This document shows positions 1 through 64,000 of a stretch of 64,000 nucleotides of DNA, in pieces. The notes beneath the pieces are model-generated. The model was not told where the DNA came from. It saw nothing but the letters and a program-made list of their open reading frames with translations, and did no database searches. This DNA comes from Macrostomum hystrix. Taxonomy: Eukaryota > Animalia > Platyhelminthes. A program made the translations under genes and the position numbers. The stretch's first letter is position 1. Every line of letters starts with the position of its first letter. The stretch covers positions 1,178,001 through 1,242,000 of the forward strand of contig CATNEN010000033.1 in assembly GCA_950097015.1 (NCBI GenBank), written 5' to 3'.

Positions 1-300
1 CGGTTTATTTTGCGTTCCGATTTTTCAAGACCCACTCAATGCACCGCGCGTTTGACCTTTTTTACTCTGAGGGGGAGAGATGTAGTGCACTGCGTTGCCC
101 TCTCCCTCCCACGCTGGCATAGCGTCACTGTCAACGTGCACTGCTCTTGGCATGTACTTTGTGTTGCGCAATGCGCTCATGACTGGGCTGCACGTCGGCA
201 GCCACTATGTGGCTGCGACTATATAAGAACTCAAATATACGGCCCAAGAGGCCACGTTCCTTACTAACTCAACGGCACTACACTCCGTAAAAGTACTCAC

Positions 301-1431
301 GCAGTGAGCCGCACATTGCTCGCCAATTCTTGCCAGTGTCCATCAGCGGAGACATTATCTTTGGCTCCAGCAGGCTAACGGGAACTGCCGGCTTAGCGGC
401 CACGTAGCGAGTGTACACTCTGGTGAGGATGGCAGGGCCAGTCGTGGCGAACGCATTGCCAATGTGCTTCTCGCGCAGCATCTCGTCGATTACCTGGCGA
501 AAGAACGGATGGCCGGGCGCGGAGCCCATGGCAGAGTTCATCACGCTGAATGGCCAGCCCCAGAAGATGTTGGTCTGTTCAATGCGCTCCTGGTCCAGGA
601 AGCTGTTCATGTCGGCCAGGGCTGGGAAGAAGGGTTTGACGCACTCCACATCCATGTCGAGGTAAATGCCTGAATCAAGCGCGAAATTTTTTATAAATAT
701 TTTTCAAGCAGGAACTACAGGAGCCCTGTTAGCTGCAAAGTCCTTGCACTTACAATGGAAAGATAGTTAAAAAGACAACTAAACAGTACATATCTTTGCC
801 CGCAGGAGATAGTCAGAACCACTCACCTCCAAAGTGATGCAGCACAATGTAGCGAATGGAGTCGGCTCTCTCTAGCACGTCGCGATATTGCTTGTACTTT
901 CCCAGAAACTCCGGATAAGCAGAAGAGATCAGTGCCTCGGCGTCGCTGTCCCGCCACAAGTAATAGGTCCAGTCGGGGTTGAGCGTCAGGCAGCCATTGA
1001 TGAAGGGCTTGTAGTTCTCGTAGACCATCTCAGATGCGAATGCTTGATGCAGAATTCGAGGGATGCGCGCGGATGCATTGAAGGCGGGTTCTGGTGGCTT
1101 CGACGGCTTACCATCAGCCAATGTAGTCACTGCCGGACTTAACACTACTGCGTGATAAGCTTGACTGTATTTTTGAATGCTGCTGCTGTGTCCGCCGCGT
1201 TTCTGCTAGTATTGCTTGCTGCGGTGGCTGCTGCAGTAGCTGCTGTTGCGGTTGCTCCGGCTGCTTCTGCGGCAAAATTCTCAGACTTTCTGGGCTATAA
1301 CCCGCAACCTTCCATATGGCCTGCATGGGTATCGAATATTGTTTTATTTGCAGCGCCACGAATGAATCTTAAGTACTTACTATGATCAAATAATCCCGAC
1401 TTCTTTTAGAAGATCTAAGAAACACAAACAT
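301..1431 (-). CDS. DxD-motif glycosyltransferase (Gly_transf_sug / GT32, OCH1/SUR1-like), 3' partial
   Basis: Exons 827..~1205 and 301..669 join across a GT-AG intron (670..826) to give IPRILHQ...NPDWTYYLW...ERADSIRYIVLHHFGG|IYLDMDVEC...NSAMGSAPGHPFF...TTGPAILT, the family signature. A donor gtgagt at 300 indicates the gene continues beyond position 1. Candidate 5' exons 1381..1431 (MFVFLRSSKRSRDYLII) and from 1320 (poly-Q frame) are out of frame with the catalytic exon and less certain. Confidence 0.85.
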
Positions 1432-2699
1432 GCCGAATCAGCCTCTTGGGTTTGCACAGACGCATGTTTATCTCGTGCCGAGCAGGAACTCAAAACGAGG
1501 TAGAGTCAGATGATAATTGGCACAGCACCCAGCAACTCAGGAAACTGTTGATCAATAGAGCTGCACTTTGTTTATTAATAATTTTGGCCTTGTATACAAT
1601 TGCTGAGTCTATGCAAATCAAATCAACACAGACGTCTTGCTACACCTGCTACTCGCAATATCCGGTAGACTGTCCTACCAACGTGTTTCCTCCTCATTCT
1701 ACAGCCGCCTTTAAAACGTTTTCTCAATTCGTAGGCTATTCGTGGACAAGTCAAGGATAAGGAGTTTTTATGATAAAACGTTACATCTGAGGTACAAAAA
1801 TCCGCTTTTAAAGCCCAAATGTTTTTCACATCACATTGCACTTGAACTTACATAGACAATACCGAACACAATAGATAGCCTGATGAACAACGACAGCTTC
1901 CTCATGGCAACAGTCCGTCGGTTCGCCTTCTCTGCGTTTTCCTGGAATGCAAAGCGCAGCGCCCGTCAGTTTTAACAAATTTAAGAAAGCATTCTACCCA
2001 AAAACCATTCTGCGAGTACTTAAGCAGCCGTCTCTGCAGAGCGCACCTCCCCTGCCGAATGGTTCAATTGGCTGCATGGGCTGTCGACCCTTAACTCTCA
2101 ATGGCTTACTTTATTGCATGCCCGAGCGGAGGGGGTAGCTCAGCTTATCAGACGGTGGGTGAGCTGGCAGTGGACCATACATAGCAAACAATGCTCGCAC
2201 ACTCATATCGCAATACTGCAGTGTAAAAGAGTTATGAAACCTCTCTCATGTGCACGACAATATTTTCGAATGCTTCTTTTGCAAGCACTCGCTTGTGCCG
2301 ACGACACGTCGATATTCTTGGCCATTGAGATACTCTTTTTCACATTTTTTCAATGGCGTTCTTATATAGCTCGTACGACGTATATTCCGTCGAGAAAATA
2401 CAATCTGATGCTAAAACAAAAAATGGTCTAAAATCTCAATGCATATTGGCAACGTGCCTAAACAAAACCATGCAACTCTCACAGCAGGCGAACCCTGATT
2501 CCACTATCGATTCTGTCTCGAAGTTTTCATGAAATTTTTCAATCTAAATTGGAATAATTAAACACTTACCTGGTCGCCTTTTTATAACTTAAAACTTTTG
2601 CTAGACACTGTTCGCAGAGGAAAGTAACTTCAATAATGAAATTTGATCGCAAAGTCTTGAAGCTTATTTTTGGTTTCCTATTCCAAATTTCGATACTTG

Positions 2700-2835
2700 A
2701 ACTAGCCGACGAACTGAACTAGCTGGAGAATTAACAGCTGTACGAACTGAACTAGCTGGTGAGTTAACAGCTTACGAACTGAACTAGCTGGAGAGTTAAC
2801 AGCTGTACGAACTGAACCTAGCTGGAGAGTAACTG
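2700..2835. repeat. Tandem repeat, ~32-33-bp unit (gaactgaactagctggagagttaacagctgtac), ~4 copies
   Basis: Units read directly; an isolated partial copy lies near 3140. Confidence 0.85.
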
Positions 2836-5800
2836 TTGTGCATTGAGGCCCACTTTTAGCGTTGGTCTTGTTTGGCGTTGTAGGTATCGATCAATCCCTC
2901 TCTGTTGTACTTTTCCCCACAAGTTCGTTTGCTGTGGTTTCAACCACAGACTTTTCAAATGTCAACATTCTCCCACAAGCTCAAGCTGTTACAGTTATGT
3001 CTATGGCGTTAATCTATCTTCCCTTTCCTTTGAAGACCTCGAGAATACTTGCAGATTCATTAAGAACCTTTGAACTTGCCAATGCACTAAATACGCACAA
3101 TAAACGTGTCTTGACAAACACACATCAGTAACAGACAAGGAACTGAACTAGCTGAAGTGGTTTACTAACCGATAAACCGTCTCACCAAAGCAGTATTACA
3201 AGCAAGGGCTAGCACTTGTATAAGCATCAAATATTGATTAGGAATATAAAGATTCTGAAATGCAAAAAAGTGCGTCATTGGCAAAAAAATCAAGTGTGTG
3301 AAGCGCTCGAGACGCACGAGTTGACACTGCTGAAGCACATTCTTTTTTTAGTCTGCGTGTAAGGCGCAGATAGAAGCAGGATTGCTAGGAAGTCATCCGT
3401 CCTGCTGCAGCAGAATTGAATGATACAATGTTCTATTTGCAGAGGCAAATGGGAGTGTATGTTTTGCGCATGTTCTTATGTGCTTCAAAGGTTTATAGCA
3501 CTCGCGCGCTTACTGAGAGCGACAGGCTGAGAGATGGACTGAGAAAGGCTTTGCGCGATTGTACCAAGACGTTCATTATTGTCTTTACATTATTAGTATG
3601 CGCACGCGATAACTCGTGCTGATATTATGCATAGATTGTAAAGATAGATTGATAATAATTAAGATAGACAAGTTATATTGCACAAAGTAATCATACGAAC
3701 TGATGATTACTTTGTGCAAAAATATATTCAGTAGATAAGCAAGGATCTATTAAATAAATAATGATTTAGTAGTCATGGTCTGCAGCACATTGCGTGTCTT
3801 CTGCAGGCAAGTGGCTAGACACAGGCTTCCGGTGAGTAAATGCTTGAGCTCACTTTTAACCGTCGCTATCCCTTCCTTGCTCGACTGTCTTCAGCCTCTT
3901 GAGATCTGTCTCAGTATTTGCAACAGCATCTAACGTCACAGTCTCTGTTTGAGTAGCAGTACTCAGTTTCTGATTTTTGGTGCTTTGATTCTTTGCTGGC
4001 GTTTTCATTCGCCAAATTTTCTTCGATTCTGAACCTTAAATGCGGATCTTACGAGGCGCTTCATTCCTCAGCTCATGTTTGGTCATTCGCTTCCGTTCGA
4101 GGTGGCCGCTTCCTCGAACCTCGTCTCGTGCATCACACTGGTAGTGGCTGGCTAAGAAACGGGATGTCGGATTTCAGTCTCCCTATCGTCTTCATATTCG
4201 TCAGTTTTCTTCCCTTGCGCGGAAGAGCTGAGCAGCCCGTTTCTTCACAGTCAGAAGAAATGTGCCAGAGCGTTACATTAATCCGTGGTTAGATTTCTCT
4301 TTCCTCGGCAGGCTATGCAGAATTTCGACCTGCGAACGGCCCTGCATAACCCAAACGCTCCCCTGATGGCATGTACAGCCCAAAGTCTGTCTTCTCACGA
4401 AGGTTCTTGATGCTGAAAATGCGTTTGGCAGCCGAGGCACAGCTCGTTGTCTTGATGAATTCAACTCATCTCTGTAGAGACTCTGTAGTGCACTGTCAAA
4501 CACTACTCCACATTACTTTTAAAAGCACAGTTTCCTAATTTCCAGCAGCTCCTCGGCCATTTGTAATTTCTTCCCCCATACCAGATGCGAATGAGCGGCG
4601 AGGCACCTCATGAACATCTCATTTGATATTAAACTTTCGTATTGGCCAAGGTGTATTCTGTATCAACATTACAAACAGCAGCAAGTGAAGCCTCTCAAAA
4701 AAAGTTTCCGCAGAGCATAAGCCGCGGTTTCTCGTTCATTCAACAAGCACGAGCTTCATAGCACACAGTCACCACCTCCCAACTGTTGGCGACTCTGGCT
4801 GGTGTCGTGTGCTGTACTTTGGTCTCGTCTGCAGGTAGCCCGGTTTGATTCTCACATATTTGGGCGGACGTGCCGGGATTTGCCTCGCTTATACTGGGGT
4901 GGGGGCTCAGTACATTTTGAGGTGCTTACAGAGAAATGCTTTGCTGATACACTGGGCGTCGGGTATCACATTGGAGAGGAACTGACATCGCAAGTGTGAT
5001 GGTTGGTCAGATTTATCAGATGATGGTTCAGATGATTTATCAGAATAGATGGAAGTTTTTAAGAGAACTTTGATTCACTACCTGCACGAGCTACACGAAC
5101 TATTGTTCAATTATGGAGAATCATTTATATTGGGTTTCAATTGTTGAATATATAACACAACTTTTGGGGAAAGCTACATGTACATCCTAAGAATTGTAGT
5201 TTGCTTAAAAAGAGCCTGTTGCTGTTAAAGATAACACAAATTGAAGATCCTGAGAAGACGAATCGATTGAGTCGTGTGGCAAGAATTCTCTTCAAAAACC
5301 GATGCGGCGACCAGGAGTTATGCAATTAAGAGTGTTTCAGTAGTTAAGAGAGTTAACTGTTTATGAAAGATTTTGTCTGACATAGGGTATGACTTACTGA
5401 ACGCTTTATCAACAAGCTCTACCCGTAAATTTACTGCACACTTTTTCGATTGCAGTACGGATTCCGCAAATTCAATATTTAGATGTAATACCAAGGTAGA
5501 TGGTAAACAAAGCTTGCGTTTCCCCAAGTACAAACTACCGCTGAGCAAAGTAGGAAGAAATTTATTTGACCATTAGTGCGCAGCAGCAATCCACCCACCT
5601 CTAATGCTTTACTTTGCTGCCAAGTGGAAGCTTTCACTAAAGAAAAATGTGAACAATTTTAACGCTCGTTCCAGTTCCGGTCCGACAACCGGGGCTTGTT
5701 GACACTCGAAAGCCCTCGATTCAGGGCAGGATCGACCCGGATACAGCCTGTCGCTCTGAGCCCTATGACCAGAATAGTTGGCACTGAAATATACTTCACA

Positions 5801-6454
5801 TACGTTTATACGCGCGCATTTTATTTCACACTGTGCAAACTTTATAACTGCTTTTCTTTCTTATAACTAATTGGAATGTAGTTTCCGTTTAAATAGTACT
5901 CGTAGTTTGTTCAATATTATCGTTTGCAATCGACTACCTCTTGATTTTCACAATTCCTTCGCCAAAATATGTCTAACGGGCCCGCATTGGTACATACACG
6001 TTTTTTTAGCTCTAGTTCCATTGCTACGGGGATTAAATATTCGAAAATCTGTTGTGGATAGGCTTTTCTAATGCATTTCATGCGTACAGTGAGAGCTACC
6101 AATTGCCAACTAACTTAACTGATTGCGCTGATACGGCTCGTACGGCCAGTGGGTGGCGAAAGGCAGCTAGTCAAATATGCTAAAAATGTAAATCTTTCTT
6201 GTTTTCAATCAACTAACCCCCGAAAGGCTTAACAGATTTTTACAATTTCTTCGATAAAAGATTTCAAGTAATCCCGAATCGGTACATGTATTTTTATTAA
6301 GCTTAACTTCATTGCTAAAGGGATTAAATACTGAAAAAAAACTGAGAGAAGGCTTGTGGGCTTTTTGTGCAATTTACGCCCTTAGGGGCCGCTCCAAGTA
6401 ACTCCAAGGCACAGTGAAAGTGTACACTGCCTGACGATTAGAAAGTCAAGACAG

Positions 6455-7600
6455 ATGTACGCGACTGTGTGTGTGCGGGTGTACAGTATCTGTGTGCGTG
6501 TGTGCCGGTGTACAGTGTCTGTGTGAGTGTGTGCCGGTGTACAGTATCTGTGTGAGTGTGTGCCGGTGTACAGTATCTGTGTGAGTGTGTGCCGGTGTAC
6601 AGTATCTGTGTGAGTGTGTGCCGGTGTACAGTTTCTGTGTGAGTGTGTGCCGGTGTACAGTTTCTGTGTGCGTGTGTGCCGGTGTACAGTATCTGTGTGC
6701 GTGTGTGCCGGTGTACACGACTGTGTGAGTGTGTGCCGGTGTACAGTATCTGTGTGCGTGTGTGTTGCTGTACAGTATCTGTGTGAGTGTGTGCCGGTGT
6801 ACAGTATCTGTGTGAGTGTGTGCCGGTGTACACGACTGTGTGAGTGTGCGCCGGTGTACAGTATCTGTGTGAGTGTGTGCCGGTGTACAGTATCTGTGTG
6901 AGTGTGTGCCGGTGTACAGTGTCTGTGTGCGTGTGTGCCGGTGTACAGTATCTGTGTGCGTGTGTGCCGGTGTACAGTATCTGTGTGCGTGTGTGCCGGT
7001 GTACACGACTGTGTGAGTGTGTGCCGGTGTACAGTATCTGTGTGAGTGTGTGCCGGTGTACACGACTGTGTGAGTGTGTGCCGGTGTACAGTATCTGTGT
7101 GCGTGTGTGCCGGTGTACAGTATCTGTGTGCGTGTGTGCCGGTGTACAGTATCTGTGTGCGTGTGTGTTGCTGTACAGTATCTGTGTGAGTGTGTGCCGG
7201 AACAGTACATGTGTGCGTGTGTGCCGGTGTACAGTATCTGTGTGCGTGTGTGTTGCTGTACAGTATCTGTGTGAGTGTGTGCCGGTGTACAGTATCTGTG
7301 TGCGTGTGTGCCGGTGTACAGTATCTGTGTGCGTGTGTGCCGGTGTACACGACTGTGTGAGTGTGTGCCGGTGTACAGTATCTGTGTGAGTGTGCGCCGG
7401 TGTACAGTATCTGTGTGAGTGTGTGCCGGTGTACACGAGTGTGTGCCGGTGTACAGTATCTGTGTGCGTGTGTGCCGGTGTACACGACTGTGTGAGTGTG
7501 TGCCGGTGTACAGTATCTGTGTGAGTGTGCGCCGGTGTACAGTATCTGTGTGAGTGTGTGCCGGTGTACACGACTGTGTGAGTGTGTGCCGGTGTACAGC
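6455..7600. repeat. Minisatellite, 29-bp unit (ccggtgtacagtatctgtgtgagtgtgtg) with a shorter variant
   Basis: Periodicity visible directly; explains the long HT/CV-rich ORFs in several frames. Confidence 0.97.
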
Positions 7601-9199
7601 TTGCTGCGGGTCTTACGATCACAAAATGATGTGCCATACTACAAATAATTTTTTTATTTAGTACTACAGGTAGCCTATCACACTCTACAGGACTGTAAAA
7701 TGATTCACAATGTCCCGATTCCCGAATGCCGTTTTCGCTGGGTATAATTGCGCCCAGCGAAGCATGTAAGCCGTTTCACTCATCGAACCATGAAGTGGCG
7801 AGATGGATCTAAAGTCAGCGAACAGCCCAGCCGCACTTGTCTCGAGTGCCGCACAGGGATGGTGGGAAGTCAAATCTCTGACCACCATAGTTCTACATGC
7901 GCCCCAAGGAGGCTTCAGACTAAAATATTCCAGGACCTCACCGATTGACCACTTCTACTGCCATGCGTCTTCTGTCGCCCACTTTTTGCGAGCGCTTGAG
8001 CTTATAGCGTCATACTAGTAGTGAATAAATACTTGAGCAGATTTATAAACTCACCTGAGCAATCCTAGCAGAAAGCGAAATAATTTTCAGCTTTACTCAA
8101 ACAAACTGTCTCTACTCTCCGCCACGCCCGCCAGAGGAGCCTGAATCTAAATGTCACATGTGTGTGTGTGCATCCCATTTTCTTCCATCCCTTAAATGCA
8201 GTGACCAAGTCGATGCACTGCCATCATGTGCGCCTCAGCGCAATGCGCGGCCTGTACACATTTTCTAACAACCTCTCCAACGTGGGAGACGGAGGAGGTG
8301 GAGCGCCAACATTTTCCTTAACTCTCCGCTGGCCTTTCTTGTGCAATCGCCTGCAAGGCCTCTAGCCTCCCTAGGACTTGAGAGCAAAGCCCCGGGGCAG
8401 CTCTCGGCGCTGTACAATGCCGATCGTCGCCTTGCTTTTCCACGCACCCCCCCGATAGCCCCATCCTTCTCTTTCTCTCTCAGTCCTGCTCATCTCTCCC
8501 TTCTTTCCCTTTCACGAAAACTCTCGGTTTTGTTAATTTTGCCCAGGTCTGTCTGGCGGCCGCATGAGGCGGGTATTCTTGAGCAAGAAACACAACCCTG
8601 TAGACTTGGCTGACTAGCCGGGGACCAAGTCTAGCGACAGGAATTAGGTTTCGATAAACCAGTAACTTTACTAGTCTGAGTTACTTTTCAAAAAGCGACA
8701 TGCATTCGCTGCGTTACTTCAGAAATAATTACTAGTAGAGTGTTGTTAAAGTAGTGCATGTTTGTCATGCAATTTGCCATTTTTTAATGGTAGCTATTTA
8801 GTCATGCATAGCCTGCAAGCTCATGCAAGCTCATATTAGTCGTAAAAGCTCTCAACGACTTCCTGCCTTCCATCAAATATATTTTTTGCAAATTGCCTAC
8901 TACAGACCCGCGTTTTACTTTTTCTCTTGCTTCAAGCTAAATATTCCTGTTCCACTGAGGGGTGGTGACTTCCACCGCGTCACAATGCGACTAGATACAA
9001 AACACTACCCACAAGTCTACCAACCCTAACGTACATCTGTTTTAAATTCCCTCTCCCATTCTATCACCGGATCGCATGCACTGAGCTGGGTAATGCGGAA
9101 AAGAGGCATGGATGCGTCCAAATATTTGTGGTTTTCAATAGCTAGCATTATTAATTTTAATTTTAAGTACTTTCAAGTATTTATTAGCGTATTTTCTGA

Positions 9200-10290
9200 T
9201 TGATTTTTATGTAGTATCAAACTTTGCAAAGAATAAGTTGCGTGCCGACGCACTAACTGGAGGGTAACCACCGTGAATACAATGAACTCTTCTCTAAATA
9301 TATTTCGAAATCCTTTGTCTCTGCAAGAGTGTCATGCGGAGGCTGATTCATGCGGAGACCGCATGAACCATGAACAGGCTGAACCGGGCGACCACGATCG
9401 ATTCACCGCCAAAACAAGGCAGCATCGCTATTGGAAGGACCCTTTGTCGTGCATCCTTTGCTCACACACTGGGCCATATGAACAAACTTCGGGTCATGAA
9501 GCAATCCCCTCAATCCGCCTTGACTGGTCTTGGTCACGAAATTTTCGTTGTAAACGATGCACTCGTGGCGTCCAACAGACTCATGCTGAATCTGAACCAG
9601 CCAAATTCTAGGTTACGGAGTTCCGAACCGCCACGCAGGGCAAAATGTTTCCCTAGCTGCAGCCACATGACGGTGCTTAGTATAGATAAGGAGCTTCCGA
9701 TACTTTCCTCTTCATCATCATCAGTGGCATCGCTAGCAATTGGCGATGACACGTTAGATACCGGAATGGTATCGGAACTGCTAAGTGTAGAGATGCGCAA
9801 TTCGCGACGCTTATCTATAGCCAACAAGTAACTATTCGCTGCTGCTAATCCGACTGCCTCGGCGTGCCGAAATTCTCACTGGTTGACATGTCTAAATAGT
9901 CAGTAAATCCTTTAGCATTTGGTTTTGGCTGCTGAGCCAGCGTCGTCCATTAGGTAAAGTTATACCCACTTTTATATACAGGATCTTGAAATCGATGTTT
10001 GCGCTCGTAGCCGCCTCAACTAAGCGTTTAATGTCACGCAGTCCAGTATACACTTCTCCTCTAGGTCTATTCAAAGCCAGGTGCATCAGGTACATGGCCA
10101 TCAGCACGGTCCCGATCGGCAATAGCACATTCGACTGCTCCCTGAGACCGAACGGCAGGCGAAGGACATTCAGTCGCAGGTTGTTGAAAACAAGCCTGCA
10201 TAGGTCATACAAAGTCGTCTTCCTTGCACTACTTTGTCCAAATATTAGGCCAAAAGGCATGTTGCTTGATTTCAATGCGAACGACGTACT
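9200..10290 (-). mobile_element. Decayed Crypton-like tyrosine-recombinase (DUF3504) element
   Basis: Minus-strand fragments in shifting frames, in the expected order: LMAMYLMHLALNRPRGEVYTGLRDIKRL, KPNAKGFT, LSILSTVMWLQLGKHFALRGGSELRNLEFGWF, ECIVYNENFVTKTSQGGL, IYLEKSSLYSRW. These resemble DUF3504 blocks (F.LRGG.EHRNL; Y.E..SK..QGG) recalled from CryptonA/KCTD1/ZMYM proteins. Stops and frameshifts present. Confidence 0.7.
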
Positions 10291-11446
10291 TCATGATTTC
10301 AACAACTTCCTTGATTTCCTTCTCCAGCGCAAATGGATCTTCGTAGAATGCCTCAAGACAATAAGCATTCTCCTCGAAAATGGGTATTATGCAGAGAGCT
10401 ACCCCATTTGATCATCTGTTACATTGATCGCAAGACTATAGTTGCGCCCATTACGATCCACATAACTGAGGCGTGCTATAAATTGAGTCTTCGCAGTAAG
10501 GACTGTCTATACGTATATAAAAATGGAAAAAGATTGAAATATTAAAGATAAAAATCATAAAGGTCATAATATGGTTGCGCTTTTAAAAGACAATACGCAC
10601 CTTCTTATTTCTCTTCCTGGCCAAGTTCTTAAAGGTAAAAGATTCTGTAAATTTACTTTAAGAGATTCTTTTTCATTAAAAAAATAGTCATTAAATATTT
10701 CTTCAACTTGAAGCGGGTTTAATACAGTTTGTTCAATCGTGAAAGACAGTCGTTAAAAACGACATATTTCTTTCCGTTTTCGTGATTAATAAAATTTAAT
10801 TTTGAGAGTCGGTCGAAACTTTTCGCAACCAACAGCAGTCAACAATTATTCTTGCTGTATATCTATTTTTAACTTTTACGAGGTATACACATAGTCTCAT
10901 ATATCTTTATTTCTGAAAGCGTGTTTGTCACGATCGAAATATGATACACGTCTATATCTACGAATATATCAAAAGCTGTATTTGCTGCACATAGTCATAT
11001 AAACTGAGATTGTTTGAATTTTGTGCGACACGCAAGTTTTGTTTGGTTTCTCACATTCACCTTTTATTTCTATATTTTACAAAATCATATTAGTATAGCA
11101 TTATATATAATATGCGTTGTAAACGCGTATATTACAAATATACGTGCTTTGTCTAATGCAGCATTAAGTTATTATAACTATCAGGAAATACTAGTATTGT
11201 ATTGAAAGCTTTATAACAATTTAAATATTATATATTTAACTCAGAAAAAAAACTAGTTAGTGATAATATTTTCGTTTAAAAAACTAACAAAGTGTGATAG
11301 TTTTTCTATTTTCAGTTTAGTTCTAGATAGAGTTAGGTTGTTTCGATGACAATTTTGACTCATTACGCTACTGAAACATTTTACACCCCGTGGAAGTTTT
11401 ATATTAAACCACAAAAGTGTTTATAGATAAAATCTATCATTTTCAG

Positions 11447-14400
11447 ATGATGAGGAATCCAAACGCAGATCGATCACCTTCTAATGATGAGTTACCCCTG
11501 CCACCAGATGTGTGCGACTATCAGCATCAAATAACTGGCTATGGCAACATGCTGCCCAACAAAATTGGTGAGTCAGCTTGCCAGCAATTTTTTGCATTGT
11601 TTTCGATATAATTCATGCTCATTTACTAGCCCATTCGAATGCAATTGCAGGTCCCGATCCGCTGGGACAATGTAAGTAATTTTATTACTCATTTCAAAAG
11701 CCGTAAAAGACGCCAGTCGGCAAACTCATTGTCCTGGATATTGTTTTCCATTTGAGCTGCGGTCCTTGGCCCTAAACAAATTACTGGGTCCGTACTGTAC
11801 ACTGGGTGCACAGGGGGGAGACAAAAATAGACTTCAGCAACTGCACCGAGTCAGGCCCAGGGTTAAGCTTGCAGTAAACAAGTTTAGGCGCAAAACTGAA
11901 CAGCTGCGGACTACAGCACTAAATGTGCTAGCTGGCATCATACGCTCGCATGTGAGGAGCAGTTGGAGGTGTTAATTAATATATTTCATATTAACTGTAC
12001 TTTACCAATGCAATCCGAAACTAACCGTATACATTTAACTTCTCTCGATTCTCTACTTTGCTTAGCCTCTTTTTTAGTCCAAGCAACTGCGAACATTGTC
12101 TGCATGCTAACACTCAGTTATTTATGTAGGCGAAGAAGCGAAAATTTGGACTCGAAAAGTTCCAAGGAAAGCGAGACCCATGTAATCGAGTCGTAATATA
12201 CTCTTTCGAGAATTGTAGACATGTAGACTATTTTGAGACTATGTAGAAATTTCAGCTCGCACTCTGAGAATTACATTTCATTGTTTCTGCGGTCGACACG
12301 CGCAGTTTTCTTGTGACCCGTTTCGATTAGTTCAGGGGTAGGCAAACTTAATTAGCGTGCGGGCCACGGAGAGAACCTAAAAGACGACAGCGGGCCGGAT
12401 TAACTGTAGGAATATGAGAAAGGGGTGAGATGAGACACGGGATAGATGAGACAGGGAAGAGATGAGACAGGGAAGAGATGAGACACGGGATAGATGAGAC
12501 AGGGGAGGGATGAGTCAGAGATGAGACGGGAGAGATGAGACGGGAGAGATGAGACGGGAGAGATGAGACGGGAGAGATGAGACGGGAGAGATGAGACGGG
12601 AGAGATGAGACACGGGAGATATGAGACACGGGAGAGATGAGACAGTGTATATAGATGAGACAGGAGAGATGAGACAGGAGAGAGACTGGAGACAAGGGAG
12701 AGATGAGACTCTCCACCTCGAGATGAGAGAGATGAGACAGGATACTATAGGTGTTGGAAGGGGCAATGGGCCGGAATTGAGAGCTTCGAGGGCCGCATCT
12801 GGCCCGCGGGTCGGAGCTTGCCGACCCCTGGACTATATTAATTGTCAAGCCACAAGTCAGCGATCCGTGTGGATTTTTCCTAGTGAGAAAATTTCTTACA
12901 ATTGGACAATATAGCTCGGATAATGGATAATGACCAAGAGTCTTTTGCTGAGGTGATATATTACCGAGATATGCGAATTTCGGTTTCACAGATAACATTG
13001 CCACCTACCCAGTCTCACTCACAAGATTATGCAGGTCGCAAGACATTTAAATCTATTTCACAAGTGTTAGTAACAATGCACTGACAAGATAGGAGTTGAA
13101 TGGACTAGTACTATAGCCTTTTCACCTGTCATAATTTTTTAGCGGCAAGCAAGTTTCGCATTGTAACTCCACCTCTTAATAGCCTATTTTTGACTCATGG
13201 ATGAATAATAGCTGGTGTCTTGTCGTATCTTTTCTGCATGGGTCTTAACCCATGTCGAAACATTGTTTGTCAATGAAAAATTTGTAGAATTAGAATTAGC
13301 TGACATAGAAACACGGCTTTTTTTCTATTAAGAGTTGATTGACAACTCGCTAAATAAAATATTTGCACTCGATAAAAATAAACAAATATTCTATGAATAA
13401 TTGCAGTCGGTGATGGGGTGAAATTTCTAATACAAGTCCCAAAGTAAACACTCTGCACTTCTTTAAGGTTGAAGGTCACGTGTTTGGATCGAGTTTATTT
13501 GACTTGGTATGCTGAATATTCCGACAAAATAGCAATCTACTTGCCGTAACAAATCTCATTGCAGTTCTTTACTCGCCAGCGGACCGCTGCGTCTACAAGC
13601 CAATCCAGGAGGCGCCCAAAGGCCCGCGAGAAGTGGCCTTCTACGAGGCCGTGTTCAAATCAACGACGCAACACTCACAGCTGCGAGACAAGCTGCATCA
13701 GCTGTCTGCGCTGCGCAAATTCCTGCCAGGATATCTTGGCGTGCACCACAACCCAATGACCGGCCAGCGTTATATTCGCCTACACGACCTTCTGGACGGC
13801 TTCGCTCTGCCATCTATCATGGACATCAAAATGGGCGTTCAAAGACACGAGCCGAGGTGCAATTGTGTAGTGGAACGGCCAGATAGGTAGGCACGCCATT
13901 GTGTCATTAGCAATTCTATATCGCAACTCCAGTAAAAATTCTGGGTCGTAGCTACAGTCTTTCAGAAGTTAAAAAACCACGAAGCGGTTTCTCTTCACCA
14001 GGTATGCGTACCGGCAGCAGACGGGCTTCTTTGTCACCGGGATGCGCCTCTGGCACGAAGAGACCGGCAGCTATGAGCTGCGCGGCAAGCGCAATGGCCG
14101 CGAAGTGACACCGGAAAACATGCGCACGGCCGTGCTGCATCCGCTGCTGTCTTCGGCCCCATCTGCTCACCGGCTGGAGCTGGTCCGCCAGCTGCTGGCC
14201 GGTCTAGAAGAACTCCGTCAGTGGTTCGAATCGCAGCGCGCGTGCCATTTCTACGCTAGTTCAATCCTACTGGGCGTGGAGTGCAGCCTCCAGTGCGAGC
14301 CTGCGGTGCTAGTCCGCATGGTGGATTTCACGCACGTGGTGCCGGCCGAGGCCGACTTACCGGATGTGGGCTTTCTGTTGGGCCTCGGAAATCTGACCTG

Positions 14401-14464
14401 GATCTGTCGGGAGTTCGAGCGCGACCTGCTGCAGGCGTCGTTCGCTGACAAAGCTGGTCCTTAG
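11447..14464 (+). CDS. IPMK: Inositol polyphosphate multikinase (IPK family), ~308 aa
   Basis: join(11447..11567,11651..11671,13565..13886,14002..14464); 927 nt, phases consistent. Motifs HQITG...KPIQEAPKGPREVAFYE, PSIMDIKMG (PxxxDxKxG), GFFVTGMR, FYASSILL (SSLL), VRMVDFTHV (IDF). The 13886 donor is the least certain junction. Confidence 0.88.
12333..12830. mobile_element. hAT-superfamily MITE in IPMK intron 2
   Basis: Terminal inverted repeats caggggtaggcaaac ... gcttgccgacccctg; the flanking 8-mers gattagtt and gactatat both have a central TA (5/8 match, degenerate TSD). Interior holds a (gagatgagacggga)n-type repeat at ~12420..12745. Confidence 0.72.
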
Positions 14465-15065
14465 ATCGGAAACTGTTCCTATTGGCGACAACTGACTGTC
14501 AGAGTACGTGCTTGGCCGTGCGAGTATTCAATACTAAAAGTTGTAGACGATAAAAATCATAGGTTTCTTTCAGTATTTTCGAAAATTTTCTGTTTTTTTT
14601 AATAAGCACACTCGTATGCTTTTTGAAGCAATTCCATTTTTCATAGTTTGTTCCTGTCAAGAAAAGAGAAAATTAGGCTGTTGTAATGGACGAGTGCATT
14701 TGACAAGTATTTTATCCGGAAATCTTATGTGCTAATATTTAAAAGCAACATGTACAAAAACATTTTATTATCCAGTATCTGTAAAATGTATCTCTGAAAG
14801 CCTATTTTGGTGCAGCGAATTCATCTTCAATTCATTTTTAGACGGCTAATATAGCTTTACATTATCGTTTTGCGCGGTACGCGTAATAGACTATCAACCA
14901 TAAAAAATATTTTTTTCAGGACCTATTAATTTAAAATCTAATTCCAGACTCTATCAATTAACCACATATGCGATACAAATATAAACTAATATTTTTGTGC
15001 TTTCATCGCTTATTGACCATATTACATTTTTGGTCACCTTTTAACACCTTATGTAAGATTATTTC

Positions 15066-15073
15066 TGTCTGTA

Positions 15074-15108
<35 letters not shown>

Positions 15109-15683
15109 GCTGGGTGTCTGCCTGTGCTGGGTGTCTGTCTGTGCTGGGTGTCTGTCTGTCTGTCTGTGCTGTGTGTCTGTCTGTCTGTGCTGGGTGTCTG
15201 TCTGTCTGTCTGTGCTGTGCTGTGTGTCTGTCTGTCTGTGCTGGGTGTCTGTCTGTCTGTCTGTGCTGAGTGTCTGTCTGTGCTGGGTGTCTGTCTGTGC
15301 TGGGTGTCTGTCTGTGCTGGGTGTCTGTCTGTGCTGGGTGTCTGTCTGTGCTGGGTGTCTGTGCTGGGTGTCTGTCTGTGCTGGGTGTCTGTGCTAGGTG
15401 TCTGTCTGTGCTGGGTGTCTGTCTGTGCTGGGTATCTGTCTGTGCTGGGTGTCTGTCTGTGCTGGGTGTCTGTCTGTGCTGGGTGTCTGTGCTGGGTGTC
15501 TGTCTGTGCTGGGTGTCTGTCTGTGCTGGGTGTCTGTCTGTGCTGGGTGTCTGTCTGTGCCGGGTGTCTGTCTGTGCTGGGTGTCTGTCTGTGCTGGGTG
15601 TCTGTCTGTGCTGGGTGTCTGTCTGTGCTGGGTGTCTGTCTGTGCTGGGTGTCTGTCTGTGCTGGGTGTCTGTCTGTGCTGGG

Positions 15684-15722
<39 letters not shown>
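15066..15722. repeat. Minisatellite, 17-bp unit (gtgtctgtctgtgctgg), bracketed by (tgtc)n
   Basis: Direct periodicity; the 17-aa repeat in the ORF track equals three units. Confidence 0.95.
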
Positions 15723-18071
15723 GAATATGTTTATGACAACATGAAGACATAATATGTTCATAATTTTGTTAAGTAGTGCAGATTACCAAAAAAAATTCAG
15801 TAGTTAAGTCAGAGTTTAATGGTAAATAAAGGGGCATGTAAAGGGTACCCGCTTAACTGATAGAGAACGATAGGAAGCGGAGAGGTGAGCGTTTTGTGGG
15901 TTCTTTAATGAGTCGTCCCCACTTGATCCCGCAATCACGTGCTAGAATCTCTATTACACGAGGCATGAGAAAAAATAATAAAAACGTGAAACTGGGGAAA
16001 ATTTCCAACAAGTTTATTATTGCTCGAATAACCGCGCTTCGTTGTTCAAGACGGATAAAAAAAGAAGAAATGTGCATATAATTGTGCTAAAAATACATTA
16101 ACATTAATACTATAAAGGTGTTCTAAGATCAAATAGGAGAACCAAGTTGTGTTTAATGGGCAACTCCGTTCAACCGGAGACCAGTAGTTGCATTAATTGC
16201 AGTAGAATGTTAAAGTAACCCTGGTAACAACCTGAGGAAACAACCAGTGGAATAATTAAAGTTATAAATATCCCTGGCACATACGTAGATCAAGAACAAT
16301 TTAGTTAGTTAAAAAGTTGACAGTCTTTGTTTTCGTCTTCTAGCACGATAATAACACAGTGCGAGTTTAATCGTTAAAAAAAGTCGCTCGAATTTAATCT
16401 CGCGTTTCTCTTGGAATATTCTTTGTTTGTTAAGTTATTGACTGAACTGTTGATGCAAGCGTTTGATAATTATCTTGTATTTCAGCAGCCTTATCACGTA
16501 CAATTAGCAGCCCTCTAACGCCCCAGATTCTTTGGTGTGGGCATTCTTTAGTTTTTAGTTAATCTTTAGATTAGTTTTTAGATTAATACTTAAATTAGTC
16601 TTTGGTCGTTAGATTAATCTTTAGATTAGTCTTTAGATTATTCCCTCGATTATTCTTTAGAATAATCTTTTAGATCTAGTTAATGTTTGTATTAATTTTG
16701 TAGATTAATTCTTTAAAATTCTTTATATTGTTAATTTGACTCCCTAGCCTAGCTAGGTCCCCTATTTTTATTTCGTTGGTAATTATAGAATCGGATCAGG
16801 TAGCCAAGATGCGTAACATTTTTGCAAACATTGCTCCTCTTTTCGGGAGCAAACCTTACTGTTCTAGTCTCGATATTTAGCTCCAGAAAAAGTAGACAAG
16901 CTGTTATCACAAAATTTAACACTAGTATAAAGGGCACGCCAAATGCAGATTCTCGTTGTTTAATTAATTTCACAGTTTTTGACAAATTAAGTCAGTAGCT
17001 TGATAGCCCTTTGCTGTGTTGCTTTGATGAGCTAATTTATTTGATATCGAATCATTTTTTAGCTCTCTCTATGAATATCTATGGAAAACTGAAACTGATT
17101 TTGTCATATATTGCAAACTGAAAATGATTTTTCAGCTTTTAAGAAGTGGCCGAGTTCTGCCAGTAGGCCTAGGGGAAGAATAAAATAAGAAACTCAGGTT
17201 GGTGATAAAGATGCAGAGTGGTGCTAAACTAGTTTTGTATAAAACTCCAGCCTACCACCAATACTCCTGAGTCAATTGCAAAATTTTTTTGCTAATGCTG
17301 TATTGATTTTCTAGCTGTAAATTAAAACATTTTTGTCTCTTGTTTGACACCAAGCTTGTTGGAAACAGTTAATCTATTTCATTCACTGTGTTAATTATTG
17401 GAACTATTTCTTGACAGCCCTTAACATTTTCATAATAATAGAATATTTATAACCATAAAAGTCTAGCACTTATGTGAATACATTTTAATAACAATGCCTT
17501 TTGCTTTCAAATAGAAAGTTAAGTTGAAAGAATAATTTTGTTTATTTAGCTATAATGTATCCATATCCAAGTATCTATGAGGATGTTGCATAATGAAAAG
17601 CATAATACAAAATACAAAAAACAAACAATAAATATACAAATTTATACTTCCTTAGTACATTCCTTAGCTGGGCCACATGTAAAATACTGCTAGTAGCATA
17701 GCCACAACCATTTTGTGGTGCTTCTAAAGGCTTCATAGCTTTCAGTTGATATATTTTGAAGCCTGGCACAACTAGCTGCCCAAATTTCTTACCCCATATA
17801 ATGTGTCCATAATTTATGGAAATTCAGCTTGGAAAATTGTCTTGCTCAAGGACACTGTAACTACTTTTCTAACCACCCCCTGTAATTCAAATTCTTTAAA
17901 GAAAATAATTCCATGCTGTTAACTTAAACTTTGTTTCTAATAAAAAACATCCATACACCTACTTATCAAAGATTGAAATTCAAGTGAATTATTTTTTAAA
18001 TATTTCTTTAGACAGTGCACTTCGACTTTTAAAAGATACATTTCAGACCTGTGCATTTCCAGCTATTTTAG

Positions 18072-19663
<1,592 letters not shown>

Positions 19664-19847
19664 ACATTGGCCACACTCTCAGAGTTGCTCTTTGTTTGTC
19701 TCCTTTACAATTGCGTTAAATGTAGTGATAAGGATGTCTTAAATAGCTAGCAATATTGTGCTTTTCTTAAGCTAAATCCGAATTTAATTTTAGCTAGCCG
19801 AACTGTTTAGATTTTGTTATTAGTCCGGTTCTCTTGATAAGGTCCCT

Positions 19848-20103
19848 GTTGCTATGCAGTCTGCATGGTGCCTAATCTATGGCCAAGTTCAGTTGCTATG
19901 CAGTCTGCATGGTGCCTAATCTATGGCCAAGTTCAGTTGCTATGCAGTCTGCATGGTGCCTAATCTATGGCCAAGTTCAGTTGCTATGCAGTCTGTATGG
20001 TGCCTAATCTATGGCCAAGTTCAGTTGCTATGCAGTCTGTATGGTGCCTAATCTATGGCCAAGTTCAGTTGCTATGCAGTCTGTATGGTGCCTAATCTAT
20101 GGC
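19848..20103. repeat. Tandem repeat, 44-bp unit, ~6 copies, downstream of Rho stop
   Basis: gttgctatgcagtctgcatggtgcctaatctatggccaagttca repeated. Confidence 0.95.
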
Positions 20104-20664
20104 TAACATCCCGCGGCACAAAGTGCAGGTCAATCTATTCCAACTAGTCGCTTGTTTGCAGGCAAGTAAGTTGCTTTCCTAAATTGTCACCGTGTCATTT
20201 CAGGGTCTTAAAATCGATGGACAGCTCGTGCAGTTTTAGTTTTCATTATTATTATCTTCAATGTTGCTTCTTTTACCTGCTTGATATTGCTTCTCCTCCC
20301 CGCTGCTTTAGCAACAGCCATCTAGGCTTTTTTATTCGTGTTGTGCAACGAAAATTTTATTTCGAATTCTGCTTGCTGTCTTCAGACACGATCTTTCGAG
20401 TAGGATTTCCGCTTAGGCAGTGCTTTTCTAGTTTCTAGTATTCTACCACGATTTTATTAGCCGCGTTGCTAATTTCAGCGGCCATAAATGTTTTACCTTT
20501 TGCTTCTTGCGTCATTAAACCCAACGTGGTTGACTGTTGATTAAGAATCTCTTGGCACTGAAGCTTATTTCAATGGCAGACGAGTCCCTACCCATAGTAG
20601 CACTGGGGTTACCATTGTGTTAAAGCAGGAACTGTACACCAGCTCCCCGAACAAAATATGTACC

Positions 20665-21468
20665 TAGAATCGCAGCTGGATCCGCAGCTAGAATCGCAGC
20701 AGCATCCATAGCTAGAATCGCAGCTGGATCCGCAGCTAGAATCGCAGCCGGATCCGCAGCTAGAATCGCAGCAGCATCCATAGCTAGAATCGCAGCTGGA
20801 TCCGCAGCTAGAATCGCAGCCGGATCCATAGCTAGAATCGCAGCCGGATCCGCAGATAGAATCGCAGCAGCATCCATAGCTAGAATCGCAGCTGGATCCG
20901 CAGCTAGAATCGCAGCAGCATCCATAGCTAGAATCGCAGCTGGATCCGCAGCAAAATCGCAGCCGGATCCGCAGCTAGAATCGCAGCTGGATCCGCAGCT
21001 AGAATCGCAGCCGGATCCATAGCTAGAATCGCAGCTGTATCCGCAGCTAGAATCGCAGCTAGAATCGCAGCAGCATCCATAGCTAGAATCGCAGCCGGAT
21101 CCGCAGATAGAATCGCTGCTGGATCCGCAGCTAGAATCGCAGCTAGAATCGCAGCAGCATCCATAGCTAGAATCGCAGCAGCATCCATAGCTAGAATCGC
21201 AGCTGGATCCGCAGCTAGAATCGCAGCTAGAATCGCAGCAGCATCCATAGCTAGAATCGCAGCAGCATCCATAGCTAGAATCGCAGCTGGATCCGCAGCT
21301 AGAATCGCAGCTAGAATCGCAGCAGCATCCATAGCTAGAATCGCAGCTGGATCCGCAGCTAGAATCGCAGCTAGAATCGCAGCAGCATCCATAGCTAGAA
21401 TCGCAGCCGGATCCGCAGATAGAATCGCAGCAGCATCCATAGCTAGAATCGTAGCTAGAATCGCAGCG
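20665..21468. repeat. Minisatellite, 24-bp unit with 12-bp subunit (tagaatcgcagc-tggatccgcagc)
   Basis: Direct periodicity; explains the AAILAMD and CDSS ORFs. Confidence 0.95.
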
Positions 21469-22196
21469 GGAATTCAAATTACAGTAGCCATATCCCCAGT
21501 GCTAAGCGCATTGCTTGCAGTTTCAAGTATTCAGGTTGCACATCTTTCCTTACTGCTTAATCATTGCAAACCATAATGCAGCATGCACTTATAATTACAA
21601 TATTTAAGCAATTATGCCCTTCCTGTTTAGACACGGGCTTATTGGCATTATGCAACAGCCCGTTGACTGCAAAAACTGGCCGATTAACGCTTTTGTGAGC
21701 GCTGGCGTACGATCTCATGCATATGAAGATTAAAGCAATTAAACTAAAGCAATTTGTTAAATTAAAATCTCATTTCACAGTCAGAACTGTACGCCTGATG
21801 TTCGCAAAAGTTTGCGCTGCCTTGCTATGTTATTGTCTTATTATAGTCAGTATGTTATTTTAACTTTTGTCGCGGATTTAATGCAATATTATTCCTACTT
21901 ACTCTGAACTTGTTTGTCTACACAATTAATACGCTTCTATTCGTATTATCAGCTTTTAGAAGCAGACCATTTTGGCAATAGCTGATAGTTTTTGTGACTG
22001 GTCATGCTTACATTTTATCGATTCTGTTGTAAACTGATTAGTCTGACACTGACGCCTATTTAAATGGGTTAAACAAAGAATAAACAATTTTACTCGCTCT
22101 ATTTTCGCTATCAGGTGGCGCCTGAATTAATATTGTCGCGTAAGCTAACATTTGATGGACTACCTGTTTGCCAAGTACTTTAATGTGCGGTGGTAT

Positions 22197-22580
22197 AAGT
22201 ACACAGGAGAACACCAATGCATCCTGACACTCGTGGATAAAAGTGCACAGGAGAACACCAATGCATCCTGACACTCGTGGATATAAGTACACAGGAGAAC
22301 ACCAATGCATCCTGACACTCGTGGATATAAGTACACAGGAGAACACCAATGCATCCTGACACTCGTGGATATAAGTACACAGGAGAACACCAATGCATCC
22401 TGACACTCGTGGATAAAAGTGCACAGGAGAACACCAATGCATCCTGACACTCGTGGATATAAGTACACAGGAGAACACCAATGCATCCTGACACTCGTGG
22501 ATATAAGTACACAGGAGAACACCAATGCATCCTGACACTCGTGGATATAAGTACACAGGAGAACACCAATGCATCCTGAC
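22197..22580. repeat. Tandem repeat, 44-bp unit, ~8-9 copies
   Basis: aagtacacaggagaacaccaatgcatcctgacactcgtggatat repeated. Confidence 0.95.
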
Positions 22581-25500
22581 AACAGCTTGTTGTGGCTACA
22601 GCTAGGCCTTCGTGACTTTGAAAATTATCTTAAAAATACCCTTAAACCCGGCACGAACAGCTTTTATTTGTTTAGCAAGTGAATAAAGCCGTATTCTGCG
22701 CACACAATGCGCAGCAGTAACGAGCTAAGTGCGCCATCATTTAAACAACGTATAATTCAGACTGCAACCGGCTTTGAACCCTTCCCTAGCTTGACCTTTC
22801 ACTTGCAATCTCCACCACCCTTGAACATCTGCCCTAACCGAACCCGCCGCCAGTCTCGTGGCTTTAGTCAGGCGGGTACGCCTACGCGTTATAGGTGAAA
22901 ACGCTGATTAAGACAGGCTAAAGCTGTACTATTTACTGTGAATTTAGGAGTGCTACAGGTATTTATCTGCACTCGTTTTTGGCACTCATATGTCGTCATA
23001 ACAAACCGTGTTAGAGGGTTAAATAACACGCCATGTATACCTATGCATATAATAATTTTACTATGGAAGTCAATTGCTCTAAAGAAATTCGTTCTATTTA
23101 TAGAAAATCTACAATATTTTTACTCGTTGCTCTCGCTTAACGAGTATAATGTTATTGAAAACCACTGTTGAATTTGTTTTTTCTCGGTTTTTCTCGAAGT
23201 TAAATGTCATTTAACTTATCGACTTCTGCGGTTTCGTATAATTATTTAAAATTGTTAGAGTACTACTGTAAGTAGACGTCAATGTACATCGCGCCACCCT
23301 AGCTTATTTTCTACGCGTGTTTCAATGTTAACTACCCCGGCCAATGAGCGTGCGAGCTCTTTCTGGCTAGATTTATCGATCGCTCTGTTTATCCTGCGGG
23401 CGAGTTTATTTAACTAGGGCTCCTGAGCCCGCTCGCGCCTCACTTCTCCTGCGCCTGCTCCTGTCACTTTTCTTCTCTTCTTCGCTATTCCCTTCGCTCG
23501 CTGTCTCTCGTCCCGGCCACTGTTAATTGCACTGTTATTCGTCCTATCAATTTCGTCTTCGCTACTAGTTATTGTTACCATTGAGCTCCTACGCCTGACC
23601 AATCATTGCTTGTCGTAAGTCCCAGTGCGAATAAACGAGATCAATCTAAAGTGCTACCGCTACACTGATTACGAGAATTCTAACTAAAATTGGGATTGAG
23701 TTCGCCCGACTCTGTTGTCAGTAATTTCGTCACGCAATGCCAGTTTAATAACGTCACATACTATTTAGAGAGTATATAGAAATTCCTCTTCCGGAAAGTT
23801 GTTTCGGCATACAGAGGGGATTCAGACCAGAAAAGGTCAAGCAGCAAGCAAATTATGAGTAATCCGCTGCGCAATGCACCAGCGTATTGTGTCGATCATT
23901 TTTGCGAATTTCGGAAATGCCTTCTAAGCACCAGTGTGCAGGTTCGGCTAATTCAGCTTTTAGTAATAATTCAGGCTGCCTGCAACCTATAGCACAATGG
24001 CAAAAAATATTAAAAACACAAACGTGCTGCAGTGTGACATCCTCGCCACTACTATAATACAAAACATTAATGACTGAGACTTAGAAAATTGATCAGTGAG
24101 TAAGAGCAAGGCGATGGAAGGTGACTGTGTGAAAGCAGAATATCACAGGCCGAGCTGTACCTTGTTTTAACATATCAGCTGTGTAATATAACAATTTAAC
24201 ATATCATATTCACACCTTTAATATAGTGCTCCTTCCGACAGCCAGACAAATTAATGGCTTATACATCGCACTGATTACTTCTGCCTAGTTTGCATAAAAA
24301 CCCTAGTGTATACTTTTGGTGGCTTATCTTTAGTAGGTGTCTTTTTTTAATTAATTGGTTTATCGCAGATTTAAAAACTAGCGAAATTTGGGAGCGATAT
24401 ATCGAACTGATAAGAGAAAAGATCTGACAAGAAAGCCGAAAGGGTCGACTGCAGGAGTTCCGAATGAAAGTGGTGGTATAGCCGGTCGCAGAGCTGCTTT
24501 TTGCCGCCGGTTTCAGGAAGATCGCGAGCTAGACGATCTAGTTCCTTTTTGAGTTGCCTGCACTGGCTATTAGTTTACGTTTGCTATGAAAATGTTCTTG
24601 ATTAGTAAAAAAATATCCCGGAAGTTACCCATAAAAACGCAAGTGATGCGAATCCTATTGTATAAATCAAAGTGACTTTTATCAGTGTTATGATTCTCGT
24701 AAAAATAGTTGCAGTTATTTCTATTTGAGCCTTTGCGTAAGGTTCCTTAAATGTAGTATTTTTCCTCACAAAAGATTTAAAAACTATATTTAAATTAATT
24801 GACTCGTCCAAGTCACGAGATCGCCACGGCTCCGTCGCGTGAATGTGAATCTGTAGCACAAGCTTAGATAGAGGACTAGCTAATGTCTGTACATCTATAA
24901 ACATGAAGAGCTGTCTTTCATAATATAAATTATTATGCCAGATATTTTGTTAAGCGTAATTTTACTGGTTCTGCCTGCCCGTAGGCCTAGTGTTTGTCAC
25001 CATTAGTTGTATGCTTGAAGCTTGTCTGTACTTTGTCTGTACTTGGAATACTTTAGCCTACTTAAAATTCTGAATAAAAATTAATTTCACAGTTTAGGTG
25101 CAATAAAAATAATCGCCTTTTTCAACTTTTCTAGTTATTAGGGCCTATTCAATATTTAGGCCTATTGCAGCTGACCAGGCTTCAGGCATTGCCATTGGCA
25201 TGTCATCTGGCCAAATTCTACTGGTCTGACAGAGCGTAGCTTGGTTAGAGGTTAAACTGGGGGGTTGGGGGCTTGTGCATTGGTGCGGGGGTGCATGTAC
25301 GTTGCCTGGTCGCAGGGCTGCCCCCCCTTGGGGTCAGCCTTGCCCAGCCCTATTTAGTGTGGCGTGCTGTGCACTGGGGGTGTCTCTCTGAGAGGCTTAT
25401 TGATTTTTTGCATCAATGTTTCTGCTTTTGACAATGAATAGTGTTTTTTTAATTGCCTTTGTCTCGCTCATTAAATAAAATTTGAGTTAGCATAGGCCCC

Positions 25501-26874
25501 CTATTGATAATGCTTGATTCTCAAGGGCCAGGTTCAAACTTGCACCTGCCATGCCAACCGCCTGGCTTCAACTCACTGGTTTAATGCCCAGAGCTGCTAT
25601 AAACTATCATGCTGTGGACTCTGCAGGGACCCTGCAGGTGTTGATAGGGACAAGGGCCTTGGTTATAGTCCAGATCATGCTATGTGTATGCCAGAGAAAA
25701 TTGAACTGGGGCAACTGTATGCCAATGTATGCCAGAAGAAAATTTATGTCCTATTTTCTAGTACCAGTAACAGTACCAGTACATCCTATTAAAAATAAAA
25801 GTTAAAACTTTTAGGACATGATACGTCCTATATCCTAATAGGATGTGAATTTTTTTCACTTAGCAAATGTATACCAAAGGGAGCTGTATGTTAATGTAAA
25901 ATAAAGAAATTTTGAAATTCTAAGTAGAGTTATCTTTGTACAATATGCCCATGCTAGATGAGAACTACAATTGGCAGCCCTTCTTTTGGTCATGATAAAA
26001 ACCTGCATGTTCATATGAAATGCAAGCTGTTTTTAGACAGAAAAGTTACAAAACATTACCTTAAATATACTTTAATGTGGCATAGTTACTTTTTAATTTT
26101 AAAATGTTAACAGCAAAATTGTAACTAAAAAAGAATAGATAGTCATCAAAAGAAATCAACATTTAAATAAGGTTTTTAAATATCTAACACAAAATATCAT
26201 GCCAATGTTCAAATACCAATGTTTTTTCACTAGTTGTGTTTTACTTAACAAAGGATTTATGGTGTTCATGCCATTTTTTTAATGTAGCCTTACTTATTTT
26301 TGCATGCCATATTTTCATACCAATTTATATTTTGTATATTTATATTTATATTTATATTTAGTTATATTAACTTGTATGCTAGACATATTTTTGATAACAC
26401 TTATGTACCAATGTGTAAGCCAATATCTTTGACAGTTTATAATCCGGACTATGGGCCTTGGTATACATACCAACCATCTTTTTGACAATCTGCAAACACC
26501 TAGCTAGGCAGCCGACATGAAGCATGTCAAAGACCTTTACTTAAAGTGTGCAGAGCCTAGCCTACCCACTTTTTGCCACTTTGTGGTTAGGGCATTCTAG
26601 TATTATCATTTTATTCCCCAACAATTATCTATAAGATATCTACCATAGGTAGTAAGTAGTTTGACATTTTTTAACTGCTAGGCCTAAGCCAATAGGTCTA
26701 TGTAAAATTACATTTCTTAAAGTCCTTGTTAGACATGCTTAACAAGAGTTTGTAGCCTAGTGATTAGAGCATTGGACTTGGGCTAGCTACTACTTAAAAT
26801 TTAAGCCAAGTTTGTTTCTTCTAAATCCACTAGAATATTCAATTGACATATTTTCATATATTCTTGGTAGTTGT

Positions 26875-26900
26875 TATTTGTCCGGTTAACCGGACAAATA
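26875..26900. other. Perfect 26-bp palindrome
   Basis: tatttgtccggtt|aaccggacaaata; a related ggttaactggttaacc motif follows within ~40 bp. Confidence 0.9.
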
Positions 26901-28128
26901 GCCGTTTGATTATTCGTCTGGTTAACTGGTTAACCACCCAAGGACTTAATTTCTCCCATTTCAATGAGCAGGAGCAACGATCCTCCCAAAGACCACTCTT
27001 GCCCTGCTGAGATCCATCTTGAGTCTTGACCTCACAAAGACCAAACTATACCCTTGAACTAAGTTAGTCCCTGAAACAACCGAATTTCTGGAAAAAGGTT
27101 TTAATTTTTTTAATTAGCTGATAAGCAAAAATAATTTGAGACACAAACTTCAAATCTGAATGACTGTCCTTTTGCAGCTTGTTAATTATTTTATCTTACA
27201 AATGATAGAGGTTCTCATGGTAGCGCTACAAATAACAACTGCCTATATTCTTTGGCTCAGTTGAAATGATATCTAAATATGATACCCAACCCATTCTATA
27301 GCTAAAATGTGAAAGAACACAATGGTGCTAGTTTTAGCAACTTTTACATTGGCTAACATTTGGCAATGCAGTAACAACTTTTGAAAATAAAATGTGAAAC
27401 AGAAAATTGCTTTATGTTTTCTTATTCTGTTTTATATATACATTCTGACTTACTTAAAATCCATATTTTGCTAATTAAAACAGCCAGAGAGTTGCCTTGA
27501 TAAATAATTGACAAAAGAGCACTTTAACCTAGTGTCTCCAGATTTTCGTTCAGTTCAGACAAATTTGTTCAGTGGCTTTTTCTGTTAGTCTTTGAGACCA
27601 GTCCATGCCTTTGCTGGCTATCCATAAGTGTTTTTGAACAGCCATTAAGTAGGAAAAGTGTGCACAAAATCATAAAGGCACACTAGACAGTCTGAAAAAT
27701 TGAACATAATTTCTTTCCATGGGGTTTAAACAGACTTGGTTTAAAACAATGATATTAGCTTTTGTTTTGCCAAGTATAGGCTTAGAAAATGCTTACGAAT
27801 TATTTAAACTTGCCTTTATCTTGGTTTCTAGGGTCATGTCTACTTGAAATTTTTGTAATGTTAAACTCTATATATTGTTTTTGTTTGGCTTATATAACAA
27901 AAATGTTACAAAATGGATTAACCTAGTCAAAATTTAATTATCTACTATATTTTTAATGAAAAATTGTAATCTCTTTTTTTGCATAAGTTTTAATTTTTTG
28001 TGGACAGCTGTATAAAAAAATATCAAAGATATAAATGTTTATTGAATGTGAATGATCATATTTGTCTGTTTATCAAACCCATCTCCAAATTATTCAGACT
28101 ATCCAATCCCTGTCTATGGTATCCAGCA

Positions 28129-30842
28129 ATGCTGGCAGAAAGGACAGCTTCAAAGGCAAGAAAGCAGCAACAGCAGCAGCAATTGGTGCAGCCAGAAGTG
28201 ATTGAGCTAAGCAATGATGAAGACTTCCTTGCGGATGCTGATTGCTCAGCTGCCCCATCATCAGTTGCTCAGGTCTGCTGCGAAGGCGAAGCTGCCCTCA
28301 GACCAGACGACGAGCTGGTGCTGCTGAACTACAGCATGGTGCCCCACCGGGTTGGCGACATCTTCGTACACACCAAACAGCAGCAGCTGGTGGCCAGCCC
28401 GGGTGGCGAGGAGCTGAGGCCAATGGCCAGCTTCCTGGGCGACATTGGCCTGGCCATGGTGCTGCATCACTATTCAGCATCCAATGCTGACAAAGCAGAG
28501 GCTGGTCTGCCAGCCGTGACACATCTGCTCACTCCTTATCGATACCGCTGCGCCTCTTGTCCGTTTCGCTCGGACACCGAGCTGGCCGTTGTGCTGCACT
28601 ATCAGCAGGGCCACATCAGCCCCGAGGGCCTGTACAGGTGATTTCGATTGTACCATGTCTAGCTGCATTCTTTTTTAACTTCAATTCCCTCCGTTTGTAC
28701 TTAGGCTTCAATACATATCGGCCAAGTTTTCTAACTCACGTAAGCTCCACATTCTGGATTCCATCGTCTGTCTGCCTGTCCGTCTGTTCTGAATGCATTT
28801 TAGTGTCTCTCTCTCTCTCTCTCTGTCCGGTGTCTGTCCCAGAGTTCAGCACTCACTATCGCAATCTCCTGAACCCAGGTGCGCCCTGGACAAGGTTCAG
28901 CAGCCGCGACGTCGCCGCCTTCCGCTGGCACATGGGCAGCGCCCACGGCCTCGCGGCCTTCCCGCAGACGCCGCCGGCGGTCTACCAGTGCGAGCTGTGC
29001 GTCAGCGACTGCGCCACTCCCAGCGCCTTCTACCAGCACAGCTGTCCTGGCCTGGGTCCGCGGCCGCTGGCTCCAGATGCTGTTGAAGGCGATCAGCCGG
29101 TGGCCTGCTGCCTGCAACTGGACAGTCTGCACTTGTTCGGCGTCACCGAGCTGCACGGCAGGCTCGTGAGGGGCACCTTTTATGGCAAAAGGATCGTCAT
29201 GTCGCCTGCCGCCATCCAACCCAATGCTGCTGCTGCTGCTGCTGCCGCTGCTGCTGTTTCTGCCTCTTGGCAACCGCCAATCCGAACCTTTTCTGCTGAA
29301 GCAGTACGGATAAGGAACTATGGTGAGATTCTAAGTCTGATGCATCTTGTGAAGGCTTGCCATTCATAGGTTTTATTTGCTTATCGTTAAATCATTTTCT
29401 TAGCCGGCCCGGATCGGCCTCCTTTCGTCCTCTGTGAGCTCTGCCACGGCGCCTGTCGCTCCATCCGCGCCCTCGCGCGCCACCTGCGCGCTGCCCACGG
29501 CCTGCGCGAGCCGCCAGACAGGTTGGAGGCGGCGCTCCGCTCGCCAGCCGGCCAGCGCTGCTTTGCCTGCCGGCGCCGCTTTCTCACCAGGCGGGGCCTG
29601 ACGCTCCACCTGGCCTGGGCCGGCAGGCTGCCATTGCGAGGCCCGGCCGGCGTGCCGATACTGCAGCTACCCGGCGGCCGACGCTGCCGCCCTGTGCGCC
29701 CACCTGCGCACCCGGCATCCCCACCAGCTGCTGGCCAGTCTAGGCAAGCGCCTCTGCCCCATTTGCCCGCCCGCCTCTCCTAACAGACCCAACCTGGGCG
29801 GTTTCCCCTCTACTAGCGACCTGTTGCGTCATCTAGACACTTGGCACGGCCTGAGGTCGGCTAATTTGCGTGGCGGCGAGCTCCGACTACAGTACCGGAG
29901 TCGGCTGGCAGTCTACGAGTGCCACGCCTGTCCGGCCAGGTTCGCTTCGCCGCAGACTCTGGATAGGTAAAAATTCTAGCTTGGCGTTTGTCTAGTCTTT
30001 TGCGTGATTAGCAACAGCGTGAGTTGCTCTCCCTCCCCTTTCGTGCGATTGGCTGCTGTGTGAATTACCTCTCTCTCTTCCCTTTCTGTGATTCGCTGCT
30101 GTGTGAATTTCCTCTCTCCCTTCCCTTTTTGTGATTCGCTGATGCGTAAATTGGCTCTCTTCTTCTTTCCTGTCCCTATAATAACTACGACTAATTAGAT
30201 TTCTATTGGCTTCTACCTATGTTGTATCGCAGTTGTGGAGTTAATAATAATAATATAATAATAATGACACTAGACCCAAGGGCCAGCGCAGGTGTTGTGT
30301 GTCAAGCACACTAGCAGGAGGGGACTGCACACCTAATGTACTCCCCGGCTCTCTCGGACACCGGATGACAGCCACGTGTCAGCAATGGAATTTATTTTTT
30401 CTAAGCATATCGGCAGCATCCGAACCCCACTGAATTGCCGCACAGAACTGCTTTATTTCACGCCAGCCGGAATTATTATTACCCGACGAAATGTCGGTAC
30501 TCATTTGCAGCTGAGTAGACTGTGTGCACATCAGGGCAAAGCAGCTTGCCAAAGGCTGCACGAATAGTTCTAGCCTAGGTCGGGAGTCGAACCCAGGACC
30601 ATCTGATCCAGAGTCCGACACCTAACTGACTGAGCTATCCGCCCCTCTTGTGGAGTTGAAATTATTCTTACTGCTGATTAATGTGTTGTTGATAGGCACG
30701 CCGCAGCCGCAGCGGCCAATTCGCCGGCCCACCGCCTGGCCTGCCGGCAGTGCGCCAGCTTGGGCCGGCGCGGCGTGCAGTTTTTCTCGCGCGAAGTCTG
30801 GCTGGCCCACCAGCGTGTGGCACATAGCGCTGAGCTGGACAG
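28129..30842 (+). CDS. Multi-C2H2 zinc-finger protein, with apparent frameshifts; 3' end unresolved
   Basis: Exons 28129..28637, ~28850..29322, 29404..29966, 30696..30842. Fingers include CASCPFRSDTELAVVLHYQQGH, CELCHGACRSIRALARHLRAAH, CRYCSYPAADAAALCAHLRTRH, CPIC...LLRHLDTWH, CHACPARF...LDR|H and CRQC...WLAHQRVAH. Frame changes near 28880-28895 and 29610-29630. Confidence 0.8.
29997..30170. repeat. Diverged ~43-bp tandem repeat, ~4 copies, in zinc-finger intron
   Basis: Units of the form tttctgtgattcgctgctgtgtgaatttcctctctcccttccc. Confidence 0.7.
30243..30647 (-). mobile_element. Full-length tRNA-derived SINE with CORE-like domain and 10-bp TSD
   Basis: Minus strand: A-box TAGCTCAGTCAGTTAG, B-box GGTTCGACTCCC, core CCTTTGGCAAG...CAGCTGCAAATGAGTACC, (TTA)n tail. 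Identical ttgtggagtt at 30233..30242 and 30648..30657. Confidence 0.85.
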
Positions 30843-31242
30843 GTGAGTCACAAGCTGTGAGTTTCTTAACACTGTATAACGTTTTCTTGTTTCCCCTTAT
30901 CTGATCGGTGGATGAAATACCGGATAAGTTTCCGGATAAAAAACCAGACCCCTTTAGAGACAGGTAGATTTGACGATACAAAATTATATTTTTTTATGGT
31001 CGTACTGGATAAAAAATGGGACACGTGTAACACACTGCGCAACTCAGACAAAATTTTCTGCATTCTCCACCCATTCCATTTATTTTTTTCAAAATAGCAA
31101 ACGTAAAACAGACTAAACCCTAAACATTTTTTGCATAGTGATCAAAATGACTACGAACCAAAAGACTAAATGCACTGTTGATACTACATCAACTCTAAAT
31201 TCTGTTTTGGCATCGTGTTTTCATGATTTCATGCGGGATCAG

Positions 31243-31690
31243 GCTCTACTCTGTCATCAACATCGACTCCGTCATCAGCCTCTACTCTGTCATCAACATT
31301 GACTCCGTCATCAGCCTCTACTCTGTCATCAACATTGACTCCGTCATCAGCCTCTACTCTGTCATCAACATTGACTCCGTCATCAGCCTCTACTCTGTCA
31401 TCAACATTGACTCCGTCATCAGCCTCTACTCTGTCATCAACATTGACTCCGTCATCAGCCTCTACTCTGTCATCAACATCGACTCCGTCATCAGCCTCTA
31501 ATCTGTCATCAACATCGACTCCGTCATCAGCCTCTACTCTGTCATCAACATTGACTCCGTCATCAGCCTCTACTCTGTCATCAACATCGACTCCGTCATC
31601 AGCCTCTACTCTGTCATCAACATCGACTCCGTCATCAGCCTCTACTCTGTCATCAACATCGACTCCGTCATCAGCCTCTACTCTGTCTTG
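31243..31690. repeat. Minisatellite, 36-bp unit, ~12 copies
   Basis: ctctactctgtcatcaacattgactccgtcatcagc repeated; in-frame period gives the spurious 12-aa-repeat ORFs. Confidence 0.96.
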
Positions 31691-34600
31691 AACATGTACT
31701 CTGTCACCCACCTCAACCATCTCACTCTCTACTGAGTCTTCCTTCTACTCTCCCAGATTCCTAATACTCTCTCATCCTACCTCACAGGATAAATCACCAT
31801 GGATTGCAGTACAGATTGGGAATTAAGGGGAGCAGCAATTTGCTATGTACTTGTTGGTTAACTTCAAATTATTATGTTACTCGTCGCTAAGTATTATATT
31901 CAGCATGTCGTTAGTCCCGTCAAGCTCCGACATGTCGACGACCTGGCGTGCTTTGGCTTCTTCGGCTGTGGCAGTCGGATGTCCGAGAACACCGGTGTCG
32001 GACGTCTAGGTGGTGAACGTTTTGTTAATAGTGGCCGGCTTCTTGGTGGTTCCCGGATTGGCCGCTTTTTTCCATCTGACTCGTTTGGGGTATCCCAGCT
32101 TCTCGCGAGCTGTTTCACTGCAACGAGTGAACGCTCGGTGGAGTTCGGCGTGAGTGTACACGATGGAGGCATTCGCCAGCCACAGTTTAGCTGCAGCCAA
32201 TTTTCCAGGGTTTGCAGCACCTGATCTGTAGCCTGCAATCCGTCGGCCGGACAGACTGGACGAGGCCAGTTCCTTGTCCCGTGAATAAGCTTGTAAAAAA
32301 ACCCTCATCAGCGTTAATCGAGCTGAGCGTCGCCTATCCTCCGTTTTTTGCCGGCCATGTCGTCGTCTACGTCCACTGGGTGCCTCATCCCTTTTTTGGA
32401 GTCCTCGTGACGACAGTCCAGGGTCGGAACGATGGCCAACGGTCACGAATAAAAAGGCTGCCTCTCCGACAGCGCGGTACACGACTGGAGATAAATGAGT
32501 CCGGTTGCGTGTCGGACGTAGGGCCGCATGCTGAAACCAGCGATCGGGTCTCTTGTGCGGATGGAGTCGCGTCCGGATAAAATGTTCGACTGTCATCGCC
32601 TACTTCGGCCTCGTCAGACAGTGGTTCTTCAGACAGATCTGCGTCAGCCGAAGCTGCTGCAGATTGTGCGTTCACATGTCCAGTCAAGCAGTTCGAAGCA
32701 CGCGTTATTAAAGCGTTGCTGTTGACACACTCCGTATTCTTTGTCTAACTGCTTCAGCAACGAAGCTTTCGCAGACTGTCAGATAAGTTTTTTTCGCGCT
32801 GTAGTTCAAGCGTACACATTCGTCACTTTGGCCGCGGCAGCCACCTCGGCTTTGTCATCAAAGGGACCCTTTATTATGGTCCCTGTGTAAAGCTTAGCGC
32901 GGACTCTATTCTTTTTTTGCGGTGACGGTTGTTGCTATGGAGCCGATATTTGGGGTCTGGTGTCAATGGTGGGGTCTTGCAGACGCCAACAATAATTGGG
33001 CGAGTCGTCGTACTTGCGTCTGTGCAAATACACTCGGTATGGTTGTAGCCTTCGGGGTACTGAAATATGAAGTACGGGCAGTACTTTCTGATTTAAACGG
33101 CGTCATTCGCTGCTGGTCGTCCGTGCTACCGACAAATTGCGACGAACTCCCCTTAGGGACAACGGATGGTTCGTTGTCGGTGTCGATATTGTCGTCTTCC
33201 GTTTGCCTCTACCCAGTTTTCTTTTTGTCGCAATTGTCGCTGACTTGTGTGAAGTAGGAGAGTGATTCTAGAAGGGCGACTCCAGGAGGGCGATTCTAGA
33301 AGGGGTGATTCTAGGAGGGATCATACTTCGTCTAGCACACTACAGAGAAATGGCTTGTAAAAAGAACATTGAAGACACCCTTTCGCTTCCATCATTGCTG
33401 TCAAATGGCAGCTGTCAGTTGCAATAATAGTAACTGTTATAATAACTGTGCGACAAAAAATTTTCCGGACAGTCATGCATGGGACAATGTGTTCTTATCA
33501 GTCTTCGCAAAAACAAAAATCAATGCTTCGCTTTAAAGCGAATCATTATCGGCTTATCATCGCGTCATCATATCTTGAAGACAGAATCAGTTGCATGCGT
33601 ACCTCTATGTGACCTATTACGGGATTTGCGGACCAACCTCTGTCTTCAGTGTGTGTACAGTTTTATACGCTCGTATAAATAATTATAGAAGCTATAAATT
33701 ATACGCTTCTGTATAATTTAAGTAGTGACGACTGTGATCACAGGCATCACAGGCATATAGTATATGAAAAAAAAGAAAATATATATGACATGTATATAAA
33801 TATATATAGTAAAATCCTATATCCTACGAATTATTTCTGTATAGCCCATATAATAACCTGCAAAAGATGGAAAGGATTTGCGACACTGACCAGGCGTATG
33901 CCAGGGATTGCCTAAGGGGATCACCGTATGATGGGGTCATTTTCCATCGGTTTTCCCTCGGAGGCTCCCTCTATAATTCCCATGACTACGCAAAATATAA
34001 AATCAGCTTTGTTTAAATTTTTGAAGGATACAAGTTAAATCTGATCCGGTATTTGATCCGGTTAGATCCTTCTCGAACAGTGGAGAAACAAGTGGATGAA
34101 AAACCGGATTAGATTCCGGACGAAAAAACCACTCTCGTCCGTAGGTCATCCGGAATTCGCTCCGGTTTTTTACACTTTTGGACCGAATAATATTCCGGGC
34201 GAAAACCGGATAGAAAATGTTGGCAAAAACTTTTAATCCGGTTTCGGTTCGTATGATCCTCCGGATTTTGATCCGAACTGTACAGCCGGATAAAGTCCGG
34301 ATGAAATTTAGCTTGATCGGGAAAAACCGCTAAAACTTGACAATGGACTTGGCAATAAAACTGGACCAAATCCGGACGAAAACCTGGCGTTTGAGACAGG
34401 CGGGTCAGTTTGACATTAAAGATATCAGTTTGAAATTAGGGCTGTCAATTTGAATTGTCTGTGCATACAATAAGGAGACATATATTATGTTTTACATAAA
34501 TTACAAAATCTAAAGTTTCTGAAAGTCTAGTCCGTTCAAAATCTCTAAAGGCTCTAGTTTTTTGGGCCATTTACTCATCAAAGTGTTCTTGCTTCTGAAC

Positions 34601-35749
34601 ATGATATATTTTTATAATGCTAACTAAGATGCCTAATCTACTTAAAATTGCGAAGTCCGATCTAGATTAGACATAATTTAGCATTTTGCCATCTTATGGT
34701 GTGGATCTAGTGCAACATGATAGTCTGAATGCAAACACAACCAAGCTGGTGCTTCTCTTGCTTTTACCCGTCCTCGCAAAGTACATTTTGCGTCGCGGTA
34801 CTGATTTTTAACAGTTCTATTGTACTTTTTGGCACCTGCTACAAAAATTTAACAGTAGAAGTTGGGGAAATCCCCCTGACATTTTTTGTGCTGCACCCGA
34901 ACGGAGAAACGCAAGCACACGAAACTTCAAAATCACAGGCCAACTTTTTGTTGCGCATCTTCTTTGCTAGCTCCCCAGAACGTCGAGATATTCAATGTTT
35001 CTGGCAAAAATCAAATTTTTCCAATATGCGCTAGTGTATTTCATACACCCCTATACACAAATTAGCACTGCGCCTCAGTGCGGCCTTGTAAGGCCTTTAA
35101 AATTTATCAGCATGTCACCCGAATGTGCCTTCATCATCTCCGTCTTCGGTGGTCACCTACCTTTATCTGCACCAATTTGCTGGACCTTCAAGGGCTATAA
35201 CAGGTGGAAATAGGCCACTATGGACACCCGGACGCGAATTTTACTGATCAAGCCTACATACTAGGCGCAGCTCAACCACAGTACACCATCGTCTAGTCTG
35301 TCAACCAATCAGTCACCACCCAACGTTGGTAGCATTCAGGCGCTGCCAAAATGATTTTCTGGGGGGATTTCCATTGATATGAAATAGTAATAGAATGAAA
35401 ATTGGTATAAAAACGGGCTGCAAAATGGCTGGGTTTCTCTACTGTTTAACTACTTAAAGTAGAAACAGTGCTTTCTTATAATTGTATTATTCAATTGATT
35501 TTCACTATCTACAGTTGTCCTATCTGTTCCAAGAGATTTCAAGTTGGACCGAAATTTATCAGTCACGTGATGCAGCGACACCTGCGACCGTGCTCAGTGC
35601 AACTCACTCGACTGCCTGATTGACAGGAGGATTAAAGAACTCTAAATTGTTATCTGTTTCTTTCGCTACTAAACTCTGTGTTTCGTATTTAGCTTTTTCC
35701 GAATTGAATAGGCAATGTCTGGGAAGTGTGATAGAGAAATGTATTAGGA

Positions 35750-36980
35750 ATGTGGCAAATATACATAGGAAATGTGACAAATATGCATAGGGAATGTGAC
35801 AAAACTGCATATGGAATGTAAAAAATATGCATGGGGAATGTGATAAATATTCATAGGGAATGTGACAAATATTCCTAGGGAATGTGACAAATGTGCATAG
35901 GGAATGTGATAAATATTCATAGGGAATGTGACAAATATTCCTAGGGAATGTGACAAATGTGCATTGGGAGTGTGACGAATATGCATCGGGAATGTGACAG
36001 AATCGGATAGGGTATGTGACAGAATCGGATAGGGTATGTGACAGAATCGGATAGGGTATGTGACAGAATCGGATAGGTTATGTGACAGAATCGGATAGAG
36101 AATGTGATAGAATCGGATAGGTTATGTGACAGAATCGGATAGAGAATGTGATAGAAACGGATAGGTTATGTGACAGAATCGGACAGAGAATGTGACAGAA
36201 TCGGATAGGGTATGTGACAGAATCGGATAGGGTATGTGACAGAATCGGACAGAGAATGTGATAGAATCGGATAGGTTATGTGACAGAATCGGATAGAGAA
36301 TGTGATAGAATCGGATAGGTTATGTGACAGAATCGGATAGGGTATGTGACAGAATCGGATAGGGTATGTGACAGAATCGGATAGGGTATGTGACAGAATC
36401 AGATAGGGTATGTGACAGAATCGGATAGGTTATGTGACAGAATCGGATAGAGAATGTGATAGAATCGGATAGGTTATGTGACAGAATCGGATAGAGAATG
36501 TGATAGAAACGGATAGGGTATGTGACAGAATCGGATAGGGTATGTGACAGAATCGGATAGGGTATGTGACAGAATCGGATAGGGTATGTGACAGAATCAG
36601 ATAGGGTATGTGACAGAATCGGATAGGTTATGTGACAGAATCGGATAGAGAATGTGATAGAATCGGATAGGTTATGTGACAGAATCGGATAGAGAATGTG
36701 ATAGAATCGGATAGGTTATGTGACAGAATCGGATAGAGAATGTGATAGAAACGGATAGGTTATGTGACAGAATCGGATAGGGTATGTGACAGAATCGGAT
36801 AGAGAATGTGATAGAAACGGATAGGTTATGTGACAGAATCGGACAGAGAATGTGACAGAATCGGATAGGTTATGTGACAGAATCGGATAGAGAATGTGAT
36901 AGAATCGGATAGGGTATGTGACAGAATCGGATAGAGAATGTGATAGAAACGGATGCGGAATGTGATAAAAAGGGAATGTA
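35750..36980. repeat. Minisatellite, 22-bp unit (tgtgacagaatcggatagggta) with a diverged left segment
   Basis: Direct periodicity; the left ~250 bp uses the tgtgacaaatatgcatagggaa variant. Confidence 0.96.
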
Positions 36981-37494
36981 ATAAAAGTTTTTTAGGAAGG
37001 TGACTATTTTATATAGTGTTATAGAAGTTGTATAGTGTTATTGCTGTTTCAGTGCTAGTGTTAGTTCAGTTAAGAAATTAGTAACTATGAACATGATGTC
37101 CATTTCTGAGTTCCAAAATGTGTGCGTTTATGACACGGAGTTTCAGTTTTGACTGACAGATAAACATTTTATATCAGCAGCATTTTCCATGAGTTGAGCT
37201 GTACTGGAAGTTCCACTTGTTGTTGCGTAAATCATATGCCTCGCTGGCTTAATCGTTTTTTACAAATTTCATTGATATGTCATTCTCTCTGCTGTTAGTT
37301 GTAATCCATAATTTGCATTACAATGTTTTGCTGCATTAAACAGATATAATACTTGCTGCATTGGTTAAATACACTTTGCATAAGTGCTTTTCACTTTATG
37401 TAATTTTTCTGGTACCGAAATTGTTTATTTAAATATAATTGCCGTTTTCTGCCACATTTTATAAACTTGTATAGTGAACTACTTGTGATAGATG

Positions 37495-38105
37495 TAATCA
37501 GTCCCTAATGGCAGGTGTAATCAGTCCCTAATGGCAGGTGTAATCAGTTCCTAATAGCCGGTATTATCAGTCCCTAATGGCAGGTGTAATCAGTCCCTAA
37601 TGACCGGTATAATCAGTCCCTAATGGCAGGTGTAATCAGTCCCTAATGGCAGGTGTAATCAGTCCCTAATGGCAGGTGTAATCAGTCCCTAATGGCAGGT
37701 GTAATCAGTCCCTAATGGCAGGTGTAATCAGTCCCTAATGGCAGGTGTAATCAGTCCCTAATGGCAGGTGTAATCAGTCCCTAATGGCAGGTGTAATCAG
37801 TCCCTAATGGACGGTATAACCAATCCCTAATGGCAGGTGTAATCAGTCCCTAATGGCCGGTATAATCAATCCCTAATAACAGGTGTAATCAGTCCCTAAT
37901 GGCCGGTATAATCAATCCCTAATAACAGGTGTAATCAGTCCCTAATGGCCGGTATAATCAATCCCTAATAACAGGTGTAATCAGTCCCTAATGGCCGGTA
38001 TAATCAATCCCTAATAACAGGTGTAATCAGTCCCTAATAGCCGGTATAATCAATCCCTAATAACAGGTGTAATCAGTCCCTAATGGCAGGTGTAGTCAGT
38101 CCCTA
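37495..38105. repeat. Minisatellite, 23-bp unit (taatcagtccctaatggcaggtg), ending in two hairpins
   Basis: About 26 units; inverted repeats at 38090..38130 and 38135..38156. Confidence 0.95.
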
Positions 38106-38281
38106 ATAATATAATAGGGACTGACTACACATTCCCTCTCTAATATAATAGAGAGGCCAATCAGTGGATGTGCTGACACAGATGTAGGCTAGCTGCTTCA
38201 GCCAGTCCACCTCTCGCTAAACTTTCCAGGCTAGTTTAGCATGCGAAGAACTGTAAAAAATGTGAAATAAGTCTCTGCTCT

Positions 38282-41200
38282 ATGAACTGCTGGCTTAGCA
38301 TTATGTGCTTGCAAGTCAGCTGGTTGTCGCTGCTGCTGCTGCTGCTGCTGCTTTTGACGCTTGCAACAGCCAGGGGCCTGACAATCGACTCTTTGCCAAC
38401 GCCTGTGGAGCCTGCTTGCAAATTTCACACGGACAATGAAATTAATGCTTGTGAGTTCGGCTCTGAATGATCTATTGCTTCAAATAAAATACTATTTAGT
38501 GAAATTTACACTGAATATTTCCAGACATAACGCTTAAAGTTGCGCTATCTTCATACTAGTACCTCACCTTGTACCTTCTCCCTGTACCTCAAGTTCATTT
38601 CTTCCTGTCCATCAGGGCTATTCCCCCTATTCTTCAGGGCTATTCCTCCCTGTCCTTCAGGGCTATTCCTCCCTGTCCTTCAGGGCTATTCCTCCCTGTC
38701 CTTCAGGGCTATTCCTCCCTGTCCTTCAGGGCTATTCCTCCCTGTCCTTCAGGGCTATTCCTCCATGTCCATCAGGGCTATTCCTCCCTGTCCTTCAGGG
38801 CTATTCCTCCCTGTCCTTCAGGGCTATTCCTCCCTGTCCTTCAGGGCTATTCCTCCCTGTCCTTCAGGGCTATTTCTACCTGTCCTTCAGGGCTATTTCT
38901 ACCTGTCCTTCAGGGCTATTTCTACCTGTTCTTCAGGGCTATTTCTACCTGTCCTTCAGGGCTATTCCCCCTATTCTTCAGGGCTATTTCTACCTGTCCT
39001 TCAGGGCTATCCCCATCTGTCCTACAGGGCTATCCCCATCTGTCCTTCAGGGCTATCCCCATCTGTCCTACAGGGCTATCCCCATCTGTCCTACAGGGCT
39101 ATCCCCATCTGTCCTACAGGGCTATCCCCATCTGTCCTACAGGGCTATCCCCATCTGTCCTACAGGGCTATCCCCATCTGTCCTACAGGGCTATCCCCAT
39201 CTGTCCTACAGGGCTATCCCCATCTGTCCTACAGGGCTATCCCCATCTGTCCTACAGGGCTATCCCCATCTGTCCTACAGGGCTATCCCCATCTGTCCTA
39301 CAGGGCTATCCCCATCTGTCCTACAGGGCTATCCCCATCTGTCCTACAGGGCTATCCCCATCTGTCCTACAGGGCTATCCCCATCTGTCCTACAGGGCTA
39401 TCCATGTCTATCCCTTACCATCTCCTTTAGCTTCGAAGGGGTAAATAATTCAGTTACTTGATCGAAAATTTAGTGCGGTTTCAAACAAAACTCCACCCCC
39501 CTTAGACATATCGGCTCGCGCCCGCTTCTTCTTCAACTCCACCGAGGACGATTTTGACACGCCGATCACCATTGTGGCGCCCGGACCGTCGGTGGCGCAT
39601 CTATTCAGCGCCAAGGTGCTCGGCGTTATTCTTAAGAGAGATCTTTCGCTATGTCAATACCACGATTCTGCCCTTCAATTATCCCTGCGATTATCCCTAC
39701 GCTTGCGTGATCAAGCTTAACTCTGCGATGCCTAGCTACGATAATCACTACATTGATAGCGGCTTTCTCTATCGGAATTCCCAGCGGTAAGCTATGCGTC
39801 AGGTACACCCGCTTCTCCCTGTCCTTCACACCCGCTTCTCCCTGTCCTTCACACCCGCTTCTCCCTGTCCTTCACAGCCACTTCTCCCTGTCCTTCACAC
39901 CCACTTCTCCCTGTCCTTCACAGCCACTTCTCCCTGTCCTTCACAGCCACTTCTCCCTGTCCTTCACACCCGCTTCTCCCTGTCCTTCACACCCGCTTCT
40001 CCCTGTCCTTCACACCCGCTTCTCCCTGTCCTTCACACCCGCTTCTCCCTGTCCTTCACACCAACTTCTCCCTGTCCTTCACACCCGCTTCTCCCTGTCC
40101 TTCACACCCACTTCTCCCTGTCCTTCACACCCACTTCTCCCTGTCCTTCACACCCGCTTCTCCCTGTCCTTCACACCCGCTTCTCCCTGTCCTTCACACC
40201 CGCTTCTCCCTGTCCTTCACACCCACTTCTCCCTGTCCTTCACACCCGCTTCTCCCTGTCCTTCACAGCCACTTCTCCCTGTCCTTCACAGCCACTTCTC
40301 CCTGTCCTTCACACCCGCTTCTCCCTGTCCTTCACACCCGCTTCTCCCTGTCCTTCACACCCGCTTCTCCCTGTCCTTCACACCCGCTTCTCCCTGTCCT
40401 TCACACCAACTTCTCCCTGTCCTTCACACCCGCTTCTCCCTGTCCTTCACACCCACTTCTCCCTGTCCTTCACACCCACTTCTCCCTGTCCTTCACACCC
40501 GCTTCTCCCTGTCCTTCACACCCGCTTCTCCCTGTCCTTCACACCCGCTTCTCCCTGTCCTTCACACCCACTTCTCCCTGTCCTTCACACCCACTTCTCC
40601 CTGTCCTTCACACCCGCTTCTCCCTGTCCTTCACACCCGCTTCTCCCTGTCCTTCACAGCCACTTCTCCCTGTCCTTCACACCCGCTTCTCCCTGTCCTT
40701 CACAGCCACTTCTCCCTGTCCTTCACACCCACTTCTCCCTGTCCTTCACACCCGCTTCTCCCTGTCCTTCACACCCACTTCTCCCTGTCCTTCACACCCA
40801 CTTCTCCCTGTCCTTCACACCCGCTTCTCCCTGTCCTTCACAGCCACTTCTCCCTGTCCTTCACACCCGCTTCTCCCTGTCCTTCACAGCCACTTCTCCC
40901 TGTCCTTCACACCCGCTTCTCCTTGTCCTTCACACCCACTTCTCCCTGTCCTTCACACCCGCTTCTCCCTGTCCTTCACAGCCACTTCTCCTTGTCCTTC
41001 ACACCCGCTTCTCCCTGTCCTTCACACCCACTTCTCCTTGTCCTTCACACCCACTTCTCCTTGTCCTTCACACCCACTTCTCCCTGTCCTTCACAGCCAC
41101 TTCTCCCTGTCCTTCACACCCGCTTCTCCCTGTCCTTCACACCCGCTTCTCCCTGTCCTTCACACCCGCTTCTCCCTGTCCTTGTTCTCGTTGCAGGTAC

Positions 41201-44200
41201 ATCTACACCTCGGACAGTCATCGTGACTGTCCGTTGAACACCAGCTCCACAGACAGCCTGCTTGCCCGCGACGCAATCGCTGACAATGCCCCTCTGTGGC
41301 TAGATGAGACAATCTGCAGTAGAGGGCCGGCTCCGCCGCACCACCTGGCCGCAGCTGAGGCCGCCAGTGCCGGCGGCTACGTGCACTTTTCTGGAGCCGG
41401 CGGCCAGCAGAAGAAACTGCTGCTTACTAACCTGGCGGCCAGGGATGCCGAGCTGCGCGAATTTCTCGCCACATTTTTCATGCCGGATTTTAAAAGCCCA
41501 CCGGCTGAGGGCTACAATCCGTGCCTGTGAGTCCTACTGCTCAAATTATTACTAGTGCGGCCTTTTTGCCTATCTCACCGAACCCTTCACCCTCGCCTAT
41601 TTAGTTGGGCTCGCAGGGAACTGCTGCGCCAGAGAAACCTGTCAGCGGAGAGGGCCGCAGTCGACGGCCACTGGAGCCTGCCGCAGCTGAACCGGACCGC
41701 CTCGCTGCAGACAATGCGCCTGGCGCTGATGTGGCCCAACGGCAGCCGGCTGCACGACATTGACGTGCTTATCTGGGCCAGGCGAACTGTCGCCCAACTC
41801 AACGGCGATCCCATCGACCCGGCCGATGTCGAGCTGCCCGTCAGCCACAATGCGTCAGTCTTTTCGGCGCCTCCCATCACCATCGTGTCCACCCCCCAGG
41901 ACGACATGCTCGGCTACGCGTTTCTACTCCGGCGGGCCGGCCTTCGTCTGCACCTGGAGGCCCGCGGCATGGACTGCAACAAGGCTGACGTGCTGCAGTT
42001 CTTCGCCGATTCCGTCTGTCCGCGGGCGTGGCACGGCGGAGGCGGCGGCAGCGGCGGCGGACCGCCTGTCCGAGGCCCGCTGCTCGGCCTGTTGGCAGCC
42101 ACCTGCTCGGACACTGTCCGACCCATTGCCGAGCTGAGCACGGAGACCCGCAGCGTGGTGGTCTCGCCGACTGTTGAATCCACCGTCTACAATGACCCGA
42201 CGGCCTATCCGTACTTCTTTCGCACCATACCGAGCCTTGACGCCTACTCCGAGGCCGTCACGAGATTCCTGCGCAGGCACAATTGGCCAGACGTGGCCCT
42301 TTTATCCAGCGGCAAGCTCTTCCTGCGCCGCGAACAGTTCGAAGGCCGACCAGACGGCCTGACCGTCTGTTTCGAAGAGGTCGTCGACGAGGAGCTGCTC
42401 ACGCTGAAACAGGTGAGTTGCTAGTTTTATATGCTCGCCTTACTACTAAGCCTGCGTCTAAAACTAAGTAGTTAGTAAGCAATTAAATTTTAAATTAGAA
42501 ATAGAATTTACAATTTTACTAGAATGTAAAATAATAATTATCAGGCCGAGGAGAATCTGCGAAATGCCAAGCGCAAGCGCTGCCAGATGTTTGCCATGGA
42601 CTATATGCGCCGGGGCACCTGTTTGTACCTGTGCGCTGCGTACAAGGTCAAAATGACCCAGAGGAACAACTACATGTTTATTCTCAGCGACAGGTATTGC
42701 TTTTAGTTCAGGATGTCCAGCAATAGAGTTCAGGATTTCGAGCAATAGTATTCAGGATGTCCAGCAATAGTATTCAGGATGCCCAGCAATAGTATTCAGG
42801 ATGTCCAGCAATAGTATTCAGGATGCCCAGCAATAGTATTCAGGATGTCCAGCAATAGTATTCAGGATGTCCAGCAATAGTATTCAGGATGTCCAGCAAT
42901 AGTATTCAGGATGTCCAGCAATAGTATTCAGGATGCCCAGGAATCGGGTTCAGGATGTCCAGCAATAGTATTCAGGATGTCCAGGAATCGGGTTCAGGAT
43001 GTCCAGCAATAGTATTCAGGATGTCCAGCAATAGTATTCAGGATGTCCAGCAATAGTATTCAGGATGTCCAGCAATAGTATTCAGGATGCCCAGGAATCG
43101 GGTTCAGGATGTCCAGCAATAGTATTCAGGATGTCCAGGAATCGGGTTCAGGATGTCCAGCAATAGTATTCAGGATGTCCAGCAATAGTATTCAGGATGT
43201 CCAGCAATAGTATTCAGGATGTCCAGCAATAGTATTCAGGATGTCCAGGAATCGGGTTCAGGATGTCCAGCAATAGTATTCAGGATGTCCAGCAATAGTA
43301 TTCAGGATGTCCAGCAATAGTATTCAGGATGTCCAGGAATCGGGTTCAGGATGTTCCGCAATATCTCGCGCCCGCAGTGCCCGCAACGTATTCGTGACTT
43401 CTCAAGCGCTCTGCCACGGCACAGGCGCCATGCTCTCCAGCAATAACACGGAGGGCTGCACCGAGGAGAATCTAAGGGCTGTAGCCGATGGTCACCTGAT
43501 CGTGCGCCAGATACCCACCGAGTCTTACAAGGCCATCACATTCAACCGGAAGTCCAGCACTGACCGGCCTCCTCAAGTACCCATGGTGAATTTCTTCCAG
43601 TGGTACACTCAGCGTGCCATCCTGCTTCTGACCAGAGCCATCACCAACTTGGCTGAGCTGCAGCCATCCGCTGTGTACCATCTCAACAGTCCCAGCGTGG
43701 CGCCGCTGTTCAGAGAGTCCCTAGAGAACACCAAGCTGGGCAAAGATGAGACGCCACTATTGGACAAGAATCACGATGTTGGGCGTGGAAACTTGCGGGT
43801 GAGAGCTTCTGTTAATTCATTGTAGCAATACCAATGGGCTTGAAGATCGAGATCCGAGAAATTCTTTGCCCAGTCTGCAATCGTCGTTAAAGGTCCAGGA
43901 GTACTGAACTTCCTGAGTTCGAATCCGTGTCCAGGCCTCATTCATTTAAAGCTTGCTATGCAATTATGCCTTCGTACGCATCTGTTTGCGTTTGCATGCT
44001 TAGCGGTCAGCGGAATGGGCCGAACTAGCATCGACTCCCCGTTGAATTCCAGCTGGTCCTTCGTCGCTTCTTCCACTTCAAATCGAACACGAAGAGCTTC
44101 TTCACGGATCCGGCCAACAGGACGCTGTTTAGGAAGCTGCCCAATATGCTGACAACGGTGGACGGCGGCAAGCACATCTCCAACCAGCCGCTGGATGTCT

Positions 44201-47200
44201 ACCTATGGGAGCGAAATCGAAACGGCCTGCTGGAGGTCCATCTGTCTTCATTGCCAACTGCGGATCCCCGCTACGCCACAGAGAATGAGTTGTTCATTCA
44301 GCTTATGCGCGCTCCCTACGGCTGCAATCAGGGCCTCCTGGCTGCCCTGCGTACCGGCCTGCACTGCTCGGAGACCATCCTCGCTCTCGTTGGCTTCGTG
44401 TTCCTCCTCTGCCTGCTGGCCCTGGTGCTAATCTTCAGTCTACTGCTCAGGCATTATAAGCAGCGAGAGGGCCAACTCAGGACTGAGCCGTTTCAGCTGC
44501 TGCGCGATCAGCTGGCCCACTATGAGGTGGCCCGCTCACAGGTGGTGCTCAACAGGAAAATGGGCGCCGGATATTTTGGCACCGTGTACGGCGGCGAGGT
44601 CAACCTGGCCGGCCGGGGCAGCGGCGAGGCCTCCGCCTGGACCTCCTGCGTTATTAAGGTAGAGTGCGATTGCACTCCCGCTTCCACTGCTGGACATTCA
44701 TATCCCACATCCTCTATCCTCATTTCTAGGAATCCAGATCCTCATTTCTAGGAATCCAGATCCTCATTTCTTGGAATCCAGATCCTCATTTCTTGGAATC
44801 CATATCCTCATTTCTTGGAATCCAGATCCTCATTTCTAGGAATCCAGATCCTCATTTCTTGGAATCCATATCCTCATTTCTAGGAATGCATATCCTCATT
44901 TCTAGGAATCCATATCCTCATTTCTAGGAATCCAGATCCTCATTTCTAGGAATGCATATCCTCATTTCTTGGAATGCATATCCTCATTTCTAGGAATGCA
45001 TATCCTCATTTCTAGGAATGCATATCCTCATTTCTAGGAATGCATATCCTCATTTCTAGGAATGCATATCCTCATTTCTTGGAATCCATATCCTCATTTC
45101 TAGGAATGCATATCCTCATTTCTAGGAATGCATATCCTCATTTCTAGGAATCCATATCCTCATTTCTAGGAATGCGTATCCTCATTTCTAGGAATGCATA
45201 TCCTCATTTCTAGGAATGCATATCCTCATTTCTAGGAATCCATATCCTCATTTCTAGAAATGCATATCCTCATTTCTAGGAATCCAGATCCTCATTTCTT
45301 GGAATCCATATCCTCATTTCTAGGAATCCAGATCCTCATTTCTTGGAATCCATATCCTCATTTCTTGGAATGCATATCCTCATTTCTAGGAATGCATATC
45401 CTCATTTCTAGGAATCCATATCCTCATTTCTAGAAATGCATATCCTCATTTCTAGGAATCCAGATCCTCATTTCTTGGAATCCATATCCTCATTTCTAGG
45501 AATCCAGATCCTCATTTCTTGGAATCCATATCCTCATTTCTTGGAATGCATATCCTCTTTTCTAGAAATGCAGTACTTTTTTTCTTGGAATCCAGATGCC
45601 CACTCTAATAAACCGGAAATCCTTACTTCCAAGCATCCGAATTCTAGTAGTCTAGATCCTTTCTTCTAAGTTTTAGCCTTCAGGCTTGGCTGTCCTATTT
45701 TTCTGTAATAAACAGTTACCCAAGTGTTTAATTTCATGCAAAACGATTTCCACAAATAATTAAATTTACTATATTTGCAACCGGTCCGAATCGCAGCTGA
45801 CAAATGACGAAGGCAAGCACGAAGCGGTGGTGCAGCTGCTGAAGGAGGCGGTCTCCCTGACCAGCGTTCATCACGAGAACGTTATCAAGCTCCTCGGCGT
45901 GTGCACCGCGGATAGTCCGTACTATATCCTCATGGAGATGTGCCTGCACGGCGACCTCAAGGGCTTCCTGATGGCTCGCCGCACCCAGGCCCTGTCCGTG
46001 CCTGGTGCCCCGGAGACATCGCCGACGGCGCTGACTCGCTACGCGCTGGACATCGCCTCCGGTGTTGAATACCTGCACTCCAGGCACTTTGTGCACAGAG
46101 ATCTGGCTCTGCGCAACTGCCTCATCAATGAGCGCTTCCAGGTTGGCCTCTCAGTGCTGCCCTCCTTCATCCATGCCCTCTCCACAATTCAGCCACGTCC
46201 ACCGATCTGCCTACTTTACTCACCCTGCCGCCCATCCTTCACCCACCGATCCGCCCTCCTTCACCCACCGATCCGCCCTCCTTCACTCACCGATCCGCCC
46301 TCCTTCACCCACCAATCCGCCCTCCTTCACACACCGATCCGCCCTCCTTCATCCGCCGATCTGCCCTCCTTCACCCACCGATCCGCCCTTCTTCACCCAT
46401 CCGATCCGCCCTCCTTCACCCACCGATCCGCCCTCTTTTATCCGTCCGTAAACGCAGGTGAAAATCGGCGACTTCGGCCTGGCCCGCACCGTGAAGGACT
46501 ACTACCGAACTCAGTCACAGGAGATGGTGCCTGTCCGCTGGATGCCTCCGGAGGCCATTCAATACTACGTCTTCACTGTACACAGCGACGTCTGGTCCTA
46601 CGCCGTTGTCTTGTACGAGCTGGTCACCTTCGGCAAGTATCCGTTCGAGGAGCTCAGCCAGCAGCAGGTGATGGCACAGGTGAATCACGGCGTCACTCTG
46701 CTGTCCCGGTTCCCGGCTAGCGCCTCCCCGATTCTGCACACCATTGTGTCCCGCTGCTGGCAGTTTGAGCCAAAGCAGCGGCCGGACATGTCCGAGATAG
46801 CCGCCGTCCTGCGCGACAATCCCGACTGCGTCACGCCCTGTCTGGACGAGGCGCCGCCGATGCAGCCGCCAGAGGAGCTGGATCGGGCCGGCGGAGTCGG
46901 CGACCCGCTCAGGGCGGTCGGTCGGCAACCCAGCGGCGGCGGAGGCGCCGGCGGTGGCGGCCGCGACGGTTGGTCAAGCTTGTCCGGCAGCTCGCGCCAG
47001 TTGAATCCCTTGAATGTAAATTCGTCGTTTTCGAATTCGACAATGGCGGTGGTGGCGGCGGCGGCTGCAGCCGCTTCGATGGTGCACTCCGGGCAGGCTG
47101 GGGGCGGCGGCAGGCGTAGCGTTGGTAGCGGCGGCGGGCCGAAACCGCGCTGTGGTACTGCGCGCAACGCTGTCGCAGCAGAAGCGGCGCTGCAGGTCAG

Positions 47201-47357
47201 GCAGCCGTCGTGGCTCCCGGTTGAAGCCGGATCCGCACAGCACCGGCTCGGCGCCTCCCGGAGTGTGCGCGAGCGGCGACTCGGTCTTCCTGACCGACTC
47301 TCAGGCTGCGCTGACTCACAATGTGCTGGAGTGGACTGGCTAGTAAGGAAGGAATAG
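38282..47357 (+). CDS. VKR: Venus kinase receptor: signal peptide, N-terminal domain, Venus-flytrap module, TM helix, insulin-receptor-like tyrosine kinase; ~1335 aa after correcting one frameshift
   Basis: join(38282..38450,39506..39786,41197..41526,41605..42412,42545..42693,43378..43798,44053..44658,45797..46141,46458..47357); phases fit apart from one extra base near 39634-39642. Signal peptide SLLLLLLLLLTLATARG; VFT motifs AATCSDTVRPIAE...AYPYFFRTIPS...HNWPDVALL and LCAAYKVKM; TM ILALVGFVFLLCLLALVLIFSLLL; kinase GAGYFGTVYGG, VIK, HRDLALRNCLI, KIGDFGLAR, DYYR, PVRWMPPE, SDVWSY. Confidence 0.88.
38612..39402. repeat. 23-bp minisatellite filling VKR intron 1
   Basis: cagggctattcctccctgtcctt, grading into cagggctatccccatctgtccta. 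Confidence 0.96.
39805..41182. repeat. 23-bp minisatellite filling VKR intron 2
   Basis: cacacccgcttctccctgtcctt, ~60 copies; source of the 494- and 578-aa pseudo-ORFs. Confidence 0.97.
42705..43352. repeat. 22-bp minisatellite filling VKR intron 5
   Basis: caggatgtccagcaatagtatt, with a gaatcgggtt variant. Confidence 0.96.
44700..45575. repeat. 22-bp minisatellite in VKR intron 7
   Basis: atatcctcatttctaggaatgc repeated. Confidence 0.96.
46215..46440. repeat. Diverged ~22-bp repeat in VKR intron 8
   Basis: ccgatccgccctccttcaccca-type units. Confidence 0.85.
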
Positions 47358-47488
47358 TAAGGAACCACCAGCCTTAGCGCCCGATGCGCTCTCGAGTATT
47401 GAAGATGCCATACTCAATTCAGGAGGTCATTAACCTGCTTTCCACTTCCACTTTCTGCCGCCAATATGAATCAGTGATCCTCAAACTC

Positions 47489-47625
47489 TCAGCCTCCCAG
47501 ATCCTCAAAGTGATCTGTCAGCCTCCCAGATCCTCAAAGTGATCTGTCAGCCTCCCAGATCCTCAAAGTGATCTGTCAGCCTCCCAGATCCTCAAAGTGA
47601 TCTGTCAGCCTCCCAGATCCTCAAG
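47489..47625. repeat. 29-bp tandem repeat downstream of VKR stop
   Basis: gatcctcaaagtgatctgtcagcctccca, ~4 copies. Confidence 0.9.
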
Positions 47626-48224
47626 ATCAGTGGACTGCACTTTCGCTGCTAGTCTACTAGTACTCTAGTACTTTTCCCAGCCTATGAGATCCTACTATCT
47701 GTAAATAATTTTTTTTCATACTTAAATTTAAGTATTTTGCGATTTGATATTTTCCTATACATATTACTCTCATCGCTAAAAAGCAAAATTATTTTTTGTC
47801 AAGCTTTAAACCCAACTGTACACATTAAGGTGGCCATCAGAATGTGCTAGCAAAAATGTACTTTAGATTTTTATGCAGTCTGCCGTACCTCCACTCAATG
47901 TTTTTTAAATGTTTTTATCGAAGTTAAATTTTTGTTTGTATCCAAGTCTTTTCATCGTATCAACTATAAATGTTTGTGCTCATGTGTTTCCCGTCTCGTG
48001 CCACTTTGTTTTGGTGTCTTCACTTAAAAAAGATTCGATCGTACTTGTTAATATGTCCTTTCATTTGTCCCTATGATTGATATTTTGTTACAGGTCAGCA
48101 CAGTTAAAATATTCTTAAGCCAATTAGTATGCGGCAGTTTGGAATCAATTGTTCATTGTGGATTGTTGTACTTTCCTTCCTGTGCCATCGTTTCTATCCC
48201 ACTTGTTATAATTGGCGCTACCAG

Positions 48225-48875
48225 CCTACCACCCCACTTTGTGCACTCTAACGCAAACCAGTCCGCCCCATCACCCCACTATGTACACTCTAGCGCTAGC
48301 CAGTCCGCCCCACCACCCCACTATGTGCACTCTAGCGCTAGCCAGTCCGCCCCACCACCCCACTATGTGCACTCTAGCCAGTCAGCCCCACCACCCCACT
48401 ATGTGCACTCTAGCCAGTCAGCCCCACCACCCCACTATGTACACTCTAGCCAGTCAGCCCCACCACCCCACTATGTGCACTCTAGCGCTAGCCAGTCCGC
48501 CCCACCACCCCACTATGTACACTCTAGCCAGTCAGTCCCACCACCCCACTATGTGCACTCTAGCCAGTCAGCCCCACCACCCACCCCACTATGTACACTC
48601 TAGCCAGTCAGCCCCACCACCCCACTATGTACACTCTAGCCAGTCAGCCCCACCACCCCACTATGTACACTCTAGCCAGTCAGCCCCACCACCCCACTAT
48701 GTGCACTCTAGCGCTAGCCAGTCCGCCCCACCACCCCACTATGTACACTCTAGCCAGTCAGTCCCACCACCCCACTATGTGCACTTTAGCCAGTCAGCCC
48801 CACCACCCCACTATGTGCACTCTAGCCAGTCAGCCCCACCACCCCACTATGTACTCGTACACTCTAGCCAGTCCC
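48225..48875. repeat. Minisatellite, 36/42-bp units
   Basis: ccaccccactatgtgcactctagccagtcagcccca, with a +6-bp variant. Confidence 0.95.
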
Positions 48876-49488
48876 CCTAGCAGCCTACGAACCAATCGAA
48901 TGTCAATCGCCAGCTTGTATATATAATAGCTGTCACCCCTCTGCTGTCCCATGTTGACGAGTTAGTTTTTGTAACACGAATCATTTGTCTTTGTAAATAT
49001 GCTTCAATCGGAGATACACGAACTGCCAGCTTTATCAGTCATTATCAACAGAAAATCGCTTTGATTTACCTGATGCAGCCAAGAACTTTTATTTTGTCTT
49101 TTTGTTTGGGTTATTTTGCTATCGTGTTTGTTGTCTTTGTTCGGTTGATTTCAGTTTTTTTTACTGTACGACCTCTTTTCAGCTGGGCATGAAGTGTAAA
49201 TTTTACGCGACTGTTCTTGACAATGGAGAGCCAGCGGTTTGCAGTGTGCAGTCTATTAGGTAATTGTTTATTTTGCGGTGCAATAACTCTTTGCTTTATA
49301 TAATGTCTAATTATGCAGCAATAAATCACCTTTGCGAGATTTGTAAATATGATTTATGATTAAGAAATCTCAATTAAATGCAGCTATCGAGCCTTTATGT
49401 TTTCTTAAACAGTATTAATTATTTAATTTATGATTCCTTAATAACTCAACATTATTGAGCATAAGCAATACGAGACAGCCTTCTCAAG

Positions 49489-49519
<31 letters not shown>

Positions 49520-49745
49520 AGTCAGTCAGCAAATGGAAACAAGGCAGAGAAAAGAGGGCTGAAAGTACCCAACCAGAGCCAAACGAGTCCTGCGCTGCAA
49601 TTGGGTCATTGATGCCCATAGCGTCTGTAATTGCTCCACTCCAATCTATTTCGGCACCCGCCGGAAGCAGAATCTGCATATTGCTTAGTATTATTTATTG
49701 CTGAAATTGTGTCGGATAGTTATGGAGGCTTGAACTTGGCCAGCC

Positions 49746-52700
49746 ATGCACCACAGCAGCGCTGTCCGCAGAGGCCCTATGGCTGTGGCCAGGACAGTTG
49801 TGATCAGCCGCACCCTGGCAGCCGCCGTCAGGTCGCCGACCGTCACATCCTCCTCGGCGGCGGACTTTGTTAACTTTGCGGCCGCAGTGGGAGGAGGCGA
49901 GCTGAGCAGTGTGCTCAACAGCAGGCAGCGGGAGAAGCAGGACATGCGCGAGTTAAACCAGCGCTTTGCCAGCTACATTGACACGGTGGGGGCTGCTCAA
50001 ATCTCCAATTGTTTGACAGCACGAACTTGGTTTGATGTTTGAAGCTCTCCCTGCATGTTTTATTGCCCGACCGCACCGATAGCCGCCATGAAATTGTAGC
50101 CGGGATAATTGTCCATCCCTCCCAGCGTTAGCCCATCAGGCTGAAACTGGACAATTAACTGCTGATAATTGCGGAGCAGACAGATAAGTAGAAGGGCCTC
50201 ATATAATGCGAGTCACAGACCAGCTCGGTATGGGATTCTGTGGGCTTCCAGTTTACTCAGAGGGGGTTTAAACCAGACAGGCAAACAGCCAGGCAACAAT
50301 GGACGGGCATGCAGGCGCTCCACCGTCCCCTGACGGCAGTCTCAGCAACGGCGGCCTGCGCTCCCCCGCCCTGCAGGTCCGCTTCCTGGAGGCGCAGACC
50401 CGGAAGCTGTCCGAGGAGCTTCGCAAACTGCGCGAGTCCTGGGGCAAGGAGACGGAGAAGGTCAAGCAGCTGTACGGGGAGGAGCTGCAGCAAATGCGCC
50501 GCCTGCTGGAGGAGGCCGACCAGTGCAAGGCCGGGTCCGAGGTTCGAATCAACTCGCTTGGCGACCAGCTCAACGAGCTCCAGCATCTGTGAGTTGGGGA
50601 GACTAGGGCGCTCAGGGATAGATGCCATGAGAAAGGGGATAGAGATGCCATGAGAAAGGGGATAGAGATGCCATGAGAAAGGGGATAGAGATGCCATGAG
50701 AAAGGGGATAGAGATGCCATGAGAAAGTGGTTAGAGATGCCATCAGAAAGGGGATAGAGATGCCATGAGAAAGGGGTTAGAGATGCCATGAGAAAAGGGT
50801 TAGAGATGCCATGAGAAAGGGGATAGAGATGCCATCAGAAAGGGGATAGAGATGCCATGAGAAAGGGGATAGAGATGCCATGAGAAAGGGGTTAGAGATG
50901 CCATGAGAAAGTGGTTAGAGATGCCATCAGAAAGGGGATAGAGATGCCATGAGAAAGTGGTTAGAGATGCCATCAGAAAGGGGATAGAGATGCCATGAGA
51001 AAGTGGTTAGAGATGCCATCAGAAAGGGGATAGAGATGCCATGAGAAAGGGGTTAGAGATGCCATCAGAAAGGGGATAGAGATGCCATGAGAAAGGGGAT
51101 AGAGATGCCATGAGAAAGGGGATAGAGATGCCATGAGAAAGGGGTTAGAGATGCCATCAGAAAGGGGATAGAGATGCCATGAGAAAGGGGATAGAGATGC
51201 CATGAGAAAGGGGATAGAGATGCCATGAGAAAGGGGTTAGAGATGCCATGAGAAAGGAATTAGAGATGCCATGAGAAAGGAATTAGAGATGCCATGAGAA
51301 AGGAATTAGAGATGCCATGAGAAAGGGGATAGAGATGCCATGAGAAAAGGGTTAGAGATGCCATGAGAAAGGGGATAGAGATGCCATGAGAAAGGGGTTA
51401 GAGATGCCATGAGAAAGGAATTAGAGATGCCATGAGAAAGACCTCCCAGGCGCCCCCTTCAGGCTAGACGAGGCGAATCGTCAGCGCGCCGCTGACTGCG
51501 AAGCCGCCGACCGGCTGGTCCAGCAGGTCTCGAGCTCCGAGGCCGAGATGTCGCTACTTCGCCGCCGATTGGCCGCCTGCAACGAGGAGCGAACTCGCGA
51601 CCTGACTGAGGTTAAACGACTGCGCCAGGAAGTGGCTCGGCTCAGACAGGTCAGGGCAGAATCTGCTCCCTGTCTCTCAGATGAAAAAAGCAGATACTAA
51701 ATTGTGCCCCAGCATCTTTGGCTCGTTTCTGCTCTCGCATATTTTTCTTGTCTACGAGAAGTTGGCACCCCCTGCCGTGAGTTTGGTGCTGTTGGCCCTT
51801 CAGACTACAGGCCCCGCCTCTCATTCCCACTCTCTTTGCTCTGCATCCACAACTAATGGCTTCTAGCAGCAGATTCTCAGACCCACCTAGTCCAGCAATT
51901 CTTAGAAAATATTGTATAGAAGAGCTCTCATTTTATGTCTAAAATTTTTTCCTGCACGTAATTAACTGCTTTAGCTACTTAAACTATTTTGGAAAATTAG
52001 AAAAGGTTGTGAATTCGAATCCTTTCCACCGTGCTCAGGACTTGGACTCGCAGACGCTGGCCCACATCAACGCTGATAACAGTGCTCAATCCCTGCGAGA
52101 GGAGTTGGAGTTTCAGCGCTCACTGCACGACTCGGTCAGTCCGGAAACTTCCACATTAAATTCTTTTTCTCTTGGAAATTTCGCTCTGTACTACTTGCTT
52201 ATTGCTAGTAGTGTAGTTTGCTGCTTTCCCAGTTTATTGAGTGAGACCCGTCTCAATCAGGAGCTGAAGGAGCTGGCCGCCCTTGCCTACCGTGACACCA
52301 CCGGGGAAAACCGGCAGTACTGGAAGGCCGAGATGGCGCAGGTACTCAGCGACATCCGCCGCGAGTACGATGTCAAGCTTGAGTCGGCCCGCTCCGAGGT
52401 GGAGTCTCAGTACAGCCTGCGGGTACAGGAGGCCCGCGCCGGCCGTAGCCGGGACACGGCCGAGCTGACGCGGCTTCGCGAGGAGGGTAAGCGGCTGAAG
52501 GCCCAGCAGGCCGAGCTGCGCAACCGCCTGCCGGAGGTCGAGGCCCGCTGCGCCCAGCTCGAGCGAGAGCTGGACGAGATTCGCCGCGAGGCCGAGGACG
52601 CTGAGCGCCAGTTTGAGTCGGAGCGCGGCCGCCTGCGCGCCCAACTCGCCGGCGCCAACGCCACCCTGGAGGAGCACCTGGTCGAGGTCAAGACACTCAC

Positions 52701-54981
52701 CGACACCAAGCTCAGCCTGGAGCTGGAGATCCACGCCTACAGGAAGCTGCTGGAGGGCGACGAGATTCGGTGAGTGGCCAGCTGATCACACCATCCACCC
52801 CTGACCCACACCATCCACCCCTGACCCACACCATCCACCCCTGACCCACACCATCCACCCCTGACTTACACCATCCACCCTTGACCCACATCATCCAATC
52901 CGGGATCAGCAAATTTGTCGAATGTCACCCGCATTCCTGGTCATCCCATCGATCCCGACTCTTAGATATCCCATTGAACGGAGAACAGAGAGCAGAGAAC
53001 GGACACTGCTCACTGCGAGTCACTATCAAGGTAACTTTAGTCCTCCTTCGGTCTACCGAAATCGGTCCGGTTTTGAGTCCAGACTAAGAGTTAAATCCAA
53101 TAATATCAAAGTTTATATTTATTCAAATTTAACTTTAAGCATAACAAATTAAATATTTGAGTTTCGTGAGGCAATTAACACGTGTGGCGACTGAGAACTT
53201 TAGTCTCTAACACCTCCGATTTGTCCAAAAACCGCAGACTAAACCCTGAACAGAAGGCCCAAGCCGAAACGCTTATACATGACGTCATGAGTGCCATGCT
53301 ACCGGAGCCGCCACCACCGCTGCAGCCTGAGCCGGAAGCTGAAAAACCTTTGAAGTCACCGCCGCCGCCGGAAAAGCCTTTGAAGTCACCGCCGCCGCCG
53401 GAAAAGCCTTTGAAGTCACCGCCTCCGCCGGAAAAACCTTTAAAATCGACACCGCCACCGCCACCTCCGCCACCGCCGCCACTTTCCGACGGTGATGCGC
53501 CCTCTGCAGGTTCGCAGCAGCAGCAGCAGCAGCAGTATCGCTTTCACAACCAAAATCGCTTTTCAATGTCGTTCTTCGCCTGCTTCTCTACATTCTTTAG
53601 GTGCTTTCAATGCCTGACTTTCTGCATATCTTACTACCGCTTGTTTCGTCAGTAGTATTGTATGACCCAAATGCTGTTTTTTCTAACTGTATAAAACTGC
53701 ACCTCTAAATGCTTTCCTTATTTTTATTGCTTATTTGGCATAAGACTTATTTTTCAAAAATTCTAAAACTGGTTTCCTTGGCTTGCTGGATTGCGATCTT
53801 TTAGCCCAGTGGTTAGAGCCTCACACTTCTGACCGAGAGGTCGCGAGTTCGAATATTCTCCACTTGGAGAATTGTGTTTGACTCTTCTCTCAGTCGATCT
53901 CAACCGAACAGCCACCCACCCGGCCTTGCAGTGAACCTCATCAAGGGTGAGATGTCAGCCAGGACCACTTACCAGCGCACCGCCAAGGGCAACACCGGCA
54001 TCCTGGAGTGCTGCTCCGATGGAAAGTTTGTCAGCATTGAGTACACTGGAAAGAAGGTATGCTGCTGATCGCATTGCTGAATTTCAGCACCCAATTCCTC
54101 CGCTATGCAACACTCAGCTACGCAATTTTAACAGAAGGAGGACCTGAGCGACTGGACTCTGGTGCGTAACATTGACAACAATCGCCAGGTGGTGAAGTTT
54201 ACCTTTCCCAAAGGCACCGTGCTGGATAGCAGCTGCAACACTGTGAAGGTAGGTTTCATAGGCAAGCTTCTTCATTCCCCATCACCCCCGCTCCGCTCAT
54301 CAGCTCCGACTTCATTCCTCATCAGCTCCGCCTTCATTACTCATCAGCTCCGCCTTCATTCCCCATCCGCTTCGCCTTCATTCCCATCAACTCCGCCTTC
54401 ATTCCCCATCCGCTCCGCCTTCATTCCCCATCAACTCCGCCTTCGTTCTTCTCGCCCGCCCGCAGATCTGGGCTGCAGGTCAGAAGCCGCCATCGGCTGC
54501 AGATGCAAAGGAAAACGGCGGCAGCGGCAGCGTGAAGGAGCTAGAAGCCGCCGAGCAGTCCTGGGGCATCGGTGGCAGCATTCTGACCACCCTGGCCAAC
54601 CCGGACGGAGAGGTAATCCGTGGGCTGTGCTGACGCATGACGCAACCGCAGCTGTCAGGTGGGGAAGAGGCAATCAAAAGCAGCACAGGCTTTATCTATA
54701 GCCGAGACCCTTGGGAAGAATTTCACGCTTAGCAGCAAAGATTGATCAGTTAAATCTTGCTGCATCTATGGTGGAAATCAGAACTGGGTGTTAGTCCCCC
54801 TGACTAAGCCAAGAAAATGTTTGTGAGGCTGAATCTTCTGTTAAACCCATTGGGAGCTGGCATAAGGATAAGCGTAGCGTGAAATGTACAGGAAGCTTTA
54901 AAAATAAAGGCAACTTTTTCCTAATCTGTTTGGCAGGAGCGAGCAACGCACACCCAGAAGACCACTTATTCGGCTAACTGA
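49746..54981 (+). CDS. Protostome-type cytoplasmic intermediate filament protein with lamin-tail domain (570 aa; 669 aa with the candidate cassette exon)
   Basis: join(49746..49985,50377..50588,51463..51649,52039..52134,52261..52769,[53238..53534],53894..54056,54135..54248,54466..54612,54937..54981). Rod start EKQDMRELNQRFASYIDT|VRFLEAQTRKL, rod end KLSLELEIHAYRKLLEGDEIR, tail KGEMSARTTYQRTAKG...DGKFVSIE...WGIG...ERATHTQKT. No CaaX, so not a lamin. Confidence 0.92.
50617..51440. repeat. 23-bp minisatellite filling intermediate-filament intron 2
   Basis: gagaaaggggatagagatgccat repeated. Confidence 0.96.
52788..52890. repeat. 20-bp tandem repeat just after the intermediate-filament exon 5 donor
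   Basis: acaccatccacccctgaccc, ~5 copies. Confidence 0.9.
53802..53878 (+). mobile_element. tRNA-derived SINE head fragment
   Basis: A-box TAGCCCAGTGGTTAG and B-box GAGTTCGAAT, but the anticodon and acceptor stems do not pair; the 3' flank ctccacttggagaattgtgt resembles the SINE at ~55164. Confidence 0.55.
54270..54445. repeat. Diverged short tandem repeat in intermediate-filament intron
   Basis: tcagctccgccttcattcccca-type units. Confidence 0.75.
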
Positions 54982-55163
54982 TGACTGGCAACTGCTTCCG
55001 ACATAGCATTGTCTGTTTCTTGAAGTTCACACGAAACTCTTAAAGCAACACTCTTTTGCGACTGTTTATTTAACTTATTCACCTTTTCGTGTCTATTTTT
55101 GTTAGTTATTATTGTCATATATCCTAGTTATAAAATATTTACAACTATTCATATTTACAACAT

Positions 55164-55452
55164 TAGGTTAGAGCGTCGTCGGACTCACAACTTGGAGGTC
55201 AGAGGTTCGTTTCCCGACTCCACTGGAACAATTTGTGTCCTTTGGCAAGATTCTTAACTCTGCAGTGCTTCAGTTCACCCAGCTGTTAAATGGGTACTAG
55301 CATTAGCTGGGATAATTGAGGGTGGGTGTGGCGTCCTCCAGTCCATGGACTGAACAGCCGTATGTATCTGCTTTCAGACGCAATAGCTGCGGCTGTGTTG
55401 TCGGCGCACATCTGACCTGATTGGGGCAGGTGTAATCAATTATTATTATTTT
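55164..55452 (+). mobile_element. 5'-truncated tRNA-derived CORE-type SINE
   Basis: GGTTAGAGCG...GGTTCGTTTCC head; core gtgtcctttggcaagattcttaactctgcagtgcttcagttcacccagctgttaaatggg aligns by eye to the MIR/CORE consensus as recalled; (TTA)n tail. Confidence 0.75.
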
Positions 55453-57393
55453 TTATAATAATATGTAAGTTAATAAATTCAATAATTAATTTAAAGTTTC
55501 TTAACGCCGTAAAAGTTGTGAAAAAAAACTTGCGGCATCTTTTGAAATACATAAAAAATTATTTAAGCCTTCCATTTCTGCGGTCAACGAGAAACAGTTT
55601 GTAGCTAATTGGTTATTTGTTAATAACGAATTATAAATAAATTCAACGATGTTTACCTCTGTTGCGTGAGATGGCGTGAGGTGGTGGGCCGCGAAGGATA
55701 GAGATTGGTTCTCACTGGCTGTTTGTGAATGTACATTAGGGACCAATGTACATCATTAGGGGTGGTGGGTGTTAGCTGGAAGCCTGGACAAAGTTAGCAC
55801 AATGTACACGCACAACCTAAGTAGATCGTTGTCTGCGGGTACTGAAGAATTTGTGCTGAAGGGACGAAAAAGAAGTTACTTTTTGTGAAATGGATTTACT
55901 CTTACTTGGGCAGGCCGGTCTCGCGGACGAAATTGAAGTTACTTTGTTTGTAATAGAAGTTGAAAACCAATATAATATGCTATCATTACAAATGTATCGT
56001 TTTCATTCCATTATCGCTAACCACAAAATCTACTCGTACAATGCCAAGCCTTACGTCGCAGGTTAAAAAACTAACACTTTTGCTTATCTTATCTTAGCTG
56101 ATTTTCGACACTGAAGTCATTTTTTCTGGCATTTTCCCTACCCACTTTGCTTGTAGCCCTCGTCCAGCCAATAGGATTAGCGCAGCTCTCTGGTTGGTTG
56201 ATTCACCCAGACAGTGTTGGTGCTGCGTCTCCTTAACAAGAGGCGTTTAAAAGCTGCCGGGGCTGCAGAGTTGAAGCGAATTCGGGAATGAGAGAAAGTG
56301 AGTTCTAGTGGAGCAAGGTCCCACTGCTGTTCAATGCAAGATTTGAGTACGATTTTTAGTGAAACTAGAGTGAAACTAGCAGCAAGCTCGGAATCATCAT
56401 AAGCCAACCATTGGTTACAGCTTACCCTCTGCCCGCCCGGTAAGCATTCTCATTCAAGCCATTGCTAAGCCGAAGATAATGCTAGTTTGACTCATGCCTT
56501 CCAAGGAAATTCCGTCGCAACAAAGGGCGCTTGCTTTCTCTCTCTCTCTCTCGGTGTGAAAGGCCGGTCAAGACCAGGAGGTCCCGGGAGAAAGCGGAAG
56601 TGTCACTCAAACTGACTCACAGTCGGAGGGGATTATTCTATAGTTATCTTTCTCCACGCCCAAGCAAAAAAACCGGACGCAAACCTGTCTGTCATCTAGC
56701 AGTTTCCGCTTGGCTGCAGCCTATCAGGTAAAAATCCCCATTTCCCTGGGGTAGGTGGCGCGGGTGGGAGTTATTATAAAGCGTCAGCAAAAGCAGTCGT
56801 CAGCACAATGACAGCCTGAGGGGTTTGCAGTGTGGGAAAACTATTTGGCATTAGGCATGGGAGTTAGCGGTGTGAATGACTCTGCCTCCACTCTCGGCTC
56901 TGTTATTGCAGCCTGTCAGTCCCGTGTTTTGGCACTCCGTTCCGCCCAAGTTCGCGCCTTCGTGTTGCTGCGCCGGGCACCAATATAAAGGCTGGGATAT
57001 TTGGGCGATGGGAAAATTTTTTGTTATGTGGGCTGGAAGGCAGGTTTGAGCAGGAGCACAATAGCAATATCGGTGATAATGCAGCTGCAATGCATTTGTG
57101 TTGGATTCTGGCTAAATGTGATCATTATATTGATTGCCCGAGGAAGCGCTGAAGCTTTAGGAGGCTGACAAAAAAGAAAGAAAATGCACTGCTGCTTTCT
57201 TGTGTCTTTTAAATACGAATTGCGGAGCGCGTACTATTGCAGGTGAACATATCTTCTGTAAGGTTTCTTAGATTGTTGCAGCCTGGATTTGGACAAGATA
57301 AGTTTGAATATTTCTGATAGTCATATAACTACGCAATTAAAAAATCTGCCTTTAAAATTTCCTTGTTGTTCCGTGAGGGGGATTTCCTACTAG

Positions 57394-57690
57394 CCGTTCT
57401 AGAAATAGCCACGAGTCAACCCTTTGAGTCCAATCAAATTTTAACCCTAAGGTCGATTGGTAAATCGCGGGATTCCTCTAGTTGTAAAAATAGGCGTCTC
57501 AAACCCTTTGTGTCCAATTAAATTTTAACATTGAACTCCAGTTCGTCAGAAAAGGGTTCCTCCGGTTTTTCTAAAAATAGCCAAAACTCAAGCATTCGCT
57601 GCATGACCAATCAAATTTCAACATTGAATACGGTTTGTGAAAGGAGGGAATGCCTCGCTTCCCGTTCTAAAAATAGCCAAAACCGAACCC
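57394..57690. promoter_or_regulatory. Diverged ~90-bp repeat carrying MEF2-like and CCAAT motifs (candidate enhancer)
   Basis: CTAAAAATAG at 57571 and 57667, one-mismatch copies at 57399 and 57484; ccaat(c/t)aaattt in the first three units. The repeat is seen directly; function is inferred. Confidence 0.35.
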
Positions 57691-60174
57691 TCCCTTGTCG
57701 ATGGAATTTGTCAGGCCTGTTTCTACCAAAGTCGAGCCTGGAGTCCTGGCATGGGGAAGTGCTTGCATTCGAGCTTGAAGAAGCCAGTCAAATTCAAGGA
57801 GATCGAAGCGTGTTGTGATCCCGGTCTTGGTTTTTGACCAAAAATAATTTCCCAGGCACCTTTTCCCATTATCCTCACGGCTTAACAATCGCCGTCCCCA
57901 TTAAGCTGAGCCGCGGAGCCGTCATCTGGAATGCTAAGCCAGCCCGGCACCCACTTGCAATTATTGATGAGGGGCCACTGTTGGTGCGAAATGTGGCGTC
58001 AATATACACCGCGACCGGAGCCGCATCCCAAAGAAAGGGAACGAAACTCGCGAGCCGGAGGGAGACTGGACAAATGGCCTGTTAACTGGCTCGGAGGAGC
58101 GAAGCCCTGGGATCACTGGGGGGGTTCGAGTCTTTTCTTTAAGTCCGAATGGCCTGCCTCCACCGCCGCCCCATCGTCAGGACTGTCAGCTTTCACTGTC
58201 GACTGGGGCAGTGTTTTTACAGCGGCTTCCCGCGGGCCCAAAGTAAATCTCCCACCACGGCGCCCAGAATCCCAAGCCGCTAAACTCCGTCCCCCGTTTC
58301 CACAAAAGTTTCCCCCGCGCCTCATCACGGACCACCTGCTGTTGCTAAAAAGTTGGCAGGCGTGAAATATCGGAGTGAATAAAGGCGAAGGAGCTGGGAT
58401 ACCAATCCTCGGCCGTGTCCCTAGGCGCGAATTTTTTTAGACATTTTTTAAAAACCGACTGCACGCTCAAAAGTTTGACGCCTGGCTGTCTGAACCGACT
58501 GATTTTCTGACCAAGTTCGAATTTGAGAATCAAGCTCTGCACCCTTAAAGTACAACTGCTCGAGTCAGCGTACTCACGAAAGGTCCAGTGGAATGATCCC
58601 AATGTCCCATGCCGTAATTACTGATATGCCACTGTACTGCTCTAAAATATTCCAGGAAATGTCGTCGAGAACTCTGAAAAAATTTCAGAAGCAATTATCG
58701 TGACTGAATTGTGGACGAATTGCAAACTGGCGACCTCCCGATAGCTGATGGAGTCCGTCTGGGAACCCCCTGTCTTCTGCAGCTCCCTCTCTGTTCCGAT
58801 TTCTTGCCTTGTAAGGCGTGCTGTTATGAGACGCTGCAGCTGCTGCTGCTGTTTATCCTTTGCGGAATTGGAGGCGTAAGCATACGCAATTTTTTAAGTA
58901 ACAAGGCTTGCTTTAACTTCGTCTTTTGCTTCCCCAAATGTGGCAATGGGAGAAATTTCCCCTTCCATAGCTGGCTTGTGTTGCCAGGGTTTGCCAGTTG
59001 CGCACCCCGGGGCTGCGTGTCGCATAATTCAGCACATTTGCGTTGCGTGCCATTTGACTCCGCTGATCGATTCGCCAGCCGCTACTGAGGTGCGCGCCAG
59101 AGCTCGGGTGCGGGGGGCCGATATAGTTACACGGGCTGTTCAACCAACTCACTGGGGAAAGTGCTCAAGAAAGGCCGAGATCCCCTGCGCGTTAAATATC
59201 GAATTCCTTCCATGAATATACGCACACATATAAACATGTACAAGCATGTCCGTCTGTATAAATATATATATTGATTAGCTGAAAGTTTACGAGCTAAAAT
59301 CAAGTCTGGTTCGATCGGTCTGAAGCGAGACCCTCTGGCCAATCTATTAATTAATCTACTAGCTCGACTATGACCGTACAGTTTTCAGTAAGGCAAGCCT
59401 CTGGGACTCCGTTATCCGGGGTGATGCAATACCATATAGTTAATTGCCAAGCTAGCTCTCATTCCCCTCGGGAAAAATCTCCCATTGAGGCCAGAGGAAC
59501 ACAAAGCAGCAGCAGCAGTTGAGCGTTGACTGCGGATGGCCTCAAGCAGGTCCTGCTAGACTTCTGTTTTCCTTCTTGAAAGCCAGAAAAGCTGGGAGAG
59601 GAGAAGGAGGATGAGAGGGCCCTTGAAGGAGGCGGTTGTGAAATGCGCCGAGGATCTGTTTAAAAAAGGAAAGGGGAAAAGTTGCGACTCCACCCGCAGC
59701 TGCCGCTCTTCCCTCTAACAATTTCCCCAGTCTTCCAGGGCCATCCGCCTCCAATTGAGTCCTCCGCCGTCTCGTCACAGTCGCGCCCAATGCGCCAGGA
59801 GCCCCTGAGAGTTCACAGGAGAATGAGAAGAGGGCGAGTGTGTGTGACTCACCTGACACTTTCGCTTCGGTTGTTTCCCACGCCGGGGAAGAGTTGAGAA
59901 CTTTGGCGGCCCCGGCAATGGCGAGTGCGGGATGATTTGGCGACAATCGATACGTCGAGGCTGCGCGCAAAATGTAGCTTTGTTTTCAGAGCAGCCTGTT
60001 GCTCGTCACCTGTCCGTTGTTGTATGAGTGAATAGAATCAGCTGCTGGTGCTGGGGTCAGGCTGTGTTGGCGTTAACAAGTAAAATATTTATCTCCTGTG
60101 TTTTTTCGCCTCCTATTTTTCTTTTATCTGTTTTTTTTTCAGGTAAAAGACGCGCGAAAATCAGTGCTCCCACG

Positions 60175-60283
60175 ATGCTGCAGCAGCCGCGGCGGCGAAG
60201 TCACGGAGGGTGGCAGCTACTGGCGGCTTCCCTGCTGACTGCCATCCTGCTCACCCAGCCATTCTCGGCTTCGGCGTTTGTTG
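60175..60283 (+). CDS. First coding exon (signal peptide) of an unidentified secreted or membrane protein
   Basis: Strong acceptor t9cag at 60142, ATG at 60175, MLQQPRRRSHGGWQLLAASLLTAILLTQPFSASAFV, then a gtaagc donor at 60284. No downstream exon identified. Confidence 0.55.
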
Positions 60284-60329
60284 GTAAGCAACGAAACACT
60301 GTCTGCCTGCCCGCCTCACACACTCCTCT

Positions 60330-60745
60330 ATCTGTCACTTCTCTCTTCCCTCTTCTATTCTCCTCTTTCTCCCGTCTCCTCCATCTTCTATTCTCCTCTT
60401 TCTCCCGTCTCCTCCCTCTTCTATTCTCCTCTTTCTCCCCATCTCCTCCCTCTTCCCCTCTCCTCTCTCTCACCGTCTTCTCCCTCTTCCCCTCTCCTCT
60501 TTCTCCCCATCTCCTCCCTCTTCCCCTCTCCTCTCTCTCACCGTCTCCTACCTCTTCTATTCTCCTCTTTCTCCCCGTCTCCCCTCTTCTATTCTCCTCT
60601 TTCTCTCCGTCTCCCCTCTTCTATTCTCCTCTTTCTCTCCGTCTCCCCTCTTCTATTCTCCTCTTTCTCCCCATCTCCTCCCTCTTCCCCTCTCCTCTCT
60701 CTCCCCGTCTCCTCCCTCTTCCCCTCTCCTCATTCTCCTTTCTGT
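60330..60745. repeat. Polypyrimidine (CT-rich) low-complexity tract
   Basis: Almost entirely C/T, with recurring cttctattctcctctttctccc units. Confidence 0.9.
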
Positions 60746-61689
60746 CTTATTTCCCATCGCTCTGCTTCCATTCCTACATCCCACTCCTCGTTCCCGCTGC
60801 CGCCTCGATCATAATTCTGGCACCAATCTGTCATCATTCCAAGCCATCAGCTTTCCCCCAGCAGTTGTCAACTCTCGGTGAGCTCTCTCTTAGGCCAGCA
60901 ATTTGTAAGACCATGCCAGTGAGACACTGACACAGCCGGACAGTCAGGCAGAGATAGAGCAATTGACGGGCATTTCTGCCCCCCCCTGCTGCACCGCTTC
61001 CCTTTGCACTTTCGCCCTCTCATTCGGGCCTGCTTTGCTCTCGCTCGCCATTTTCGCCTCCTTTCTTCGGCCTCTTTTCAACTTGTTCTTCTTGTCGCTG
61101 ACTGCGGCCATTGCACACTCAGGGGCCGATTTCTGACTCGCCGCCAACCCCAACCTCCTCCGGATCCCCTTCGCCCGGCCGGGCGTGCACTTGCGCAGCG
61201 TCCCAATTACCAGGCCTATGCGCGCATCTCCCAATTCCCATTTCTAACTTTGCCCTTCACTTTCCGCCGTAGTGGCTGGACGGGGGAAGGGCTGGTCATC
61301 TTAATTCTCAGCTCGACAACTGGTGGGTGAGTTGAGACGGCCTGCCATCGAGAACAGCGCCGAGCTGAGCAGCTTTCACTTTTGTTAAATCTGTCAAACA
61401 TTGGCAGCGGGAAAGTGCTGTTTAAATTCAAAACCGCTTTGGACTTGTCTTTCAACTTTCTTGTCGCTTGGCATAATGGAAAGATGGACTGACTGGCTTT
61501 GGCAGAAATTATTCGACTGGAATTCGCTAATTGATGCCGAACTACGCTGAACAGTTGAACTTGCAGGATTTTACAATTTCTAGCTCTGTTTCTTATTTAA
61601 AAATGCAACTGGCAGTATACTTCTTTGCGAATAATTAAGGTACACAGCCTCGGAACTGACAGCTGTGCAAAGTGCCGGTACTGAAAACT

Positions 61690-62240
61690 GTACACAGTCT
61701 AGGTACAAACAATTGTACACAGTCTAGGTACTGACAGCTGTACACAGAGTTATTACTGACAGCTGTACACAGAGTTGGTACTGACAGCTGTACACAGAGT
61801 TGGTACTGACAGCTGTACACAGAGTTGGTACTGACAGCTGTACACAGAGTTGGTACTGACAGCTGTACACAGGGTTGGTACTGACAGCTGTACACAGGGT
61901 TGGTATTGACAGCTGTACACAGAGTTGGTACTGACAGCTGTACACAGAGTTGGTACTGACAGCTGTACACAGGGTTGGTACTGACAGCTGTACACAGAGT
62001 TGGTACTAACAGCTGTACACAGAGTTGGTACTGACAGCTGTACACAGAGTTGGTACTGACAGCTGTACACAGGGTTGTTACTGACAGCTGTACACAGAGT
62101 TGGTACTGACAGCTGTACACAGAGTTGGTACTAACAGCTGTACACAGAGTTGGTACTGACAGCTGTACACAGGGTTGGTACTGACAGCTGTACACAGAGT
62201 TGGTACTGACAGCTGTACACAGAGTTGGTACTAAGAGCTG
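61690..62240. repeat. Minisatellite, 25-bp unit (gtactgacagctgtacacagagttg)
   Basis: Direct periodicity. Confidence 0.96.
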
Positions 62241-63129
62241 AAAATTGACTGTAAGTCGCACAGATTCCATAGGCGAAGAGAGCGTCAAAGTTTCTAACAA
62301 CAAAAAGCTAGCTGAAAACGATATCCTTCTCGACTGATAAAGCCCAGTGACGGAGCGAGTGGTCTCAGAGTTGACCTGCATCTTCTTTGAGCTCGGCCGC
62401 ACAGCTGAGTCGGAAATGGGAGCGGGCTGAGTGTGTGAAGTCGGGCAGTCGGGGGATCTCCTGACACTCCCGCTGTGCATTTCCTAAGATGCAAATCAAG
62501 CGTGCCTGAAGCCCATTATGCAATCATTGCTGCTTACGGCTGGGCAGGTTCTTTTGGGGACGCCGGGGAAAGGGGATCTTTAACGAAAGTGGGAAGAGAG
62601 TTTGAGGCTGGCTAGATAGGAATGAGGATTGAAGGTGGGGAGGGTAAGTCTGCTGCTGCTGCTGCTCTCGGACTCGAGTTGCGTAATTGATAAACGAGGT
62701 CTTTCCACGTTTCGGGAGCTGCTTACCGACCTTCCCCTCCCCAGTTCCTTGGCCTACCGGCTCAAATCACTGGCGCTAGTGCGTGCGAGGTGAGTCTAAA
62801 AGCATGACAGATAATGAGACAACAGTAATAGAGACACGTCAGTGGCTGGTACAGATTAAGGAGCTAGATAGTGAAACAGAAGGGGCTTGAGTAAAACACA
62901 GAGAAAATTAATGCTCACATCTGAATAATGGTGGACAGATGACTAGTGGCTGTGTGGGTAAAATGTGATGACGCAAATCGCATGACAAGCCCCCCAAGCC
63001 TTCTCTCCGCGGCTGCGGCACAAATGAATGTGGCCTCGCCGCGGAATCGAGTTCAGGGACCTTGGTGAGAGAGGCAGACGCGTTAGACCGCTCTGCCACT
63101 CACCCTCGGTGAATAGAGGCGAGTAAATT

Positions 63130-63228
63130 TGGATAGAGGTGGATAGAGGTGGATAAAGGTGGATAAAGGTGGATAGAGATGGATAGAGGTGGATAGAGGT
63201 GGATAGAGGTTGATAGAGGTGGGTAGAG
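63130..63228. repeat. 10-bp tandem repeat (ggatagaggt)
   Basis: About 9-10 copies. Confidence 0.9.
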
Positions 63229-64000
63229 GGTTTCGGATTTGGATCAGCTATCAGCCGCAGAAGTCCAACAATTCCCTCACATGACAAGGGTCAGTTTATC
63301 CAGTTCTTTGGGGATACTTTTGCCCTAGCCAAGTATCCCCGCTCCCAGTGCTTCACCTATTTGGACTCCAACGCAGTTCAGCAGGGGGGGGGCATGATTG
63401 CCTCCGCTATCCAGAAGTCAAGCGGCAGGCTCTCCTGGCCTGAAGATGAAAGCTGTGGCCCCGCCAGCAAATTGGATGAATTATCGATCCAATCTCTTTG
63501 TCGAGTGGCCCAGCAACCAAACCCGCCAGTCCCTGAGAGTTTGTTGCTGTCCGGAGTCATCTCACTGAGCAGGGTGGGGTGGGCGCTGAGGCAAAAATGA
63601 GATTATTCCCCTTCTCCCACTGATTACACACAAGAAAGTATACACACACACCGATTGAGCTGGGTGCATTCTGAAAGCTGGCGCCTCGCCCTGGTCCTTC
63701 TCTTTCACTCTGTCAGGGCGATCCTTCTGCGCCACTGAAATCTTCTTTCACGTTTGGGCCAGAAACAATCGATTCTTGCTGTGTCTAGCTAGCCTTGGCT
63801 TATTATTAATTAGATGGACCCTGGCGGGCACTGTTGTTCCTAAGGATGGTAATCCTGTCTCGCTCGCTTCTGCATTATATGAAGATTATATGGGTGTGAA
63901 AGGAGGTGGGGTTGGCTAACCAAAGGGAAGGGGGACAGGCGATCGATAACTAACGGCCGCTAGAGAGTGTACACTACCCGATAAGGCGAAAGACAGAGCA

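What the first reader, a model, noticed from the sequence alone, without database searches (positions are those of the whole stretch)
38282..47357. Venus kinase receptor: a flytrap-domain receptor tyrosine kinase
Seen: one gene joins a GABA-B/class C GPCR-like Venus-flytrap module (TCS...FFRTIPS...W) through a single TM helix to an insulin-receptor-like kinase with a DYYR activation loop; the ORF track splits it into seven or more pieces. Knowledge: this architecture defines VKRs, described in schistosomes, insects and some other invertebrates, absent from vertebrates and linked to reproduction; the VFT serine that binds amino-acid carboxylates follows the conserved Cys, and CS is present here. 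Inference: if the host is a free-living flatworm, this copy bears on VKR origin, ligand and gonadal role outside parasites.
Basis: partly seen in the sequence, partly recalled or inferred. Interest (0 to 1): 0.75.

Follow-up and report, generated by a model that had tools for sequence, protein, structure and literature searches.

The report
Flatworm Venus kinase receptor gene
This is a real nine-exon gene for a Venus kinase receptor (a flytrap-type ligand sensor joined through one membrane helix to an insulin-receptor-like tyrosine kinase) in a free-living Macrostomum flatworm; it is one of five such genes there, belongs to an already known receptor family, and has a one-base break in the reading frame of its second exon as assembled.

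Summary
On the + strand from 38282 to 47357, nine GT-AG exons encode a signal peptide, a pre-flytrap region, an ANF_receptor Venus flytrap, one TM helix and a complete tyrosine kinase.

- **One gene:** the exons lie in order on full-length Macrostomum lignano flytrap+kinase proteins. One exon (44053-44658) alone spans the ectodomain stalk, the TM helix and the kinase N-lobe. Four other loci in the same genome have the same layout.
- **Family:** each kinase exon, placed separately in a tree, falls in the clade of all flytrap+kinase proteins (94/99), sister to the insulin receptors. An AU test rejects grouping it with them (p ~2e-130). The genome's own two insulin-receptor genes are elsewhere.
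- **Ligand-site residues:** C35, S66, E92, R107-T-I and W128 are present. Y406 is Gln here and Ser/Thr in all Macrostomum relatives.
- **Host:** a Macrostomum species other than M. lignano.
an exon at 39506-39786 whose two conserved halves are in different frames (one extra base within 39595-39622). This may be an assembly error, a real defect, or be bypassed by an acceptor at 39609, which gives an open 1301-codon frame.

A 2014 review already noted VKR genes in free-living planarians, so this is a new member of a known kind. An earlier scan note covers another VKR copy in this genome.

The parts
38282..38450 (+). Exon 1: start codon and signal peptide (hydrophobic core 38300-38377); donor CTT|GTGAGT, leaves phase 1
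   Evidence: Kyte-Doolittle 19-residue maximum 2.57. It is the first in-frame ATG after a stop.
39506..39786 (+). The upstream half (39508-39594) is in one frame and the downstream half (39623-39784) in another, with one extra base somewhere in 39595-39622. An alternative acceptor at 39608|39609 keeps the frame open.
   Evidence: Both halves are conserved with paralogue A, whose exon (C39:154786-154522) is 265 nt in a single frame, and with M. lignano P0200/P0201 residues 56-85 and 91-142. Read as assembled from the 39506 acceptor, the frame stops at codon 128. Read from 39609, the whole gene is open for 1301 codons.
41197..41526 (+). Exon 3: pre-flytrap region (conserved GGYVHFSG..QQKKLLLT..L.EFL block)
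   Evidence: Acceptor TTCTCGTTGCAG|G, donor CT|GTGAGT. It aligns with P0200/P0201 residues 144-233 directly after the exon 2 match, and also with M. lignano groups b and c.
41605..42412 (+). Exon 4: end of the pre-flytrap region and first part of the Venus flytrap. Contains C35 (41969-41983 block), Cys-Ser66 (42098-42112), E92 (42164-42181), R107-T-I (42206-42235) and W128 (42275-42292). An alternative in-frame acceptor lies at 41616|41617.
   Evidence: Pfam ANF_receptor 4e-10; residue table; 78-nt intron before it and donor CAG|GTGAGT after it.
42545..42693 (+).
   Evidence: 59% identical to P0009 residues 456-504; splice signals; motif table.
43378..43798 (+). Exon 6: second half of the flytrap. 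The Y406 position is Gln (in QWYTQRAI, 43598-43621).
   Evidence: Aligns with P0009 residues 504-651; splice signals; column 781.
44053..44658 (+). Exon 7, the bridging exon: conserved ectodomain stalk (W, two Cys), TM helix 44374-44448, juxtamembrane region, G-loop GAGYFGTV (44563-44586) and the catalytic Lys as its last codon (44656-44658). An alternative acceptor lies at 44028|44029.
   Evidence: One open frame of 202 codons. Kyte-Doolittle maximum 3.33 at the TM helix, the only such segment apart from the signal peptide. Conserved columns 953, 1001 and 1018. Aligns with P0009 residues 659-817.
45797..46141 (+). Exon 8: kinase helix-C Glu (45836-45853 block), hinge, and catalytic loop HRDLALRNCL (46094-46123)
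   Evidence: Pfam PK_Tyr_Ser-Thr 6.5e-27. The best solved match is S. mansoni VKR2 kinase 7zvs at 89.9 bits, against 75.9 for the next. Both flanking introns are phase 0.
46458..47357 (+). Exon 9: DFG (46470-46478), activation loop DYYR (46497-46508), MPPE (46542-46553), the rest of the C-lobe, a 164-residue Gly/Ala/Ser-rich tail with no Tyr, and stop TAG 47355-47357
   Evidence: Pfam 2.7e-35; 88.5% identical to M. lignano P0003; motif coordinates and tail composition.
38605..46435 (.). Intronic minisatellites with 22-23-nt units: 38605-39403, 39805-41183, 42707-43363, 44715-45569 and 46199-46435. They fill five of the eight introns and produce the long spurious ORFs in the ORF list.
   Evidence: Tandem Repeats Finder; repeat-derived ORFs.

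Best explanation
[quoted passage not shown] Shown here: nine GT-AG exons encode, in order, a signal peptide, a pre-flytrap region of about 200 residues, a two-lobed ANF_receptor-type Venus flytrap, one transmembrane helix and a tyrosine kinase that keeps every catalytic motif. Inferred from studied VKRs (PMC3703292, PMC5026347): a small ligand, most likely an alpha-amino acid held by the conserved Ser66 and Arg107, closes the flytrap. The receptor dimer then autophosphorylates on the paired activation-loop tyrosines (DYYR) and signals through ERK, PI3K/Akt/S6K and possibly JNK. By analogy it would act in growth or gamete production. The Macrostomum-wide replacement of pocket residue Y406 (Gln here) and the weakened lobe-2 motif suggest that ligand preference differs from the L-arginine-activated bee and schistosome receptors. 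As assembled, exon 2 carries one extra base. I think an assembly indel is the most likely cause, in which case the product is about 1335 residues.
For: - **Domains:** Pfam on single exons.
- **Exon order:** exons lie in order on full-length M. lignano proteins P0009 and P0200/P0201.
- **Splicing:** all junctions are canonical and in phase from exon 2's donor to the stop.
- **Bridging exon:** 44053-44658 holds the stalk, the TM helix and the kinase N-lobe in one open frame.
- **Genome context:** five loci have flytrap then kinase on the same strand.
- **Exhaustive search with the C-lobe exon:** 26 of 48 single-kinase hits carry a flytrap, 20 are fragments with fewer than 300 residues ahead of the kinase, and 2 are Trk.
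- **Tree:** the flytrap+kinase clade has support 94/99, the window's exons sit in a Macrostomum clade at 100/100, and the IR clade (95/96) includes this genome's own IR exons. The AU test against IR gives p 2e-130.
- **Solved structures:** exon 8 matches SmVKR2 kinase best.
- **Flytrap specificity:** the flytrap exon finds the five VKR loci plus one marginal 25-bit hit (C30:4100121, E 9.7e-4) among more than 100 ANF_receptor matches in the genome.
- **Published residues:** checked.
Against:
- Exon 2 is out of frame as assembled, and the straight reading stops at codon 128.
- Y406 and most of the GY(V/I)WFLPxWL motif are not conserved.
- The VKR clade's bootstrap is 94, just under the 95 star level.
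- No named, experimentally studied VKR sequence was in the tree. VKR identity of the reference rows rests on their ANF_receptor+PK_Tyr architecture and their species (for example Drosophila grimshawi and D. willistoni, both listed with a VKR in PMC3703292).
- Ligand and pathway are inferred by analogy only.
Confidence: 0.88

Rival explanations
1. It is a VKR-family gene, but this copy is a young pseudogene or a null allele. The extra base in exon 2 is real, translation from the signal-peptide exon stops at codon 128, and no receptor is made.
For: The frame break is in the assembled sequence. It is not in a long homopolymer. Four paralogues could cover a loss. Other notes on this genome report some real frameshifts (untested here).
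Against: There is only one disruption in about 3.9 kb of coding sequence. All eight introns keep GT-AG and phase, and every catalytic and most ligand-site residues are intact. The last exon is 88.5% identical to the M. lignano orthologue fragment, within the range of the other orthologue pairs. Other notes report that several apparent frameshifts in this assembly were assembly errors once reads were laid (untested here).
Confidence: 0.22
2. The gene is intact because it uses a different acceptor in exon 2 (39608|39609). This skips the first 34 codons of the ancestral exon and gives a 1301-residue receptor.
For: The acceptor TCTATTCAG|CG is in the right phase. It is the only alternative acceptor in the island that gives a stop-free frame, and the whole nine-exon model is then open.
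Against: The skipped part is conserved with paralogue A and with M. lignano P0200/P0201 (50% over 30 residues). Those proteins read through both halves, so the ancestral exon includes it. The upstream acceptor at 39504-39505 has the better pyrimidine tract.
Confidence: 0.1
3. The flytrap exons and the TM/kinase exons are two adjacent genes, a secreted flytrap protein and a truncated kinase, not one receptor.
For: There is no RNA evidence here. Some M. lignano database models contain only the kinase part (P0003, P0010, P0022).
Against: Exon 44053-44658 begins with ectodomain columns conserved in flytrap+kinase proteins and runs through the TM helix into the kinase. The junction from 43798 to 44053 is phase 0 to phase 0 with good signals. 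There is no start codon with a signal peptide ahead of the kinase part. Five loci and many full-length relatives keep the same order. The kinase-only models are N-terminal truncations, and one is fused to a reverse transcriptase.
Confidence: 0.03
4. It is a receptor of another named class: an insulin-receptor paralogue that captured a flytrap, a receptor guanylate cyclase (the automatic name of several relatives), or a class C GPCR.
For: IR is the sister clade. IGF1R and Trk score about as high as SmVKR2 on the C-lobe exon alone. UniProt and NCBI name several relatives 'guanylate cyclase'.
Against: The AU test rejects a clade with IR. The genome's real IR genes, with Recep_L domains, are at C33:237-252 kb and C9:369-385 kb. 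No guanylate cyclase or 7TM domain is found in any exon, and there is only one TM helix. The relatives named 'guanylate cyclase' have ANF_receptor plus PK_Tyr and no cyclase domain.
Confidence: 0.02

Closest known systems
Schistosoma mansoni VKR1 and VKR2 (platyhelminth Venus kinase receptors)
   Same: Same architecture: flytrap, one TM helix, IR-like tyrosine kinase. Exon 8 matches the solved SmVKR2 kinase (7zvs) better than any other structure. It shares the flatworm-style SPTVES form of the E92 motif with the trematode proteins and has the YY activation loop and all catalytic motifs. Its MPPE variant is reported for cestode and Drosophila VKRs (PMC3703292).
   Different: The host is free-living. 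There are five paralogues here against the two reported for each of S. mansoni and Clonorchis sinensis and one in cestodes (PMC3703292). Y406 is replaced by Gln. The lobe-2 motif reads NNYMFILSD. There is no juxtamembrane pYxxL Shb-docking motif like SmVKR1 Y979ENL; the window has YEVA. The C-terminal tail has no tyrosine.
Insect VKRs (e.g. Apis mellifera, Aedes aegypti, Drosophila species other than D. melanogaster)
   Same: Same clade in the kinase tree. They share C35, Cys-Ser66, E92, R107-T-I and W128 and are 44-50% identical in the C-lobe.
   Different: Insect proteins have 400-500 residues ahead of the flytrap, including a recognisable OpuAC-like domain. The window has about 200 residues there with no significant match. 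Insects keep Y406 and GYVWFLPxWL.
Insulin / IGF1 receptor family
   Same: Sister kinase clade (97/92 for IR+VKR). Both have a paired-tyrosine activation loop, and the C-lobe is about 40% identical to this genome's own IR exons.
   Different: The ectodomain is entirely different: no L-domain, furin-like or fibronectin exons. The genome's IR genes are separate loci. A clade with IR is rejected.
Class C GPCR flytraps (GABA-B R2, taste T1R, mGluR)
   Same: Best solved-structure matches to the flytrap exon, including the YPYFFRT(V/I)PS block shared with GABA-B R2.
   Different: The match is weak (26.7 bits) compared with 74-125 bits to VKR flytraps. There is one TM helix instead of seven, and the output is a kinase, not G-protein coupling.

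Membership tests
Venus kinase receptor (VKR) | Extracellular Venus flytrap (ANF_receptor-type) module | tested here: met
   Pfam ANF_receptor E 4e-10, above the gathering score, on exon 41555-42421. Exons 4-7 align along the flytraps of 28 flytrap+kinase proteins.
Venus kinase receptor (VKR) | A single transmembrane helix between flytrap and kinase | tested here: met
   One 25-residue hydrophobic segment at 44374-44448 (Kyte-Doolittle 3.33). No other exon exceeds 1.5 except the signal peptide. This rests on hydropathy only.
Venus kinase receptor (VKR) | Intracellular tyrosine kinase that groups with VKRs, apart from IR, ROR and other RTKs | tested here: met
   Tree with the exons as separate rows: flytrap+kinase clade 94/99, and the window in a Macrostomum subclade at 100/100. 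The AU test rejects a clade with IR. EGFR was not in the tree. The reference VKRs were identified by architecture and species, not by published accession numbers.
Venus kinase receptor (VKR) | All three parts in one polypeptide | tested here: met
   Genomic evidence only: exons in order on full-length relatives, the bridging exon, in-phase GT-AG junctions, and five loci with the same layout. No transcript was examined.
Venus kinase receptor (VKR) | Kinase motifs GxGxxGxV, VAxK...E, HRD(L/V/I)xxRNxL, DFG, YY, M(A/S/P)PE (PMC3703292) | tested here: met
   GAGYFGTV; CVIK (Lys kept, Val-Ala replaced by Cys-Val); Glu in LLKEAV; HRDLALRNCL; DFG; DYYR; MPPE.
Venus kinase receptor (VKR) | Flytrap residues C35, S66, R107(-T108-I109) and W128 (PMC3703292) | tested here: met
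   GMDCNKA, ATCSDTV, YPYFFRTIPS and RHNWPD sit in the columns that are conserved in 22-28 of the 28 reference proteins.
Venus kinase receptor (VKR) | Y406 in the ligand pocket (reported in all VKRs except lepidopteran ones) | tested here: not met
   The column is Tyr in 24 of 28 references, Gln in the window, and Ser or Thr in all four M. lignano groups. The paper itself lists exceptions, so I read this as a clade-specific change in the pocket, not as exclusion from the family.
Venus kinase receptor (VKR) | Motif GY(V/I)WFLPxWL ('present in most VKRs') | tested here: not met
   The window has NNYMFILSD: Tyr and Leu are kept, Trp is replaced by Phe, and the final WL is absent. All Macrostomum relatives have NY.FIL.
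Venus kinase receptor (VKR) | Kinase activated by extracellular amino acids or small ligands | not testable with these tools
   Needs expression and ligand assays.
Venus kinase receptor (VKR) | Uninterrupted reading frame (functional copy) | tested here: inconclusive
   The frame is open for 1301 codons with the acceptor at 39609 but stops at codon 128 with the conserved acceptor at 39506. No reads were available to check the extra base.
Insulin receptor family | L-domain / furin-like / fibronectin ectodomain, and kinase within the IR clade | tested here: not met
   No such Pfam match in any exon. The Recep_L loci linked to IR-type kinases lie elsewhere. A clade with IR is rejected.
Receptor guanylate cyclase (automatic name of several relatives) | C-terminal guanylate cyclase catalytic domain after a kinase-homology domain | tested here: not met
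   The last exon has only PK_Tyr followed by a low-complexity tail and a stop. The relatives named 'guanylate cyclase' have no cyclase domain either.
Class C GPCR | Seven-transmembrane domain after the flytrap | tested here: not met
   There is one TM helix, followed by a kinase.

The most novel reading that the evidence does not exclude
Macrostomum carries an old five-gene VKR family; parasitic flatworms are reported to have one or two. Four of the five copies pair with M. lignano groups in the tree, and the fifth (the window) pairs by 88.5% identity to a fragment that was not in the tree. All copies have replaced the pocket residue Y406 and loosened the lobe-2 motif. The novel reading is that a free-living flatworm diversified VKRs into sensors for several different small ligands. 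A second part of that reading is that the family's ectodomain was ancestrally a double sensor (an OpuAC-like betaine/choline-binder domain plus the flytrap), of which the Macrostomum copies keep only a remnant.
Probability: 0.3. Interest if true: 0.55.

Novelty: new member of a known kind. Interest (0 to 1): 0.35.

Why it matters
VKRs control gamete production and growth in schistosomes, mosquitoes and locusts. They are pursued as drug targets because vertebrates lack them, but parasites are hard to work with genetically. Macrostomum is transparent and hermaphroditic, and published work reports RNAi and transgenesis for it, so a catalogued VKR set there would allow ligand, tissue and fertility questions to be tested in a free-living flatworm. 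The searchable literature has no functional study of a VKR in any free-living flatworm, and none that names the Macrostomum genes. Databases mislabel several of them as guanylate cyclases. The gain is incremental: the family, its architecture and its presence in free-living planarians are already known, and this copy may be defective.

Tried and rejected
- **Joined product:** I sent no spliced protein to any search, family or fold tool. All searches were exon by exon and by reference. The joined coding sequence was assembled only inside a script, to count frames and stops, and was not printed.
- **M. lignano orthologue:** it could not be recovered. P0003 is only a C-terminal fragment fused to a reverse transcriptase, has no contig on record, and has no full-length cluster mate. 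A search with the flytrap exon found only a 46%-identical fragment.
- **Direct exon 1 to exon 3 splicing:** rejected, because it is out of frame and stops at codon 70.
- **A 28-nt GT..AG 'intron' (39588-39615):** it would restore the exon 2 frame, but I considered it implausibly short and set it aside.
- **Pre-flytrap exons:** Pfam found nothing, and hhalign against the OpuAC-like profile was not significant (probabilities 0.1-5%).
- **Juxtamembrane Tyr as a Shb docking site:** rejected. YEVA does not fit pYxxL and the column is not conserved.
- **Sixth kinase locus (C41:1954338-1954868):** no flytrap match nearby, so it was not counted as a VKR.
- **Structure prediction:** not run, because the flytrap is split over four exons and could not be submitted as one protein.
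Full report
**What is there.** On the + strand between 38282 and 47357, the ORF list and a scan for stop-free stretches show coding-like pieces separated by long open frames that are only translated tandem repeats. Pfam was run on each piece by reference. It finds ANF_receptor in 41555-42421 (E 4e-10) and PK_Tyr_Ser-Thr split between 45827-46717 (profile positions 47-143) and 46458-47354 (positions 141-257).

**Gene model.** Splice signals were read from the sequence and checked in a script for frame and stops only. The exons are:
- 38282-38450 (signal peptide)
- 39506-39786
- 41197-41526
- 41605-42412
- 42545-42693
- 43378-43798
- 44053-44658
- 45797-46141
- 46458-47357

All junctions are GT-AG. 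From the donor of exon 2 onward all phases agree. Two kinase introns are phase 0: one follows the catalytic Lys codon and one precedes VKIGDFG. In-frame alternative acceptors exist at 41617 and 44029. Five of the eight introns are filled by separate arrays of 22-23-nt repeats. I did not send a joined product to any search, family or fold tool. Every search was done exon by exon and by reference, and the joined coding sequence existed only inside the frame-check script.

**One gene or two.**
- The exons lie in order on one full-length protein, M. lignano P0009: 257-456, 456-504, 504-651, 659-817, 816-932, 929-1073. The 5' exons lie in order on P0200/P0201 residues 56-348.
- Exon 44053-44658 is a single open frame. 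It begins with ectodomain columns conserved in 25-28 of 28 flytrap+kinase proteins, passes through the only TM helix (44374-44448) and ends with the G-loop and the catalytic Lys.
- In the window's own genome (220 Mb, 42 contigs; window = C33:1178001-1242000), four other loci have a flytrap exon followed by VKR-like kinase exons on the same strand: C39:141.6-154.8 kb, C41:2.096-2.103 Mb, C39:1.640-1.650 Mb and C30:1.824-1.831 Mb.

**Family.**
- *Exhaustive search.* An exhaustive HMMER search with the C-lobe exon returned 48 single-kinase hits among the best 150. Of these, 26 carry a flytrap, 20 are fragments with fewer than 300 residues ahead of the kinase, and 2 are Trk-type receptors.
- *Names of the relatives.* The nearest relatives are M. 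lignano proteins with ANF_receptor plus PK_Tyr, several auto-named 'Guanylate cyclase'. Further relatives with the same architecture come from trematodes and many insects, including Drosophila species that PMC3703292 lists as having a VKR.
- *Solved structures.* Exon 8 matches the S. mansoni VKR2 kinase best (89.9 bits against 75.9). On the C-lobe exon, Trk, IGF1R and VKR2 score alike.
- *Tree.* I built a maximum-likelihood tree (LG+C20, 69 rows) in which each window kinase exon, and each paralogue or IR exon from the same genome, was its own fragment row. All flytrap+kinase proteins form one clade (94/99), sister to the insulin receptors (97/92). The three window exons each fall in a Macrostomum-only subclade (100/100). 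This genome's two Recep_L-linked kinase loci group with vertebrate IRs (95/96).
- *AU test.* An AU test rejects a clade of the window exons with IR (delta lnL 102.9, p 2e-130). The caveat is that I chose the grouping after seeing the tree.
- *Flytrap specificity.* The flytrap exon finds only the five VKR loci plus one marginal 25-bit hit, although the genome has more than 100 ANF_receptor matches. Its best solved match, GABA-B R2, scores only 26.7 bits.

**Published VKR residues (PMC3703292).** Present are C35, Cys-Ser66, E92 (as SPTVES, shared with trematodes), R107-T108-I109, W128 and all kinase motifs including YY and MPPE. Not conserved are Y406, which is Gln here and Ser or Thr in all M. 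lignano groups, and most of GY(V/I)WFLPxWL, which reads NNYMFILSD. The tail after the kinase has no tyrosine, and the juxtamembrane YEVA does not fit the Shb-docking pYxxL of SmVKR1.

**The frame break.** Exon 2 was found because paralogue A conserves two stretches in the unique island between the first two repeat arrays. In paralogue A the exon is 265 nt in one frame, entering in phase 1 and leaving in phase 2. In the window it is 281 nt, its upstream half is in one frame and its downstream half in another, and 28 nt separate the two conserved halves where a multiple of three is expected. Read as assembled, translation stops at codon 128. An acceptor at 39608|39609 gives an open 1301-codon frame but drops a conserved segment. 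M. lignano P0200/P0201 read through both halves. I rank the explanations as follows:
- assembly indel, about 0.55
- real frameshift, about 0.22
- alternative acceptor, about 0.1

Other notes of this scan say that several apparent frameshifts in this assembly proved to be assembly errors and some proved real. I could not test that here.

**Host and orthology.** Kinase exons of the four paralogues are 84-99% identical to M. lignano groups c, e/f, b and a, and the window's last exon is 88.5% identical to P0003. The host is therefore a Macrostomum species other than M. lignano. Four of the five copies pair with M. lignano groups in the tree, and the window pairs with P0003 by identity alone, because that fragment was not in the tree. 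On that evidence the five copies predate the split between the two species.

**Pre-flytrap region.** I tested the claim at family level. A profile of the pre-flytrap regions of 19 flytrap+kinase proteins matches solved glycine-betaine-binding proteins (4xz6 at E 4.2e-9, 3l6g at 1.6e-7, 2b4l at 2.6e-6), and 7 of the 19 members match Pfam OpuAC. For the window's own exons the comparison is not significant. No paper in the library mentions VKR together with betaine.

**Novelty.** The family, its architecture and its wide invertebrate range are known. A 2014 review states that the planarians Schmidtea and Dugesia have VKR genes. No paper in the library reports the Macrostomum genes or any functional work in a free-living flatworm. 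This is a new member of a known kind. The modest additions are the five-copy family, the pocket change and the possible defect in this copy.

Noticed in passing
window 37500-38107, 38605-39403, 39805-41183, 42707-43363, 44715-45569, 46199-46435, 47489-47624, 48228-48854: The gene's larger introns and both flanks are filled by separate minisatellites, nearly all with a 22-23-nt period and different unit sequences. Two of the units share CTGTCCTTC. They create long spurious ORFs of up to 578 codons.
   Followed up: partly
G000:C39:141.6-154.8 kb (-), C41:2.096-2.103 Mb (-), C39:1.640-1.650 Mb (+), C30:1.824-1.831 Mb (-): Four more flytrap+kinase (VKR-like) loci in the same genome, each pairing with a different M. 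lignano group (c, e/f, b, a). Parasitic flatworms are reported to have one or two VKRs. The C30 copy shows stops inside one exon match, which may be an intron.
   Followed up: partly
alignment A1 (pre-flytrap regions of P0168, P0114, P0175 and 16 others): Many flytrap+kinase proteins carry an OpuAC-like (glycine-betaine-binding-protein-like) domain ahead of the flytrap. The profile matches PDB 4xz6 at E 4.2e-9, and 7 of 19 members match Pfam OpuAC. No searchable paper mentions this for VKRs.
   Followed up: partly
G000:C33:237756-252172 (-) and G000:C9:369130-384742 (-): Two insulin-receptor-type genes: Recep_L_domain exons at 71 and 84 bits, and kinase exons that match IGF1R/IR at 140 and 164 bits. 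One is on the same contig as the window, about 1 Mb away.
   Followed up: partly
proteins P0011, P0153, P0157, P0165, P0166 (M. lignano); P0169-P0171 (Drosophila, Phlebotomus); P0177: Database names are misleading. Proteins with ANF_receptor plus a tyrosine kinase and no cyclase domain are called 'Guanylate cyclase', 'retinal guanylyl cyclase 2-like', 'receptor-type guanylate cyclase' or 'Insulin-like growth factor 1 receptor'.
   Followed up: yes
protein P0003 (M. lignano, UniProt A0A1I8FCE3): The only database fragment of the window gene's orthologue starts at the last kinase exon and is fused to a reverse-transcriptase domain (RVT_1), so it is a chimeric gene model.
   Followed up: partly
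window 18087-18836 (+), 52009-52770 (+), 6438-7634 (-): Neighbouring coding pieces: a Ras-family GTPase N-terminus (E 6.6e-12), an intermediate-filament rod exon (E 1.9e-26), and a weak, sub-threshold L28e-like match.
   Followed up: no
G000:C1:24.55-24.88 Mb and 26.3-27.4 Mb; C9:1.026-1.093 Mb: There are dozens of Recep_L_domain open frames of about 580-1120 codons in clusters. The C9 cluster also has kinase matches. This suggests large tandem families of L-domain proteins or receptors.
   Followed up: no
G000:C41:1954338-1954868 (-): A kinase locus 42-49% identical to the window's kinase exons, between the VKR tier and the rest, with no flytrap match nearby. Its class was not determined.
   Followed up: no
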